Assembly: GCA_030429835.1 (NCBI GenBank)
Contig: JAUIGC010000002.1
Coordinates: 524 to 64,523 of the forward strand
Length of the DNA: 64,000 nucleotides
Reading direction: 5' to 3'
Source of the DNA: Bacteroidia bacterium
GTDB taxonomy: Bacteria; Bacteroidota; Bacteroidia; Flavobacteriales; Flavobacteriaceae
Below the pieces are notes generated by a model. It did not search any database. It saw only the letters and a program-made list of their open reading frames with translations, and was not told where the DNA came from. Of this stretch, positions 1 to 64,000 are shown one piece after another (the stretch's first letter is position 1; each line of letters begins with the position of its first letter). Made by a program: the position numbers and the translations under genes.

Positions 1-1
1 G

Positions 2-1042
2 GTTCTTACCTATTTAGGTCTTGAAAAAGTAGGTGGATGGGGCAGTCTGGTAGAAACCGTAAAGCCGGAATATTTGAATATGTGGAGACCACCTAGTGAC
101 CCGGATTTTCCTTGGCCTTCCTTGGTGATTTCAAGTACCATCGTGGGAATTTGGTATTGGTGTACCGACCAGTACATCGTGCAAAGGGCATTGACTGCAA
201 AAAATATAAAAGAAGGTAGAAGGGGAACCATTTTTGGGGCCGTTATGAAACTGATGCCTGTATTCCTGTTCCTAATTCCAGGGGTCATCGCCTTGGCTTT
301 AAAAATGAAGGGTGAATTACATTGGGACTCCCCGGATGAAGCATTCCCCGTTTTGATGAGTAATGTGTTGCCTTCTGGTTTGCGAGGTCTTGTAGCTGCC
401 GGTCTATTGGCTGCCTTGATGAGTTCATTGGCCTCTGTATTTAACTCGGTATCCACATTATTTACTGTAGATATTTATAAAAAATTAAGACCAAATACCC
501 CAGAAAAGAAATTGGTGCGTACAGGTCAGTTGGCCACTGTAGTAGTGGTTTTTATAGGTATTATTTGGATACCTATTATGGCGAATATTTCCGGGGTACT
601 TTATGAATATTTACAGAGCGTACAATCTTATATCGCCCCTCCGATTACTGCCGTGTTCCTTTTGGGTATTTTCCACAAGCGCATCAATGGATTGGGAGCT
701 TTTGCCACATTGATTATGGGTATCATAGTTGCTGCTATCCGAATCGTTTTGGAATTGATAAAAGGTGATTTGGATCCGGATGGATTTCTTTATAAAATGG
801 GCAGCATGAACTTTTTGACCTTTGGTGCTTGGTTCTTTTTGGTATGTGTGGTTTTTGCGGTGGTGACTAGTCTTTTTGCTCCGGCACCATCTGCAGAGAA
901 AGTGGCCAACTTAACCTTTGGAACCATTAGCGAAGAAGAAAAAAGTAAAAATAAAAATAGTTACAATTGGAAGGACATTGTTATCTCCATATTGGTTTTA
1001 GCAGTAGTTGTCGGTGTTATGATATTTTTCAATGGAAAGTAA
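2..1042 (+). CDS. Sodium:solute symporter (SSS/SLC5 family), 5'-truncated by the window edge
   Basis: Frame is open from the window start; WYWCTDQYIVQRAL and GLLAALMSSLASVFNS are SSS motifs; many TM helices. Confidence 0.9.
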   Translation, partial: VLTYLGLEKVGGWGSLVETVKPEYLNMWRPPSDPDFPWPSLVISSTIVGIWYWCTDQYIVQRALTAKNIKEGRRGTIFGAVMKLMPVFLFLIPGVIALALKMKGELHWDSPDEAFPVLMSNVLPSGLRGLVAAGLLAALMSSLASVFNSVSTLFTVDIYKKLRPNTPEKKLVRTGQLATVVVVFIGIIWIPIMANISGVLYEYLQSVQSYIAPPITAVFLLGIFHKRINGLGAFATLIMGIIVAAIRIVLELIKGDLDPDGFLYKMGSMNFLTFGAWFFLVCVVFAVVTSLFAPAPSAEKVANLTFGTISEEEKSKNKNSYNWKDIVISILVLAVVVGVMIFFNGK

Positions 1043-1085
1043 GTTATAACTTTTGGACTAGTCGAAATCCAGAAAAAGTAATTAG

Positions 1086-1118
1086 AAGCCAGGTCGGTCA
1101 AAAACCCCTGGCTTTTTT
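1086..1118 (+). terminator. Intrinsic terminator after the SSS gene
   Basis: aagccagg...cctggctt stem followed by a T-run. Confidence 0.6.
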
Positions 1119-1216
1119 ATTTTGGCGGAAAGGTTTTGAATATGAGAATAATCATGAGTTTAATCTTTTATTCTTAGTACTTTTAGGAAACAAGATTGAA
1201 ATCAAATCCACAGATT

Positions 1217-1657
1217 ATGAAACGTATATTGTCTCTTCTTTTATTTGCTGTAGCACTTTTCTTTTCCAATCCAGGTGCATATGGTCAGAAACAACTGGAT
1301 AAAGGAACTATTGAAGACTTACAAAAAACTCCCAAATATGCTTTTGTCCTTACAACGGAAAGGCATTTCAAAGGAGTGCTGAGCATGTATGACCTTTTGA
1401 TTGAAAACGGATTACAAATAGAGGAGTATGAGATTGTGGTCAAGGGTCTTGTCGTAAAAGAACTGATAAAGGATTCTGAGCTGGAAACCTTTTTTGAAAA
1501 ATATAAGGGAAAGGTAAAAGTCAGTGTTTGTAGTGTAGCTATGGAAAAACTGGGCGTGGAAGCAGAATCGCTTTTTGATGGTTTGGACATTACTCCAACT
1601 GCCTCGGTACGGATGCTTCAATTGCAGGCATTGGGATATAATACCCTGACGTATTAA
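1217..1657 (+). CDS. Secreted DsrE/DsrF-like protein
   Basis: Signal peptide from ATG 1217; EIVVKG...VSVCSVAM...LQALGY pattern of the DsrE-like fold. Confidence 0.6.
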   Translation: MKRILSLLLFAVALFFSNPGAYGQKQLDKGTIEDLQKTPKYAFVLTTERHFKGVLSMYDLLIENGLQIEEYEIVVKGLVVKELIKDSELETFFEKYKGKVKVSVCSVAMEKLGVEAESLFDGLDITPTASVRMLQLQALGYNTLTY

Positions 1658-2097
1658 CCAAAGAAGGAATATTTCTGATATAACTTTCTATAAGGCCTAG
1701 GTGAAAAGTGTTATTCAATGGCAATAGCGATTGGGTTAATTCACCTTTGACATTATCAGACATCCCTTATAATGTGCTTCCCTTATGGGTTAGAAGTAAA
1801 CAATTCCCAAATTATTTAAGGGTAAACTATCCATTTAGGAACCTTTATAAAATAATAGAAACAGATACGAAATTACTTTTTTAGAGATTCGAATCTTCAA
1901 ATTCTACGCTAAACCTGGTTGACCAAAAGATTTGGTAATAGCTTATTTTAAGCTTCTTGGAATGTTTGTATTTCCGGAGTGAAACCAAAGATTTGTCTAA
2001 GGCTAGTTGGGTAATGCAATTGCAATTCGGGATTACCTAGTATCGACTTTAACAAAAAGTTGTGTTTCATAAAGTAAAACATTAAGCATTCATGTTA

Positions 2098-2130
2098 TAT
2101 ATTTGTATATACAAATGTTGTATAGACATT
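2098..2130 (+). promoter_or_regulatory. Bacteroidetes -7 promoter element (TATATTTG) overlapped by a perfect 16-bp palindrome, probable repressor operator for yceI
   Basis: atttgtatatacaaat at 2101-2116 plus an imperfect copy (ttgtatagacat) immediately downstream. Confidence 0.55.
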
Positions 2131-2169
2131 AAATAAGATGAGTTTAATTTTTAAGAAATTTTAATTCAA

Positions 2170-2688
2170 ATGGAAAAAGCAAATAAATGGGTTATCGATC
2201 CCACACACTCTGAAGTTAGTTTTAAGGTAAAACACATGATGATCTCTACGGTCACTGGGCATTTTGAAAAATTTGATGCGACCATTGATACCGAGGACGA
2301 CGAATTTAACGACGCTTCTTTATCAGTGGAAATCAGCATTGATTCAATCAATACTAAAAACAAGGATAGGGATGGGCACCTAATGTCCGATGATTTCTTT
2401 AAAGCGGACGAATATCCTAAAATGAACTTTACCTCCAAGTCGTTCACCAAGGATAAAATTATAGGTGATTTGACCATACGTGATGTAACAAAGGAAGTTG
2501 CACTGGACGTTGATTTTAATGGTATTGCCGTAGATCCTTATGGTCAGACCAAAGCTGGTTTTGAAATTAGGGGAAGTATCAACAGAAAGGATTTCAACCT
2601 AACTTGGAGTGCTGTAACGGAAGCAGGAAATGTGGTAGTATCCGATCAGGTAAAAATGGTTATCGACGCCCAGTTTATCAAGCAATAG
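2170..2688 (+). CDS. yceI: YceI family lipid/polyisoprenoid-binding protein
   Basis: WVIDPTHSEVSFKVKHMMIS, RDGHL.S.DFF, GDLTIRDVTK, INRKDF motifs. Confidence 0.92.
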   Translation: MEKANKWVIDPTHSEVSFKVKHMMISTVTGHFEKFDATIDTEDDEFNDASLSVEISIDSINTKNKDRDGHLMSDDFFKADEYPKMNFTSKSFTKDKIIGDLTIRDVTKEVALDVDFNGIAVDPYGQTKAGFEIRGSINRKDFNLTWSAVTEAGNVVVSDQVKMVIDAQFIKQ

Positions 2689-2774
2689 GTTATTTGATAC
2701 TGCTTATATCATGGCAATCATGAAGGTGTTCTTCGCTTGAAGAATACAGACACCAGATAGCTTTAAACTATATT

Positions 2775-2813
2775 AAAATAAACCCCAAGCGGCGTAGCTT
2801 GGGGTTTATTTTT
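2775..2813. terminator. Bidirectional intrinsic terminator
   Basis: aaaataaaccccaagc-ggcgta-gcttggggtttatttt inverted repeat. Confidence 0.8.
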
Positions 2814-2851
2814 AATTTAGTAGAAAAGAATTTATAAAGGATTTTAGGCCG

Positions 2852-3204
2852 GTGACCTCAATAGGATTCGCTTCGCACCTCCCAAAAAAGCTTCGTAGTC
2901 TAAATGAAAAGCTCCAAACCTTTTGTTTAGTATCTTTTCTATTTTCACTTCGCTTATTGAACATGTTCAAAGCTTGTTCAAATAAAAAAGCCCGCCATAG
3001 GCAAGCTTTTCATTCTTATGTGACCTCGACAGGATTACCTTCGGTGTTCCTTTGAATCCCCTCCTGAAAATAGAAAATCCAATTGCTACGCAATTTCTTT
3101 TTGTTTCACTATGAATTTTAAAAACAGAGTTTTCAATTCTCAGTAAAACAAAAATCCATCACATTCGTGATGGATTTTCTGCTTTAAGTGACCTCGACAG
3201 GATT
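2852..3204 (-). repeat. tRNA-linked tandem array: copies of the tRNA-Arg 3' end at 2852, 3020 and 3188 (168-bp period)
   Basis: gtgacctcaataggatt (2852), gtgacctcgacaggatt (3020), gtgacctcgacaggatt (3188, the tRNA itself). Confidence 0.85.
3151..3178 (-). terminator. Terminator downstream of tRNA-Arg
   Basis: aaaatccatcac-attc-gtgatggatttt hairpin with A/T flanks. Confidence 0.75.
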
Positions 3205-3262
3205 CAAACCTGTAACCTTCTGAGCCGTAATCAGATGCGCTATTCAGTTGCGCCACGAGGCC
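3189..3262 (-). tRNA. tRNA-Arg(ACG)
   Basis: Reverse complement GGCCTCG...TCTGA-TTACGGC-TCAGA...GGTTTGAATCC...CGAGGTCA folds as a cloverleaf with anticodon ACG; CCA not encoded. Confidence 0.95.
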
Positions 3263-3342
3263 AATATTTCAATTTTCCCTAAAGCGGGGTGCAAATATAT
3301 TTCTTTTTACATTTACCACAAAATTAAGACCCTTTATAATCC

Positions 3343-3855
3343 ATGGATTTTAAAAGCTATATAAGAGATGTGCCAGATTTCCCAAAACCGGGAATCTTGT
3401 TTAAAGATATAACTCCCTTGTTACAGGATTATGCGGCTTTAAATAGTGCTGCCGATAATCTCATTGAAAACTTAACAAAGGGGAGTATAGATAAAGTCGT
3501 CGGTATGGAAAGTAGGGGATTTATTTTTGGACCTATGCTGGCGGACAGATTAGAAGCTGGATTCGTACCTGTTAGGAAACCTGGAAAATTACCTTATAAA
3601 ACCTTGAGCGAATCATATAATTTGGAGTATGGTACAGATACTTTGGAGATTCACGTGGACGGTATTGCCAAAGGAGATCGGATTTTAATACACGATGATG
3701 TTTTGGCGACAGGCGGAACTGCCTTGGCAACCACCAAATTGGTCGAAAAATTGGGAGGTATCATCGTGCAATGTAATTTTTTGATAGAACTCTCTTTTCT
3801 AAACGGAAGGGAAAAAATTAAACCTTTTGAGGTAAAATCCTTGATTACCTACTAA
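3343..3855 (+). CDS. apt: Adenine phosphoribosyltransferase
   Basis: DFPKPGILFKDITPLL, ESRGF, RKPGKLP, DDVLATGGT PRPP-binding motif. Confidence 0.97.
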   Translation: MDFKSYIRDVPDFPKPGILFKDITPLLQDYAALNSAADNLIENLTKGSIDKVVGMESRGFIFGPMLADRLEAGFVPVRKPGKLPYKTLSESYNLEYGTDTLEIHVDGIAKGDRILIHDDVLATGGTALATTKLVEKLGGIIVQCNFLIELSFLNGREKIKPFEVKSLITY

Positions 3856-4025
3856 TCCAAAGCGCGGGTAGTAACATAGTATCTCCATCCGATTATAGCC
3901 ATTTGGAATTTACTCGCCTTGGATAAATCCAGTTGTTTCCCTGAATAGGAGGGAAGTACAGCCTTATTCAACTTTGCCAGAAATTTAAAGAAACTTTTCT
4001 TCAAAACTTCGATTTTAACAAACAT
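3852..4025 (-). CDS. Small hypothetical protein (57 aa; alternative TTG start at 4004), missing from the ORF track
   Basis: Open frame MFVKIEVLKKSFFKFLAKLNKAVLPSYSGKQLDLSKASKFQMAIIGWRYYVTTRALD; its stop overlaps the apt stop; resembles a small Flavobacteriaceae family recalled from memory. Confidence 0.65.
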   Translation of the reverse strand: MFVKIEVLKKSFFKFLAKLNKAVLPSYSGKQLDLSKASKFQMAIIGWRYYVTTRALD

Positions 4026-4535
4026 ACGAAAAATGGCTGCATTCTAACCAGTAGTAATTGTTTGTGCTTTCCACTTTTAAAATGTTTCAGAATGTATGGT
4101 GTGTTTTATTTTAGGTTATATTGAAACCGGGCCCGGTTTTCACTTAGTTTCTAAAATTTACTCATAGATTGTACATTACAATGCTTATGATGAGGTATAA
4201 TATAAGTTTTAGTACGGTAATCATTTTTTAAAAATTTAGGTTATACAATTGTTGTTTTTAATGGATTGTTGAGGGAATATATATTGGAAATATATCTTCT
4301 TCCAAGAGTTTTTAGTTAAATCGATACAATTGAATACACATATGTAAGTTAAAAAATGATATATGTTATAATATTTTTTACTTAACCTAAGTATGGATAT
4401 CATATTATAAGTTAAAACACTCTTAAAGGTTTCACACCCTAATTTCTGTAGGGGGAAAAATCGAGAATTTTAAAAAGTGTAGGGGGATTTCATTAAAATT
4501 TAATCGCTTTTCGCCGATTTCATTTATTTGGGCAT

Positions 4536-4581
4536 AAAAAACCGATCCTCACTTAGTTTGCCCCAAGTGTAAAGATCGGTT
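4536..4581 (-). terminator. Long hairpin terminator of the blaI-blaR-like operon
   Basis: Minus strand aaccgatc-ttta-cactt-ggggcaaact-aagtg-ag-gatcggtt followed by a T-run. Confidence 0.65.
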
Positions 4582-4613
4582 CTAATTAAGTTGGCTTTTG
4601 AGTACTTTACTCT

Positions 4614-6305
4614 CTAGTTGGTGGATATTTCAATAACGCCATCCTTCGCTTCCTTTCCATATTTTTTTATGGCTCCATCTCCTTTTTTGACCTCCATGGA
4701 TTTAATGGTGCTCTTATCCAGTTTTTTTACATCGTCCATGGTACTTTTCTTTCCATTGATGAAGAACAAGGGTTTCTTGTCATCTTCCAGGTCCAAAAAG
4801 AAAAATCCTCCAGATTCCATTTCAATCAGTTCCATATCATGATCCTCATCGGTATCGGACTTGATAATAAAGTGTTTTTTGGAATCAGGAGCCGTTTCAC
4901 GGATTATGATTTTTTTTCCTGAGCTATGGCTATCATCACTATCTATAATTATATGGGTATTTTCCTCAACGTCGATATCCATCTCTTTTAGCTCTTCCTC
5001 CGTGGCTTCTTTGCCATTAATAATGACCTGTTTTTTACCGTTTATTTTCTTTACCACGATTTCTTTATTTTCATCATCGCCATCCATTTTATGTATCCAT
5101 ATACTGGAATGGTCCTTTTGATGAAGAACGCTGTTCTTTCCATTGCCTATGGAAATACTGTTGTTGTCCGTATCAATAAAAATATAGGTAGGGCTTATGG
5201 TGTCATTGTCAGATTGTGAATTATGGCTACTACTAAATTCCGCTCCTTTTTTTGTGCTGCCCGATACGTGTAGCGAAAGAGATGAAATCTCCCCCTTATC
5301 GTTTCTAACTGTGGTATAGGAAAGGTCGATATTATCCTTTTTTAAATCGGCTTTTATTTTCATGAGCTGTTCATCTGACGTGTTTTTGTCAATGACTAGT
5401 TCAATAATGTTGTCCGAGGATACTTTGTTGGTAGTTTCTTTGTAAACATACTCTGTCCTTACATTGAAACTGACCAAGAAAAGACCTAGAAGAGGTAAAA
5501 TGACTAAGCTCTTAAGAGCTTTAAGTTTGTGAGAGGGGTTTTGATTGATCATGACTATTCGTTTTTTGATTAATGAATTAAAAAATGGATTTGTAATTGC
5601 AAATTGATGATGGCCTACTGCCTGTTGTAGCATTAGATATTGGTAAAGTTTTTTGTTCTCCAGAAGTTTCATGGTTTGGGCATCCGCCAGAAATTCCAGA
5701 TTTTGTTTGATCAACATCTTATAAAGGAAGACTATGGGATTAAACCAAAAAATAATACACATAAGCTCCATGAACATAACATCTAAAGTATGATGCTGTC
5801 GTACATGGACCTTCTCATGGGTTAGGATAGGATGCAGTTCTTCCTCCTTAAATTGATTGGGACAATAGTATATGCTTTTAAAAAATGAGAAAGGTGCCAA
5901 ATCCGTGTCTGATTGAACGTGTGTGATATCATCTTCCTTAAAGGTTTGACTTGATTTCCTCACTTTTTTGATTGAATGTAACTGTAGCGCCAATTTTGAG
6001 GTAAAAAATAACAAACCCATGATGTACATTGGCAGCAGTAGTTCGGTCCAATTGAAGGAATCCCCTAGGTAGGTGGGATTAGTTTCAACAGAGCCTATGT
6101 TACCAGCAACAAGAGGTTGAATTTCAATACTCACCGTTTTTGTAATGGTGAAGAAGGGAAAAAGGATAGAAACGATAACTCCAATTAAGAGGTAGATACG
6201 GTTGCCTACGAAAAAGGTCTCCCTTCTCAGAAAAGCGTAGTACGACCCTAAAAATAATAGGGCTAAAGCGGTGGATTTTACAAGGTGCAATGCAATAGTT
6301 TCCAT
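4614..6305 (-). CDS. BlaR1/MecR1-like M56 metallopeptidase sensor with a C-terminal TonB-plug-like domain
   Basis: N-terminal TMs, HEKVH zinc motif, WFNP, NLEFLAD, LIKKRIVM; C-terminal PLFFINGK...YGKEAKDGVIEI. Confidence 0.88.
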   Translation of the reverse strand: METIALHLVKSTALALLFLGSYYAFLRRETFFVGNRIYLLIGVIVSILFPFFTITKTVSIEIQPLVAGNIGSVETNPTYLGDSFNWTELLLPMYIMGLLFFTSKLALQLHSIKKVRKSSQTFKEDDITHVQSDTDLAPFSFFKSIYYCPNQFKEEELHPILTHEKVHVRQHHTLDVMFMELMCIIFWFNPIVFLYKMLIKQNLEFLADAQTMKLLENKKLYQYLMLQQAVGHHQFAITNPFFNSLIKKRIVMINQNPSHKLKALKSLVILPLLGLFLVSFNVRTEYVYKETTNKVSSDNIIELVIDKNTSDEQLMKIKADLKKDNIDLSYTTVRNDKGEISSLSLHVSGSTKKGAEFSSSHNSQSDNDTISPTYIFIDTDNNSISIGNGKNSVLHQKDHSSIWIHKMDGDDENKEIVVKKINGKKQVIINGKEATEEELKEMDIDVEENTHIIIDSDDSHSSGKKIIIRETAPDSKKHFIIKSDTDEDHDMELIEMESGGFFFLDLEDDKKPLFFINGKKSTMDDVKKLDKSTIKSMEVKKGDGAIKKYGKEAKDGVIEISTN

Positions 6306-6664
6306 TATTTCTTCTTTTCTATAAGTTGAATGATTTCCTTTAGTTCTTCCACGGATATTTTCTCTTCTTTGGCGAAGTGGGATACCAGATTTTTGTAAGA
6401 GTCATCATAGTAGTCGGCAATAGCGTTGTTTACGAATTTTTTTCTATAATCCTCTTTAAGGACCAATGGAAAGTACCTATGCGTCTTGCCAAAAGCCTCA
6501 TGGCCTACATATTCTTTTTCCTCTAAATTTCGCACAATTGTGGAAAGCGTGTTGTAATGCGGTTTTTCTCCCTCGATTTCTTCCATGATTTCCTTTACAA
6601 AGGCCTTTTCCAAGCCCCAAAGGATTTTCATGACCTCTTCTTCCTTATTCGTTAATTTTTGCAT
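6305..6664 (-). CDS. BlaI/MecI/CopY family transcriptional repressor
   Basis: LTNKEEEVMKILW, HYNTLSTIVRNLEEK; 1-bp overlap with the M56 gene. Confidence 0.93.
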   Translation of the reverse strand: MQKLTNKEEEVMKILWGLEKAFVKEIMEEIEGEKPHYNTLSTIVRNLEEKEYVGHEAFGKTHRYFPLVLKEDYRKKFVNNAIADYYDDSYKNLVSHFAKEEKISVEELKEIIQLIEKKK

Positions 6665-6690
6665 GTGATGATTTTATGACTTCAAACCTA

Positions 6691-6748
6691 TAACTATTTT
6701 TATAGTTATGAAACTATTTTTACAGTTATTTAACGAAATTTTTAGTTT
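6691..6748. promoter_or_regulatory. Three tandem palindromic boxes (AACTA-N6-TAGTT consensus, 20-bp period), likely BlaI operators
   Basis: taactatttttatagtta (6691), aaactatttttacagtta (6711), taacgaaatttttagttt (6731), directly upstream of blaI. Confidence 0.65.
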
Positions 6749-6818
6749 ATCTATTTTAAAAGGGTGTCTGCATGTGCAACTAACCTTCTACCTTTATATT
6801 TGTAGGTAAACCTTACAT

Positions 6819-7757
6819 ATGCAAGATTTCCTCTTTGTACTCTTGGGATTAATATTATTAATAGCAGGGGGTAACTGGTTGTTAAAGTCGGCCGTGGATC
6901 TTTCCTTGAAGTTAAACATTCCCAAAATCGTTATCGGGATGACCGTGGTGTCCTTTGCCACTTCCGCACCTGAGCTTATCGTAAGTGTAAAGGCCGCATT
7001 GGATGGTTTTCCAGATTTGGCCCTGGGCAATGTTGTGGGATCGAACATTGCCAATTTGGGTTTGGTCCTGGCCGTAACCATCTTATTGAGCCCCATTGAT
7101 GTAAATAAAAGTTTCTATACCACGGATTGGCCGGTAATGATGGTGGCATCACTTTTATTTTTCTTCTTCGTTTATTTTGATGGGATCATAGAGAGGTATG
7201 AGGGATTGATCATGGTAATTTTTCTCTTTTTGTTTTTGGTCTATTTATTGCGATTTCAAAAGAAAGCTGTGGTTTCTGAGGATGAGGAAACTGTGGTCAT
7301 GTTGCCTTTGTATAAAACGGTCCTTTTTTTAGGTTTGGGTGGTGTTGCTCTCTGGGGCGGGTCAGAATTATTGATTCGAGGGGCCGTAGGTTTGGCCACT
7401 ACATTTGGGGTGAGCGAAAGGGTAATAGCCATTACCATAGTCTCCGTTGGAACAAGTATTCCAGAACTGGCCGCTTCCGTAATAGCGGTCCTTAAAAAGG
7501 AGAAAGCGATTTCCCTAGGAAATTTAATTGGTTCCAATATTTTCAACCTCTTGGCGGTACTGGGAATAACTTCGTTAATTACGCCTATTGAGGTCGTTGA
7601 TTCAAGACTTTTAACCAACGATATATTCTGGATGTTGGGAATCTCCTTTTTGATTCTTCCCTTGGTCTTTTTTCCGAAGGGATTGCGACTAGGTTGGAGA
7701 GATGGTATAATTCTTGTAGGAATTTATTTATCTTTCGTATATGTAACTATAGCATGA
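6819..7757 (+). CDS. Ca2+/Na+ antiporter (YrbG/CaCA family)
   Basis: Two alpha repeats ATSAPEL...GNVVGSNIAN and GTSIPEL...GNLIGSNIFN. Confidence 0.93.
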   Translation: MQDFLFVLLGLILLIAGGNWLLKSAVDLSLKLNIPKIVIGMTVVSFATSAPELIVSVKAALDGFPDLALGNVVGSNIANLGLVLAVTILLSPIDVNKSFYTTDWPVMMVASLLFFFFVYFDGIIERYEGLIMVIFLFLFLVYLLRFQKKAVVSEDEETVVMLPLYKTVLFLGLGGVALWGGSELLIRGAVGLATTFGVSERVIAITIVSVGTSIPELAASVIAVLKKEKAISLGNLIGSNIFNLLAVLGITSLITPIEVVDSRLLTNDIFWMLGISFLILPLVFFPKGLRLGWRDGIILVGIYLSFVYVTIA

Positions 7758-7761
7758 CTTC

Positions 7762-9357
7762 ATGATAACCAAACATTTATCCGTTATTGTTTACATAATA
7801 GGAATATTTGTTTGTTCTGCTCAGGAAAATAATTTCATTAGGGGAAAAATACTGGATAAAGAAACCAAAGAGCCCGTGGTCTTTGCAACAGTTCGTATTT
7901 TGGGGATGGCCAAGGGCGTTGTCACGAATATGGACGGTAGCTTTCGACTGCCAATGGACTTTAGGGAAAATGGCAAATCTATTGAGATTTCCTCAATGGG
8001 CTATTTTAAAAAAAAATTCGAGCTTCAAAAATTATCTCCCAAATCTGTTAATATCATTTATCTGGAAGCAGGAGTATTGAATCTTTCAGAGGCCATTGTG
8101 AGCGCCAAAAGAAAACGGGAGCCATCCGCCAGGCAAATTGTTCGTAGGGCTATTGAAAATATTCCAGTAAATTATCCTAATCATAATTTCTCCACATTGG
8201 GTTATTATCGGGACTATCAATTGGATAGTATTGGCTACACTAATCTGAACGAGGCTATATTGGAGATTTTTGATCGGGGGTTCAATGAGATTGATACGGC
8301 TACCACTAAAGTTCTAATTTATTATTATATACAGAATGGGGGGTTTAGGAGGGATACTGTTTCCGATAACCCATATAATTATAGGAAACGGGATAAGGTA
8401 ATTGATAATGCATTTATTCCCGGCTATGATGGAAATGAGTTATCCATTTTACGTGTACATGATCCAATCCGAAATTTTCGAATCAACAGTTTCGACTTTA
8501 TAAATAATATTGAGGAAGGTGACTTGGTTAAGAATCATTCATTTGAGCGTTTGACGGATACTTATTTAGATGGTGACCATTTGTATACCATTAAAATGAA
8601 AAGGAAATATCCCGGTTACTCAGCGCTGGGTAAACTTTATATAGGAAAGAGCAACTTTGCTATTTATAAATTGGATTATGCTTTATATGATGATAGTAAA
8701 GCCAATAGTGACAGTATACTGAGAAAACAAGGGATTAAGGGTAAAACTCTTCTTAAGGTGTCAATTGAATATAAAATTGGGGATAGTGAGAAAATGTATC
8801 CCAATTATATTTCTTTGAACAATACTTTTCAGTTAAAAATAGCTCCAAAATTTAAGGTTGATGAGACAATAGTATCCGCTCGGGATAATGCCTTTATTCT
8901 AACTTTTAACAATAAACTGGAGTCAGATAATAGTGTTGAGGACTTATCCAAATATCAATTTTGGTATAAAAACAAAAAAATTCATCTTAGGAAAGTTAGG
9001 AGAATGGATGAATATACAATATGGGCATATCCTGAATTGAATTCCAAGCAATTGAACGATATGTATAACAGACTTTTGGTCATGGACAGAAAAAGACAGG
9101 ACATTGGAAGCGTTTTTTGGTATAGAATATCAGATATAAGGGATAGCGACGGTAATTTGCTTAATTCTTGGACAACTAATGATTATATCCAATTTAGGGA
9201 ATACTTTGTTCAAGAAATAAAACCTAGTATCGGTCAACAAAAGGATTCCCTGTTTATGAAAAAGGATAGGCCATTGTTTGAAGATCAACCAATAAATAAG
9301 CCCGATAATTTCAAAGACTATTGGATGAATACACCTCTTCCCAAATTAAGTAATTAG
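7762..9357 (+). CDS. Secreted carboxypeptidase-regulatory-like domain protein, paralog 1 of 5
   Basis: Signal peptide; G.ILD.ET.EPVVFA...TN.DG.F...ISSMGY; shared GYYRDYQ, HDPIRN, QFREYFVQ, DYWMNTPL. Confidence 0.8.
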   Translation: MITKHLSVIVYIIGIFVCSAQENNFIRGKILDKETKEPVVFATVRILGMAKGVVTNMDGSFRLPMDFRENGKSIEISSMGYFKKKFELQKLSPKSVNIIYLEAGVLNLSEAIVSAKRKREPSARQIVRRAIENIPVNYPNHNFSTLGYYRDYQLDSIGYTNLNEAILEIFDRGFNEIDTATTKVLIYYYIQNGGFRRDTVSDNPYNYRKRDKVIDNAFIPGYDGNELSILRVHDPIRNFRINSFDFINNIEEGDLVKNHSFERLTDTYLDGDHLYTIKMKRKYPGYSALGKLYIGKSNFAIYKLDYALYDDSKANSDSILRKQGIKGKTLLKVSIEYKIGDSEKMYPNYISLNNTFQLKIAPKFKVDETIVSARDNAFILTFNNKLESDNSVEDLSKYQFWYKNKKIHLRKVRRMDEYTIWAYPELNSKQLNDMYNRLLVMDRKRQDIGSVFWYRISDIRDSDGNLLNSWTTNDYIQFREYFVQEIKPSIGQQKDSLFMKKDRPLFEDQPINKPDNFKDYWMNTPLPKLSN

Positions 9358-9447
9358 AAGTATTTGTTAAGGATGTGTTTTTGACATTTTCCATGGAATG
9401 ATTATTGTAGGTTTTTTCGTAACTTATTTCAACCATTGCCAAGTTTT

Positions 9448-11028
9448 ATGTTTAGGAAACACTTATCATTCTTCTGTATAATATTAGGAATGGCATTTTG
9501 TTTTGGACAGGAATCCGGATTTGTACGAGGTCAACTCTTGGATATTGAATCCGGACAACCGGTAGTATTCGCTACGGTCAAAATTAAGGATAAAGCCTTA
9601 GGGGTAATATCAAATACGGATGGTGGATTTCAGATTCCCCTAAAATATAAACTGGAAGGTGATGTACTGGAGATTTCTTCTATGGGATACGAATCATTGG
9701 AGGTGCCCCTAGTAGTTTTCAATACCGAAACTATTCAGGTATTAAATATGAAACCGTCAATCTTGGAGCTGGACGAGGTGACAGTTAGCAAGAAAAGAAG
9801 AACCAAGGAAAGATATTATAAATTAACGGCGAGGGAGATTGTCCAAAAGGCGATTAAGAACTTGCCTCTGAACCTTCCCCAAAATCCATATACATATATT
9901 GGTTATTATAGGGATTATCAATTTAAAGATGGCAATTATACAAACTTGAACGAGGCACTGCTGCAGATATTTGACCAAGGCCTTAATGCTATTGATTATG
10001 AGACCTCTAAAGTTAGTATTTATAACTATCGTCAAAACAAAGATTTTCCAATAGATTCAATCGGTTTAAAGCCTTATGATTACAAAGGATTTACAAAAAC
10101 AATTTCTAAGGCTATTTTGAGTAGTTACGGAGGTAATGAATATGTTATATTAAGAATTCACGATCCTATAAGGAATTATAAAATAAACTCATTTGATTTT
10201 GTTAATAGATTCGATGATGATTTTACCAGAAATCATATTTTCTCCAAGGACGAGGATGTAATCGTGGAAGGGGAATATGTTTATCATATCACATTTACTA
10301 CCGCCAAACAAAACCAATTAGACGTTGCAGGTCATGTTTACATTGCCAAAGATAATTTTGCGATTCATGGTTTTGATTATGTTATAGCGGATAAACCTAC
10401 AAGGAATTCATCGGTGAAACCTGTCATATTCGAAACAAAAGTGGAATACCGGGAAGAAAATAATAAAATGTACCTAAGTTATCATTCGATGAACAATTCA
10501 TTCAAATTATTAAAGCCTCCCAAGTTTCAATTTTTGGAGGGAATTTTTAATCCGAATAAAAAACAATTTGTCTTGATGTTCAATAATAATTTGGATGTCA
10601 ATTCTGGAGGTATTTTATCCCGTTATAATATTCGATTTCAAGGAAAAAAAATAAAATTCAGGTCAATCCTAATTGCTGATAATGAAGTTTCCTTGGAACC
10701 GAATATGGAAATAAAGGGGAATAGGGATATAATAAATGAGATGATTGAATTAATAAAAAAAGAAAAGATTAATGTTGGGGATTTACAATTTGAGGTAAAT
10801 CGTATAAAGGATATGAACGGAAATGTTGTAAATGAGTTTGAATACGAAAAAAGAAACCAGTTCAGGGAATTCTTTGTACAGGAACTCCAATTGGAACCTT
10901 CAATCGTACCAAAGGATAATCTTTTAATGAAGAAGAACAGGCCGCTTTTCAATGATCAACCAATAAATAAGCCCGATAACTTCAAAGACTATTGGATGAA
11001 TACACCTCTCCAATTCAACAAAAACTAG
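9448..11028 (+). CDS. Secreted carboxypeptidase-regulatory-like domain protein, paralog 2 of 5
   Basis: Same motif set; ATG 9448 preferred over TTG 9436. Confidence 0.8.
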   Translation: MFRKHLSFFCIILGMAFCFGQESGFVRGQLLDIESGQPVVFATVKIKDKALGVISNTDGGFQIPLKYKLEGDVLEISSMGYESLEVPLVVFNTETIQVLNMKPSILELDEVTVSKKRRTKERYYKLTAREIVQKAIKNLPLNLPQNPYTYIGYYRDYQFKDGNYTNLNEALLQIFDQGLNAIDYETSKVSIYNYRQNKDFPIDSIGLKPYDYKGFTKTISKAILSSYGGNEYVILRIHDPIRNYKINSFDFVNRFDDDFTRNHIFSKDEDVIVEGEYVYHITFTTAKQNQLDVAGHVYIAKDNFAIHGFDYVIADKPTRNSSVKPVIFETKVEYREENNKMYLSYHSMNNSFKLLKPPKFQFLEGIFNPNKKQFVLMFNNNLDVNSGGILSRYNIRFQGKKIKFRSILIADNEVSLEPNMEIKGNRDIINEMIELIKKEKINVGDLQFEVNRIKDMNGNVVNEFEYEKRNQFREFFVQELQLEPSIVPKDNLLMKKNRPLFNDQPINKPDNFKDYWMNTPLQFNKN

Positions 11029-11031
11029 GGT

Positions 11032-12630
11032 ATGATTCTAAGAAATAATATTTGGTTACTATTTATATTTTGTAATGCACTGGTCAATGCGCAGGACAGC
11101 GACTTTTTTTTCGGTAAAATACAAGATGGTGCAACAGGGGAACCAGTCGTATTTGCCAATATCAGGATTAAGGATAGGGCCTTAGGGGTAATCACAAATG
11201 TGGACGGAAGTTTTAGGATTCCCATTAGATACAAGGATTATGGGGATATAATTCAGATATCGTCCATGGGATATCAGACTAAGGAAATACCCATTTCGGA
11301 GTTCCTTCAAGAAGGAATTAACCTAATTATATTGAATCCATCGGCTATCGGTTTACAGGAAGCAGTTGTAAAGGCCAAGGATAAAAGAGGAAGAAGGTTG
11401 GGCCCAAAGCGAATTGTACAAAAAGCCATTGATGCCATACCTGATAATTATCCAACAACTTCCTTTTCCACCATAGGCTATTACAGGGATTATCAGTTGA
11501 AAGATGGAGAATACATAAACCTTAATGAAGGTATCATGGAAGTTTATGACCAGGGCTTTGACCAATTGGACGATGAAACCTCTGAGATACAAGTTTTCAA
11601 TTTTGAACTGAACAACGATTTTGAACAGGACTTCATGGCACGTATGGCCTATGATTATGAGAGCTACAAAAAAATAATAAAGAAAGCTTATCTAGGAGCC
11701 TATGGGGGCAATGAGTTTCGAATTTTACGAATACACGATGCTATTCGAAATTATAATGTTTTCTCCTACGACTACATTGGAATTTTAAAAAATGATTTAT
11801 TAAAGAATCATAACTTTCTTAGAAGTAAGGATTCATATAGCGATAATGAAGCGCTTTATGGAATTAAATTTTGGGAAATACACCCAAATTATAGAGCCCA
11901 TGGAGAAATATTTATATCCAAGAAAGATTTTTCCATCCATAGATTGGAGTACACGATGTATAATGCCAGGAAGACGAACAAGGAAGGCAAAAAAAACAAA
12001 CACGGGCATAAACAAAAGGTAATCTTTGATATTATGACCGAGTATAGGAAGGTCAATGGAAAAATGTATTTAAACTACATTTCCTTTCATAATAATTTTG
12101 AAGTTAGAAGACCACCTAAATTTGCCTTGGATTCTACTTTAGTCAACATGCCAGGTGGTTACTACGCTTTATACTTCAACAAAGCGGTGGATTCCCTTAC
12201 CGCTACAAATCCTAAAAATTATGATATGATGTTCCAGAAAAAGAAATACGGAATTGATAAAATAGAAGTATTCGGTGATTCGGTTAGAATCTATGGGGAT
12301 TCAGATTTCAAACAGGCGGTTTATAACGCAAAGGGAGAAACAAGTGCCTTGATTAGTAAGAGAAAAGTCAATGAAGTGGAAGACATGTTTGAGATCGGGA
12401 TTGAAAATGTACGGGATATCTCTGGAAACTTGGTAAATAAACCCAACATAAAAGAGTACCAGCAATACAGGGAATTTTTTGTACAACGTATAAAACCGGA
12501 TTCAAGATCACCTTTAGATGGTGAGTTTATGGACAAGGGAAAACCCATATTTGAGGACCAGCCCATGATTAAGCCGAAAGACTATAAGGAATACTGGATG
12601 AATACACCTTTACCCAATATTGAAAATTAA
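11032..12630 (+). CDS. Secreted carboxypeptidase-regulatory-like domain protein, paralog 3 of 5
   Basis: Same motif set; ends EYWMNTPLPNIEN. Confidence 0.8.
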   Translation: MILRNNIWLLFIFCNALVNAQDSDFFFGKIQDGATGEPVVFANIRIKDRALGVITNVDGSFRIPIRYKDYGDIIQISSMGYQTKEIPISEFLQEGINLIILNPSAIGLQEAVVKAKDKRGRRLGPKRIVQKAIDAIPDNYPTTSFSTIGYYRDYQLKDGEYINLNEGIMEVYDQGFDQLDDETSEIQVFNFELNNDFEQDFMARMAYDYESYKKIIKKAYLGAYGGNEFRILRIHDAIRNYNVFSYDYIGILKNDLLKNHNFLRSKDSYSDNEALYGIKFWEIHPNYRAHGEIFISKKDFSIHRLEYTMYNARKTNKEGKKNKHGHKQKVIFDIMTEYRKVNGKMYLNYISFHNNFEVRRPPKFALDSTLVNMPGGYYALYFNKAVDSLTATNPKNYDMMFQKKKYGIDKIEVFGDSVRIYGDSDFKQAVYNAKGETSALISKRKVNEVEDMFEIGIENVRDISGNLVNKPNIKEYQQYREFFVQRIKPDSRSPLDGEFMDKGKPIFEDQPMIKPKDYKEYWMNTPLPNIEN

Positions 12631-12635
12631 GGTTG

Positions 12636-14249
12636 ATGTTCATGGTAACGAAAAGTTTGGTCAAGGAAAATCTGTTACTCGTATTGATGCTCTACGCTTC
12701 GTCCTGTCTGTTCGGTCAAAAAGAATATTTTACTGGACACATATTGGATTCTGAAACCAACGAACCTGTGGTATTTGCAAATATTAGAATAAAGGAAAGG
12801 GCCTTGGGTATAATTACCAATGAGGATGGTAGTTTTAGAATTCCTCTAAAATATAGGGAGTTTGGAGACGTCATAGAAATTTCCTCCATGGGCTATCAAA
12901 CAAGGGATATTTCCATTTCAGAATTAAATACATCAGAATTGAATATCTTAAAATTGTATCCCTCTTCCATTAACCTTGATGAGGCAGTAGTAGCGGCCAA
13001 GGATAAGCGAAAAAAAAGGTTGTCCGCCAAACAGATTGTTCAGAAAGCTTTCGATTTAATTCCCTATAACTACCCATCCACTTCATTTTCTACCATAGGG
13101 TATTACAGGGACTATCAAATAGATGATGGTAGATATATAAATTTAAATGAAGCTATTCTACAGGTTTTTGATAAAGGCTTTGATCAGTTAGATGACAGTA
13201 ACTCAGAAATAAAATTGTTCGATGTTGTGCTTAATAAGGATTTTGAACAGGACTCCATGGCGCGTTCGGCATATGATTATAAAAATAATTTAAAGATTAT
13301 TGAAAAGGCCTATTTGGACGTAAACGGCGGTAATGAATTTAGAGCACTAAGAATACACGACCCCATCAGGAATTACAATGTTAAAACATTTGATTTCTTG
13401 GGAATACCAAAAAATGATCTAGTCAAGAATCATTTTTTTCTGAGAAGTAGTGATACATCCGTTGATCATGAAGATTTGTATACTATTAAATTCTGGGTTT
13501 TCTACCCAAATTATAGGGCAAACGGAACGCTTTACATTTCCATGGTGAATTTTGCCATATATAAGTTGGAATATACAATGTATGACGAGAAACGGAGAAA
13601 CAATAACCGAAGCACCAACAAACATGGACATAAACAAAAAGTGATTTTTGATATTACAACGCAGTATAACAAACTTGGGGACCAGATGTACCTAAATTGT
13701 ATCTCTTTCCATAATAGTTTTATAGTAAATCTGCCTCCTGTTTTTAAAGTGGATTTCATCGATGTTGATGCCAAAGACAAAAGATTTGCAATCAATTATA
13801 GTCAAAGACCTGAATCAAAAAAAGCTATAGATATTTCTAACTATGATATTTTGTTCAATAAGGAACCGATTAAAGTCAGAAAAGCGGTAAGGCTCGACAA
13901 AAAGGTTTTTTTATATCCGGATTTAACTGACGATAAAATAATAGATTTATTTCTTGAAATATCAAAAGCCCAAAAGAATGGGATAAAATTAGAAAATCTC
14001 TTGGAGGTGAAAATAGATAAATTAAAAGATGAAAACGGAAATACTCTTAACGAATGGTCCAAAAAGGAATTTCTACAGTTCAGGGAATTTTTTGTTCAGA
14101 GAATAAAGCCCAATTCAAGAGCACCTCTTAATGATTTATTTATGAACAAGAACAAACCTTTTTTTTCAAATCAACCTATGGAAAAGCCTAGGGATTTTGA
14201 TGATTATTGGATGAATACCCCATTATTGCATAATTTAAGTGAAAATTGA
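12636..14249 (+). CDS. Secreted carboxypeptidase-regulatory-like domain protein, paralog 4 of 5
   Basis: Same motif set; closest to paralog 3 (shared NKHGHKQKVIFDI, FFVQRIKP); start uncertain. Confidence 0.8.
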   Translation: MFMVTKSLVKENLLLVLMLYASSCLFGQKEYFTGHILDSETNEPVVFANIRIKERALGIITNEDGSFRIPLKYREFGDVIEISSMGYQTRDISISELNTSELNILKLYPSSINLDEAVVAAKDKRKKRLSAKQIVQKAFDLIPYNYPSTSFSTIGYYRDYQIDDGRYINLNEAILQVFDKGFDQLDDSNSEIKLFDVVLNKDFEQDSMARSAYDYKNNLKIIEKAYLDVNGGNEFRALRIHDPIRNYNVKTFDFLGIPKNDLVKNHFFLRSSDTSVDHEDLYTIKFWVFYPNYRANGTLYISMVNFAIYKLEYTMYDEKRRNNNRSTNKHGHKQKVIFDITTQYNKLGDQMYLNCISFHNSFIVNLPPVFKVDFIDVDAKDKRFAINYSQRPESKKAIDISNYDILFNKEPIKVRKAVRLDKKVFLYPDLTDDKIIDLFLEISKAQKNGIKLENLLEVKIDKLKDENGNTLNEWSKKEFLQFREFFVQRIKPNSRAPLNDLFMNKNKPFFSNQPMEKPRDFDDYWMNTPLLHNLSEN

Positions 14250-14254
14250 AGGCC

Positions 14255-15868
14255 ATGGGTGCACGCGTATTAGTTCTATTGGTTTTCCTTCTATCGGCTA
14301 CCATTTTTGGTCAAAGGGAAGATTATATTTTCGGTCAATTGGTGGATGCCACCCAGAATGAACCCATACCCTTTGCCAGCATTAGGGTCAAGGGGGCCGC
14401 AATGGGCGTAATATCCAATATTGACGGTACCTTTAGAATACCAATGCGCTATAAGTCCATGGGTGAGATTTTGGAAATTTCATGCATGGGGTACGGAACT
14501 AAAAATATTCCCATGCGGGATTTAATGGAATCCGAAGCCAACATAATTGTTCTCCAACCTTCCGCAATGGAACTCGGTGAAGCGACCGTAAGTGCCAATT
14601 TGAAAAAGTTCGATGCAAGGGAATTGATGAGGTTGGCCATTGCCCGTATACCACAGAACTACCCATTGATGCCTTATAGCATGGTAGGTTACTACAGGGA
14701 TTATCAGGTCAAAAACGGGAGTTATACTAATTTGAACGAGGCGGTGGTAAACTTATATGACCAGGGATTTTCGAAAAAAGACAACTTTGACAATCAATAT
14801 GAATTATTTTCTTATCGCCATAATACGGATTTCGAAGTGGATTCCTTTGCAAAGCAACCCTATGATTATGGTGGTTTTAATAAGATAATTCCCCATGCCA
14901 AAATGGAGAACACCGGAGGTAACGAGTTGATTACGTTAATGGTACATGATGCCATTAGAAACTATCAAATAGATGTATACTCCTTTATAAATAACATGTC
15001 GCTGGACTTTCTGGAAAATCATCGCTTTCGTTTGATGGGAACCACGAACTATAAGGATACTAAGGTATACGATATAGCATGCTACTACCGGGACAATGAT
15101 TATAGAAGTGAGGGGAGAATATTCCTGGATACCGGTAATTTTTCGATTCTAAAATTGGATTACAGTCTGTTTAGAAGAAAAAAACCCGGTGAGCATGATA
15201 TGGCCATGAACCCACTTGAACGTTTTTCAGACGGTTTTAAGAAGATCGAAGGTGAAAATTTATATCGAATTATTACAGAATATTATAAGGGAGAAAAGGA
15301 CAAAATGTACTTGGGCTATATTTCGTTCTATAATAAAATGCTCATACAAAGGCCACCCGTGTTTTTTTCAAAATTTGTTGTGGACTTGCGGGACAATTCC
15401 TTTAAAATTCGTTTGAATAAAGTGCCGGCTAATCTGGATCAAATAAAAAATAGTGACTTTAAAATTAAATATAAAGGAGAATCACTGCCTATAAAAGAAT
15501 TCTTTTTTTATGAGGACGAGAGAAGGTTTAGAGTTTGCCCTAACCATAAATATACAAAAGCAGCGGATGCTCTGGAATATATTTTTACCGAAAATGATAG
15601 AGCCGAAATATCTGATCTTACCTACTCCTATGGTAATATTAGGGATAGTTTAGGGAATAAGTTGGATGAAAGAAAATGGGAATATTTGCATCAATACAGG
15701 GAATTTTTTGTTCAGGAAACCAAGCCTTTTTCCACTATAGGGGATATTATGATAGACAGCTTAATGCAAAAAATGAAACCTTTGGATAGTGAAACTCAAC
15801 ACATATCAAAAAGAGCTTCAAAGAACGACTACTGGATGAACACCCCGCTACCAAAAATAGAAAACTAA
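14255..15868 (+). CDS. Secreted carboxypeptidase-regulatory-like domain protein, paralog 5 of 5
   Basis: Same motif set; ends DYWMNTPLPKIEN; start 14246 (TTG) or 14255 (ATG). Confidence 0.8.
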   Translation: MGARVLVLLVFLLSATIFGQREDYIFGQLVDATQNEPIPFASIRVKGAAMGVISNIDGTFRIPMRYKSMGEILEISCMGYGTKNIPMRDLMESEANIIVLQPSAMELGEATVSANLKKFDARELMRLAIARIPQNYPLMPYSMVGYYRDYQVKNGSYTNLNEAVVNLYDQGFSKKDNFDNQYELFSYRHNTDFEVDSFAKQPYDYGGFNKIIPHAKMENTGGNELITLMVHDAIRNYQIDVYSFINNMSLDFLENHRFRLMGTTNYKDTKVYDIACYYRDNDYRSEGRIFLDTGNFSILKLDYSLFRRKKPGEHDMAMNPLERFSDGFKKIEGENLYRIITEYYKGEKDKMYLGYISFYNKMLIQRPPVFFSKFVVDLRDNSFKIRLNKVPANLDQIKNSDFKIKYKGESLPIKEFFFYEDERRFRVCPNHKYTKAADALEYIFTENDRAEISDLTYSYGNIRDSLGNKLDERKWEYLHQYREFFVQETKPFSTIGDIMIDSLMQKMKPLDSETQHISKRASKNDYWMNTPLPKIEN

Positions 15869-15899
15869 AAAAGGCCTTGGATTATTCCAAGGCCTTTTT
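15867..15899. terminator. Bidirectional terminator between the paralog array and GSII
   Basis: aaaaaaggccttgg-attatt-ccaaggccttttt. Confidence 0.85.
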
Positions 15900-15926
15900 G
15901 TTTCAACAATTAATTATAGTCTTATA

Positions 15927-16949
15927 CTAAACTTTGGCAGACTTTACAGTTTTGATAATTCTTGCCGCAATTTTATAAGGATCACCGTTGGAAGCAGGTC
16001 TTCTGTCCTCTAACCATCCTTTCCATCCTTTTTCAACAGTAATCAAAGGAATACGGATAGAAGCACCACGGTCAGATATACCATAGCTAAAATCGTTGAT
16101 AGAAGCAGTTTCGTGCTTACCGGTCAAACGTTGATCGTTAAACTCACCATAAACCTCAATATGCTCTTTTACTACAGGTCTAAAAGCCTCGCATATTTTC
16201 TCGTAAACATCTTTGGAACCAGCGGTTCTGAGTGTAGAGTTGGAGAAGTTTGCGTGCATACCAGAACCGTTCCAGTCCATATCTTTTCCTAGTGGCTTAG
16301 GATGGTATTCTATATAATAACCGTAAGATTCTGTTAGTCTTTGCAATAAGTATCTAGCGACCCAAATTTCATCACCAGCCTTTTTTGCTCCTTTGGCAAA
16401 CAATTGAAACTCCCATTGTCCACAGGCAACCTCTTGGTTGATACCTTCAAAGTTAAGGCCTGCTGCAATACATAGATCCGCATGCTCCTCAACCAAAGCT
16501 CTACCATGAGTGTTTTTTCCACCAACGGAACAATAGTACATACCTTGTGGGGCAGGATAACCACCTATTGGGAATCCTAGTGGCAATTGAGTTGCCGTAT
16601 CCATAATAAAGTATTCTTGTTCAAAGCCAAACCAGAAATCATCATCCTCATCATCAATGGTCGCTCTACCATTAGATTCATGCGGAGTACCATCTGCATT
16701 CATAACTTCGGTCATTACCAACCATCCGTCTTTTCTTGCAGGGTCTGGGTAAATAGCTACCGGAACCAATAAGCAATCGGAAGATCCACCCTCAGCTTGT
16801 TTTGTAGATGATCCATCAAAAGACCAATTGCCTAGCTCTTCCAATGTACCCTTAAAATTTTCATGCTCTTCTACTTTGGTTTTACTCCTTAAGTTCTGAG
16901 TTGGGTAGTAACCGTCTAACCAAAGGTATTCTAATTTAATCTTACTCAT
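15927..16949 (-). CDS. glnII: Glutamine synthetase type II
   Basis: LEYLWLDG, LRSKT, WSFDGSST, FGFEQEY, GQWEFQ, WNGSGMHANFS, RLTGKHET, LEDRRPASNGDPY; ~340 aa; ATG start MSKIK. Confidence 0.93.
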   Translation of the reverse strand: MSKIKLEYLWLDGYYPTQNLRSKTKVEEHENFKGTLEELGNWSFDGSSTKQAEGGSSDCLLVPVAIYPDPARKDGWLVMTEVMNADGTPHESNGRATIDDEDDDFWFGFEQEYFIMDTATQLPLGFPIGGYPAPQGMYYCSVGGKNTHGRALVEEHADLCIAAGLNFEGINQEVACGQWEFQLFAKGAKKAGDEIWVARYLLQRLTESYGYYIEYHPKPLGKDMDWNGSGMHANFSNSTLRTAGSKDVYEKICEAFRPVVKEHIEVYGEFNDQRLTGKHETASINDFSYGISDRGASIRIPLITVEKGWKGWLEDRRPASNGDPYKIAARIIKTVKSAKV

Positions 16950-17060
16950 AATTTTGGTAGTTATATTACATATTAAAAAGACGACCAAAAATATGTTTTT
17001 TTATGCTATCTAGGTATTTTTTAGGGGGTAAATCTATAAGAATTCAATAAATTATATCAT

Positions 17061-17080
17061 ACCCCCATTTTTTAATGGGT
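17061..17080. promoter_or_regulatory. Palindromic ACCC-N12-GGGT box between the divergent GS genes
   Basis: acccccattttttaatgggt; half-site tagggggt at 17022-17029; the same box recurs upstream of the PII gene. Confidence 0.55.
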
Positions 17081-17139
17081 ATTTTGCCAAATACTTATTT
17101 TAACACCGTAATTTTGTTGAATTAATAATTTAAAGTACT

Positions 17140-19326
17140 ATGTCCATACCAAGATTTGAAGCGATTGTTCAGAGCCTAAAAAGAGAACCTATTTCCGTGG
17201 AGGAAAAGGGAAGACGTTCCGATATTTTTGGTGTCAATGTTTTTAATGAAGCTAAAATGCTTCAGTATTTGACCAAGGATGCCTACGAAAGCTTAAAGGA
17301 TGCTATCGTAACGGGATCTAAAATTGACCGTAAAATCGCCGATCAGGTTGCAGAGGCCATAAAAGGTTGGGCCATTACTATGGGGGCTACCCATTACACC
17401 CACTGGTTTCAACCTTTAACGGGGAGTACTGCCGAAAAGCATGATGCTTTCTTTGATTTGACCTTGGATGGCAGGGCTTTGGAAAAATTTGGAGGTGGAC
17501 AATTGGTGCAGCAGGAACCAGATGCATCCAGTTTTCCAAGTGGTGGAATAAGAAATACCTTTGAAGCCAGGGGATATACTGCTTGGGACCCTACTTCTCC
17601 GGCATTTGTTTATGGGACTACGCTATGTATACCCACAATTTTTGTTTCCTATACTGGTGAAGCTCTGGATAATAAGGCGCCATTATTAAGGGCTTTGGGC
17701 GCTGTTGATGAGGCCGCAACACAAGTGGCCAAGTATTTTGATAAGAATGTTACCAAAGTAAATGCCACCTTGGGTTGGGAACAAGAGTATTTTCTAATTG
17801 ATAAGGCTTTGGCCTATTCTCGACCGGATATCGTCATTACGGGTAGAACACTTTTAGGAGTAGCGGCCCCAAAAGGACAACAACTGGATGACCATTATTT
17901 TGGTGTAATACCAAGTAGGGTACTAAGTTTTATGAGTGATTTGGAAAAGGAATGTACGAAATTGGGCATTCCCGTAAAGACAAGGCATAACGAAGTCGCT
18001 CCCAATCAGTTTGAACTGGCTCCCGTTTTTGAAGAGGCGAATCTGGCTGTTGACCATAACCTTTTGTTGATGGACGTTATGGATAAAATTGCCGACCGCC
18101 ATAATTTAAAGGTGCTGTTCCATGAAAAACCTTTTGCAGGGGTAAATGGTTCCGGGAAACATAATAATTGGTCCTTGGCGACGGATACAGGGGTTAACTT
18201 GTTAAGCCCCGGTAGTACTCCTATGAAAAACCTTCAGTTTCTTACTTTTTTTGTGAATACAATTAAGGCAGTGGATACTTATGAGGAAGTGTTGAGGTCT
18301 TCCATAGCATCCGCAAGCAATGACCATAGGTTAGGTGCCAATGAGGCGCCTCCCGCCATATTTTCCATTTTTATCGGTAAGCAATTGAGCAGTGTTCTGG
18401 ACGAATTAGAGGGTGTTTCGCAAGGCAAGCTTTCCCCTGAGGAAAAGACCGAACTTAAACTAAACGTTGTTGGTAAGATTCCGGAAATCCTGTTGGACAA
18501 TACCGATCGTAATCGTACTTCTCCCTTTGCCTTTACGGGAAATAAATTTGAAATGCGCGGTGTAGGTTCCAAAACCAATTGTGCTAAACCTATGACGGTG
18601 TTGAACACCATTGTGGCAAAACAGTTAAGGGACTTTAAAAAGGAAGTGGATGTACTTTTGGACAAAAAGGGACTTAAAAAGGATGAAGCGATATTCAATG
18701 TGCTAAGGGAATACATAAAGACCTGCAAGAGAATACGTTTTGATGGGGATGGCTACAGTAAGGATTGGGAAATCGAGGCCAAGAAAAGAAAACTTAGCAA
18801 TAACAAAAATACCCCAGAGGCCCTTAAAATCCTTTCCGCAAAAGATACCATTGAGCTATTCAAGTCCATGAAGGTTTTGAGCGAAGTTGAGCTAGGAGCA
18901 AGAATGGAGGTTGAATTGGAGACCTATGTCATGCATCTTCAGATAGAAGGACATATGTACAAGAATCTGGTCTATAACTCGGTGATTCCTTCAGCTATAG
19001 CTTATCAAAATAAATTGATAACCAATGTAACAGGCTTAAAGGAGATTTATGGGGCGGCGCACAAAGGATTTACTGAAGCGCAGCTTTCCATGATCGAAGA
19101 AATAGGAGAGCATATATCCGCCTTGAAAAAAGCAACGGATGCACTTACGGATGTCCAGAACAAAGCGGACAAAATTAAGGATACGGCAAAAATGGCCACT
19201 GCCTATTGTAATGATGTAAAACCTTATTTTGATACGATTAGAGACCATGCCGATGAGCTGGAAAAATTGATTGAGGACCAACTATGGCCGTTGACGAAAT
19301 ATAGTGAGCTATTATTTATTAAGTAA
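17140..19326 (+). CDS. glnN: Glutamine synthetase type III
   Basis: 728 aa; THYTHWFQPLTG.TAEKHDAF, EPDASSFP.GG.R.TFEARGYTAWD, HEKPFAGVNGSGKHNNWS, DRNRTSPFAFTGNKFE. Confidence 0.95.
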   Translation: MSIPRFEAIVQSLKREPISVEEKGRRSDIFGVNVFNEAKMLQYLTKDAYESLKDAIVTGSKIDRKIADQVAEAIKGWAITMGATHYTHWFQPLTGSTAEKHDAFFDLTLDGRALEKFGGGQLVQQEPDASSFPSGGIRNTFEARGYTAWDPTSPAFVYGTTLCIPTIFVSYTGEALDNKAPLLRALGAVDEAATQVAKYFDKNVTKVNATLGWEQEYFLIDKALAYSRPDIVITGRTLLGVAAPKGQQLDDHYFGVIPSRVLSFMSDLEKECTKLGIPVKTRHNEVAPNQFELAPVFEEANLAVDHNLLLMDVMDKIADRHNLKVLFHEKPFAGVNGSGKHNNWSLATDTGVNLLSPGSTPMKNLQFLTFFVNTIKAVDTYEEVLRSSIASASNDHRLGANEAPPAIFSIFIGKQLSSVLDELEGVSQGKLSPEEKTELKLNVVGKIPEILLDNTDRNRTSPFAFTGNKFEMRGVGSKTNCAKPMTVLNTIVAKQLRDFKKEVDVLLDKKGLKKDEAIFNVLREYIKTCKRIRFDGDGYSKDWEIEAKKRKLSNNKNTPEALKILSAKDTIELFKSMKVLSEVELGARMEVELETYVMHLQIEGHMYKNLVYNSVIPSAIAYQNKLITNVTGLKEIYGAAHKGFTEAQLSMIEEIGEHISALKKATDALTDVQNKADKIKDTAKMATAYCNDVKPYFDTIRDHADELEKLIEDQLWPLTKYSELLFIK

Positions 19327-19725
19327 TAAAATTACAACCAAAATTTTTGCGGCAAAGACAATAGCAATTTGTACTACATTTTGTTGTATAAGTACAAAAA
19401 TTGTTTGAAAGAATATTTTTAATTCTCGACTCAATAAAAATAAAATAAAACTTGTGAATTAGATAAAATGTATAAAAATACCGTTCAATGACAACTACTG
19501 CATTTTTTTTGTAATTAACAAAAGATTAACATAATTTGTATTTTCTTACTTATTTTTTCCTTTTATCGGTGATTTTTACCTTTAATCTTTATTTCAAAGT
19601 CGTAGGGTCGAATTTTTAAAGGAGATTGTTTAATCATATTAAATTGTCAATTTTTTTTTTAATTTTTTTTTATTCACCTTTAAATAATCGAAATTTAGTT
19701 AATGTAGTAAGGCTATTTTAGCTAT

Positions 19726-19733
19726 TAATTTTG
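19726..19733 (+). promoter_or_regulatory. Candidate -7 element (TAATTTTG) for the curli operon, implying a ~250-nt 5' leader
   Basis: Matches the Bacteroidetes TAnnTTTG consensus; the region is AT-rich, so a chance match is possible. Confidence 0.35.
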
Positions 19734-19991
19734 ATTCTTCCCCCACCATATTTTTATATAAGCAATTTAATTTTTAGATACCCCACATATCTTAATTGAA
19801 CTGGTAACACCTATGTTTTGTTTGTTGAACAATTACTTTGTTTACAAACGAATACAATATGACTATGGAGCATGTTGAGGGTGTGGTAAGAGGCATTTTT
19901 TAAGTTCCCCCGTGTTACAATCACATTTTATAAATGGGGTTGCCACTAACGAGTTTAATTAATGTTTAATAACTAATCTAAATTTATTTTT

Positions 19992-21137
19992 ATGAAAAAA
20001 GTAGTTTTAAGCGCTGCGGCGCTGGTATTTGGAACTGTCGCTTTTGCACAGGTAACCAACAATGTAAATCAGGTGGGCGGAACGTTCGGTGGCAACAATG
20101 CAAATGTTGACCAAGCCGGTTTAATTATTGCTTCTGATGTAGATCAAATTGGGTCTAGTAATGATGCTTATGTCAGTCAAGTAGGAGATGGCCTAGATTC
20201 TGACATTTACCAAATTGGATATGGCAACGGAGCAGATGCAATGCAGACAGGTGAATGGCAATATTCCAATATTTATCAAGATGGGTCTAGCAACTATGCC
20301 TCAAATGATCAAAGTGGTATTGGAAACGTATCTTATATAGAACAATATTCACCTGCGTTCAGTGATGGTAATGACGCCTGGACAACACAGGATGGTGCTT
20401 TTCTTTACAGTGAAGTATTACAGGGCGGTCGAAATAACGTAAGCCATGTGTGGCAGACTGGTGACAGCCACGAAAGTTACGTTACCCAATATGGACGAGG
20501 TAACAATAGCTATGTTGAGCAAAGTGGAAATACCTTTTTTGGCTTAGGGGTGAATATGTCATATGTGTATCAGGATGGTAGAGGAAATGAAAGCGATGTA
20601 ATTCAAAGCAGTGGAACTAACTGGTCCAACGTTGAGCAAACAGGAAATTGGAACGATAGTTGGGTTGAACAAAGTGGTGTCGCCGACAATACTTCAGATG
20701 TTAAACAAGATGGCAGTCACAATAATAGCGATGTAAATCAAGGTGGTTTTTTAGCTCTTAATAATTCTGATGTAAATCAGTTTGGTAATGGAAACTATAG
20801 CAATACTAATCAAAATGGTGGAATCAATGATTCTTATGTCTACCAAAGAGGTTTTGGTTATGGTCCAGGTTCTGGAAACACTAGCAGTGTAACGCAAATA
20901 AATGGATTAACAAATACTTCTGAAGTATTCCAAGTGGGTCAGTACAATACTAACAACGTAATGCAAGTAGGTCCGTTTGTTGAGAACTATAGCTATGTTC
21001 TACAAGATGGAATTGACAACTATAACTATGTTCACCAATCAGGTGCCTTCGGATTTAATGAGAATATTGTAAATCAAATAGGTTTTGGAAATACTGCAAC
21101 TGCCACTCAGGTTTCCGGTTCGTACATATTCCCATAA
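19992..21137 (+). CDS. csgA: Curlin major subunit (CsgA-like functional amyloid) with about 30 half-repeats (about 15 curlin repeats)
   Basis: Signal peptide, then recurring N-x-S/A-x-V/I-x-Q-x-G-x-x units; upstream of csgE/F/G homologues. Confidence 0.9.
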   Translation: MKKVVLSAAALVFGTVAFAQVTNNVNQVGGTFGGNNANVDQAGLIIASDVDQIGSSNDAYVSQVGDGLDSDIYQIGYGNGADAMQTGEWQYSNIYQDGSSNYASNDQSGIGNVSYIEQYSPAFSDGNDAWTTQDGAFLYSEVLQGGRNNVSHVWQTGDSHESYVTQYGRGNNSYVEQSGNTFFGLGVNMSYVYQDGRGNESDVIQSSGTNWSNVEQTGNWNDSWVEQSGVADNTSDVKQDGSHNNSDVNQGGFLALNNSDVNQFGNGNYSNTNQNGGINDSYVYQRGFGYGPGSGNTSSVTQINGLTNTSEVFQVGQYNTNNVMQVGPFVENYSYVLQDGIDNYNYVHQSGAFGFNENIVNQIGFGNTATATQVSGSYIFP

Positions 21138-21199
21138 TGGTTAATGCGAAAGCATTGAAAAAGTAGACCTACATTTTTAACAGTTTACTTAATAATAAA

Positions 21200-21239
21200 A
21201 AGCACAGGGATATTTAAACAATGCCCCTGTGCTTCTTTT
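21200..21239 (+). terminator. Terminator/stabilising hairpin after csgA
   Basis: aagcacaggg...ccctgtgctt followed by ctttt. Confidence 0.7.
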
Positions 21240-21395
21240 ACCAACCCCATCTAGATTTTATTTTATCAACTAGTTGTATTTTTTATAACTATTATAAAAG
21301 TTTTTATGTCCCCATTTTCAGGTAATAGCACGATAATTTCATGTGCGGTGACCCAAATTTGATAATTTTAAACTGAATATAATTAATATCCAACA

Positions 21396-21911
21396 ATGCA
21401 AAATTTAAGAAGCTGTTGTGTGCTGATTTGTTGTTTAATTTCAACAATAGGTTTAGCACAGAATGCAGTAGATAATACGCAATCAGATGATTTAATTAAT
21501 TTTTTAGGTACTGAGAACAGTGTGAGATATAAACTTATTAATCCTAATCAAATAAGCACTCCAATTGTAAATAACGGCTCTATTTTTATTGAGCAAATAG
21601 GTGCAAATAATCATACTAATAGTAATACCAGAACCATTAGTAGCGCTATAAACTTGGTGCAGCATGGTAACTTAAACTCTATTCGAGTTGACATTAATGC
21701 CATGAGTGTCATTCAAAATGTATACCAACATGGTGATGGTCATCGTCTGGCGGAATATTCCAGTACACCATCATTAAACTTAAAGCAGACCTTTGATCAA
21801 AATGGGTACGGGCAAAATTTGACAATACATGGTAATAATTCGTTAAGTGAAAAAATGCGTTTGACAATGGACGGGAATGCAAGAACCATTATCATTAGAA
21901 ATTTCAATTAG
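21396..21911 (+). CDS. CsgB-like curlin minor/nucleator subunit
   Basis: Signal peptide; degenerate curlin units IFIEQIGANN, INLVQHGNLN, NVYQHGDGH, TFDQNGYGQ; position between csgA and csgE. Confidence 0.65.
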   Translation: MQNLRSCCVLICCLISTIGLAQNAVDNTQSDDLINFLGTENSVRYKLINPNQISTPIVNNGSIFIEQIGANNHTNSNTRTISSAINLVQHGNLNSIRVDINAMSVIQNVYQHGDGHRLAEYSSTPSLNLKQTFDQNGYGQNLTIHGNNSLSEKMRLTMDGNARTIIIRNFN

Positions 21912-21924
21912 TTGAATTTATGGT

Positions 21925-22701
21925 ATGAAAATGGAGAAAATTAGTTTAATTCTATTTTTGATTTTGTGTCTACCTTCCTTAAGTTTTGGACAATTTTATA
22001 ATAAAGAAGTCGAAGCTTCCATCAACTTAGAAATACTTGACAACAACGTATTGGAAATTATTGGCTCTGCATATAATAAAACTGAAATAAGTAAGAGCCT
22101 ACGATATAATCTTTCTGTCATAAAAGGGAATCAGGATGAAACAAATAAAAGCAAGAATAGTCAGGAAGGTCGTATAGTGTTGGAACCTGGGATGAAAAAT
22201 AATTTGTCAACAACAGCTATTAATGTCCAAGATGAAGACCGTACCATAATTTTGTTGTTGATTTATGATGAGGAGGAAAAGATTATTGGAAAAGATAGAA
22301 AAGTGTTAAATGGAATGTTTGGTGAAGAAGATGCGGTAAACGAAGAAGGCGAGACAAATGAGAATATTGATGTTAAAGACTCTAGAGAAGACGGTTTCAT
22401 ATTAAAAGGAATGGTAATCGAAAATACTAAGACCAAAGCCGGTGGGGATTTTTATGATATATTTTACTCCTTATATCTGTCCCGAAATATTAACGGTGAA
22501 AAAATCGTAAAAATTGAGGAAAAGTTGGCTATTGCCAACAATACACAGATTCAGGTAATGGTAGATAATGAAGTGGTCATGCAATTTATAATGAATCCAA
22601 GAAGCCAGTATTTAAACACAATGGCGGAACAGGCTTTATATCGAGTTAACATGTATTTTCAACAGTTACGAAACCGTAAAAACCAAATAATCAGATATTA
22701 G
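21925..22701 (+). CDS. csgE: Curli assembly protein: C-terminal CsgE domain plus an N-terminal CsgH-like Ig domain
   Basis: C-terminal GMVIENTKTKAGGDFYDIF resembles the CsgE G.v.d.T.T..G.dFY motif; N-terminal LRYNLSVIK...N.S.NSQEG resembles CsgH. Confidence 0.75.
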   Translation: MKMEKISLILFLILCLPSLSFGQFYNKEVEASINLEILDNNVLEIIGSAYNKTEISKSLRYNLSVIKGNQDETNKSKNSQEGRIVLEPGMKNNLSTTAINVQDEDRTIILLLIYDEEEKIIGKDRKVLNGMFGEEDAVNEEGETNENIDVKDSREDGFILKGMVIENTKTKAGGDFYDIFYSLYLSRNINGEKIVKIEEKLAIANNTQIQVMVDNEVVMQFIMNPRSQYLNTMAEQALYRVNMYFQQLRNRKNQIIRY

Positions 22702-22705
22702 AATT

Positions 22706-23104
22706 ATGAAAAAAATCATCTTCATTTCAATGTTGTTTGTTTCTGGGTATTGTATAGGGCAACAATTGGTATATAAACCAATTAATCCAGCTTTTGGTGG
22801 GGACACTTTTAATTATCAATGGTTGTTGAGCTCGGCGGAGGCACAAAATCAATTTGAAGACCCCAATGCCAGCGAACGTGAAGTACTGTCAGATTTAGAG
22901 CAATTTCAAAAGGACCTGAATAGACAGGTTTTGGGAAGTCTTTCGAGATCTGTTTTTGATTCGCAATTGGGTGACGGGCTACAAGAAGGCACTTTTACCG
23001 TTGGTGACTTGGCGCTTGAAGTATTTGAGACTCCAGAAGGTCTTGTTATTAATATTTTGGATACAAGTACTGGGGAACAGACCCAAATCATAATACCTAA
23101 TTAA
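22706..23104 (+). CDS. csgF: Curli assembly protein CsgF
   Basis: QQLVYKPINPAFGG..FNYQWLLSSAEAQN is the CsgF signature. Confidence 0.93.
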   Translation: MKKIIFISMLFVSGYCIGQQLVYKPINPAFGGDTFNYQWLLSSAEAQNQFEDPNASEREVLSDLEQFQKDLNRQVLGSLSRSVFDSQLGDGLQEGTFTVGDLALEVFETPEGLVINILDTSTGEQTQIIIPN

Positions 23105-23114
23105 TTCATGCAAT

Positions 23115-24533
23115 ATGTGTAAAAGTATTAAGATAAAATTACTGCCTCTGCTTGCCATAATTTTAACTAGTTGTGGGGCGTATTTCAATCAGCCATATCA
23201 GCCGCAAAACGCACGTATTGGTGAATTGACATCAAAAACACAGGTATTGCGTGAACTTCCCAACCCTCATGAAAAGATTATCGTCGGAGTTTACAATTTT
23301 AAAGATCAAACGGGGCAATACAAAAATTTGGAAGCAGGAAGTTCATTTAGCACTGCAGTTTCTCAAGGTGCTACCACCATGTTGATACAAGCTTTAGAAG
23401 ATTCAAAATGGTTCACCCCGATTGAACGTGAGAATCTGAATAATTTGTTGAACGAACGAAATATCATCCGTTCTACGCGAGAAGAGTATCGCCGAAATGC
23501 CAATTCAAATCAACCAACCCTTCCTCCTTTGCTTTACGCCGGCATCCTTCTGGAAGGCGGTGTCGTTTCCTATGATAGTAACATTATCACTGGCGGGGCT
23601 GGTGCACGATATTTTGGTGCGGGTGCCTCAACGGAATATCGTCAGGACCGCATTACTATTTATTTAAGGGCAGTGTCTACAAGTAATGGTGAAATCTTAA
23701 AAACGGTGTATATATCAAAAACAATATTATCACAATCTTTGGACGCTAGCCTGTTTAGATATGTCGCTTTCCAACGCTTACTGGAGGCGGAAACGGGGTT
23801 CACAAAAAATGAACCAGTTCAAATGGCTATGAAGAATGCTATTGAATCGGCTGTTGAGGCACTCATCATAGAGGGCGTGGCTAAAGGGCTTTGGACTACA
23901 GCAGATGGCGGGCTAAAAAACAAACAGTTAATGGACGCTTATAAAGCTCAAAAAGAATATGAAGAATCACAACTTTTGTACGACAGGGATTATGTAGAGC
24001 CAGACAAAAAAGATGCGCTCTCACTAGGTCTTACTGCACCGTCGTTGAGTGGTGATTTGCCAAATCAAGAATTTGGTTTTGGAGGTTTTATTGGTTACTC
24101 AAAATGGTTGTCTCCAAAGTTAAGCCTGAATTTTGATTTTGATTATTCCTACTTAACAGGAGGAAAGTCTTTTTATGAAGAATATATGAGTCCCGAGCTA
24201 AATTTAGAACTAAACATTTTACCGTACGATACCTTTAATCCTTTTGTTTATGGGGGTGCAGGTTATATTTTCGAGATTCACTCGCCGGATGGGGAACAGA
24301 CTAAAAAAGTTTCGTCACCTAAGGCACAACTAGGAGCAGGTTTGAGCATAAGGGTTTCCGATAGAATTGATTTTAGAATTTTCGGGGAAAGTAATTTCAT
24401 ATTCGATGACGAAATTGATGATGTGATTAATGGGAAACGAGATGATTTTATATACACATTTGGTGCTGGAATAAAATATAGACTTGGTAAAAATAAAATG
24501 GATTTTAAGATAAGTGAAGATAATGAAAAATAA
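23115..24533 (+). CDS. csgG: Curli secretion channel CsgG lipoprotein with a C-terminal outer-membrane beta-barrel-like extension
   Basis: Lipobox LTSC; VYNFKDQTGQYK, SFSTAVSQGA, WFTPIERENLNNLLNERNIIR; about 190 extra residues of alternating beta strands (PFVYGGAGY, FGAGIKYRLG). Confidence 0.93.
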   Translation: MCKSIKIKLLPLLAIILTSCGAYFNQPYQPQNARIGELTSKTQVLRELPNPHEKIIVGVYNFKDQTGQYKNLEAGSSFSTAVSQGATTMLIQALEDSKWFTPIERENLNNLLNERNIIRSTREEYRRNANSNQPTLPPLLYAGILLEGGVVSYDSNIITGGAGARYFGAGASTEYRQDRITIYLRAVSTSNGEILKTVYISKTILSQSLDASLFRYVAFQRLLEAETGFTKNEPVQMAMKNAIESAVEALIIEGVAKGLWTTADGGLKNKQLMDAYKAQKEYEESQLLYDRDYVEPDKKDALSLGLTAPSLSGDLPNQEFGFGGFIGYSKWLSPKLSLNFDFDYSYLTGGKSFYEEYMSPELNLELNILPYDTFNPFVYGGAGYIFEIHSPDGEQTKKVSSPKAQLGAGLSIRVSDRIDFRIFGESNFIFDDEIDDVINGKRDDFIYTFGAGIKYRLGKNKMDFKISEDNEK

Positions 24534-26049
24534 AAGTATAGCATATATTGTGTCGGTAATGGTACTTCTCTTTATAGGATGTTCGGAAGATCCAATTGAA
24601 GAAAATGCATTTGGAACGTTGACTGGTAAGGTTGTTGCAAAAGGTGACAATACTCCTTTGCAAAATGTAAAAATAACCACCACACCAGTTTCAAATACTG
24701 TGTTTACGGATATTGACGGTAACTTTATCTTTGAGGAAATAGAGGCTGGTGAGTATTCGGTTCAAGCAGAATTGATAGATTTCCAAACCGCATTTGAAGG
24801 AGCGAATATTATTTCAGGCAAAACTAGCAATCTTGTTATGGAGTTAGATTCTGTTAATGCACTGAATGTGTTACCTTTAGCCCCAATTTTGATGTTTCCG
24901 GAGGATGGCGCGGAGAATATAGGTACAGAGGTCACTTTGCAATGGAATTCTTCAAAAAACGACGATGATGAGATTCTTTATACCTTGGAATTACGAAATG
25001 GTGAAACCAATTCAGTTCAAACTTTCAAAGATTTAAGGGACACGGTACTTTTAGTAGAAAACTTGCCAATCGGGAAAAATTTTATTTGGCAGGTTTCCGC
25101 CAATGATGGTATCAATGTTCCAGCAAAAAGTGCGTTGAGTAGTTTTGCTACCAAAGATGGCGCTTCCAATAGATTTTTCTATGTTCGTAACGTTCAGGGT
25201 AATGATGTTATTTTTTCCGGCACAGAACCTGAAGACGGTGATCAATCAACTACCAATGTCAATGAGCTTCAATTGACAGGGGCTGACAAAAATAGTTACC
25301 GGCCCGTGAAAAATAATAGTGTCAATAGAATAGCTTTTTTAAGATCTATTGGTGGTGAAACACATATTTTTAGTATGAATACCGATGGTACGCAACTAAT
25401 ACAGGTTACCGAAACAGTTCCCGTTGCCGGATTTAATAACTCCGAACTGGAATACACTTGGTATGATAATGGCGCTAAATTTTATTATCCAAATTTCAAC
25501 AAGTTATATTCCATAAATAGTGATGGTTCGGGTAACCAGTTAGTATATCAAGCTCCTGATACAGTATTGATTTCAGAGGTTGCTGTGAATCCTACAAATG
25601 AACTAGTAGCTATTAAAACAAATAAGACCAGCGGCTATGGGGCTCGTATCGTTGTAGTAGATTTAGTGTCAGGTGTTGAGGAGGTTGTCATAGAAAATCA
25701 ACCGGGAGCCTTAGGAGGATTGGATTTCTCTATTGATGGAAACCTAGTACTTTACACGAGGGATGTTTCTGGAATAGAAAATGTTGAATATAGACAATTG
25801 GATTCGCGAATTTTTGAATATAACTTAACTACTGATGTAGCTTCCGAGATTGTTACAAATAAGGCTCCTGGAACTAATGATTTTGATTCAAAGTATTCTC
25901 CTGATGACGGTACCATAATATTTGTAAATACTTCTAACGATGGAATTTCGGAAAGGAATATATACCGAAAAACTGGCAATGACGAAATAACTGGCGAGGC
26001 ACAGAATGAAATTTTGTTTACCAATGCCTTTATGCCGAATTGGGAATAA
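24523..26049 (+). CDS. Curli-operon lipoprotein: carboxypeptidase-regulatory-like + Fn3-like + TolB-like beta-propeller
   Basis: Lipobox FIGC then acidic SEDPIEE; TDIDGNF.F; LMFPEDGA...LQW...WQVSAND; MNTDGT, FSIDGN, YSPDD propeller repeats; overlaps the end of csgG. Confidence 0.75.
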   Translation: MKNKSIAYIVSVMVLLFIGCSEDPIEENAFGTLTGKVVAKGDNTPLQNVKITTTPVSNTVFTDIDGNFIFEEIEAGEYSVQAELIDFQTAFEGANIISGKTSNLVMELDSVNALNVLPLAPILMFPEDGAENIGTEVTLQWNSSKNDDDEILYTLELRNGETNSVQTFKDLRDTVLLVENLPIGKNFIWQVSANDGINVPAKSALSSFATKDGASNRFFYVRNVQGNDVIFSGTEPEDGDQSTTNVNELQLTGADKNSYRPVKNNSVNRIAFLRSIGGETHIFSMNTDGTQLIQVTETVPVAGFNNSELEYTWYDNGAKFYYPNFNKLYSINSDGSGNQLVYQAPDTVLISEVAVNPTNELVAIKTNKTSGYGARIVVVDLVSGVEEVVIENQPGALGGLDFSIDGNLVLYTRDVSGIENVEYRQLDSRIFEYNLTTDVASEIVTNKAPGTNDFDSKYSPDDGTIIFVNTSNDGISERNIYRKTGNDEITGEAQNEILFTNAFMPNWE

Positions 26050-26075
26050 CTTAACAAATTTAAAAGCTTATTAAG

Positions 26076-26111
26076 ATAATCCCACTGGTCTAGAGTGGGA
26101 TTATTTATTTT
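26076..26111 (+). terminator. Terminator of the curli operon
   Basis: ataatcccact-ggtctag-agtgggattat followed by a T-rich tail. Confidence 0.75.
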
Positions 26112-26639
26112 GTCTCTCTAACTATTATTTTTAAAAGTAAAAGCTTCTGCCATGATATTTTTAAGCCTTGAAAAATAGAATATATAAAAATATACACATT
26201 TTCTTCTGGAAGCTTTTTAACACGGGAATTTAACGAGTCTTGGGTGAAAGATTTATATGATTATCAAAAAAATCTGTCTATATACAGAAAATGGTTCATT
26301 TCAGAGATTTATAAACCAAGATTCCTCAATTCTTTATCAAAATACGGATGATAATCAAAATTATTTCCGGTTCCTAAAAAATAATTTTTCCATTCTGTAA
26401 AGCATTTTGGAATCTATTATTGTGCTAGGTCAGATTATATACTTAGAAAAATTACATCATTGGGTTTATTCCAACTTCGTTTTTATTTTCTGAGTTAGTT
26501 TTACTGAATTTAACATTCTATCTTAAAAGTAAGTATGGTCTAGTATCTTTTACGTTATGTTTAAAAGAGTTAAATGTTTTGTTTACTTGAAAGCAAGGCC
26601 TAATCCTCCTTTTTTGACCCGAACAAATGAATTATCTTC

Positions 26640-28649
26640 TCATCTTTTAAGTGTAAAATGTCCTTGGAGGATGATTTCGTCATCAGAAAATGCCTTGAAC
26701 CAATAATCTGTTGACGGCATTCTTCTATTTCGATAGGTGCCATCCCAAGACTCGTCTTTTCCTGTTAAAACCTTTATAAGTTTACCATAGCGATCATAGA
26801 TGTAGGTTCTTGTATTAGCTAAACGTAATTGTTCTATTTGCCATGTATCGTTAATTCCGTCTTGATTAGGAGTAAAGAATTTCGGGTAATCATAAACACC
26901 AATAATTTCAAAGGTTTCGATTGAGGTGCCACAACCATTCAAGGATTTAACATATATGGTATATTGTCCCGCCTCTAAATTTTCGAACAAATTTTCACTT
27001 TGAAAGACAGAGCCATCAAGTGAATACTCATTTTCATCAGGATTGGTTACTAAAATCTCAACTTGAAAAATGTCATTGGTGTTGGTTATATTCACCATGG
27101 TAATTTCTGGGTTATTTGTTATTCTAACGTTGACAGTAGCACTTGTTTGGCAATTCCCTGAACCAACGGTATAAGTGTAATTGCCGGCTAGGTCTACAGA
27201 AGGGTCAAAGATATTATTGTCATTATTCAAAGAAGGACTCCACGAACCTCCAGAATCAGTTCTAGTGCCCAAGACTTCCAAAAGATTGATTGGGTCATCA
27301 TTTGAACACAGGTTTAAAGCTGTATTTTGACCAGCGTACACTATTTGGAGAATGTTCAATTCTGAAGCTTCGGAATATGCCAGTGGATTACAAGCCGAAG
27401 CCAAATTATCTAAACGAACCCGAAAGAGATTACCATTCATATTTAATTCAGTATCTGTGATTATAAGTGTATCAGAATTTTGACCACTGAAGTGGGGTGT
27501 GCTGGGTACATCAATCCATGTTAAACCACTATCAATACTAATTTCCCATGTAATTCCCTGTGAATTCTCCACCACTACTTGAAACTGGGCGGTTCCTCCT
27601 TCACAAATATATTCGTCAAATGGATTTTGTAGTAGGGCTAGGTTTGATAATTCTTGAAAATCAAAAATAGTGTTGGAGTCAAGGTCGTTGGGCGTGGTAT
27701 ACCCGTCCACGGCATTGATAATGAGTCCATTGGCATCTACGTCGTCGGGCGAGGTACCCAAAGTTCCATTTGAATCAGCATCCTGGAAACCTGCTTCGAT
27801 AACATCGTTGCAGCCATCCCCATCGCTATCAAGGTCAAAAGAATCGATAAGGCCGTCACCATCCGTATCCAAAGTAGGAATACCGTTTTGCTCTACAGTA
27901 TCTAGAACACCATCATTGTCATCGTCAAGATCTATGGGGTCAGGAATACCATCATCGTCGAAATCAAGACTAGGTGGCATACAAAAAATCTCCCAAATAA
28001 TTTCTATGGCATCTGCATTACCACCTGAACCATTTTGTTCAAAACGAAAGGCGACACTTGTGAATGTTCCATTAAGTCTTATAGACCCAGCGGAAACTCC
28101 TACTGAACCAATATCACATTCTTGATTAACCGGTGGGGTCAAAATCTGGTTCGGGGTTCTCGTAATTTGATTCCCATTCACTTCAAAATGGGTTCCATTT
28201 CCTGAAAGTCTTTGTATGGTTATGCCTGTAGAAATCATAGTTAGCAATGCAGAAGTAGCGTTGGTATCTGCACCTCCCCCCAATCTATCGATATGTAAAA
28301 CTGGATTGGTAACAGGCTGACTAAAATTAAAGGTAAGTACTCCAGTACCACCTGTTGTGCCATACCCTAAAAAGGGGGCGAGGGCCTGTTGGCCCACCAC
28401 TCCATTATTGGAGAAAGTATTAGGCATGTTGCAACCGATTGGGTCTGTACCAAAGGTGACGAAAGCACCGTTTTGTTCGTCAGAAACATCTGTAGAAATA
28501 CTAATACCACATGCGGTTGAGCTAAGATTGGATCCAAAACCAGTCCACTCCCCCGTCAATTCCTGGGAATATGTTAATAATGAAAAACAATAGAATATAA
28601 TATTCACATACTCTATTGCTAACTTCCGGCTCAAATCCCTGTAACGCAT
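26640..28649 (-). CDS. T9SS type-B sorting-domain (gliding-motility-associated C-terminal domain) surface protein with Ca-binding TSP3-like repeats and Ig-like domains
   Basis: C-terminal YPKFFTPNQDGINDTW...IYDRYGK...WDG...STDYWF...GHFTLKR; DFDDDGIPDPIDLDDDNDG repeats. Confidence 0.88.
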   Translation of the reverse strand: MRYRDLSRKLAIEYVNIIFYCFSLLTYSQELTGEWTGFGSNLSSTACGISISTDVSDEQNGAFVTFGTDPIGCNMPNTFSNNGVVGQQALAPFLGYGTTGGTGVLTFNFSQPVTNPVLHIDRLGGGADTNATSALLTMISTGITIQRLSGNGTHFEVNGNQITRTPNQILTPPVNQECDIGSVGVSAGSIRLNGTFTSVAFRFEQNGSGGNADAIEIIWEIFCMPPSLDFDDDGIPDPIDLDDDNDGVLDTVEQNGIPTLDTDGDGLIDSFDLDSDGDGCNDVIEAGFQDADSNGTLGTSPDDVDANGLIINAVDGYTTPNDLDSNTIFDFQELSNLALLQNPFDEYICEGGTAQFQVVVENSQGITWEISIDSGLTWIDVPSTPHFSGQNSDTLIITDTELNMNGNLFRVRLDNLASACNPLAYSEASELNILQIVYAGQNTALNLCSNDDPINLLEVLGTRTDSGGSWSPSLNNDNNIFDPSVDLAGNYTYTVGSGNCQTSATVNVRITNNPEITMVNITNTNDIFQVEILVTNPDENEYSLDGSVFQSENLFENLEAGQYTIYVKSLNGCGTSIETFEIIGVYDYPKFFTPNQDGINDTWQIEQLRLANTRTYIYDRYGKLIKVLTGKDESWDGTYRNRRMPSTDYWFKAFSDDEIILQGHFTLKR

Positions 28650-29182
28650 ATCAAACGTAAATCTTTTTAATAAAGAAGGGGGGAATTCTTAAAAAAAGTC
28701 ACTATTAAATAAATCAAATTTCGAAACTATATTTCTGACCAAAATCTCCTAGTACCAAAACCCTAAGAATCGATAAAAAACAACCTATTAACCAAGGTAT
28801 TCAAGATAGACCTTATTTCAATAACAGTTTTTTAATATAAACGGAATATTGATTATTAATAGAATTATTGGATGAATGGATTCTATTTTCCGTTGTATCG
28901 TTATAGATTCTTTAGTCCCATTGAATTGTAGAAAATCTACATATTGGAGTATTGGTAAAGACAATCAATTTTTGAGTTCTTGGAGAGATATCTTCTATGG
29001 CCTCATTTTTTATTCCATAGAAATAAGAACTTAGATGAATCTACAACCACTGACTATTTCTTTTAAATGTATTGGACTCAAGTTAGTTTTTGTATTTGAG
29101 GAAAAATTTTGTTTTAAGGTATTATTAACATGGAATTGGCGATATCTGATATTATCCTATTTTTGCCTCAAATTTAGCTAAG

Positions 29183-30361
29183 ATGTCCTCATCCCGAAGT
29201 GAAAGATATAATCAACGTGGCGTTTCCGCTTCCAAGGAAGACGTTCATAACGCCATCAAAAACATTGATAAAGGACTTTTCCCCAAGGCCTTTTGTAAAA
29301 TTGTACCCGATTACTTGACGGGTGATGATCAGTACTGTTTGGTTATGCATGCTGATGGAGCCGGCACCAAGTCCTCACTTGCATACATGTATTGGAAGGA
29401 AACGGGGGATTTATCTGTTTGGAAAGGCATAGCACAGGATGCGCTGATCATGAATATCGATGATTTGATATGTGTTGGTGCAACGGACAATATTGTGCTT
29501 TCCTCTACCATTGGAAGAAACAAGAACAAGATACCAGGCGAGGTTATTTCTGCTATTATCAATGGGTCCGAGGAACTGATCAAGGAATTGGAGACTTTTG
29601 GGATTACCATAAAATCGACCGGAGGCGAAACTGCAGATGTGGGTGATCTGGTTAGGACCATTATTGTAGATTCCACAGTGACCGCAAGACTAAAAAGAAA
29701 GGATGTCATTGATAATGCGAATATTCAAGCGGGAGATGTGATCGTGGGGTTGGCTTCTTTTGGACAGGCCACTTATGAAAAGGAATACAATGGCGGGATG
29801 GGTAGCAATGGGCTAACATCTGCCAGACATGATGTTTTTTCAAAATATTTAGCCGAAAAATATCCGGAAAGCTATGACGACCAAGTTCCTGAAAATTTGG
29901 TTTATTCCGGAAACGCCAAATTAACGGATGCTGTGGAGGATTCTCCCTTGGATGCGGGTAAATTGGTATTGTCTCCAACAAGAACCTATGCTCCAATAGT
30001 GAAGCAGATATTGTCCAAATATGGCAATCGGGATATTCATGGGATGGTCCATTGCAGCGGAGGTGCACAAACTAAAATTCTTCACTTTATAGATAATTTA
30101 CATATAATCAAGGACAATCTTTTTGACGTTCCTCCCTTATTCAAATTGATACAACAACAATCCGGAACGGATTGGAAGGAAATGTATCAAGTTTTTAATT
30201 GTGGTCATCGATTGGAAATTTATACCAATGAGGAGACGGCGAAGGACCTGATTGATATTTCCCTAAGCTTTAATGTGGATGCCCAAATAATTGGTAGGGT
30301 AGAGGCCTCTCTCTCCAAAAAATTGACCATAAAAAGCGAATTTGGAACCTTTGTGTATTAA
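29183..30361 (+). CDS. purM: Phosphoribosylformylglycinamidine cyclo-ligase (AIR synthase, Bacteroidetes type)
   Basis: Y..RGVSA, HADGAGTKS, GGETADVGD, GMGSNGLTSAR, EMYQVFNCG. Confidence 0.88.
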   Translation: MSSSRSERYNQRGVSASKEDVHNAIKNIDKGLFPKAFCKIVPDYLTGDDQYCLVMHADGAGTKSSLAYMYWKETGDLSVWKGIAQDALIMNIDDLICVGATDNIVLSSTIGRNKNKIPGEVISAIINGSEELIKELETFGITIKSTGGETADVGDLVRTIIVDSTVTARLKRKDVIDNANIQAGDVIVGLASFGQATYEKEYNGGMGSNGLTSARHDVFSKYLAEKYPESYDDQVPENLVYSGNAKLTDAVEDSPLDAGKLVLSPTRTYAPIVKQILSKYGNRDIHGMVHCSGGAQTKILHFIDNLHIIKDNLFDVPPLFKLIQQQSGTDWKEMYQVFNCGHRLEIYTNEETAKDLIDISLSFNVDAQIIGRVEASLSKKLTIKSEFGTFVY

Positions 30362-30409
30362 GGTATACGATTAGCCGGATACCTACGTTTTTATACTAAA
30401 CATCTGGCT

Positions 30410-30853
30410 ATGGAAAGAAAACAATTTTTGAAAAGTTTAGGAGCCGGGGCGGCTTTCGCCATTACATTTCCCTGTTTGGGCAGTTGCTCAAAGGATAATG
30501 GGGAAAATGGAAATATCGTGGAAGAACCAACCAATGTAGACTTTACGGTAGACCTTGCTTCTGCTGAAGCATCAAAATTGGCTAATAATGGAGGGTTCAT
30601 TCTAAAAAATCTTGTAGTCGTGGCAAGAAATCTGGAGGGGGAGCTTGTAGCTGCCAGCCAGGTATGTAGTCATGAAGGATATGACGAAGTAAGATTCGTC
30701 AATCAGAACGGAGGTATATTTTATTGTGATGTACATGGATCGCAATTCTCCCAGGACGGTAGTAATTTGAATCCTGGAAATGGTAGGGCCACAAAACCTT
30801 TAAAGGTCTATCAAACAGAACTCAACGGTAACATCCTTCGTGTTTTTGAATAA
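30410..30853 (+). CDS. Rieske [2Fe-2S] domain lipoprotein
   Basis: CSHEG...CDVHGSQF ligands; Tat-like MERKQFL and lipobox LGSC. Confidence 0.85.
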   Translation: MERKQFLKSLGAGAAFAITFPCLGSCSKDNGENGNIVEEPTNVDFTVDLASAEASKLANNGGFILKNLVVVARNLEGELVAASQVCSHEGYDEVRFVNQNGGIFYCDVHGSQFSQDGSNLNPGNGRATKPLKVYQTELNGNILRVFE

Positions 30854-31019
30854 TATTGCTTTTTGTCCCAAATCTATAAAGCTTGATTTTAAAATTCCTC
30901 ATACCAGCATATGCAAGGTGTATTTTTGGTCCTTGTTCTTTAGATAGGACCAGGTGTGCCATTACTTTCAGTAAAATAGATTTTCATAGCGGAAATTTCA
31001 CCCATTTATATTTCTATCG

Positions 31020-32018
31020 TTGAAGTTGAGACTTGCCATATGGTCCATTTTATGGTGTTGCATGCTTCCGGCTCAGGAAAGGAAATTCGTTACGGTGAAG
31101 CAATCGGTAACATTAATGGGGAGTCCGTTTGAAATCACTGTTGTATCTGTAAATGAGGATTTGGGCTACATTAATATTCAGGAGGCGATTGGGGAAATCA
31201 ATAGAATAGAAAAGCTTATTTCTTCTTGGGATTCAGAATCTGAAACCTCACTAATAAATAGAAATGCAGGGATCAAACCGGTAAAGGTGAGTACGGAGCT
31301 TTTCAAACTGATAGAAAGATGTAAACAAATCTCGGATATTACGGATGGGGCTTTTGATATTTCCTATGCTTCGTTGGATGAGGTATGGAGCTTTGACGGG
31401 CAAATGGCATCCATGCCGACAAATAGTCAAGTAAGGGAGGCCATTACCAAAGTGGGTTATAGAAATATACAATTAAATGAATCCGAGTCGACGGTTTTTC
31501 TTACCAAGCCGGGAATGAAGATATCCTTTGGGGCTATAGGAAAGGGGTATGCCGTAGATAAGGCGAAGGATTTATTGATCTCCAAAAAAGTGGTTGCCGG
31601 GGTCATTAATTCCAATGGGGATCTTACCACATGGGGAACCAAGGCAAGTGGCGAAAAATGGCTATTGGGCATTGCCAACCCTAACAATAGGTCAAGGGTG
31701 TTTTCATGGTTGCCCCTTGTGGAATCATCGGTTGCTACATCGGGAAATAAAGAAAGATTCCTAATGATCAACGATGAAAAATTTATGGATATTATTGATC
31801 CTAGAAGTGGTTATCCTATACGGAAAGGAATTCAAAGTGTTTCGGTATTTTCCAAAAATGCGGAGCTTTGCGATGCCTTGGCAACGGCAATTATGGTAAT
31901 GGGCCGTAATGCCGGATTGGCCTTGGTCAATCAGTTGGGGGGAACAGAGGTAATAATTGTAGATTCCGATAATACATTGTATAAGAGTTCCGGAATGATA
32001 TTGGACAGGATTCCTTGA
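31020..32018 (+). CDS. apbE: FAD:protein FMN transferase (ApbE family)
   Basis: LMGS.F, SE.S.INR.AG, TDGAFDI, GAIGKGYAVD, SVATSG, IIDPRSGYP, DALATA. Confidence 0.9.
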   Translation: MKLRLAIWSILWCCMLPAQERKFVTVKQSVTLMGSPFEITVVSVNEDLGYINIQEAIGEINRIEKLISSWDSESETSLINRNAGIKPVKVSTELFKLIERCKQISDITDGAFDISYASLDEVWSFDGQMASMPTNSQVREAITKVGYRNIQLNESESTVFLTKPGMKISFGAIGKGYAVDKAKDLLISKKVVAGVINSNGDLTTWGTKASGEKWLLGIANPNNRSRVFSWLPLVESSVATSGNKERFLMINDEKFMDIIDPRSGYPIRKGIQSVSVFSKNAELCDALATAIMVMGRNAGLALVNQLGGTEVIIVDSDNTLYKSSGMILDRIP

Positions 32019-32167
32019 TATTTAAGATGTTCCAACATTACATTGCACAATTTTAGCTGACTTTTCCTAGCTACTGTGGAAGTCCACATTAAAACGGTCC
32101 GCTTCAATTTTCAATACCAAATTGGTCATAAAATTATTGTAATTTCGCAGCACAAGTGTAGTTGATA

Positions 32168-33244
32168 ATGATAGACAAGTTAAATATTGTAAAGCAGCGT
32201 TTTGATGAGGTTTCGGACCTTATCATCCAACCGGATATTATCTCGGATCAGGATAGGTATGTGAAACTTACCAAGGAATACAAAGATCTTAAGGAGCTTA
32301 TGGCCAAAAGAGATCAATATCTGGAGTACACCAATAATATTCAAGAGGCAGAAGAAATCATAGCGGATGGATCTGATGTGGAAATGTTGGAGATGGCCAA
32401 GATGCAGTTGGAAGAGGCCAAATCCAGTCTTCCTGCCCTTGAAGAGGAGATAAAACTCATGCTTATACCTAAAGACCCTGAGGACGCCAAGGATGTGGTT
32501 ATGGAAATAAGGGCCGGAACTGGTGGAGATGAGGCCAGTATCTTTGCCGGAGACCTTTTTAGAATGTACACCAAATATTGCGAAAATAGAGGTTGGAAAA
32601 CCAACGTAATCGACCTGAGCGAGGGAACCAGTGGCGGATACAAGGAAATACAATTTGAGGTTACCGGCGAGGACGTTTATGGCACCTTAAAATTTGAGGC
32701 TGGTGTTCACAGGGTTCAGCGAGTACCACAAACGGAAACCCAGGGCAGGGTGCATACCAGTGCGGCTACGGTCATGGTATTGCCGGAAGCAGAGGATTTT
32801 GATGTGGAAATAGACCCTAAGGATGTTCGGATAGACTTTTTCTGTTCTTCCGGACCTGGAGGGCAGTCCGTGAACACCACGTATTCCGCTGTTCGATTAA
32901 CACATATCCCTACGGGCCTGGTGGCGCAATGTCAAGATCAGAAATCCCAGCACAAGAACAAGGATAAGGCCTTTAGGGTTTTACGTTCTAGATTGTATGA
33001 TATGGAGCTTGCCAAAAAACAGGAGGAGGATGCGGCCAAAAGAAATTCCCAAGTGAGTAGTGGGGACCGATCGGCCAAGATTAGAACGTATAATTATCCG
33101 CAAGGAAGGGTCACGGATCACAGGATAGGTCTTACCCTTTATGATTTGTCCAATATCATAGACGGCGATATTCAAAGGATCATAGACGAACTAAGCCTGG
33201 TCGAAAATACGGAAAAGCTCAAAGAGGCGTCGGAAATATTTTAA
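32168..33244 (+). CDS. prfA: Peptide chain release factor 1
   Basis: [23 protein letters not shown] (PxT), GGQ motif, [17 protein letters not shown]. Confidence 0.97.
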
Positions 33245-33293
33245 TTATAGGGGGTATTCTTAATTATTCCTCAAGAAAAGCATATTTATTTTT

Positions 33294-34121
33294 ATGACCA
33301 CCCAAGATTTGGTATTTCAGATTCGTAAGAAAAAGTCTTTTTTGTGTATTGGGCTTGACACGGATTTGGAAAAAATCCCTCCTCATCTACTACAAGAGGA
33401 AGACCCAATTTTTGAATTCAACAAGGCCATTATTGATGCAACACATCATTTATGTGTGGCCTATAAGCCCAATATCGCTTTTTATGAAGCCTACGGAATT
33501 AAGGGCTGGAAATCCTTGGAAAGGACCATTGAATATTTAAATAGGGAATACCCGGAGCAGTTTACCATTGCCGATGCAAAAAGAGGGGACATAGGAAATA
33601 CTTCCGCACGTTATGCAAAGGCATTTTTTGAGGATTTAAACTTTGATTCCATAACCGTTGCCCCATATATGGGTAAGGATTCCGTAGAGCCTTTTCTAAA
33701 CTTTAAGGATAAGCACACCATTTTATTGGCATTGACCTCCAATATGGGTGCCTTTGATTTTCAGACAAAAAAAATAGAAGGAAGGGAACTTTACAAGGAA
33801 GTCCTTAATACTTCCAAAACATATGAAGGTGCCCAAAACTTGATGTATGTGGTAGGGGCCACTAAGGCGGAATATCTGTCGGATATCAGGAGGATAATAC
33901 CCGAAAATTTCTTACTGGTTCCTGGAGTTGGTGCTCAAGGAGGTAGCCTTGAAGAGGTTTGCAAGTATGGGATTACTCCGGATATAGGTCTTTTGGTCAA
34001 CTCTTCCCGAGGTATTATTTACGCTTCCCCAACAATGGATTTTGCCGAAGTAGCACAAGACAGGGCAAGTGACCTGCAAGGTCAAATGCAAAAAGAAATG
34101 GAATCCAGGAATTTGATCTAG
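33294..34121 (+). CDS. pyrF: Orotidine-5'-phosphate decarboxylase
   Basis: [46 protein letters not shown]. Confidence 0.96.
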
Positions 34122-34312
34122 ACCAAATTCTCCAATGACTTTTGAATTTTTTGAGCTTTATGTTCAAAAAACTCGGTCAATTTCGAGTTGGAATATTTCA
34201 TCTTAGATGCTTTGTCAACAAAGTTTTGATACTGATATTCCAGTAAAGTAATAACGTCCGCTTTTGCCGCAATTGGGGTTACAGTTCCGACTTTACAATA
34301 TTGCTTTTCCAT
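34118..34312 (-). CDS. Small hypothetical protein (64 aa)
   Basis: ATG ORF convergent with pyrF; a TATATTTG -7 element lies just upstream on the minus strand (34332-34339). Confidence 0.65.
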
Positions 34313-34539
34313 AGTTAAAGTATTGTTCTTTCAAATATACGCTGACAATGCTTTTTTGGATCTCCCTTAATGCTGTCAAACAACTAATTATTTGGTAATT
34401 TGTCTTTTTTTTAACATTGAGGCCATTAAAAATTCCAAAAATCAACATCCGAAAGCATAAAAAATATAAATATGAGGCATCAATTATAAAAGAATATTTA
34501 CATTGTGTGGCTTTCTAAAATTGAAAGAAAAAGAACACT

Positions 34540-35403
34540 TTGTTAAGTCATAAAACATATTTAAATCATAGTACATTACCTTGGGTAACGTTCATAGATG
34601 GAGCAGGGGGTATTTTCTCGATTTGGAATAAACAGCTTCCCGAATTTCAACGTCATTATAATGTACTGGTTATAGAATTAAGGGAAAAGGACAGTCCACT
34701 TTTTTCAGTGGATAATTTAAATATTGATGTAATTACAAATGAAATACTCCGTGTATTGGAGTATGGGAATATAGATAAATCTCATTTTATAGGTTTATCG
34801 CTGGGTACTGTGTTTATAAGGAATTTTGCATTGAAATATCCCCATCGTATCCAATCGATGATTCTTGCGGGTGCAATTATTAATATTAATTATCGTCTTC
34901 GTTTCTTGTTATGTGCCCAAAAATTGGGCGATAAGATATTTCCATTCCATTCCCAATTTAAGTTTTTCGTGTATTCCCTATTGCCGAATAAGAACCACAA
35001 GGAATCCAGGTTGTTTTTAATTAAACGGGCAAGGAAGTGGCACAAGGAAGAATTTTTGAAATGGGCCGGATTTACAAAGAAATTAGATCCTATACTAAAT
35101 TATCTCTATTCTGAAAAATCGGATATTCCTTGCTTATATATTATGGGCGAGGAGGACAAACTTTTTCTTTCATCGGTAAGGAAAATATCCTCAAGCAAAT
35201 TGGGGTCCCTTCTTTTTATAATTCAAGATTGTGGGCATATTGTTAATTTGGAACAAGAAGAGCTTTTTAACAAGATGGTGATTGGATATATAGTAGGATT
35301 GGAAGGAGTATCTGAAGTAGTTAGGCCCTACTTGGAAGATTTTAGTAAATGCAGCCCTGAGGAGGTATTGATAGCTAATTCAAATAACCACTCTAAAAAA
35401 TAA
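34540..35403 (+). CDS. Alpha/beta hydrolase (MenH-like), divergent
   Basis: GLSLG nucleophile elbow, MGEED, CGHIVN; N-terminal motifs altered (DGAGG); C-terminal tail overlaps the ncRNA candidate in antisense. Confidence 0.7.
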   Translation: MLSHKTYLNHSTLPWVTFIDGAGGIFSIWNKQLPEFQRHYNVLVIELREKDSPLFSVDNLNIDVITNEILRVLEYGNIDKSHFIGLSLGTVFIRNFALKYPHRIQSMILAGAIININYRLRFLLCAQKLGDKIFPFHSQFKFFVYSLLPNKNHKESRLFLIKRARKWHKEEFLKWAGFTKKLDPILNYLYSEKSDIPCLYIMGEEDKLFLSSVRKISSSKLGSLLFIIQDCGHIVNLEQEELFNKMVIGYIVGLEGVSEVVRPYLEDFSKCSPEEVLIANSNNHSKK

Positions 35404-35465
35404 GACAGAAATTCTTTTCTTAAGGTAGTCTCAGAGCTGCTTTATTACTACTGATTTTGATTGTT
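35345..35465 (-). ncRNA. Candidate structured ncRNA copy 1 (6S-Flavo-like)
   Basis: Closing stem gcagctctgag/ctcagggctgc; homologous to 42045-42156; shared upstream box and -7 TTTG; ends approximate. Confidence 0.6.
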
Positions 35466-35468
35466 CAT

Positions 35469-35549
35469 CAAATAAACTAACTCTTTAGATTTCAACGGGT
35501 AAATCCTATAAACATTTCCTTATCCGATGAATTTTTACTTAGTTTTTAC
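35469..35549 (-). promoter_or_regulatory. Conserved activator-box/promoter, copy 1
   Basis: CAAA(35469)-N24-gggtaaatcc-tataaacatttccttatccgatgaatttttactt. Confidence 0.7.
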
Positions 35550-35813
35550 AAACCATTTATTAAAAATGCTTATTGAAACAAATTTGTGCTTACATTGAGT
35601 AATAAACAAGGCAATACTTTTAAAGGAAGGGGAGAATGATAATCACGATTCTTTTACAGAGTAAATTTTACTCAATTAAAAATCAAAATTAGGATAGATT
35701 GAAATTGAATTTTAAACTCCAATTAAAGAAATGAGGGTGTCAAATAGATATGAATTCAAACTTTAATAGGGTTCAAATAATTACATGGCTAATATGTGTT
35801 TTATAATAATGAG

Positions 35814-35849
35814 AAACCGCCAATCATTGGTAAAATGAAATGGCGGTTT
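35814..35849 (-). terminator. Terminator of the susCD operon
   Basis: aaaccgcca...tggcggttt inverted repeat about 30 bp after the last gene. Confidence 0.6.
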
Positions 35850-35881
35850 AACTATATTAAACAGCTTCTGTTAGCCGTTTT

Positions 35882-36748
35882 CTAATTGATGCATAGGGGA
35901 GGGTTGGGGCCAAAAGGGCCTAAAATGGTTCCGTCCGGTTTTTCTACGGTATATACATGTTCTTCTTCAAAACTTCCTGGTGTATAGGACACTACCAAAG
36001 AATTGGTCCCCGCTGGCACGTTGACGACATGAATAGTAGCGCTACCATTAGGTACGGTGTAGGTCGTTGCGGTGCCATCAATTGTAAAGGTTACAAAAGC
36101 ACCATCCCAACCATCACCATAAAGATCTTGCATGTCCAAAATCCAATCTCCTTCAATATTTCCCATTTCCTGTGGACAAGGAATTGCAAAACCAAAATTA
36201 AAGGCATTGCGATAGCCTTGCTCATCAAATAGGTCATTGGTGTTATTACCACCTGATATTTCCTTTGTGGTACTGTTGAAACTCAGGCGTTCTGGACCAT
36301 ATACAGTTCCTGCGTCATTGATGGCCGTTCCCAAAAAAGTGAAGGTATCCCCAAATCCGATGTCCGAGATTTGAACCCCCAGTGTGGCTGCAATATCCGT
36401 TACGTTAATATTGAGGGTTGTCGGAAAGGAATTGATTTCGCTTCCAAAGTTAACAGTGTCAGTAGGTGTCCCGGATAGGGTGCCAAAGACCTGCAAGGTG
36501 TAGCTATCCACATTTTCATCCGGAGCTTCAAAAGTCGTTGGAATACTTAAATTGGCTAATTCATCTAAAGTATTGATGTTAACGACCGTTGGAAAAGGTG
36601 TGGCTAACCGAACAAATCCTCCTTTTTGAAAAACATCCAAATTATTCTTTTCTTCATCGTCGCAGGAACTAACCGTTATAATTGCGAATGCTAGCAATAA
36701 AGTGGGCCACATTCTTAAACAAATTTTATTTTTTATATACTGTCGCAT
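35882..36748 (-). CDS. Surface lipoprotein downstream of susD
   Basis: Lipobox VSSC then acidic DDEE export signal; C-terminal MQDLYGDGWDGA beta-sandwich motif. Confidence 0.75.
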   Translation of the reverse strand: MRQYIKNKICLRMWPTLLLAFAIITVSSCDDEEKNNLDVFQKGGFVRLATPFPTVVNINTLDELANLSIPTTFEAPDENVDSYTLQVFGTLSGTPTDTVNFGSEINSFPTTLNINVTDIAATLGVQISDIGFGDTFTFLGTAINDAGTVYGPERLSFNSTTKEISGGNNTNDLFDEQGYRNAFNFGFAIPCPQEMGNIEGDWILDMQDLYGDGWDGAFVTFTIDGTATTYTVPNGSATIHVVNVPAGTNSLVVSYTPGSFEEEHVYTVEKPDGTILGPFGPNPPLCIN

Positions 36749-36764
36749 AATTATCTATTTATGA

Positions 36765-38381
36765 TTATTGTAGATTATTAGGATTGGTATCCCAAAATAC
36801 TTTTGTAGTTACTGGTTTTTGGTCAATACTTGAATTCGTATTCACTACCGAGGCAGGGTACAGAAAACTCCTTGGGAACTCACCGGGCGTGGCAACGTGA
36901 GGAGAAAGGTCGCTCGGCATGCTTGTCCTACGATAATTGTTCCAAGCTTCAAATCCATTGCCCCAAAGCGCAATGTAATATTCCTTCATTATGATATCCA
37001 ATCTTTCGTTGTCATCAACTGCGGAATCATATTGGGCCAAAACAAATGTGATATAGTCCTCCACATCCTGTGTGCTCGGGGCAAAAGCTGCATCTACCTG
37101 TCCCGGATTAAAGTTTAGCACCTTATCCATTGAAGCACGTATGCCTTCTTCCAATAGGGTACGTGGATCTCCAATAGTATTATTGGTTAAAGCGGATTCT
37201 GCCTTTAAAAATTTTACATAGGTTGATAACATCAAGGGAAATATGCCAGCTCCAGAAGCACCCTGGTTGTTTACCACGGAAGTGAAGTTATCTGCATCGA
37301 ATGCCCCCCCAACTGGATAAAGTCCGTATGTAGTTCTTTTAAGCTGATCCGGCGGTACACCTTCGTCATCGCCATGATCTCTTGTCCAATAAAAATCGCC
37401 TAGATAGCAAAAATTATAGCCAGGTTCACCTTCACAAGGTAAATCATCACCGGTTGGTGTTTCGGCAATCTGCCTGTAAAAGTAATATCTAAGACGGGGG
37501 TCTTCAAAACCTTTATCCGCCTTTAATAGGTTTACATAATAGCTGTTCAAGTAGTCGTCCGCTCCATCGGCATCGTAGCACAAAACAAAATAGGGGTGAC
37601 GGCTTTCACCTGTGGCACTCGCAACGGTTGAATATTTAAATTCAAAATCATCTGCAGAATCTTCGATAATGCCACTTGCAATGAGACTGTTTATTTCTGA
37701 TGAAAAATCACCTATCAGCTTCATTTGAAGATACATTTTAAACTTTAAAGTGTTGGCCAATTTTATCCATTGTGTTTTGTTGCCGTAATAAAAAAGATCA
37801 TTGGGCATTACCGAGTTTGGAGTATTGATTGCTGCTATGCCTTCATCTATGACATCAAACATGGCATTATAGATGGCTTGGCCATCATCTAGTTTAGGAT
37901 TGGGGAGATCATTGCCGAATAAGGCTTCGGAGAAGGGAACCTCCCCAAAAGTATCTACAAGTACTACATAGGAATATGCCTTTAGGATTTTGGCAACGCC
38001 AACATAACCTTGAAGTTCTCTTTCCTCTGCTAAAGGAATCAGTACGCTAATATCCTGCAAGGTTTCCCTGTAAAAATCTGTCCATATATCATCTATGGCA
38101 CTGGAAGCCAACGAAAAAGGACCTGCATATGCACCAAAAAGATGCTGCATCCGTACGAATTCTGCCGCCCGTACATTTATACCGTCTTCGTTATCTTCAT
38201 TATACGCAATTGCCCTCATAAATTGTAATTGCACGTTATTCAGCAATAATTCAGGGTCGGCACTGCTAGGTGTTAAGTTACTGGGATCTTCCAATTGGTT
38301 TAAATCTCCTACCTCACAATTTAATAGTCCAAAAATGAGGAGTAGTAATAGATATTTTGATTTATTTTTTATCGTTTTCAT
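36765..38381 (-). CDS. SusD/RagB family lipoprotein
   Basis: Lipobox LLNC; LVDTFGEVPFSEA, W.KLANTLK, DPRL, GFEAWNNYRRT, VFWD. Confidence 0.93.
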   Translation of the reverse strand: MKTIKNKSKYLLLLLIFGLLNCEVGDLNQLEDPSNLTPSSADPELLLNNVQLQFMRAIAYNEDNEDGINVRAAEFVRMQHLFGAYAGPFSLASSAIDDIWTDFYRETLQDISVLIPLAEERELQGYVGVAKILKAYSYVVLVDTFGEVPFSEALFGNDLPNPKLDDGQAIYNAMFDVIDEGIAAINTPNSVMPNDLFYYGNKTQWIKLANTLKFKMYLQMKLIGDFSSEINSLIASGIIEDSADDFEFKYSTVASATGESRHPYFVLCYDADGADDYLNSYYVNLLKADKGFEDPRLRYYFYRQIAETPTGDDLPCEGEPGYNFCYLGDFYWTRDHGDDEGVPPDQLKRTTYGLYPVGGAFDADNFTSVVNNQGASGAGIFPLMLSTYVKFLKAESALTNNTIGDPRTLLEEGIRASMDKVLNFNPGQVDAAFAPSTQDVEDYITFVLAQYDSAVDDNERLDIIMKEYYIALWGNGFEAWNNYRRTSMPSDLSPHVATPGEFPRSFLYPASVVNTNSSIDQKPVTTKVFWDTNPNNLQ

Positions 38382-38408
38382 TTTTTCTTTTTTAGAATTT
38401 TGAGCCTT

Positions 38409-41400
38409 TTAAAAGGTAGCCTTTATACTAAATCCATATTTTTTTGAAGTTGGGGTGGTTTGAAAATCAAGACCACTTCCATTACCTACTCCTGTGCTAA
38501 TTACTTCAGGGTCAAAATTGGTATACTTAGGAACATTGGGCGCCCAATACCAAAGATTTTGTCCCAATACACTAAAGGATAATGAGCCAATAAAAGAATC
38601 CTTCAAAAATTTTCTAGGTAAATCATACGTCAAAGACACTTCACGTAACCTCCATACGGACCCATCAAAGATTTGCTGACCACTAGGATCCAAATAGTTT
38701 AAGAAATACACCTCATTGGCACCCTGCTGAATGGCATTTGGTATTTTGTTCCCATTAGCATCTAGAAGAAGTTCTCCTGTGGACGGATCAGCATAGAACC
38801 CTGGAGTTACAAAAGTGCCTTCCCTATTTTCCGTATCACGGGTAACCCCTCTTCTTAAAAGGTTAGCAATGGTATTGGAAGAAAAATCGCCTCCATGTGT
38901 ATATTCCAATTGAGCGGATAGGCTTAAACTTTTGTAGCCAAAAGTGTTTATGGATGTAGCCTTCCAATCTGGATTGGGATCTCCAATAATCTCATCGTCC
39001 AATCCCACGGCAGAACTATCAAAAATATTTCCAGTAGTAGGGTTTATCAGATAGTTTCCTTCGTCATCCTTAAGGGCATAGCTTCCTTTAATTACGCCTA
39101 AAGGTTGTCCTTCAACCGCATAGTTTCCATTGTTGGAAAAACCTGATATGAAGACATCGTCACCGCCGGGCAAGTCAACAACTTCACTTTCCGCAGCAAA
39201 GAATATCCAATTTGATGTCCAACGGAAACCTTCTAAATTATTAAAAGGAGTTATACCGAGATTTACCTCGATACCCTTGGTGTTAATTTTTCCAGCATTT
39301 ATGGTAGTTCTATCGAAGCCAGTGGATGAGTCAAGAATTTTACTTAAAATCTGATCTTTGGAATCTCTCTTGAATACACTGGTTTCTAGATTAATCCTGT
39401 TTTTCCATAGGTTGGTTTCAAGACCCAACTCAAATTCCCTGTGAAGTTCCGCCTTAAGTTCCGGATTGGGGAATACATCCAAGCCTGTCTGCAAGGCACT
39501 ACTTGAGTTTACATTAATAGTTCGCCCGCCCCTATCTGTAAAAAGTGAGGTTCCAAGGGCTAGAATATTTCTTGTGTTATAGGGACTCGGAAATCCTGCC
39601 GAGGTACCGTATCCAAATCTTAGTTTTAAGAAATTGAGGAAATCAGATTGCATTTCTGGAAAAGCAGAAGTAGGCACTATGGACATTGAAGCACTTGGGT
39701 AGAATAAGGAACGGTTGCTCTGTTCTATAGTGGAAGTCCAATCGTTTCTTCCTGCTAGCGTTACATAAAGAAAGCTATCATAGTCAAATTGCAATTGACC
39801 ATAGAGACCCAAGGTATTTTCGGTCTGCTTAAAATCAAGGGAACTTCCTAGTGGATCCGCATTACTCTGGGTGGCAAAATTGTTGTGGTCTATAAAACCG
39901 AACACCACCTGTCCCGTACTTGCAACTCCAAATTTATCATAACGTTCAGAATTTGCATTGAAACCCAAAGTTCCATTTAATCCTAGCTTTTCACTAAACC
40001 TGACATCCTTAAGTGATAGAATTAAACTATGGTCCCAAATGGTGTTTATTGCAGCAGTGGTCTTTAAAAAACCGTTTTGTGCCAGTATACTGCTTACACC
40101 ACCTTTGTTTATATAAAACTGTTGTTTTTCAGTATAGGTGTCATAACCCAACCTATAGGTAAGGGCAAGGTTGTCATTGATGTCATAGTTGGTACTTATT
40201 GAGTTGAAAAATCGGTTAACATCAATAGACTCTTGGGCATTGTCCACTAGCCATAAAGGATTTTCCTGATCTGTTCTATAATAAACACTGGATCCGTTAA
40301 TGGGGTCTTGGTAGGGTAGGTTGGGTAGATCAAAATTTCGGGGTATAAATAGGGTTCTTGTAAAAATGGAGAAGTTCCCAGTGCCGTTATCCGCAGAAAC
40401 GGGCGGCGTAGTAAAGTCGCTTGTCGAAAAGTTAAAGGCACCCGAAATCGTAATCTTGTTACTAAGCTTCATAGACCCCCCAAGGCCAAAACTTACCCGT
40501 TTGATGTTGTTCCCAGGAACAAAACCATCTTCGTCCGTGTGTCCAAAGTTAAAATTATAAGAAACGTCCTCTTTGGATTTAGAAGCATTTATGGAGGTTG
40601 TAGTCCCTATTCCTTGTCTGAAAAAATCCTTGATATTATCCTTATAAGGCTCGTACGGAATATTTACACCCTGAAATTCAGGAAATGAATTGGCAAGCCT
40701 TGCATCGTTATATGGATGCCTTACGGTAAAGTTTCCATCAAACCTCCCTCCCCAGTTTCCTACGAAACCAACGTTTACGGAATTATCGCCACCTTGCCCA
40801 TATGTATTTTGATATTCGGGTAGATTCGCTATCTGGTTTACAAATACAGATTGACTTGCGGTTATTTCGAAACCCTTTTCTATCGCATCAGTCTGGCCTG
40901 TTTTTGTGGTAATGAGTACCACACCGTTCCTTCCCGCATCTCCATAGAGAACTGTTGCACTAAGTCCCTTAAGAATACTAATGTTTGCAATATTATTGGG
41001 GTCAATGTCCAAAAATCGACTAGAAGCAGAAACTGAACCGTTACCCGTGCTAACATTACTTTCGGCATTTGTGTTAGTATTGAAAGGAATGCCATTGACT
41101 ACGAAAAGTGGTTGATTGTTACCGGTGATGGAAACACTTCCCCTAATGGTAATGTTTGTGCCACTACCTGCCAAGCCACCAGTACCTACGATATTAACAC
41201 CTGCAACCTTTCCATTGAGTACCCTGGCAATATCGGCTTCCGGTCTACTTTGAACGGCATCTTCACCCAATGTAGTAATGGCATAACCCAAAGCCTTTTT
41301 TTCTCGCTTAATACCTTGGGCGGTTACAATTACCTCTTCCAACTGAGCGGCATCCTCTACCATGGTTACATTGATTACATTTTCTGAACCTACAGTCCTT

Positions 41401-41642
41401 TCCTCTTTTCGCTGACCTATATAGGAAAACACAAGGACCTGGCCCGGGGAAACCTCAATGGCATAGTTTCCATCAAAATCGGTTTGAATTCCTGAAGTGG
41501 TGCCCTTTATCAAAATATTGACACCAGGTAATGGAACACCCCCTTCATCAACTACATTACCCGTTACGGTTTTTTGTTGTGAATATGCCCATGTCATTCC
41601 CGTGAGAAAAAGCATAAACAACCAAATACATTTTTTTTTCAT
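38409..41642 (-). CDS. SusC/RagA TonB-dependent receptor
   Basis: LEEVIVTAQGIKRE, PLFVVNGIP, ILKGLSATVLYG..GRNGVVLITTK plug; C-terminal Phe. Confidence 0.96.
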   Translation of the reverse strand: MKKKCIWLFMLFLTGMTWAYSQQKTVTGNVVDEGGVPLPGVNILIKGTTSGIQTDFDGNYAIEVSPGQVLVFSYIGQRKEERTVGSENVINVTMVEDAAQLEEVIVTAQGIKREKKALGYAITTLGEDAVQSRPEADIARVLNGKVAGVNIVGTGGLAGSGTNITIRGSVSITGNNQPLFVVNGIPFNTNTNAESNVSTGNGSVSASSRFLDIDPNNIANISILKGLSATVLYGDAGRNGVVLITTKTGQTDAIEKGFEITASQSVFVNQIANLPEYQNTYGQGGDNSVNVGFVGNWGGRFDGNFTVRHPYNDARLANSFPEFQGVNIPYEPYKDNIKDFFRQGIGTTTSINASKSKEDVSYNFNFGHTDEDGFVPGNNIKRVSFGLGGSMKLSNKITISGAFNFSTSDFTTPPVSADNGTGNFSIFTRTLFIPRNFDLPNLPYQDPINGSSVYYRTDQENPLWLVDNAQESIDVNRFFNSISTNYDINDNLALTYRLGYDTYTEKQQFYINKGGVSSILAQNGFLKTTAAINTIWDHSLILSLKDVRFSEKLGLNGTLGFNANSERYDKFGVASTGQVVFGFIDHNNFATQSNADPLGSSLDFKQTENTLGLYGQLQFDYDSFLYVTLAGRNDWTSTIEQSNRSLFYPSASMSIVPTSAFPEMQSDFLNFLKLRFGYGTSAGFPSPYNTRNILALGTSLFTDRGGRTINVNSSSALQTGLDVFPNPELKAELHREFELGLETNLWKNRINLETSVFKRDSKDQILSKILDSSTGFDRTTINAGKINTKGIEVNLGITPFNNLEGFRWTSNWIFFAAESEVVDLPGGDDVFISGFSNNGNYAVEGQPLGVIKGSYALKDDEGNYLINPTTGNIFDSSAVGLDDEIIGDPNPDWKATSINTFGYKSLSLSAQLEYTHGGDFSSNTIANLLRRGVTRDTENREGTFVTPGFYADPSTGELLLDANGNKIPNAIQQGANEVYFLNYLDPSGQQIFDGSVWRLREVSLTYDLPRKFLKDSFIGSLSFSVLGQNLWYWAPNVPKYTNFDPEVISTGVGNGSGLDFQTTPTSKKYGFSIKATF

Positions 41643-41795
41643 ACTTAAAGATTTAAATGAGTTAGCTATGAATCCAATAATACAAGTGATAGTCTTTTTG
41701 GTTTATATCCGTAATTGGTGCGACGCACTTTTAAGAAATGGAAATGGTTTTTTGGATATTACCTTTAGAGCCATTGTTGCATTAGTCATTCAGGC

Positions 41796-41876
41796 CAAAG
41801 TAAATGGGTCCCATGTTCATTCTGGGAAATGCTTATAAACGTTTACCGTTCCGATGAATCTTTACTTGTGGTTTAC
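41796..41876 (-). promoter_or_regulatory. Conserved activator-box/promoter, copy 2 (susC promoter)
   Basis: CAAA(41796)-N24-gggaaatgct-tataaacgtttaccgttccgatgaatctttactt; 33/43 identity to copy 1 from TATAAAC onward. Confidence 0.7.
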
Positions 41877-42044
41877 GTTTTATAACAAATAGACCGAATT
41901 GGGTTATATTTTTGATAATGTAAAATAAATTACAGCGATATGCGTATTTCTCAATTTTTAAAAATGAATATTGATGACTGTTAAAAATGTGAATGGTGTG
42001 AGGGTATGTTAAAGGCAGAATGACTTTGAGAAGAAATATTGGTG

Positions 42045-42156
42045 CAAAGTGCAGCCCTGAAGGGTTTGATGACTAATTCAAACAAAACTCCTGAGGTTTT
42101 TAATGCTATTTCCTTTGGAAGATGTACTTCAGAGCTGCTTTATACATTGCAAAAAC
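42045..42156 (-). ncRNA. Candidate structured ncRNA copy 2 (6S-Flavo-like)
   Basis: Closing stem gcagctctgaag/cttcagggctgc; internal GGAGTTTTGTTTGAATTAG; homologous to copy 1; ends approximate. Confidence 0.6.
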
Positions 42157-42161
42157 CAATT

Positions 42162-42221
42162 CAAAGAAACATGCTCCATATTAAAAAAGGGGAAACACCT
42201 ATAAACGTTTACGTAGCCGAT
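42162..42221 (-). promoter_or_regulatory. Conserved activator-box/promoter, copy 3
   Basis: CAAA(42162)-N24-gggaaacacc-tataaacgtttacgtagccgat. Confidence 0.65.
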
Positions 42222-42238
42222 TGAAGGTTACTAAGTTT

Positions 42239-43762
42239 TTACGATCTAATAACCTCGGAGCAAACTTTCCTCTGGTATTCGCTCGGTGTAACCCGAGTGT
42301 CTTTTTTGAAGGCTTTGTTGAAGGTTACTTTATTATTAAACCCGACCTCATAGGCCACATCAATGATGTTGAGGTTCTTTTGAAAATCCGTATTAAAAAT
42401 TTCCTTTGCCTCGTTGATTCTATATGTGTTCACCAGTTCATTAAAGTTCATATTAAAGTGTTCATTGATGACCTGGGACGCATTGTGCCTAGTTGTGTTG
42501 AGCCTTTGGGCTACTTTTTCAAGGTTTAAATCATTTTCCTTGTGAATTTTTTCAACCTCAAAAAGTCTAATAAGGTGTTCTCTAAGTTCATGTGAAAGGC
42601 TATTGGTCAATCCTGATTTTTCGTATTTAAAGAAAAGATTTTTAAAGGAAGATGTTCCATTGAATACATTGGGTTGGACATTGGCGCAATAGCCAATATA
42701 CATGACCATTGCGGCCATACAGATAATTTGAAAATGAATTAAGAAATCCGCCATTTGGTAATTGGTGATTAAAAGGCCATAGGCCGCATAACAAAAAACA
42801 TACGAAATATGAATGAAATAGATATTTCTTTGCCAAATTCTGTTTTCCTTATTTATGCCTTCTTGTTTTTTTGATTTTCTATACAACTTTCTTATATAAA
42901 AACCATAAACTATCAAGGATATAAGCTTGAGAATAACGATTATCATTAACTCAGTGGAAACGCCAAGATTAAGACTTCCACCCGAATTCCCTTGAATTAA
43001 GTTAAACTTTTCCTCAGCGGGTAGTAGGTATATTGGTGTAGCATAGACCAGAAAAAGAACGGTAGGTAAAAGATGCCATATATCCTTTACCCTAAATTTA
43101 TATTTCTGAGTTGTTCTTTTAAAATAAAAATAGAGAAGCGGCCCGTATAAAAAACTAAATCCGGTTGACATTAAATATGTATGTGGGAATTTATAGTGAT
43201 AATTGGTGATATTGAAACAAATATGGAGAATAAAAAAAGAGTGGATAAATATGAAACTGCTAATTAAAATCTTGGCAACCTTATCTATTTTTTTATTAAA
43301 ATGGATAACTACAGCAGTATAAAAACCAATCAGGCATACATATAGATACAAGAAGGACCAGATAGTAAACTTAGGGTTGTATTTCTCTGAAACCTCGACA
43401 AATTGATCTGTTTCCCTAATTTCATCGAACCAAGAGTCGGCCAAAACATCCGTATTGAAATCTGCATGTAAATATTCTTCAATGTAGGATATGCTATGGT
43501 CCACGTCATTGAGTGCAGAATAGCTTTGGGCCATTTTTTTTAGGACGGGAGCGGGTTCCATAACTTCCATTTCCAGTACTTCCTTGTAGCTTTCAATGGC
43601 CTCTGGAAATTTTTTCTCGGAAAATAGAATATTTGCTTTGTCCAATACTGGTTGAGACACTTTTTTTCCATTGACCTTTAAAGGGTCTATTGCAATGCTG
43701 GTTTTGGAAAGTCCATAAGTGCTCAACAGTAAGAATGTGATTAAGATTCTTATTTGTAGCAT
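42239..43762 (-). CDS. Membrane-anchored AraC-family regulator (signal peptide, TPR-like periplasmic domain, about 7 TM helices, C-terminal AraC HTH)
   Basis: C-terminal NFNELVNTYRINEAK...IIDVAYEVGFNNKVTFNKAFKKDTRVTPSEY; hydrophobic core with FLYGPLLYFY and WHLLP. Confidence 0.92.
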   Translation of the reverse strand: MLQIRILITFLLLSTYGLSKTSIAIDPLKVNGKKVSQPVLDKANILFSEKKFPEAIESYKEVLEMEVMEPAPVLKKMAQSYSALNDVDHSISYIEEYLHADFNTDVLADSWFDEIRETDQFVEVSEKYNPKFTIWSFLYLYVCLIGFYTAVVIHFNKKIDKVAKILISSFIFIHSFFILHICFNITNYHYKFPHTYLMSTGFSFLYGPLLYFYFKRTTQKYKFRVKDIWHLLPTVLFLVYATPIYLLPAEEKFNLIQGNSGGSLNLGVSTELMIIVILKLISLIVYGFYIRKLYRKSKKQEGINKENRIWQRNIYFIHISYVFCYAAYGLLITNYQMADFLIHFQIICMAAMVMYIGYCANVQPNVFNGTSSFKNLFFKYEKSGLTNSLSHELREHLIRLFEVEKIHKENDLNLEKVAQRLNTTRHNASQVINEHFNMNFNELVNTYRINEAKEIFNTDFQKNLNIIDVAYEVGFNNKVTFNKAFKKDTRVTPSEYQRKVCSEVIRS

Positions 43763-43925
43763 GATTACTATTTAGATTGATGAATTAGCAATGTCTTAAA
43801 TTAATCATAATATGGGACACATTTCTTAAAAACCTCTTAAAATGGTAAACCCCGATAATACTTTACTATGGACAAAGTCTAGAAAATTGGCAGCAAGAAT
43901 GGTAGAAATCAAATTGGTTATAAAC

Positions 43926-43953
43926 AAAAAACCGGTGCTCCCACCGGTTTTTT
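43926..43953. terminator. Intrinsic terminator hairpin with A/T runs on both sides
   Basis: aaaaaaccggtg-ctcc-caccggtttttt. Confidence 0.8.
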
Positions 43954-44096
43954 ACTAACTAACTCAAAAAATACTAACTCAAAATTTTGAAAAAATAAGA
44001 ATTACTTTAACATATTATACCACCTATAAGAGACTGATATATAAAAATTTAACGCAGTATAAAACCCTTTATTGTGCTGAGTGATAAAAAAATAAA

Positions 44097-44801
44097 TTAA
44101 TCTTGCAAGGCAAAGACTCTGCGCAGCAAATCCGTTGTTCTGGATGCTACATTATTCCTAATTTCCTTCTCTTCAATGGCAATCATGGTAAATACTCCAT
44201 TAAGGGCCTCTTGGGTCACGTAATCGGTCAAATCTGGATTTACATTGTTTGTTAAAGGAATGGCATTATACCTGTTTATTAGATTGCTCCATATTTGATC
44301 AGCTCCCACTTTTTCAAACGAGGATTTTATAACGGGGTTGAATTTACCATATAAAGCTGTACGGGTTCTTTGTGATAAATAGTTGGTGGCTGCATTATCT
44401 TCACCTAGCAAAATGGATTTGGCATCGTTAAATGTCATGCCTTTAACAGCATCAACAAATATGGGAGTCGCCTCAGAAACTGCGTCCTCTGCGGCTCTAT
44501 TCAAAACCTTTAGCCCTTCATCTGCTAAATTTCCTAACCCTATATCCCTTAAAGTTTTGTCCACTTTTCTCAATTCTTCCGGTAATAGGATTTTTACCAG
44601 TTCATTTTTAAAGAAGCCGTCCGTTTTAGTCAGTTTATCAACCTGGTCCGAGATACCCTTTTCAAGGGCGGCCTTGAGTCCGTTCGCAATTTCAGCGTTC
44701 CCTAAAGTGGTTCCAGAGGGTAGTTGATTAACTACTTGTTGTAATTCATTGCAGGAGACAATCATGAATAAAACTGCAATTATGCCAAACTTTCTGCTCA
44801 T
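44097..44801 (-). CDS. DUF4197 family lipoprotein
   Basis: Lipobox IVSC; GLKAAL..G, DGF, LNRAAEDA, ATPIF, EEKEIR..VASRTTDLL..VF. Confidence 0.85.
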   Translation of the reverse strand: MSRKFGIIAVLFMIVSCNELQQVVNQLPSGTTLGNAEIANGLKAALEKGISDQVDKLTKTDGFFKNELVKILLPEELRKVDKTLRDIGLGNLADEGLKVLNRAAEDAVSEATPIFVDAVKGMTFNDAKSILLGEDNAATNYLSQRTRTALYGKFNPVIKSSFEKVGADQIWSNLINRYNAIPLTNNVNPDLTDYVTQEALNGVFTMIAIEEKEIRNNVASRTTDLLRRVFALQD

Positions 44802-44832
44802 AATCTATTATTAGAAATTGATCTTAAAAGGT

Positions 44833-45699
44833 TTACGAGAAAATTACGGTTTTATTGTTATAGACCATCGTTTTTCTATGTACGTGAAGTTTTACCGCCC
44901 TTGACAAAACTATTTTTTCCAAATCACGGCCCTTGCTAATAAAGTCTGAAATGGAATGTATGTGGGATACCGGGGTTACGTCCTGTTCTATAATTGGACC
45001 CGCATCCAACTCTTCGGTCACATAGTGACTCGTGGCCCCAATAATTTTAACACCCCTTTCAAAAGCCGCATGGTATGGTTTAGCTCCTGCGAAAGCAGGT
45101 AAAAATGAATGGTGAATATTTATAATTTTATCCGGATACATATTGATTAAATTACCACTAACAATCTGCATGTACCGGGCCAACACTATAAAATCTACTT
45201 CATATTCCTTAAGAAGTGCTATTTGTTTTTCTTCGCATATAGTACGATTTTCACTGTTGAAGGGTACATAATGGTAAGGTATATCAAATTGATCTGCAAC
45301 ATATTGCAAATCAGGATGGTTGCTTAATATAAAGGGTATTTCTACGGGAAGCTCTCCAGAATTAAACCGACTTAGTAAGTCATATAGGCAATGGTTGTAT
45401 TTGGAAACGAAAATGGCCATTTTTGGCTTTTTACTATCGGTGTGCAAACTCCATTGCATAGCGTAATTATCCGCCAACTCTGCATTGAATTTTTTTTCAA
45501 GTAATTCTAGATCAACGGTCTCAAAATCACTCTCTAAACGCATAAAAAAAACATTGGCCGATTTGTCAACGTGTTGGTCCAGATATACGATATTGCCCTT
45601 ATGGGCGTGGATAAATCCAGTAACTGAACTTATGATACCTTTCTGATCGGGACAATGAATTAAAATAATAATTTTCAAGACGAATGGATTAAAAATCAA
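44833..45699 (-). CDS. purU: Formyltetrahydrofolate deformylase
   Basis: CPDQKGI, VLARYMQI, IINIHHSFLPAF.GAKPYH, GATSHYVT..LDAGPIIEQDV; true start may be TTG 45678. Confidence 0.95.
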   Translation of the reverse strand: MIFNPFVLKIIILIHCPDQKGIISSVTGFIHAHKGNIVYLDQHVDKSANVFFMRLESDFETVDLELLEKKFNAELADNYAMQWSLHTDSKKPKMAIFVSKYNHCLYDLLSRFNSGELPVEIPFILSNHPDLQYVADQFDIPYHYVPFNSENRTICEEKQIALLKEYEVDFIVLARYMQIVSGNLINMYPDKIINIHHSFLPAFAGAKPYHAAFERGVKIIGATSHYVTEELDAGPIIEQDVTPVSHIHSISDFISKGRDLEKIVLSRAVKLHVHRKTMVYNNKTVIFS

Positions 45700-45782
45700 A
45701 AATAGGTCATTCCAATTTAGTGAAATAACCTAATTTCAGTTTCGTTTTTGCCAATCGATGATAAATTATGTGATATTTATAA

Positions 45783-46172
45783 TTATCTTATGGAAACCTT
45801 CCATCTCCTGTAGTATTTTCTAAAGCTTTTAAGCTCGGAGCGTAGGAGGTTAATATATTCCGTTTCTTTGACCCCGTCTTTTTCCAGGCCAAGACAATAG
45901 GAATTTATGTTTCGTATCATAATGTTGATAAAGGAAACATGTTGTAATTTTTCAGAAGGGGAACGGGATGACTCAACCAAAGCAATTTTTTGTGGAATTA
46001 AAATGGCATCCGTTAAAATGGAATTTGCAATGATATCCCTAAGACTATTGCTTTCGCATAAGCGCAAAAGATCCTTATTAAAAGAAACATAAGAGGCTAT
46101 TTCCCTGCTCATTTTGCAGAGCTCCAATGCCTTTTTATATACAGGAATATTTCTAAGATTTCTATGGGACAT
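45783..46172 (-). CDS. Four-helix-bundle (23S-IVP-like) hypothetical protein
   Basis: N-terminal L..IPVYKKALEL and all-helical composition. Confidence 0.5.
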   Translation of the reverse strand: MSHRNLRNIPVYKKALELCKMSREIASYVSFNKDLLRLCESNSLRDIIANSILTDAILIPQKIALVESSRSPSEKLQHVSFINIMIRNINSYCLGLEKDGVKETEYINLLRSELKSFRKYYRRWKVSIR

Positions 46173-46293
46173 TCTAAGTATTTTAAACTTATAATTATAT
46201 AAAATTACGACAGGAAAACGGATTTTATCTTTTGTTTGTTAAGCTATTTATTAAATTTACTTTGTATTAGAAAATTTAATCATATTAAAAATT

Positions 46294-46746
46294 ATGAATC
46301 AAAAGATAGACGAACTCAACTGGAAAATCCTGGAAAAGCTTCAAGATAACGCCAGGGAATCCTTTGCCCATATAGGTAGGTCTATAGGTTTAACGGCACC
46401 TGCAGTTGGGGAACGGGTCAAGAAGATGGAGGACATAGGAATAATAACAGGATATCATGCCAAGGTTTCGCATGCCCACACAGGTCATCAGTTAAAGGCC
46501 ATCATTACCCTAAGGGCATTTATGGGTAAACTGAAGCCCTTTTTGTCCATAGTAAATAGTTTTGATGAAGTGGTGAATTGTTATAGGATAACCGGAAATG
46601 AAAATATTGTCATGGAAGTAGTTCTAAAGGATCAATTCCATTTGGAAAAATTTATTGATAGATTAATTCAGTATGGTGAAACAAGAACCAATATTGTTCT
46701 TTCCCAAGTAATTACCAATGCCCCAATGAATCCATTACGAAAATAG
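46294..46746 (+). CDS. Lrp/AsnC family transcriptional regulator
   Basis: ILEKLQDNAR.S...IGLTAPAV.ERVKKME..GII.GY; CYRITG. Confidence 0.93.
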   Translation: MNQKIDELNWKILEKLQDNARESFAHIGRSIGLTAPAVGERVKKMEDIGIITGYHAKVSHAHTGHQLKAIITLRAFMGKLKPFLSIVNSFDEVVNCYRITGNENIVMEVVLKDQFHLEKFIDRLIQYGETRTNIVLSQVITNAPMNPLRK

Positions 46747-46845
46747 ATAGTTCATTGTAATAATTACTATGGGAATCTCTAGGAATGAAATCAATATTTC
46801 AATTTAGCTTTAGTTTTTGGCTAGATTTTTGTTGTAGTTTTAAAT

Positions 46846-48261
46846 ATGAAAAAATTACTACCTCTGATTTTTTTGGTCTTACCCCTGACCAATTTTTCAC
46901 AGCAACTTAAAATTGCAAAGGGTACCATAAACGATAGTTTGGCGGTTCAGGGAGAGTTGGGAGAATCATTTTCTCTGTACTTGCCCACCACATTTAGTAT
47001 GTCGCGCACTTGGCCGGTCCTATTCCTTTTTGATATGAAAGGGAACAGCAGGGCAACGATATCCATGTTTACCGCAGCGGCTGAAGAAGAAGGTTATATA
47101 TTGGCCAGTTCCAATGAAATAAGAGACACCCTAAGTCTTTCACAGAATGTATTGATTGCCAATAGAATGTTGAATACGGTCTATGAAATGGTTCCCATAC
47201 ATAAAGAACGAAGCTATGTTGGGGGTATTGGTGACGGAGGAAGATTTGCCACGCTATTGCCTACATTTATAAAAGATATTAGTGGCGTTCTTACCTGCGG
47301 AGCCGCGATTGCCAATACTGAAGTGCTTACAAGAAAAAATCCCTTTTATTTTATAGGAATAGCAGGTAGGGCAGATTATAACTATCGTGAACTGTTAGAA
47401 AGCAAAATCGTTTTGGACAATCTTAAGTTTCCAAATTTGTTAATTCTTTTTGAAGGCGAACATCAATGGGCTCCCAAGGAAGAAATAGTTAGGGCCCTAA
47501 GATCTTTCACCCTGTCTGAAATGGCCAAGGGAAATGTTCCTAAAAATGACAGTCTTGTCAAAGATTATTACGAAAGCTCATTAGTGAAAGCGAATGAACT
47601 CCTATCGAATGACAAACCCTTGTTGGCGGAAAATGTATTGGACAACGTAATTGAGGTCTATAATCCTTTTGGTGATTGGGATTCACTAAAAATATCCAAA
47701 AGAACTCTTGTGCGAAGTAAAACGTATAGGACAAATAAGCGTTTGCAGAATAATTATTTTTTAAAGGAAGCCTTGACCAAGGAAGACTATGGATATTATT
47801 TGGAAGAAGATATTCTCACTTATAATTACAACAATTTGGGCTGGTGGAATTATCAAATGTCTGAATTGGATAAAATGGACAAGAGCAGCAATGAATTTGA
47901 AAAGAGAATGTCCAGTAGGCTACGGGGTTTTTTAAATGCATTGATTTCAGATAATATTAATATCATATCGACCGATAAGCAAGTGGATTTGGAAGCCCTA
48001 AACTTTTTGAATCAGCTTAAAACGATAACAGACCCCAAAAATCCTGATAATTATCTGAAAGTGATTTCATATAGTTCACAAATTGAGGACTATGGGACCG
48101 CAATTTTCTATTTGGAAGAATTGTTAAAAACGGGGTATGACAATAAGGAGGAATTATATAATCTAGAGCACACCGCATTATTTAGAATTACCCCGGAGTT
48201 CAATGCAATGATAGCGAAGTATCTAAAAGATGCTCGTTATGATTTAATTGAAGAAAATTAG
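46846..48261 (+). CDS. Secreted alpha/beta-hydrolase-fold protein with a helical C-terminal domain
   Basis: Signal peptide; SLYLP....WPVLFLFD, FEGEHQW; the elbow reads GGIGDGG (no Ser). Confidence 0.55.
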   Translation: MKKLLPLIFLVLPLTNFSQQLKIAKGTINDSLAVQGELGESFSLYLPTTFSMSRTWPVLFLFDMKGNSRATISMFTAAAEEEGYILASSNEIRDTLSLSQNVLIANRMLNTVYEMVPIHKERSYVGGIGDGGRFATLLPTFIKDISGVLTCGAAIANTEVLTRKNPFYFIGIAGRADYNYRELLESKIVLDNLKFPNLLILFEGEHQWAPKEEIVRALRSFTLSEMAKGNVPKNDSLVKDYYESSLVKANELLSNDKPLLAENVLDNVIEVYNPFGDWDSLKISKRTLVRSKTYRTNKRLQNNYFLKEALTKEDYGYYLEEDILTYNYNNLGWWNYQMSELDKMDKSSNEFEKRMSSRLRGFLNALISDNINIISTDKQVDLEALNFLNQLKTITDPKNPDNYLKVISYSSQIEDYGTAIFYLEELLKTGYDNKEELYNLEHTALFRITPEFNAMIAKYLKDARYDLIEEN

Positions 48262-48342
48262 AATCCCGCACTCAGATCATCAATTGGAAGGAAGTGAATT
48301 TTATAAATAGATGATATCGTACTTTTGTGAAAAAGTATAATC

Positions 48343-48996
48343 ATGAATCGAACAAGGGTAATAGCCTTACTTTCAGTTTTAGTTTTACTTGGATGTAAGG
48401 AAGAAAAAAAATATCATGACGAAAAGACCGATGTCGTTGCCCAAGCACCTACGGACAAGATTGCCGAAATTCTGGCGCACCAACAAAAACTTAATAACGA
48501 GTTTAAGGACCCTGAGGAGTCCCCATTACCGGATAGGTTTCGAAAGGATTTTAACGGTCTGGATTTTTTCGTTCCTGACACGAGCTATGTTGTGGAGGCA
48601 GAATTTATAAGAACACCTGATGCTCTACCATTTTTAATGCCTACAACAACGGATAGGCAATCTGAAGAAGTGGTATATGCCAAAGTCAAATTTGAACTGA
48701 AGGGAAAACCTTTTATGTTGGAAGTGTACCAAAATTCCGAACTTATGAAAAAGGAGGGATACGGGGATTATCTTTTTCTGCCTTTCACAGATTTGACCAA
48801 TGGTGAGGAAACCTACGGCGGAGGGCGCTACATGGACTTAAGAATCCCAAAAGGAGATAAGATAACTTTGGATTTCAACAAGGCCTACAATCCATATTGT
48901 GCCTACAATAAAAAATATTCTTGTCCCCTTGTACCTGCAATAAATCATTTGGATACAAAGATATTGGCCGGAGTCAAAAAATTCGATAAAAAATAA
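48343..48996 (+). CDS. DUF1684 family lipoprotein
   Basis: Lipobox LLGC; LFLPFTDLTNG.ETYGGGRY, LDFNKAYNPYCAYN..YSCP. Confidence 0.9.
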   Translation: MNRTRVIALLSVLVLLGCKEEKKYHDEKTDVVAQAPTDKIAEILAHQQKLNNEFKDPEESPLPDRFRKDFNGLDFFVPDTSYVVEAEFIRTPDALPFLMPTTTDRQSEEVVYAKVKFELKGKPFMLEVYQNSELMKKEGYGDYLFLPFTDLTNGEETYGGGRYMDLRIPKGDKITLDFNKAYNPYCAYNKKYSCPLVPAINHLDTKILAGVKKFDKK

Positions 48997-49020
48997 AACC
49001 CGGTGAAATCACCGGGTTTT
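48995..49020. terminator. Bidirectional terminator
   Basis: aaaacccggtga-aa-tcaccgggtttt. Confidence 0.8.
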
Positions 49021-49055
49021 CAATATATAAAATCAATTAGTCCTTGTTTTTTTGC

Positions 49056-50099
49056 TTAGAAAGAGTAGATGGCTGCAATCGCAAAAGAAGAAAGACTATT
49101 AGTTGTACCTCCGTTACTATCAAAGAAAGGTTCGTTATCTTTCCCAAAGCTATCTAATCGAATTTCTGGTTTTATGATTAAATTTTCTTTGGTGTAACTT
49201 CCTGTTAAGGTAAGAGCAGTTACGGGTACATCGTCTAAACCATCCGCAGTGTAAGCAAAATATTCTCCCCTTAGTCCAATTGCAAAACTGTCCGAAGTTG
49301 TCACTTGCGGATAAATAGCTGCTCCATAGAATCCACTTTCAGTTTCTGAATTGTCATTGTAGGCAGCATTAATTCCGAAGAAAAAACTATCTGTAATATC
49401 GAAACCTCCGGTATAATCAATTTCGAAACCAAGACCACCGGCAGTTGGACTACCTCCATCGTAGTAAAGGTTCAAATATTGACCATAAACACCTAATTGT
49501 CCTCCAACAGCATATACACCTGAACCACTAATGTCATTTGTATCCCAAGGGTTGGTGATGGCAAGCATTAAACTTACATCATCCGAAAAGGCAAAATCAG
49601 CTTTAGCGCCAAGGTGTGAAAAGGGACCATTTGAAAATAAGTAGGAAACACTATAATTGAAGTTGGCTGCAGGGGCAATAACTTCATACCCTACCCAAGT
49701 ATTGAAACGACCTACGGTTAGGGTAGTTTTCTCTGAAACATTCCAATAGGCATAAGCTTGGTTGATAATACCGTTTAAAACATCGTTGTTAAACGTGGCC
49801 TCTGTACCTCTAGGTCCAAAAACCAAATCTACAACTACACCAGTTTTTCCCATTTCATAAGTTCCAATTAAATTGGCCATACCCAAAGCAAATCCAGTTT
49901 GGTTCGCAAAGGATGTTGGTGTAGCGGTAGTTGCATCTCCGCCGTCTTTGAACGTGGTTCTGTAATAAGCATCAATAGAACCACTCAAAGTGAATTTTGA
50001 AGTACTTTCCTCTTCTTGGGCAACAGCTATTACTGAAAATAGTGACAATGCTGTTAGAAAGATATTTTTTGCGAATTTTGTATTTATAATCTGTTTCAT
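49056..50099 (-). CDS. Outer-membrane beta-barrel porin (BBP2/OmpL-like) in the amt operon
   Basis: Signal peptide; SGSIDAYY, QAY, G.FNT.VGYEVI....NFNYS.SYLF..GPF.H.G; C-terminal YSF. Confidence 0.8.
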   Translation of the reverse strand: MKQIINTKFAKNIFLTALSLFSVIAVAQEEESTSKFTLSGSIDAYYRTTFKDGGDATTATPTSFANQTGFALGMANLIGTYEMGKTGVVVDLVFGPRGTEATFNNDVLNGIINQAYAYWNVSEKTTLTVGRFNTWVGYEVIAPAANFNYSVSYLFSNGPFSHLGAKADFAFSDDVSLMLAITNPWDTNDISGSGVYAVGGQLGVYGQYLNLYYDGGSPTAGGLGFEIDYTGGFDITDSFFFGINAAYNDNSETESGFYGAAIYPQVTTSDSFAIGLRGEYFAYTADGLDDVPVTALTLTGSYTKENLIIKPEIRLDSFGKDNEPFFDSNGGTTNSLSSFAIAAIYSF

Positions 50100-50170
50100 A
50101 AATTTTAATTTTAAATCCTTCTTTGGATTATTGTTAAATGATTGATAGAATTTTTTGAAAGGGTTATGTA

Positions 50171-50196
50171 ACGGAGCGTTCTGCCAAACGCTCCGT
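50171..50196. other. Intergenic hairpin between amt and the porin gene (mRNA stabiliser or partial terminator)
   Basis: acggagcgtt-ctgcca-aacgctccgt; T-run only on the plus strand. Confidence 0.5.
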
Positions 50197-50206
50197 GTTT
50201 TTTTAT

Positions 50207-51487
50207 TTACTTATCGTTTGAAATATGCTCAGGGTAGCACTCGGTTCCGTGCTCCGTAATATCCAAGCCTTCTATTTCGTCCTCTTTGGAAACTCTTAAG
50301 CCAATTGTTTTCTTAAGGATAATCAATACGACGAATGTGGCAAAAGCTGCCCAAAGTAGATATGCTAGAGACCCATAGGTCTGTACCCATAGTAACTTGG
50401 CACCCCCTCCATATAAAAGACCTCCGTCCAATGCAAAGACACCAACGAGAACCGTTCCAAGGAACCCACAAGTACCATGTACCGATATGGCGCCAACTGG
50501 ATCATCGATTTTAAACTTTTTGTCGAGAATTTCTATGGAAAATACTACCGCAATACCGCATAATAATCCTATAGCCACAGCTCCCCATGCATTTACGGCG
50601 CCACAACCTGCTGTAATACCTACTAACCCGGCAAGTGCTCCGTTCAAGGTCATGGATAGGTCTGGTTTACCATATCTAATCCAAGTTAGGAAAAGAGCAG
50701 TAATTGCCCCTATTGCTGCAGCAAGGTTGGTGTTGATTATAACACTACCTGCGGCAATGGTGTCATCGCCACCCCAAGCCAATTGGGAACCCCCGTTAAA
50801 TCCGAACCAGCCCAACCATAGGATAAAAACTCCAAGAGCTCCGTACATCATGTTGTGCCCTGGAATAACTTTTACTTCACCATTTACGTATTTGCCAATT
50901 CTAGGTCCTACCATAATAGCCGCTACTAAGGCTGCACCTCCACCAACGGCATGTACTACGGATGATCCTGCAAAATCAATAAAACCTGCGGTATTCAGCC
51001 ATGCATCATCATCAAAAGGCCAGTACCAGCTTCCTGAGATTGGGTAGATTAAAGTGGTCAAAACTGCTGAAAGAATTAAATAAGTGGAAAACTTTGTTCT
51101 TTCTGCTACAGCACCAGAAACAATTGTTGCGGCCGTAGCACAGAATACAGTTTGGAAGAATAAATTGTACCAGTCTGTGGCACTAAAAAAGAAATAGCCT
51201 TGGTCTGAAGGGCTTGATCTGAAAAACCCTCCTAATACCAAATCACTTCCATACATAATACCGTAACCAACGGCCCAGAACATGATAGATCCTACAGCTA
51301 GGTCCATAATGTTCTTCATTATAATATTTCCGGAATTTTTACTTCTGGTAAAGCCAACCTCTACCAAGGTAAACCCTGCTTGCATAAAGAAAACCAAAAT
51401 CGCTGCAAGGGTAATCCACAATGCGCCCATATCGCCATTTATAGCAGCGAGGGTGGCATCCATTGATTCTTGTGTTACTTCAGTCAT
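50207..51487 (-). CDS. amtB: Ammonium transporter
   Basis: FFMQAGF..VE.G..RSKN, DFAGSSVVH, LWLGWFGFNGGS, NGALAGLVGITAG, DDPVGAISVHG, E.EGLD..EH. Confidence 0.96.
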   Translation of the reverse strand: MTEVTQESMDATLAAINGDMGALWITLAAILVFFMQAGFTLVEVGFTRSKNSGNIIMKNIMDLAVGSIMFWAVGYGIMYGSDLVLGGFFRSSPSDQGYFFFSATDWYNLFFQTVFCATAATIVSGAVAERTKFSTYLILSAVLTTLIYPISGSWYWPFDDDAWLNTAGFIDFAGSSVVHAVGGGAALVAAIMVGPRIGKYVNGEVKVIPGHNMMYGALGVFILWLGWFGFNGGSQLAWGGDDTIAAGSVIINTNLAAAIGAITALFLTWIRYGKPDLSMTLNGALAGLVGITAGCGAVNAWGAVAIGLLCGIAVVFSIEILDKKFKIDDPVGAISVHGTCGFLGTVLVGVFALDGGLLYGGGAKLLWVQTYGSLAYLLWAAFATFVVLIILKKTIGLRVSKEDEIEGLDITEHGTECYPEHISNDK

Positions 51488-51516
51488 AATTAAATTTTTT
51501 TAGTTAGTTGATTATT

Positions 51517-51855
51517 TTAGTTGATACCTGCTTGCCCGCTTTCTTTGGTTCTAATACGGTAAGCTTCTATTACGTCGGACACAAATATTTTTCCATCCCC
51601 TACATTGCCAGAGTACGCAGTGTTTAAGATTGTTTCTACGGTTTTTTGAGCAAATTCGTCCGATACGACAATAGATAAGTATCTTCTTTGAATGTCAGTC
51701 GTGCTATAGGAAATACCTCTGTACACGTGACCTTTTTTCTCATTTCCAACTCCTGTTACATCCCAGTAACTAAAGAAATTGACCTCGATTTGATGCAATG
51801 CTTCTTTGACTTCATCAAACTTGGATTTTCTGATAATTGCCTCGATTTTTTTCAT
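51517..51855 (-). CDS. glnK: PII nitrogen regulatory protein (GlnB/GlnK)
   Basis: 112 aa; MKKIEAIIR, YRG.SY T-loop, G.VGDGKIFV; directly upstream of amtB. Confidence 0.9.
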   Translation of the reverse strand: MKKIEAIIRKSKFDEVKEALHQIEVNFFSYWDVTGVGNEKKGHVYRGISYSTTDIQRRYLSIVVSDEFAQKTVETILNTAYSGNVGDGKIFVSDVIEAYRIRTKESGQAGIN

Positions 51856-51902
51856 TGTACTAATTGTTTTAGATGCCCCAAATGTATGTTAAAAAAATTA
51901 AC

Positions 51903-51974
51903 ACCCCTTAAAATTGGGGGGTATAGGATTAATTTTTGTATTAATAATAATTAACCCCCCTTAAAATTATAGGT
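51903..51974. promoter_or_regulatory. Two ACCC-N12-GGGT-type boxes upstream of the PII-amtB-porin operon
   Basis: accccttaaaattggggggt (51903-51922); ccccccttaaaattataggt (51955-51974). Confidence 0.6.
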
Positions 51975-52147
51975 ATGAATATTTATACTATGGTATTTTA
52001 TGAATATGACCGATATGATTCAAGAAAATGAACTAGATTTTGTAAAAAGTGTAGAAAAAGAAGCTTTTAGGCAGTAGATTGTTTAAAAAACAATAAAAAA
52101 GATGTGAAAAAGTATAATTTTTGGAATTAGCGCTGCTAATGTTAAAA

Positions 52148-52519
52148 TTATAACAACTTGCAAATATATAGCCCTAGCGCAATGGCGAGAATACCTAGTA
52201 TAATACTTAGACCTAGGTATGCGGACATATATAATAAGGAATGTTCCTTTAGAAGGAGATGGCTCTCAAGGGCAAATGTGGAGAACGTGGTAAAGCCACC
52301 GCAAAAACCCGTACCCAATAATAGGACATGATTTTCGGATATATAGTTGTTCCTTACGGATAACCCGATTAGTAGTCCAATAATGAAACAACCCAAAATA
52401 TTGACCATGAAGGTTCCTAAATAGAAATTAGGGTAATAAGAGTTTAAAGATTTGGAAATTAAATAACGCAGAAAACTTCCAACACCACCTCCAAGAAATA
52501 TGAGTAAAAACTGTTTCAT
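52148..52519 (-). CDS. crcB: Fluoride channel Fluc/CrcB
   Basis: GGGVGS.LRY, GT..VN..G.F, GFCGGFTTFSTF. Confidence 0.95.
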   Translation of the reverse strand: MKQFLLIFLGGGVGSFLRYLISKSLNSYYPNFYLGTFMVNILGCFIIGLLIGLSVRNNYISENHVLLLGTGFCGGFTTFSTFALESHLLLKEHSLLYMSAYLGLSIILGILAIALGLYICKLL

Positions 52520-52537
52520 ACCTTACAAAGGTATAAA

Positions 52538-52717
52538 CTATACAGCTTTTTTGTAGTTGGAAGTAATCAGATTAATTGGATAAATTACAGAACGGTTATC
52601 CTCTGAGGATATATTTGTAGGTTTTTTCAACTTTTTGTTGGCATTTTGCAAACTTGCTATGAGCATAGCAACGTTAAGACCGATCAGTACCAATAATATT
52701 GTAAAAAATGTCATCAT
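52538..52717 (-). CDS. Small membrane-anchored hypothetical protein (59 aa), missing from the ORF track
   Basis: MMTFFTILLVLIGLNVAMLIASLQNANKKLKKPTNISSEDNRSVIYPINLITSNYKKAV fills the gap upstream of crcB. Confidence 0.6.
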   Translation of the reverse strand: MMTFFTILLVLIGLNVAMLIASLQNANKKLKKPTNISSEDNRSVIYPINLITSNYKKAV

Positions 52718-52833
52718 AATAATTGCCCCTTGTAGATGAATAACGCAAAATTACGTTATTTGGTATATTATACGTGAAATTCAGGGGTTTTGTTGTGTAA
52801 CCGTTAATTTTTGTGGTGTACGTAAAATTTGCG

Positions 52834-53022
52834 TTAATTATTGAGTAAATACTTAATGCAGAAAAGGATAATTATGAATATTATAAAGAATATTCCCACC
52901 CATTTGACTCCTTTGTAATTTTTTTGGTGCAATTTTAAGTCCTTCTTGTACATAAGGACAATAATAATGAAGAATGCAATGGTAAATAGAACTGCAAAAA
53001 CAATTTGTCCTGTGCTGAACAT
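52834..53022 (-). CDS. Small two-TM membrane protein
   Basis: MFSTGQ..FA..F...F......Y.KD..LH.KNYKG..W followed by a second TM. Confidence 0.75.
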   Translation of the reverse strand: MFSTGQIVFAVLFTIAFFIIIVLMYKKDLKLHQKNYKGVKWVGIFFIIFIIILFCIKYLLNN

Positions 53023-53068
53023 AATTTTTATTTTTACACAAAACTAAAGGAAAACTCAAGATTTTTTT

Positions 53069-53455
53069 ATGAAAAGCAAGATTAAAGCAGTACAACTATT
53101 CCATGAATCTTTTGGTCTAGGCGTATCACAGGAGATGAAGGCCGATTTGGGAAAAACAAAAAACCAGCTGCGTTTTAATTTGATGGATGAAGAAAATAAA
53201 GAATATCTGGAGGCAGCTTCCAACAATGACATGATTGAGGTTGCAGATGCCTTGGGTGATATGTTATATATACTCTGCGGAACTATCTTGGAGCATGGTA
53301 TGCAGCATAAAATAGAGGAAGTTTTTAATGAAATCCAACGTAGTAATATGAGTAAATTGGGCGAGGACGGTAAACCTATATATAGGGAAGACGGGAAGGT
53401 ATTAAAAGGACCTAACTATTTCAAACCGGACATTTCCTCCATTTTGAACAAATAA
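53069..53455 (+). CDS. MazG-like / PRA-PH-like NTP pyrophosphohydrolase
   Basis: LMDEENKEY, EVADALGDMLY, SNMSKL, YREDGKVLKGPNY. Confidence 0.88.
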   Translation: MKSKIKAVQLFHESFGLGVSQEMKADLGKTKNQLRFNLMDEENKEYLEAASNNDMIEVADALGDMLYILCGTILEHGMQHKIEEVFNEIQRSNMSKLGEDGKPIYREDGKVLKGPNYFKPDISSILNK

Positions 53456-53481
53456 AAAAGGGCTTAAAAAGCCCTTTTTTT
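53454..53481. terminator. Bidirectional terminator
   Basis: aaaaaagggctt-aaa-aagccctttttt. Confidence 0.8.
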
Positions 53482-54556
53482 AATCATTGACTTTATATCG
53501 CCAACCGTATTTATCTTCAGATTTATTGTACTGTATATCTGTAATCAATTTCTTCAATGTGGAAGCATAGCTGTTTTCCAATTCCGGAAGATCATAGTCC
53601 TTTTCCTTATATCCAAATGCCGATATTGGTGAGACTACTGCGGCGGTTCCCGCACCAAACATTTCCTTTAATGAACCATCCTTGGCGGCATTGACTACTT
53701 CTGTAACCGTAATTTTTCTTACTTCGGTAGGAATATTATTGTCCTTTGCTATTTGCAAAATACTTTTTCTGGTAATGCCGTCCAATATTCTGTCACTAGT
53801 CGGTCCGGTAATCAAAGTGTCGTTTATACGTACGAAAATATTCATGGCGCCGGCCTCCTCTATATATTCGTGTTCCGTGTCATCTGTCCAGATTACTTGA
53901 TTGTACCCTTTTTCAATGGCCAATTGCGTAGGGTAAAACTGACCGGCATAATTTCCTCCTGCCTTGGCGAACCCTACCCCTCCGTTAGCAGATCTGGAGT
54001 AAGTCTGTTCAATAAGTACCTTGACTTTTCCGGAGAAATATGAACCGGAAGGGGCGCATGCAATTATGAACTTATATTCATCTGCTGGAGAGGCATGAAA
54101 GCCATTTCCAGAGGCAAACATGAAAGGCCTTATATATAAGGACGAACCCTCATTCGTTGGTATAAAATCACTATCCAACTCCAGCAAAGTGGTAAGACCT
54201 TCCATAAAATATTCTTCCGGTAATTCTGGGATGGCCAATCTCTTTGCAGATATATTAAGACGTTTATGGTTGTCCAGTGGCCTGAATAGGAAAATATCGC
54301 CGTTATCGTCCTTGTACGCCTTCATTCCTTCAAAGATGGATTGTCCATAATGAAATATCTTCGCGGAAGGATCAAGCGTTATCGGTTGATATGGCATGAT
54401 TTTAGGAGTATGCCAAGCACCGTTCTTGTAATCGCATACCAACATATGATCCGTATATACGGAACCAAATTTTAAATTGTCAAAATCGACTTGATCTATT
54501 TTAGAGGTCTTAGCCTTTTCTATGCTAATGTCCATTTTTTTGGTTTCTACGCTCAT
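53480..54556 (-). CDS. ilvE: Branched-chain amino acid aminotransferase
   Basis: HYGQSIFEGMKAY, LYIRPF, AKAGGNYA, EEAGAMNIF, ILDGITRKS, GAGTAAVVSP. Confidence 0.95.
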   Translation of the reverse strand: MSVETKKMDISIEKAKTSKIDQVDFDNLKFGSVYTDHMLVCDYKNGAWHTPKIMPYQPITLDPSAKIFHYGQSIFEGMKAYKDDNGDIFLFRPLDNHKRLNISAKRLAIPELPEEYFMEGLTTLLELDSDFIPTNEGSSLYIRPFMFASGNGFHASPADEYKFIIACAPSGSYFSGKVKVLIEQTYSRSANGGVGFAKAGGNYAGQFYPTQLAIEKGYNQVIWTDDTEHEYIEEAGAMNIFVRINDTLITGPTSDRILDGITRKSILQIAKDNNIPTEVRKITVTEVVNAAKDGSLKEMFGAGTAAVVSPISAFGYKEKDYDLPELENSYASTLKKLITDIQYNKSEDKYGWRYKVND

Positions 54557-54652
54557 CCCAACTATTTTAAAGGATTAAAATTAATCAAATATACCAACAG
54601 CTCCTTCTTTTTTAGCTTAAAAATGAGCAGTTTTGCATGTAGGTTTTAATTT

Positions 54653-55144
54653 TTGAAAAATATGAAAGGTTTTAACATTTTGCTTGTGGTTTTTTGGATG
54701 GGTTTTGTATCCCTAGGTCAAGAAAACGAATCAACTCCAAATGAGTTAAGTACGTTTGGTGTATGGGTGGATGAATCAAACGTTGGTAGTTCAAAGGATA
54801 TGATGTTACAATATGAAAGCTTAAGCTCTGGCGATACTTTACAGACTAAGTTCATGGGAAAGGTATTGGAGGTTTGCCAGGCAAAGGGATGCTGGATGAA
54901 GGTGGAGCTTACAGATGGTAGGGAGACCATGGTTAGGTTCAAGGACTATGGCTTTTTTATGCCAAAGGATATAGCGGGAAAAAATGTGGTTGTGGATGGC
55001 ATCGCATTCGTGGAGGAAATGAGTATAGATGATCAAAAGCACTATGCCAAGGATGCCGGTGCCAACCATGAGGATTTGACCAAGATTACCTCAACCAAAA
55101 AGACCTATGCTTTTGAGGCGAATGGGGTATTGATTAAGAATTAG
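54653..55144 (+). CDS. DUF4920 family secreted OB-fold-like protein
   Basis: EVCQAKGCWM, VRFKDYGFFMP.D, HYAKDAG, FEANGV. Confidence 0.8.
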   Translation: MKNMKGFNILLVVFWMGFVSLGQENESTPNELSTFGVWVDESNVGSSKDMMLQYESLSSGDTLQTKFMGKVLEVCQAKGCWMKVELTDGRETMVRFKDYGFFMPKDIAGKNVVVDGIAFVEEMSIDDQKHYAKDAGANHEDLTKITSTKKTYAFEANGVLIKN

Positions 55145-55145
55145 T

Positions 55146-55811
55146 TTGGAAAGGGAGATAATAATTACGGGCGATGGCTCAAAAACCATTCAAATAAAGG
55201 AATGGAACGAGCAATATCACTCAAAGCACGGCGCCATCCAGGAGGCGTACCATGTCTTTATCAAAAATGGCCTCGATTTATTTCAAAATAGATCAATTTC
55301 AATTCTTGAAATAGGTTTTGGTACCGGCCTCAATGCTTTTATTACGTTACTTGAGGCACCAAAAAGAAGGCTTAAAATAGATTATGTAGGCATTGAGGCA
55401 TATCCTGTTATTGAAGATGAGATAAAGGAATTGAATTATATAGTAGAACTCGATGCCCTCTTACACCGTAGTGATTTTGAAAAATTACATAGCTGCCCTT
55501 GGGAAAAGACTTCTGTTATTACCCCGGATTTCAGTATTTTAAAGGAGCAGAAGGATTTTAGGGAAATTCATAATTCTGAACAATTTGATTTAATTTATTT
55601 TGATGCCTTTGGCGCACGGGTTCAGCCAGAACTTTGGACGGAACAAATCTTCAGCAAAATGTTCGAAGCCCTAAAAAAGAATGGAATCCTAGTTACGTAC
55701 GCGGCCAAAGGTAGTGTTAGAAGGGCCATGCTGGAAGTTGGTTTTGAAGTTGAGCGTCTCCCTGGGCCTCCGGGAAAAAGGGAAATGCTAAGAGCAAGAA
55801 AATTGAACTAA
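55146..55811 (+). CDS. mnmD: tRNA mnm5s2U34 methyltransferase (MnmC N-terminal domain / MnmD)
   Basis: DGSKT, E.YHS.HGA.QEA.HVF, ILEIGFGTGLN, YFDAF...QPELW, PGPPGKREM. Confidence 0.88.
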   Translation: MEREIIITGDGSKTIQIKEWNEQYHSKHGAIQEAYHVFIKNGLDLFQNRSISILEIGFGTGLNAFITLLEAPKRRLKIDYVGIEAYPVIEDEIKELNYIVELDALLHRSDFEKLHSCPWEKTSVITPDFSILKEQKDFREIHNSEQFDLIYFDAFGARVQPELWTEQIFSKMFEALKKNGILVTYAAKGSVRRAMLEVGFEVERLPGPPGKREMLRARKLN

Positions 55812-55911
55812 CAAATGGGGTTTCAGTTAATTTGTCTTAAAATGGGCCATCCTATGTTAAATCCAAATTAAACTTACAATTGGCTCGATCTTAAAGTGAT
55901 AACTTTGGGGT

Positions 55912-56874
55912 ATGAGGATATTAATAACAGGTGCTACGGGATTGGTTGGAAAGGAATTGGTATCTCAATGTCATGAGAAAGGATATGATGTCAATTTCTT
56001 GACCACTAGCAAGGATAAAATAGTTTCTAAGCAAAATCTTAAAGGGTTTTATTGGAATCCTACGAATAGGGAAATCGATATTCGTTGTTTTGATGGAATT
56101 TCTGCCATTATCAACCTTGCGGGAGCAAGTATTTCAAAAAGATGGACAGCTAGTTACAAAAAGCAAATTCTAAATAGTAGAATTAATTCTTTGGAGACGT
56201 TGTATGGGGCGATAGAGAAGTTGCCCAATCATTCCATTACCTCTATTGTGACCGCATCTGCCATAGGTATTTATCCGGATTCCTTGTCAAATTATTATGA
56301 AGAGGATGAACAGGCGGTAGATGATAGTTTTCTCGGAAGAGTGGTTTTAGCCTGGGAGGAAGAAGCCGATAAATTCAAGGAGCTGGGTATACTAGTTTCC
56401 AAAGTTAGAATAGGCTTGGTTTTGTCCAATAAGGGAGGTGCTTTGCCGCAAATGGCAAAACCCATTAAATATTATATCGGTGCGGCATTTGGCTCCGGCG
56501 AGCAATGGCAATCTTGGATACACCTTTCGGATTTGGCCAGAATTTTCCTTTTCGTATTGGATAATGAATTGGAGGGCGTTTATAATGGTGTTTCTCCAAA
56601 CCCTGTAACAAATAATAGATTGGTAAAGAAAGTTGCAGATGTTTTAAATCGCCCATTATTCCTGCCCAATATACCTGAAGTACTAATGAAAGTAATTCTT
56701 GGCGAAATGAGCTATTTATTATTTGCCAGTCAGAGGGTTAGCAGTAAAAAAATTGAAGGTGAAGGATTTATTTTTGAATATCAAAACGTTTGCTCCGCCT
56801 TGGAGGAGATTTATCAAAATGAAAAATCCAATTCTAAGATATCCAACGACTTATCCAAAGAATACATATCTTAA
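55912..56874 (+). CDS. TIGR01777 family NAD-dependent epimerase-like protein (YfcH)
   Basis: ITGATGLVG, INLAGA.I..RWT, SAIGIY, RIGLVL...GGAL, GSG.QWQSWIH. Confidence 0.92.
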   Translation: MRILITGATGLVGKELVSQCHEKGYDVNFLTTSKDKIVSKQNLKGFYWNPTNREIDIRCFDGISAIINLAGASISKRWTASYKKQILNSRINSLETLYGAIEKLPNHSITSIVTASAIGIYPDSLSNYYEEDEQAVDDSFLGRVVLAWEEEADKFKELGILVSKVRIGLVLSNKGGALPQMAKPIKYYIGAAFGSGEQWQSWIHLSDLARIFLFVLDNELEGVYNGVSPNPVTNNRLVKKVADVLNRPLFLPNIPEVLMKVILGEMSYLLFASQRVSSKKIEGEGFIFEYQNVCSALEEIYQNEKSNSKISNDLSKEYIS

Positions 56875-56905
56875 GCATTGAACAAAAATTAGGGAATAAA
56901 ATAAG

Positions 56906-56929
56906 AATCCGCTTTTGGCGGATTTTTTT
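56906..56929 (+). terminator. Intrinsic terminator
   Basis: aatccgc-ttttg-gcggatt followed by a T-run. Confidence 0.75.
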
Positions 56930-56940
56930 ATAAAGTTTGA

Positions 56941-56980
56941 TGACATTTTGACATTTTTAAAGATTTGGCAGTACTTTTGC
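56941..56980 (+). promoter_or_regulatory. grpE promoter region: TGACA direct repeat and a sigma54-like TTGGCA-GTACTT-TTGC overlapping a TACTTTTG -7 element
   Basis: tgacattttgaca (56941-56953); GG-N10-GC at 56967-56980. Confidence 0.55.
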
Positions 56981-57014
56981 CCCCTCAAATCGGAAGAATA
57001 AATTAGTACGGAAT

Positions 57015-57587
57015 ATGAGCAAAAAGGATAAAACCGAAAATATAGAAGAAGAACTGTCCCAAGATCAAATGTTGGAGCAAGAAGAACTCAATGAGGAGAA
57101 GGACCATGAAGATACTTTGGAAGAGGAAATGGAAATGTCTGAAGTGAATAGACTAAGGGAAGAGTTGGGAAAGGAGAAGGATAAATTTCTCAGACTGTTT
57201 GCGGAATTCGAAAATTACAAAAAAAGGACCTCCAAAGAGCGTATGGACTTGTTCAAAACGGCAGGACAGGAGGTAATAGTTTCCCTATTGCCCGTTCTGG
57301 ACGATTTTGAAAGGGCCTTAAAAGAACTGTCCAAAGCGGAAGATGAAGAATTGTTCAAAGGTGTCGAGTTAATCAAGGTAAAGTTCAGGGAAACTCTAAA
57401 ATCCAAGGGTTTGCAGGAGGTTGAAGTGTCGGTTGGTGATGCATTTGATGCGGAAATTCATGAAGCTATTACCCAAATTCCGGCAGCCGATGATAGCATG
57501 AAAGGAAAAATCATAGATGTTATTGAAAAAGGCTTCAAGCTTGGTGACAGAATTATAAGACATCCAAAAGTGGTGGTAGGAAACTAA
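57015..57587 (+). CDS. grpE: Nucleotide exchange factor GrpE
   Basis: LRLFAEFENYKKR, LLPVLDDFERA, FDAEIHEA, GFKLGDRIIRHPKVVV. Confidence 0.96.
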   Translation: MSKKDKTENIEEELSQDQMLEQEELNEEKDHEDTLEEEMEMSEVNRLREELGKEKDKFLRLFAEFENYKKRTSKERMDLFKTAGQEVIVSLLPVLDDFERALKELSKAEDEELFKGVELIKVKFRETLKSKGLQEVEVSVGDAFDAEIHEAITQIPAADDSMKGKIIDVIEKGFKLGDRIIRHPKVVVGN

Positions 57588-57596
57588 AAAAGTAGT

Positions 57597-58715
57597 ATGA
57601 AGGAAGATTTTTACGAAATACTTGGTGTAAACAAAAGTGCTTCTGCCGCGGAGATTAAAAAGGCATATCGAAAAAAGGCACTTCAATACCATCCGGATAA
57701 GAATCCCGGTGATGCCAAGGCGGAGGAGATGTTTAAAAAATCGGCCGAAGCTTATGAAGTCCTAAGTGACCCAAACAAAAAGGCAAAATATGACCAATTT
57801 GGTCATGCTGCTTTTGAAGGAGGAGGCTTTGGAGGTGGCGGAATGAATATGGATGACATATTCAGTCAGTTTGGAGACATCTTTGGAAGTGCCTTTGGCG
57901 GAGGTGGATTCAGTGGCTTTGGAGGTTTCGGTGGCGGGGGCCAGCGAAGGGTGAAGGGAAGCAATCTGCGGATTAGGGTTAAGCTGACTTTGGAAGAGAT
58001 AGCCAACGGCGTAGAGAAGAAGGTTAAGGTAAGAAGAAAAATACAGGCCGAAGGTGTTACCTATAAAACATGTACCACATGTAATGGACGCGGGCAGGTA
58101 ACTAAAATCCAAAACACCATACTAGGGAGGATGCAAACGGCAGCTACCTGTAGTGTCTGTGGTGGAAGTGGACAGATTTTGGATGGAAAACCTGGAGATG
58201 CAGATGCCCAGGGCCTTAAAGTTTCCGAAGAAACAGTATCCATAAACATCCCGGCAGGGGTAGAAGAAGGAATGCAATTAAAAGTTCCGGGAAAAGGTAA
58301 TGATGCTCCTGGAAATGGAGTTCCAGGTGATTTACTGGTCGCCATAGAAACCCAGGAACATGAGACCCTAAAACGTGAAGGTGATAATCTGCACTATGAT
58401 TTGTACATAAGCATATCCGATGCCATTTTGGGAACATCAAAGGAAATTGACGCCGTAGGAGGTAAGGTGAGAATTAAATTGGAACCAGGAATACAGTCTG
58501 GAAAAATCCTGAGACTAAGGGGGAAGGGTGTCTCCAACCTCAATGGATATGGTAGTGGAGATCTTTTGGTCCATGTCAATGTTTGGACTCCAAAGGAACT
58601 GAACAAGGAACAAAAGGATTTTTTTGAACGTATGCAGGGCAACGAAAATTTTGAACCAAAACCTGAAAAATCCGATAAATCCTTTTTTGAAAAGGTAAAG
58701 GATATGTTCTCTTAA
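57597..58715 (+). CDS. dnaJ: Chaperone DnaJ
   Basis: J domain with HPD, G/F-rich linker, two CxxCxGxG motifs, C-terminal domains. Confidence 0.97.
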
Positions 58716-58759
58716 TCGGTAAAAAATTTGGTGTTTAAATAAAAAACGTATATTTGAAA

Positions 58760-58844
58760 CAATATTGGGTAACCAATATTAATTTTCTTTTTCATAGCAA
58801 TTTTTTTCCCATCCTTGATTCATTTGAGGGTGGGTTTTGTTTTT
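58760..58844 (+). ncRNA. Candidate sRNA (own promoter, 5' hairpin, pyrimidine-rich linker, terminator)
   Basis: TATATTTG at 58749; aatattgg-GTAA-ccaatatt; cccatcctt...gagggtggg followed by a T-run. Confidence 0.45.
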
Positions 58845-58933
58845 ATAGCATTTTTAATGCATGGATTTCGTGAAATTCATAAGTAAAAAAAGCCTTGTGA
58901 AAACAATTCAATATCTTTGAACAAATTGCTTAC

Positions 58934-59866
58934 ATGAATCATATTTTGGTCGCAAATAAGGTCTCCAAAAAGTATGGCGGCCACACTGCTTTGCAAAATG
59001 TTTCTATAGAAATTCCCAAAAACAGTATTTACGGTTTGCTTGGTCCCAACGGGGCCGGGAAAACCACATTGATTAGAATTATAAATCAGATATCCTTTCC
59101 AGACCAAGGGGAGGTTTTTTTTGAAGGGGAACCCCTTAAAAGCGAGCATATTTCCCAAATTGGCTATTTGCCGGAGGAAAGGGGATTGTATAAAAGCATG
59201 AAAGTGGGGGAGCAGGCACTCTATCTTGCCCAACTCAAGGGATTGTCCAAGAACGACGCAAAACAAAGATTGAAATACTGGTTTGAGCGTTTGGAGATAG
59301 GGGATTGGTGGAACAAGAAAATTCAGGAACTTTCAAAGGGTATGGCCCAAAAAATACAGTTCATCGTTACTGTGCTTCACGAACCTAAGCTGTTAATTTT
59401 CGATGAACCCTTTAGTGGTTTCGATCCCATAAACGCCAATATCATAAAGGATGAAATTCTGAAATTGAAGGAGAGTGGTACCTCTATCATTTTTTCGACA
59501 CATAGAATGGAATCCGTAGAGGAATTGTGCGAATATATTGCTTTGATCCATCGGTCGGAGAAGATACTGGACGGTAAATTATCGGAAATAAAAGAAGCCT
59601 ATAAAAAGAATATTTTCAAGGTAGATGTCGGCACTAGTTCACCCAATGAATTGTTGGACCAACTAAAAGGTAATTTTAAAATATTGGATGCCGTTTCCGC
59701 TGGTAATCAATTGGACTTTTCTGTGCAGCTCCCTGGAGGAAATTCCAGTGATTTATTAAGCTTTTTAGGGAGTAAGGGGAATATCAAAAATTTTACGGAA
59801 ACGATACCCTCCGCAAATGAAATTTTTATTAGGACTATAGAAAACAAAAGTTTCGCTAATGAGTAA
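58934..59866 (+). CDS. ABC transporter ATP-binding protein (NatA/YhaQ-like)
   Basis: GPNGAGKTT, GYLPEERGLY, LSKGMAQK, DEPFSGFDP. Confidence 0.93.
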   Translation: MNHILVANKVSKKYGGHTALQNVSIEIPKNSIYGLLGPNGAGKTTLIRIINQISFPDQGEVFFEGEPLKSEHISQIGYLPEERGLYKSMKVGEQALYLAQLKGLSKNDAKQRLKYWFERLEIGDWWNKKIQELSKGMAQKIQFIVTVLHEPKLLIFDEPFSGFDPINANIIKDEILKLKESGTSIIFSTHRMESVEELCEYIALIHRSEKILDGKLSEIKEAYKKNIFKVDVGTSSPNELLDQLKGNFKILDAVSAGNQLDFSVQLPGGNSSDLLSFLGSKGNIKNFTETIPSANEIFIRTIENKSFANE

Positions 59867-61196
59867 GTTGCACTTAATTATTAAAAGGGAATACTTGGCA
59901 AAGGTTAGGAACAAATCATTTGTGATAATGACCTTTCTTAGTCCTTTTCTAATGGTAGGTATGATTGTTCTCATATCCTATCTTACAAAGCTCAACGATA
60001 ATGAAAAAAGGGTAATTGCAGTTTTAAATGAAAGTGATTTCTTCTCCAATGAGTTTATAACTTCAGAAAGTACATCCTTTGTAAAGTTCAGGGATATGTC
60101 CTTGGAACAGGCCAAGGATTCCACAATGAACATGGGCTACTATGGTTTGGTATATTTACCCAATGAATCTAATTTGGAGACTGTAAGCCAACGTTCCTTT
60201 TTTTATAGTAAGGAGGCGCCTAGTACCAATACCCTGGAACGTTTGGAAAGGATTTTTAAGGAGCGGTTGAAGCAGGAAAGACTGCGGGAATTTGGTATAT
60301 CCGCAAGTGAATATGCTGAAATGGACAGTGAATATGAGTTGAATATTTCAACATTTGACGGGGAGCATAACCTAAAGGGTATAAATGAGATAAAGGCAAT
60401 AATTGGCGGAGGTTTTGGTTACCTGATCATGATGTTCATTATCATATATGGGGGGTTCGTAATGCGTAGTGTAATAGAGGAAAAAACCAGCCGGATCATT
60501 GAGGTTATCATTTCTTCGGTAAAGCCATTTCAGTTAATGCTAGGTAAAATTATTGGCACCTCATTGGCAGGTATTACGCAGTTTGGAATATGGATCATTT
60601 CCGGGTGTGTTCTATTATTGGTTTCTATGTCTATTTTTAATATAGATCCTTCTGATATTTCCAAGGGAGGTATGGGTCCTGGAATGGGTAATGCGCCCAA
60701 TTCCATTTTAGAATCGGCGGACTCTTCTTTACTATTGTACGCACAAGAAATTTTAGATATACCATGGGTACTTTTAATTTTGTTTTTCGTTATTTACTTT
60801 GTATTGGGATATTTGATATATAGCTCAATTTATGCAGCAATAGGTGCGGCGGTGGATAACGAAACGGATACTCAACAATTTATATTCCCAATAATATTGC
60901 CATTGATGTTGGCAATTTACGTTGGGTTCTTTTCGGTATTTAGTAATCCGCATGGACCCATTGCTGTTGGGTTTTCTTTATTTCCCTTAACGTCCCCCAT
61001 TGTTATGATGATGCGACTTCCCGGCGGTATAGGGGAAGGCGGTGTTCCCGTTTGGCAATTGGTTTCCTCAATTTTGATATTAATAATTACCTTTATTGGT
61101 ATCGTTTGGCTGGCGGCCAAAATCTACAGGGTTGGAATACTAATGTATGGTAAAAAGCCCAGTTATAAAGAGTTGGTGAAATGGCTTAAATATTGA
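59859..61196 (+). CDS. ABC-2 type permease (NatB/YhaP-like)
   Basis: IIKREY..KV, SVIEEKTSRIIEVI.SSV, GKIIG, PLTSP..M..R, KIYRVGILMYG. Confidence 0.9.
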   Translation: MSKLHLIIKREYLAKVRNKSFVIMTFLSPFLMVGMIVLISYLTKLNDNEKRVIAVLNESDFFSNEFITSESTSFVKFRDMSLEQAKDSTMNMGYYGLVYLPNESNLETVSQRSFFYSKEAPSTNTLERLERIFKERLKQERLREFGISASEYAEMDSEYELNISTFDGEHNLKGINEIKAIIGGGFGYLIMMFIIIYGGFVMRSVIEEKTSRIIEVIISSVKPFQLMLGKIIGTSLAGITQFGIWIISGCVLLLVSMSIFNIDPSDISKGGMGPGMGNAPNSILESADSSLLLYAQEILDIPWVLLILFFVIYFVLGYLIYSSIYAAIGAAVDNETDTQQFIFPIILPLMLAIYVGFFSVFSNPHGPIAVGFSLFPLTSPIVMMMRLPGGIGEGGVPVWQLVSSILILIITFIGIVWLAAKIYRVGILMYGKKPSYKELVKWLKY

Positions 61197-61198
61197 TC

Positions 61199-62119
61199 AT
61201 GGCTCAAGAAGAAGCGGAAAAAATAAAAGAAATTATAGAGAATGATATATGGGGTTCCATAAAGGAGTTTTTGAACTTAGGGTTTCATTATACATCTGGT
61301 GATAAGTCTATAGATGTAACCATAGGTTTATTATTGCTTTTAACCGCGGCTTTTGTCACGACCAGCTTTTTTCTTCAGTGGATTCGAAGATTTTTTACCA
61401 GAAAAATGGAGGCCGATGATAAGCTAAAGTTTATCAGCATCTTCAAATTCATTAAGTATGTAGTCTACATCTTGGTAATTCTTTTTACCATGAGTGCGGC
61501 GGGTATTGATATTACGATATTAATTACGGCCTCGGCTGCCCTATTTGTTGGACTTGGACTTGCATTGCAGGAGCTTTTTCAGGATATCATCGGTGGTATT
61601 TTTATTATCGTGGACAAATCTTTAAGGGTAGGTGATATCATTGAGGTAAATGGTAGGGTAGGTAAGGTCTTTGAAATAAAATTGCGGACAACGAGGGCCA
61701 TAACCAGGGATGACAAGATTATTATTATCCCAAATCATCATTTTATAAGTGAAATCGTTTACAATTACACGCAAAACCATAGGACTACTAGGGAAAATGT
61801 AAAAGTTGGGGTTGCATATGGCAGTGATGTTCAATTGGTCACTAGTATTTTGGAATCCGTAGTCAAGGACCAGAGAGGTGTGTTGAAAAGTCCAAAACCA
61901 TTCGTTCTTTTTGAAGATTTCGGCGATTCAGCATTACTGTTTTCCTTGAATTTTTATATAAGTGATAGTTTCTCCGATCCAAGATTAAAAAGTGAGCTGC
62001 GTTATAAAATCGATGCGGCCTTTAGGAAAAACAATATTACGATACCATTCCCACAAAGGGATGTCCATATTTTTCAACAAACTCCTTTTATACATAGTAA
62101 TGTCCAAAAAGATAATTAG
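61199..62119 (+). CDS. Small-conductance mechanosensitive channel (MscS family)
   Basis: GLGLALQ, VGDIIEV, IIIPN, VGVAYGSD, FGDSAL, I.IPFPQRDVH. Confidence 0.93.
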   Translation: MAQEEAEKIKEIIENDIWGSIKEFLNLGFHYTSGDKSIDVTIGLLLLLTAAFVTTSFFLQWIRRFFTRKMEADDKLKFISIFKFIKYVVYILVILFTMSAAGIDITILITASAALFVGLGLALQELFQDIIGGIFIIVDKSLRVGDIIEVNGRVGKVFEIKLRTTRAITRDDKIIIIPNHHFISEIVYNYTQNHRTTRENVKVGVAYGSDVQLVTSILESVVKDQRGVLKSPKPFVLFEDFGDSALLFSLNFYISDSFSDPRLKSELRYKIDAAFRKNNITIPFPQRDVHIFQQTPFIHSNVQKDN

Positions 62120-62121
62120 AA

Positions 62122-62997
62122 ATGAAGGGCAAATATAGTTGGGCCTTCGTTTTTGTACTTGTGGTACACTTTGCAAATTGGGGGCAAACCCCAGATGTTT
62201 TCCGGGCGGAGTATATGTTGATGCCAGAGAACAAGGCGGGAGTAGAAACTTCTAGGATTAAATTGTTGGCGAATTTTCCCATTGCCGTCAGAAATAAAAG
62301 GGATTTTATTGTTTTGGGAAGCGAGTATAATCGGTATAATTTTGAAGTGCCGGATACACTGTTCGCAAATTCAGGGGATTTGAGAAAATTGCATGTATTG
62401 GACCTTAATTTCGCCTATGTATATAAACTGACCGAAGAATGGAGAATGGTTGGGGTAGTCACACCCAGATGGTCCTCAAATTTTGTAAAGGAGCTTCAAG
62501 AGGACGATTTTAATATTAATTATACGGTTGGTGCCTATCAGGATAAAAAGAACATAGAAAAGCCTTTTCGCCTAGTCTTGGGACTCTCCTATAATTCGAA
62601 CTCACCGGTACAAGTACCGTTGCCGGTTCTTTACTACGAAAAGCGCTTCCATCCCAATTGGTCCTATATTTTGGGAGTTCCAAAATCCGGCATGAAATAT
62701 TTTACGCCCAAAGGGCATTTTTTTCAAACCGAATTGTTTGTAGATGGTTATTACGTCAACATACAGAACAATATTTTGCTTGCGGGAAACACTTTATCGA
62801 CTGATGTGTCCTATACGGCATTATTATTGACTCTTGGATATCAATACAAAATCACCAAGGATATGTCCGTTTATCTGGTAGGTGGCCATTCCCTTTTTCA
62901 AAATGGGGCTCTTAGGGATAATGATAGAAAGGATATCTTTACGTTGAATGACGAAGCAGGTTTTTATTTTAGAACCGGTTTTAGAATAGGAATTTAA
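62122..62997 (+). CDS. Outer-membrane beta-barrel protein (DUF6268-like)
   Basis: Signal peptide, alternating beta strands, PLP..YY, C-terminal FYFRTGFRIGI. Confidence 0.6.
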   Translation: MKGKYSWAFVFVLVVHFANWGQTPDVFRAEYMLMPENKAGVETSRIKLLANFPIAVRNKRDFIVLGSEYNRYNFEVPDTLFANSGDLRKLHVLDLNFAYVYKLTEEWRMVGVVTPRWSSNFVKELQEDDFNINYTVGAYQDKKNIEKPFRLVLGLSYNSNSPVQVPLPVLYYEKRFHPNWSYILGVPKSGMKYFTPKGHFFQTELFVDGYYVNIQNNILLAGNTLSTDVSYTALLLTLGYQYKITKDMSVYLVGGHSLFQNGALRDNDRKDIFTLNDEAGFYFRTGFRIGI

Positions 62998-63008
62998 AAG
63001 AAAGAATT

Positions 63009-64000
63009 ATGTCAAAGATTTTAGTTATTGAAGATGAAGCTGCAATTAGAAGGGTTTTGGTAAAAATCTTATCTGAGGAAAGTGATAGCTATAAAGTGGA
63101 AGAAGCAGAAGATGGACTAAAGGGATTGGAAACCATAAAAAACAATGACTATGACCTAGTGCTTTGCGATATTAAAATGCCCAAAATGGATGGGGTCGAA
63201 GTTTTGGAGGCAGCTAGGAAAATAAAACCTGAGATTCCTTTTATAATGATTTCTGGCCATGGGGATTTGGATACCGCGGTGAATACCATGCGACTTGGAG
63301 CGTTTGACTATATTTCTAAACCGCCTGATTTAAATAGGTTATTGACTACCGTTAGGAATGCCTTGGACAAAAAGGATTTGGTGGCGGAAAATAAGATTCT
63401 AAAGAAAATAGTAAGCAAGAATTATGAGATGGTGGGAGAAAGCGAAGAAATTTCTGCCATTAAGGATATTATAGAAAAAGTTGCCCCTACAGATGCCAGA
63501 GTACTTATTACAGGTTCCAATGGAACTGGAAAGGAATTGGTGGCACACTGGTTGCACGAGAAAAGCGCCAGGAGCAAGGCACCATTCATTGAGGTCAATT
63601 GCGCGGCAATTCCATCGGAATTAATAGAAAGTGAACTGTTCGGTCATGTAAAAGGGGCATTTACTTCTGCGGTCAAGGATAGGGCGGGAAAATTTGAGGC
63701 GGCCAATAAAGGCACCATATTTTTGGACGAAATAGGGGATATGAGCCTTTCGGCACAGGCAAAAGTACTTAGGGCCTTACAGGAGAATAAAATTTCTAGG
63801 GTCGGGACAGATAAGGATATCAAGGTAGACGTTAGGGTATTGGCGGCAACCAATAAAAACCTACAGAAGGAAATTGAAGAAGGCAATTTTCGTGAGGATC
63901 TATACCATAGGCTTGCCGTAATTTTGATCAAAGTGCCTAGCCTTAATGAAAGAAGGGACGACATTCCCTTATTGATCGAGCACTTTTCCAAGAAAATAAC
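63009..64000 (+). CDS. NtrC/NtrX-like response regulator (REC + AAA+), 3'-truncated by the window edge; missing from the ORF track
   Basis: MSKILVIEDE, LCDIKMPKMDG, ISGHG, VLITGSNGTGKEL, NCAAIP.ELIESELFGH.KGAFTSA, TIFLDEIGD, FREDLYHRL. Confidence 0.93.
   Translation, partial: MSKILVIEDEAAIRRVLVKILSEESDSYKVEEAEDGLKGLETIKNNDYDLVLCDIKMPKMDGVEVLEAARKIKPEIPFIMISGHGDLDTAVNTMRLGAFDYISKPPDLNRLLTTVRNALDKKDLVAENKILKKIVSKNYEMVGESEEISAIKDIIEKVAPTDARVLITGSNGTGKELVAHWLHEKSARSKAPFIEVNCAAIPSELIESELFGHVKGAFTSAVKDRAGKFEAANKGTIFLDEIGDMSLSAQAKVLRALQENKISRVGTDKDIKVDVRVLAATNKNLQKEIEEGNFREDLYHRLAVILIKVPSLNERRDDIPLLIEHFSKKI

Follow-up and report, generated by a model that had tools for sequence, protein, structure and literature searches.

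Introduction

The small RNA (sRNA) FopS represses the translation of susC and is described, in the account cited here, as an RNA with a free 5' seed and a terminator (PMC11697453). MicF and MicC of Escherichia coli are antisense RNAs of about 100 nt, each encoded beside a porin gene; they cover the start region of a paralogous porin and thereby repress it (sections of PMC5745476). The same source describes the co-induction of micF and ompC and the activation of micF by SoxS and MarA. For the phylum, the sRNAs with a tested function that we found belong to Bacteroides and Segatella of the gut (table in PMC13750123). Of the two most abundant outer-membrane components reported for Flavobacterium johnsoniae, one is a SusCDE whose function is unknown (PMC12611786).

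Here we describe two copies, A and B, of an RNA-like element that flank a susCD operon in a member of the Flavobacteriaceae. They are likely to be antisense RNAs like MicF and FopS that are induced together with a spare SusCD and repress a conserved SusC. This proposal builds on what is observed directly: the sequence, the covariation of the stem, the operator, the co-occurrence with a regulator, and the complementarity together with its co-variation.

Results

Two copies of a putative structured RNA

The window, by which we mean the whole 64,000-nt stretch that was analysed, contains two copies of a putative structured RNA on the minus strand. A sequence-only reading had proposed a duplication at 42051 and 35351, and the copies are as it described them in position and letters. 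Both start with GCAGCCCTGA on the plus strand and share an exact 15-mer at 42129 and 35431 (15/15 in blastn). Folding of the minus strand bears out the pairing of the ends, with a U-G pair in both copies and an 11th pair that is A-U in A and G-C in B. RNA A (42051..42138, minus strand) is closed by an 11-bp stem (42128-42138 with 42051-42061), as is RNA B (35351..35440, minus strand). The loosely paired interior, put earlier at about 65-70 nt, is a loop of 65 nt in A and 70 nt in B. The predicted transcript of A runs from about 42156 to about 42043, judging from the promoter position and the extended stem, and that of B would run from about 35462 to about 35345 (both minus strand).

The local alignment of A with B scores 60, whereas 2000 shuffles average 17 and reach 33 at most, and the A/B match in the genome-wide nhmmer search has an E-value of 0.008-0.05. 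A and B are the only full copies in the source assembly (G000, 82.6% complete). The conserved core of A, with the seed UUUGAAUUAGUCAUC, is located at 42068..42090, and the seed of B, UUUGAAUUAGCUAUC, at 35370..35387; a second antisense segment of B occupies 35394..35413 (all minus strand). The 15-nt seed is kept with at most one change in all 54 distinct free copies, as UUUGAAUUAGCUAUC in 28, as UUUGAAUUAGUCAUC in 22 and with one change in the other 4.

The interpretation of the copies as paralogous structured RNAs is supported by their similarity above shuffles and by a covarying stem. Covariation in homologues had been set beforehand as a test, and it is found in the closing stem: among 54 distinct free-standing copies, 97.9% of 803 cells are paired, and 7 of the 11 pairs show two-sided changes. 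None of 500 shuffles reaches the same covariation, and sliding the partners reduces the pairing to 26-45%. The 54-copy alignment was fitted to the model R1, with loci whose sequences were already listed left out. An unfitted MAFFT alignment of 20 sequences is 99% paired, with two-sided changes at 2 pairs. For the stem, 65 G-U pairs are counted against 5 A-C pairs, and this excess favours an RNA made from the minus strand. The folding z-scores are -2.9 (A) and -2.6 (B) for the minus strand, and -2.3 and -1.6 for the plus strand; a plus-strand RNA is rejected on the basis of the folding and the G-U bias. Both RNAs consist of a single terminal stem and a hairpin of 4-6 bp, while the rest of the interior does not covary. 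A terminator scan (loop limit 8 nt) found no U-tract terminator 3' of A or B, and discrete 3' ends would therefore need processing. This suggests that the 3' ends would be made by trimming or by cleavage at the stem.

The last ~17 codons of a hydrolase ORF (34540-35403) overlap B on the opposite strand. Coding constraint was considered as the cause of B conservation and rejected, since the overlap is found in only 3 of 9 relatives and B is equally conserved elsewhere. The overlap is lineage-specific and does not explain the conservation of B.

The susCD locus and its putative operators

On the minus strand, the locus is ordered as an AraC-family regulator, A, susC, susD, a 288-aa gene, an inverted repeat and B, followed by the convergent hydrolase. 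The regulator (507 aa; 42239..43762, minus strand) contains an N-terminal TPR-like part, at least five hydrophobic helices and a C-terminal AraC HTH. Among relatives with a species name, a protein of Maribacter litopenaei comes nearest (88%), and the host is accordingly Maribacter-like. BguR was rejected as its identity: the available sections of the preprint describe a LuxR-type protein, and AraC and TPR are absent from them (bioRxiv 10.64898/2026.01.10.698779).

A putative operator precedes A (42191..42231, minus strand, score 51.2). It is composed of two GTAAA..AT half-sites about 19-20 bp apart, to which the regulator presumably binds. Counterparts are located before susC (41825..41865, score 58.5) and before B (35498..35538, score 53.2), on the same strand. 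An operator matrix derived from 52 sites of other genomes finds exactly 3 sites in G000, at 51-59 bits, and nothing else above 14 bits. The operator common to A, susC and B predicts that they are co-regulated, and the earlier suggestions of inducible control and of a new sRNA class are both considered supported.

A putative promoter box before A (42162..42169, minus strand) is a non-consensus variant of the Bacteroidota -7-like element, with counterparts at 41793-41803 (susC) and 35466-35476 (B) on the minus strand. These putative boxes are assigned by the Bacteroidota promoter consensus; the sigma-70 promoter scan does not extend to Bacteroidota promoters.

The operon encodes a SusC/RagA TonB-dependent transporter (TIGR04056; 38409..41642), which is variable cargo, a SusD/RagB lipoprotein (36765..38381) and the 288-aa protein with a weak Ig-like match (35882..36748), all on the minus strand. 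The inverted repeat that follows (35814..35849, minus strand) was seen directly and is absent from the terminator scan with its 8-nt loop limit. It is likely a terminator between the operon and the B promoter.

The susC 5' leader (41643..41791, minus strand) is a degenerate third copy of the element that lacks the seed, with a mismatched version of the target at 41658-41669. Both the seed and a perfect site are absent from the local susC leader in 17/17 loci. The 5' end of the leader (41781-41791) is complementary to the hairpin loop of A, and a 9-nt complement is kept in 15 of 17 loci. The exceptions are L081, which is without A and has lost the complement, and L039, which has a B-type complement. 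It is possible that the 5' end of the local leader serves as a feedback or sponge site for A.

A and B are not 6S-Flavo

A and B resemble 6S-Flavo (RF01685; as described in sections of PMC2864571) in length, paired ends and phylum, and this resemblance had been noted before. Membership in the family is not borne out, as neither copy matches RF01685 at the gathering threshold (85 bits) or at E<=10. A cmscan-type check against Rfam returned nothing relevant on A or B, and a search of eight homologous loci gave nothing relevant and no 6S match. The sole Rfam match in the window is a tRNA-Arg with an ACG anticodon (3189-3262, minus strand). The internal GGAGUUU..GAAUUA segment proposed for the family does not hold either: the Rfam consensus has GGAGUUU as its 3' tail, with no GAAUUA after it. 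The letters of A that match GGAGUUU are not conserved in A-type copies of other genera.

The genuine 6S-Flavo of this genome is found on contig C52 (6628-6737, corresponding to 1501-1610 of L001), where it scores 105.7 bits against the cut-off of 85. Its neighbours are presumably zapA-like and rny-like genes, as read from their translations. When A and B are compared to this RNA, 216-407 of 500 shuffles score equally well. They do not form the long rod of 6S-Flavo, in which a central bubble lies between two conserved helices. 6S-Flavo is a single-copy RNA on C52, while A and B have neither a match to the model nor an alignment beyond shuffles. A and B are not 6S-Flavo.

Distribution and cassette exchange

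The RNA pair is present in 12 of 69 genomes of the genus, and G239 contains a single copy. The regulator is found at 64% identity or more in the same 12 genomes and is absent from G239; two further genomes of the genus only have a paralog of it (31-32%). The gene order is kept in all 9 related loci fetched, and B follows the operon with its own operator in 9/9 relatives. Four loci (L085-L088) contain the regulator and B but no susCD, and tandem copies are found in L082 and L083. The own operator of B and its persistence without susCD support an action in trans.

Identity across 8 loci ranges from 28 to 99% for SusC, from 65 to 95% for the regulator and from 91 to 100% for PrfA, with L033 left out of the comparison for its broken susC frame. 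In the L033 assembly, susC and susD are split into several frames, by sequencing error or decay. In L038, SusC is 97% identical and the regulator 67%. As judged by sequence comparison, susCD (35882-41642 in the window) is an exchangeable cassette with at least three types at one locus (L038, L035, L039 and L040).

A broader search was performed with model R2, which is built from 33 elements and describes sequence only, with no structure. R2 matches 125 of 150 genomes of the family, and most of the matches listed cover loop positions only. Full-length matches occur in at least 28 of the 150, training sequences among them. The class-wide search of 150 genomes gave one weak partial match (G341), and there was no match in three genomes of another genus in the family.

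The element as a susC leader

In distant genera, the susC leader itself contains the operator and the seed, 73-89 nt ahead of the ATG. Elsewhere in the Flavobacteriaceae, the element constitutes the first ~135 nt of the susC leader and is predicted to form a closed domain. All 17 leader-type loci inspected precede susC, with the regulator upstream in 16. When 16 leaders were folded, 15 left their own start region free, and the predicted pairing of the seed with it is ~0 in 15 and 0.19 in one. Folding thus disfavours the sequestration of the own start region in cis in the leader forms.

A Polaribacter locus (L091:9293-9522) has a seed-like stretch at the 5' end of the leader, with the usual loop seed missing. 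This stretch could pair with the start region of its own gene. G143, G101 and G156 contain three full-length R2 matches each, at two or more loci, and several susC loci in these genomes may carry an antisense leader.

The comparison of loci indicates that the ancestral form was probably a 5' domain of the susC mRNA, which was copied together with its promoter in the Maribacter group. In the simplest history that we infer, an antisense leader was duplicated along with its promoter, and the function in trans passed to the free copies.

Complementarity to a conserved paralogous susC

Over 16 nt, the seed of B is perfectly complementary to the leader of a susC gene on contig C2, the closest paralog of the local susC in the source genome. 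The second segment pairs across the start codons of the susC genes on C2 and C63. Among 3651 start windows of the source genome, C2 susC is ranked first for B with a score of 20, which is equalled by the best match of at least 1 of 40 shuffles (mean best 15.9), and this single-genome ranking is suggestive only. After opening costs, the net pairing energies of B (in kcal/mol) are -18.1 on C2, -14.4 on C63 and -3.6 on the local susC; its best-energy partner in the source genome is the leader of an M20 peptidase (-19.7). The M20 peptidase leader was rejected as a conserved target because the long match is confined to close relatives. A ranking by RNAduplex over complete start windows was discarded as noisy, the top matches of A being G-U-rich artefacts.

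The same target is found across the family. Partial R2 matches are antisense to the start of an M[KR]TK-type susC in all 43 cases inspected; these were one per genome, both strong and weak, among the 150 matches listed. In G000, the C2 and C63 susC starts are found at ranks 3 and 5 of 10. A target leader with GACTAATTC is accompanied by the same seed in L092, L097, L105 and L106, and one with AGCTAATTC by the B-type seed in L098 and the Maribacter group. In L111, an Aureibaculum locus, ATTAATTC stands in place of GCTAATTC in the seed and in the target alike. Outside the Maribacter group, the second segment matches the codons K-F-S-G, and within that group the codons Q-K-F. This segment covers the start codon in 38 of 54 free copies, and the first ~7 codons in leader forms.

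Over 16 genomes, the loop-target score averages 25.3 for the own target and 19.7 for those of the others, and none of 20000 permutations is as high. The own target is ranked first in 6 of the 16 genomes and among the top two in 10. In this comparison kin are not independent, the targets were hand-picked, and the better of two paralogs was used for L083; L081 and L093, for which no such susC was retrieved, were left out. As judged from these alignments, a change of the loop from one genus to another goes along with a change of the target.

The target site is present in 9/9 genomes without the RNAs and in 20/21 with them. It is therefore not maintained by the RNAs, and corresponds to a conserved leader that the RNA reads. 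Between genera of the Flavobacteriaceae, the ~25-nt leader of the M[KR]TK-type susC hardly changes, as seen in L117 and its 43 orthologous loci (L311-L354), and this extends to genomes that lack the RNAs. The target SusC itself is variable: for most members of the genus, identity over the N-terminal part that was aligned is 52-63%. The nearest solved structure for both the local and the target SusC is BT2264. BT2264 and RagAB carry peptides.

The target of A is less clear than that of B. No significant target was found for A in the source genome (best score 16.5; shuffles up to 17.5), and its net energy on C2 is -8.2. An exact A-type site before an ATG is present in 2 of 5 genomes, mostly ahead of peptidase-like genes. 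G095 and G101, which are from other genera and contain A, have a second susC with an A-type site, while the Maribacter counterpart of that gene has a B-type site. A may have lost its original target in the source genome.

Leaders complementary to the seed are also found in L259, L261, L263 and L264 and on contigs C318, C32 and C13 of G000, mostly before genes for secreted peptidase-like or BNR-repeat proteins (calls read from translations, M20 by NCBIfam). These leaders are not conserved gene by gene, and they hint at a possible wider target set in protein utilisation.

Discussion

Proposed mechanism

Transcription of A and B, their ends, binding of the regulator, pairing in vivo and the sign of regulation are predicted elements of the following scheme. 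The membrane-bound AraC-family sensor would bind the three operators, and A, susCD and B would be switched on jointly. Each RNA would close by pairing of its 5' and 3' ends and present the loop of 65-70 nt. The seed would then pair with the first ~16 nt of the ~25-nt leader of the target, and the second segment would cover the AUG and the first codons, so that translation of the conserved SusC is blocked while the neighbouring susCD is induced. The local susC would escape through the loss of the perfect site from its leader. The net effect would be the exchange of one SusCD for another, like that of OmpF and OmpC by MicF. Induction may be linked to a new nutrient or to the avoidance of a receptor. 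A literature search on SusC as a receptor of Cellulophaga phages gave no usable support.

A broader and rather doubtful scenario is a surface-sensing, mutually exclusive transporter switch in marine Flavobacteriaceae. Here, an antisense domain built into the ancestral susC mRNA would act in trans to silence the conserved paralogous SusC, either as mRNA against mRNA or after being freed by cleavage at the closing stem. The replacement SusCD would be a horizontally exchanged, hypervariable cassette, and the exposed receptor would be changed under attack by phages or antagonists.

Alternative explanations

It is unlikely that the RNAs pair with the same target in order to protect or activate it, by shielding its 5' end from decay, or that they mainly feed back on the local susC. 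While the site does coincide with the 5' end inferred for the target mRNA, the start codon is covered in most free copies and the first codons in leader forms, and start-covering geometry of this kind represses in the cited accounts of MicF (PMC5745476) and FopS (PMC11697453). Feedback would fit the conserved 9-nt complement of the A loop in the local leader (15/17 loci), but this pairing is weak, at -10 kcal/mol before opening costs. The element could also act in cis, as a susC leader in which the seed pairs back with its own start, with the free copies being relics of a duplication of promoter and leader. It does constitute the susC leader in at least 16 loci of other genera, several of them with a seed complement before their own ATG, and the local leader is a degenerate third copy. 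We nevertheless consider a cis function quite improbable: the folded leaders show almost no pairing between seed and own start (~0 in 15/16, 0.19 in one), and the second segment fits the codons of the paralog and not those of the local gene. Furthermore, the seed is kept in 54/54 free copies and lost in the cis copy, and B outlives the loss of susCD.

The sequence-only reading favoured paralogous 6S-like decoys of RNA polymerase. The size of ~110 nt, the closing stem and the open interior are compatible with this, and the target transcripts have, at their inferred 5' ends, the sequence that the seed would template. This explanation has very little left in its favour when set against the lack of an RF01685 or 6S match, the presence of a true 6S-Flavo on C52 to which A and B have no similarity, and the absence of a second conserved long helix. 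The distribution is patchy and tied to one regulator, and the complementarity extends into the coding sequence of one gene family. A function of A and B as DNA-level repeats in the exchange of the susCD cassette is extremely improbable. As direct repeats, they do flank a cassette with SusC identities of 28%-99% that moves independently of the regulator (L038). However, the G-U bias (65 to 5) points to one strand, an operator is located ahead of each copy, the antisense match is to a distant gene, and tandem and single-copy arrangements occur. Repression of a conserved paralogous SusC by co-induced antisense RNAs remains the likely function.

Significance

If this function is true, an sRNA family of marine Flavobacteriaceae would be in hand together with its regulator, operator, target site and natural compensatory changes, and would be directly testable. 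It would also reveal an apparent path from a 5' leader to free sRNAs, through copying of promoter and leader, joined to a MicF-like exchange of SusCD. If the target is the counterpart of the F. johnsoniae SusCDE mentioned above (a candidate orthology), knowing what induces this locus would give a clue to what both transporters do.

Comparison with known systems

We found no earlier description of the A/B RNA in the open-licence literature; the additional files of PMC2864571 may list motifs outside Rfam. A and B are real and conserved and most likely work like MicF or FopS, as judged from their complementarity, although they depart from the structure of FopS and match no Rfam family.

FopS/GibS of Bacteroides thetaiotaomicron is described as having a single-stranded 5' seed and a terminator, occurring in 12-15 copies in Bacteroidaceae, binding RbpB and acting on many PUL targets (sections of PMC11697453). 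In contrast, A and B have a long loop closed by a terminal stem, 1-3 copies, one regulator and one susCD locus, and one paralog family as the predicted target. Their 5' end forms part of the stem, the seed is located internally, and there is no U-tract terminator. No Rfam family is matched by A or B, and in structure the published description of FopS sets them apart from it (sections of PMC11697453). An RbpB-like RRM_1 protein (PF00076) gave no match in G000, at 82.6% completeness. What A and B share with FopS is the computed complementarity to the susC region in which translation is initiated.

DonS of Bacteroides fragilis is, like A and B, an sRNA beside a susC locus. It is described as a divergent cis-antisense sRNA that represses its own locus (sections of PMC11697453 and PMC13750123), whereas A and B are co-directional with the operon and have their complement in another locus.

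A and B also resemble the MicF-ompC and MicC-ompN pairs, in which an antisense RNA is located beside an outer-membrane gene and is complementary to the start of its paralog. A corresponding complementarity, to the leader and start codon of the paralog of the adjacent gene, is clear for B and the leader forms and weak for the Maribacter A. The shared operator and the co-occurrence with the regulator are seen as well, and co-induction is predicted from them. Differences between the two systems can be observed. A and B are co-directional with the operon, carry their own copy of its operator, flank it in duplicate, have a TonB-dependent SusCD as the predicted target and are without an Rfam match. 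Unlike MicF and MicC, they are probably derived from the 5' leader of the operon itself.
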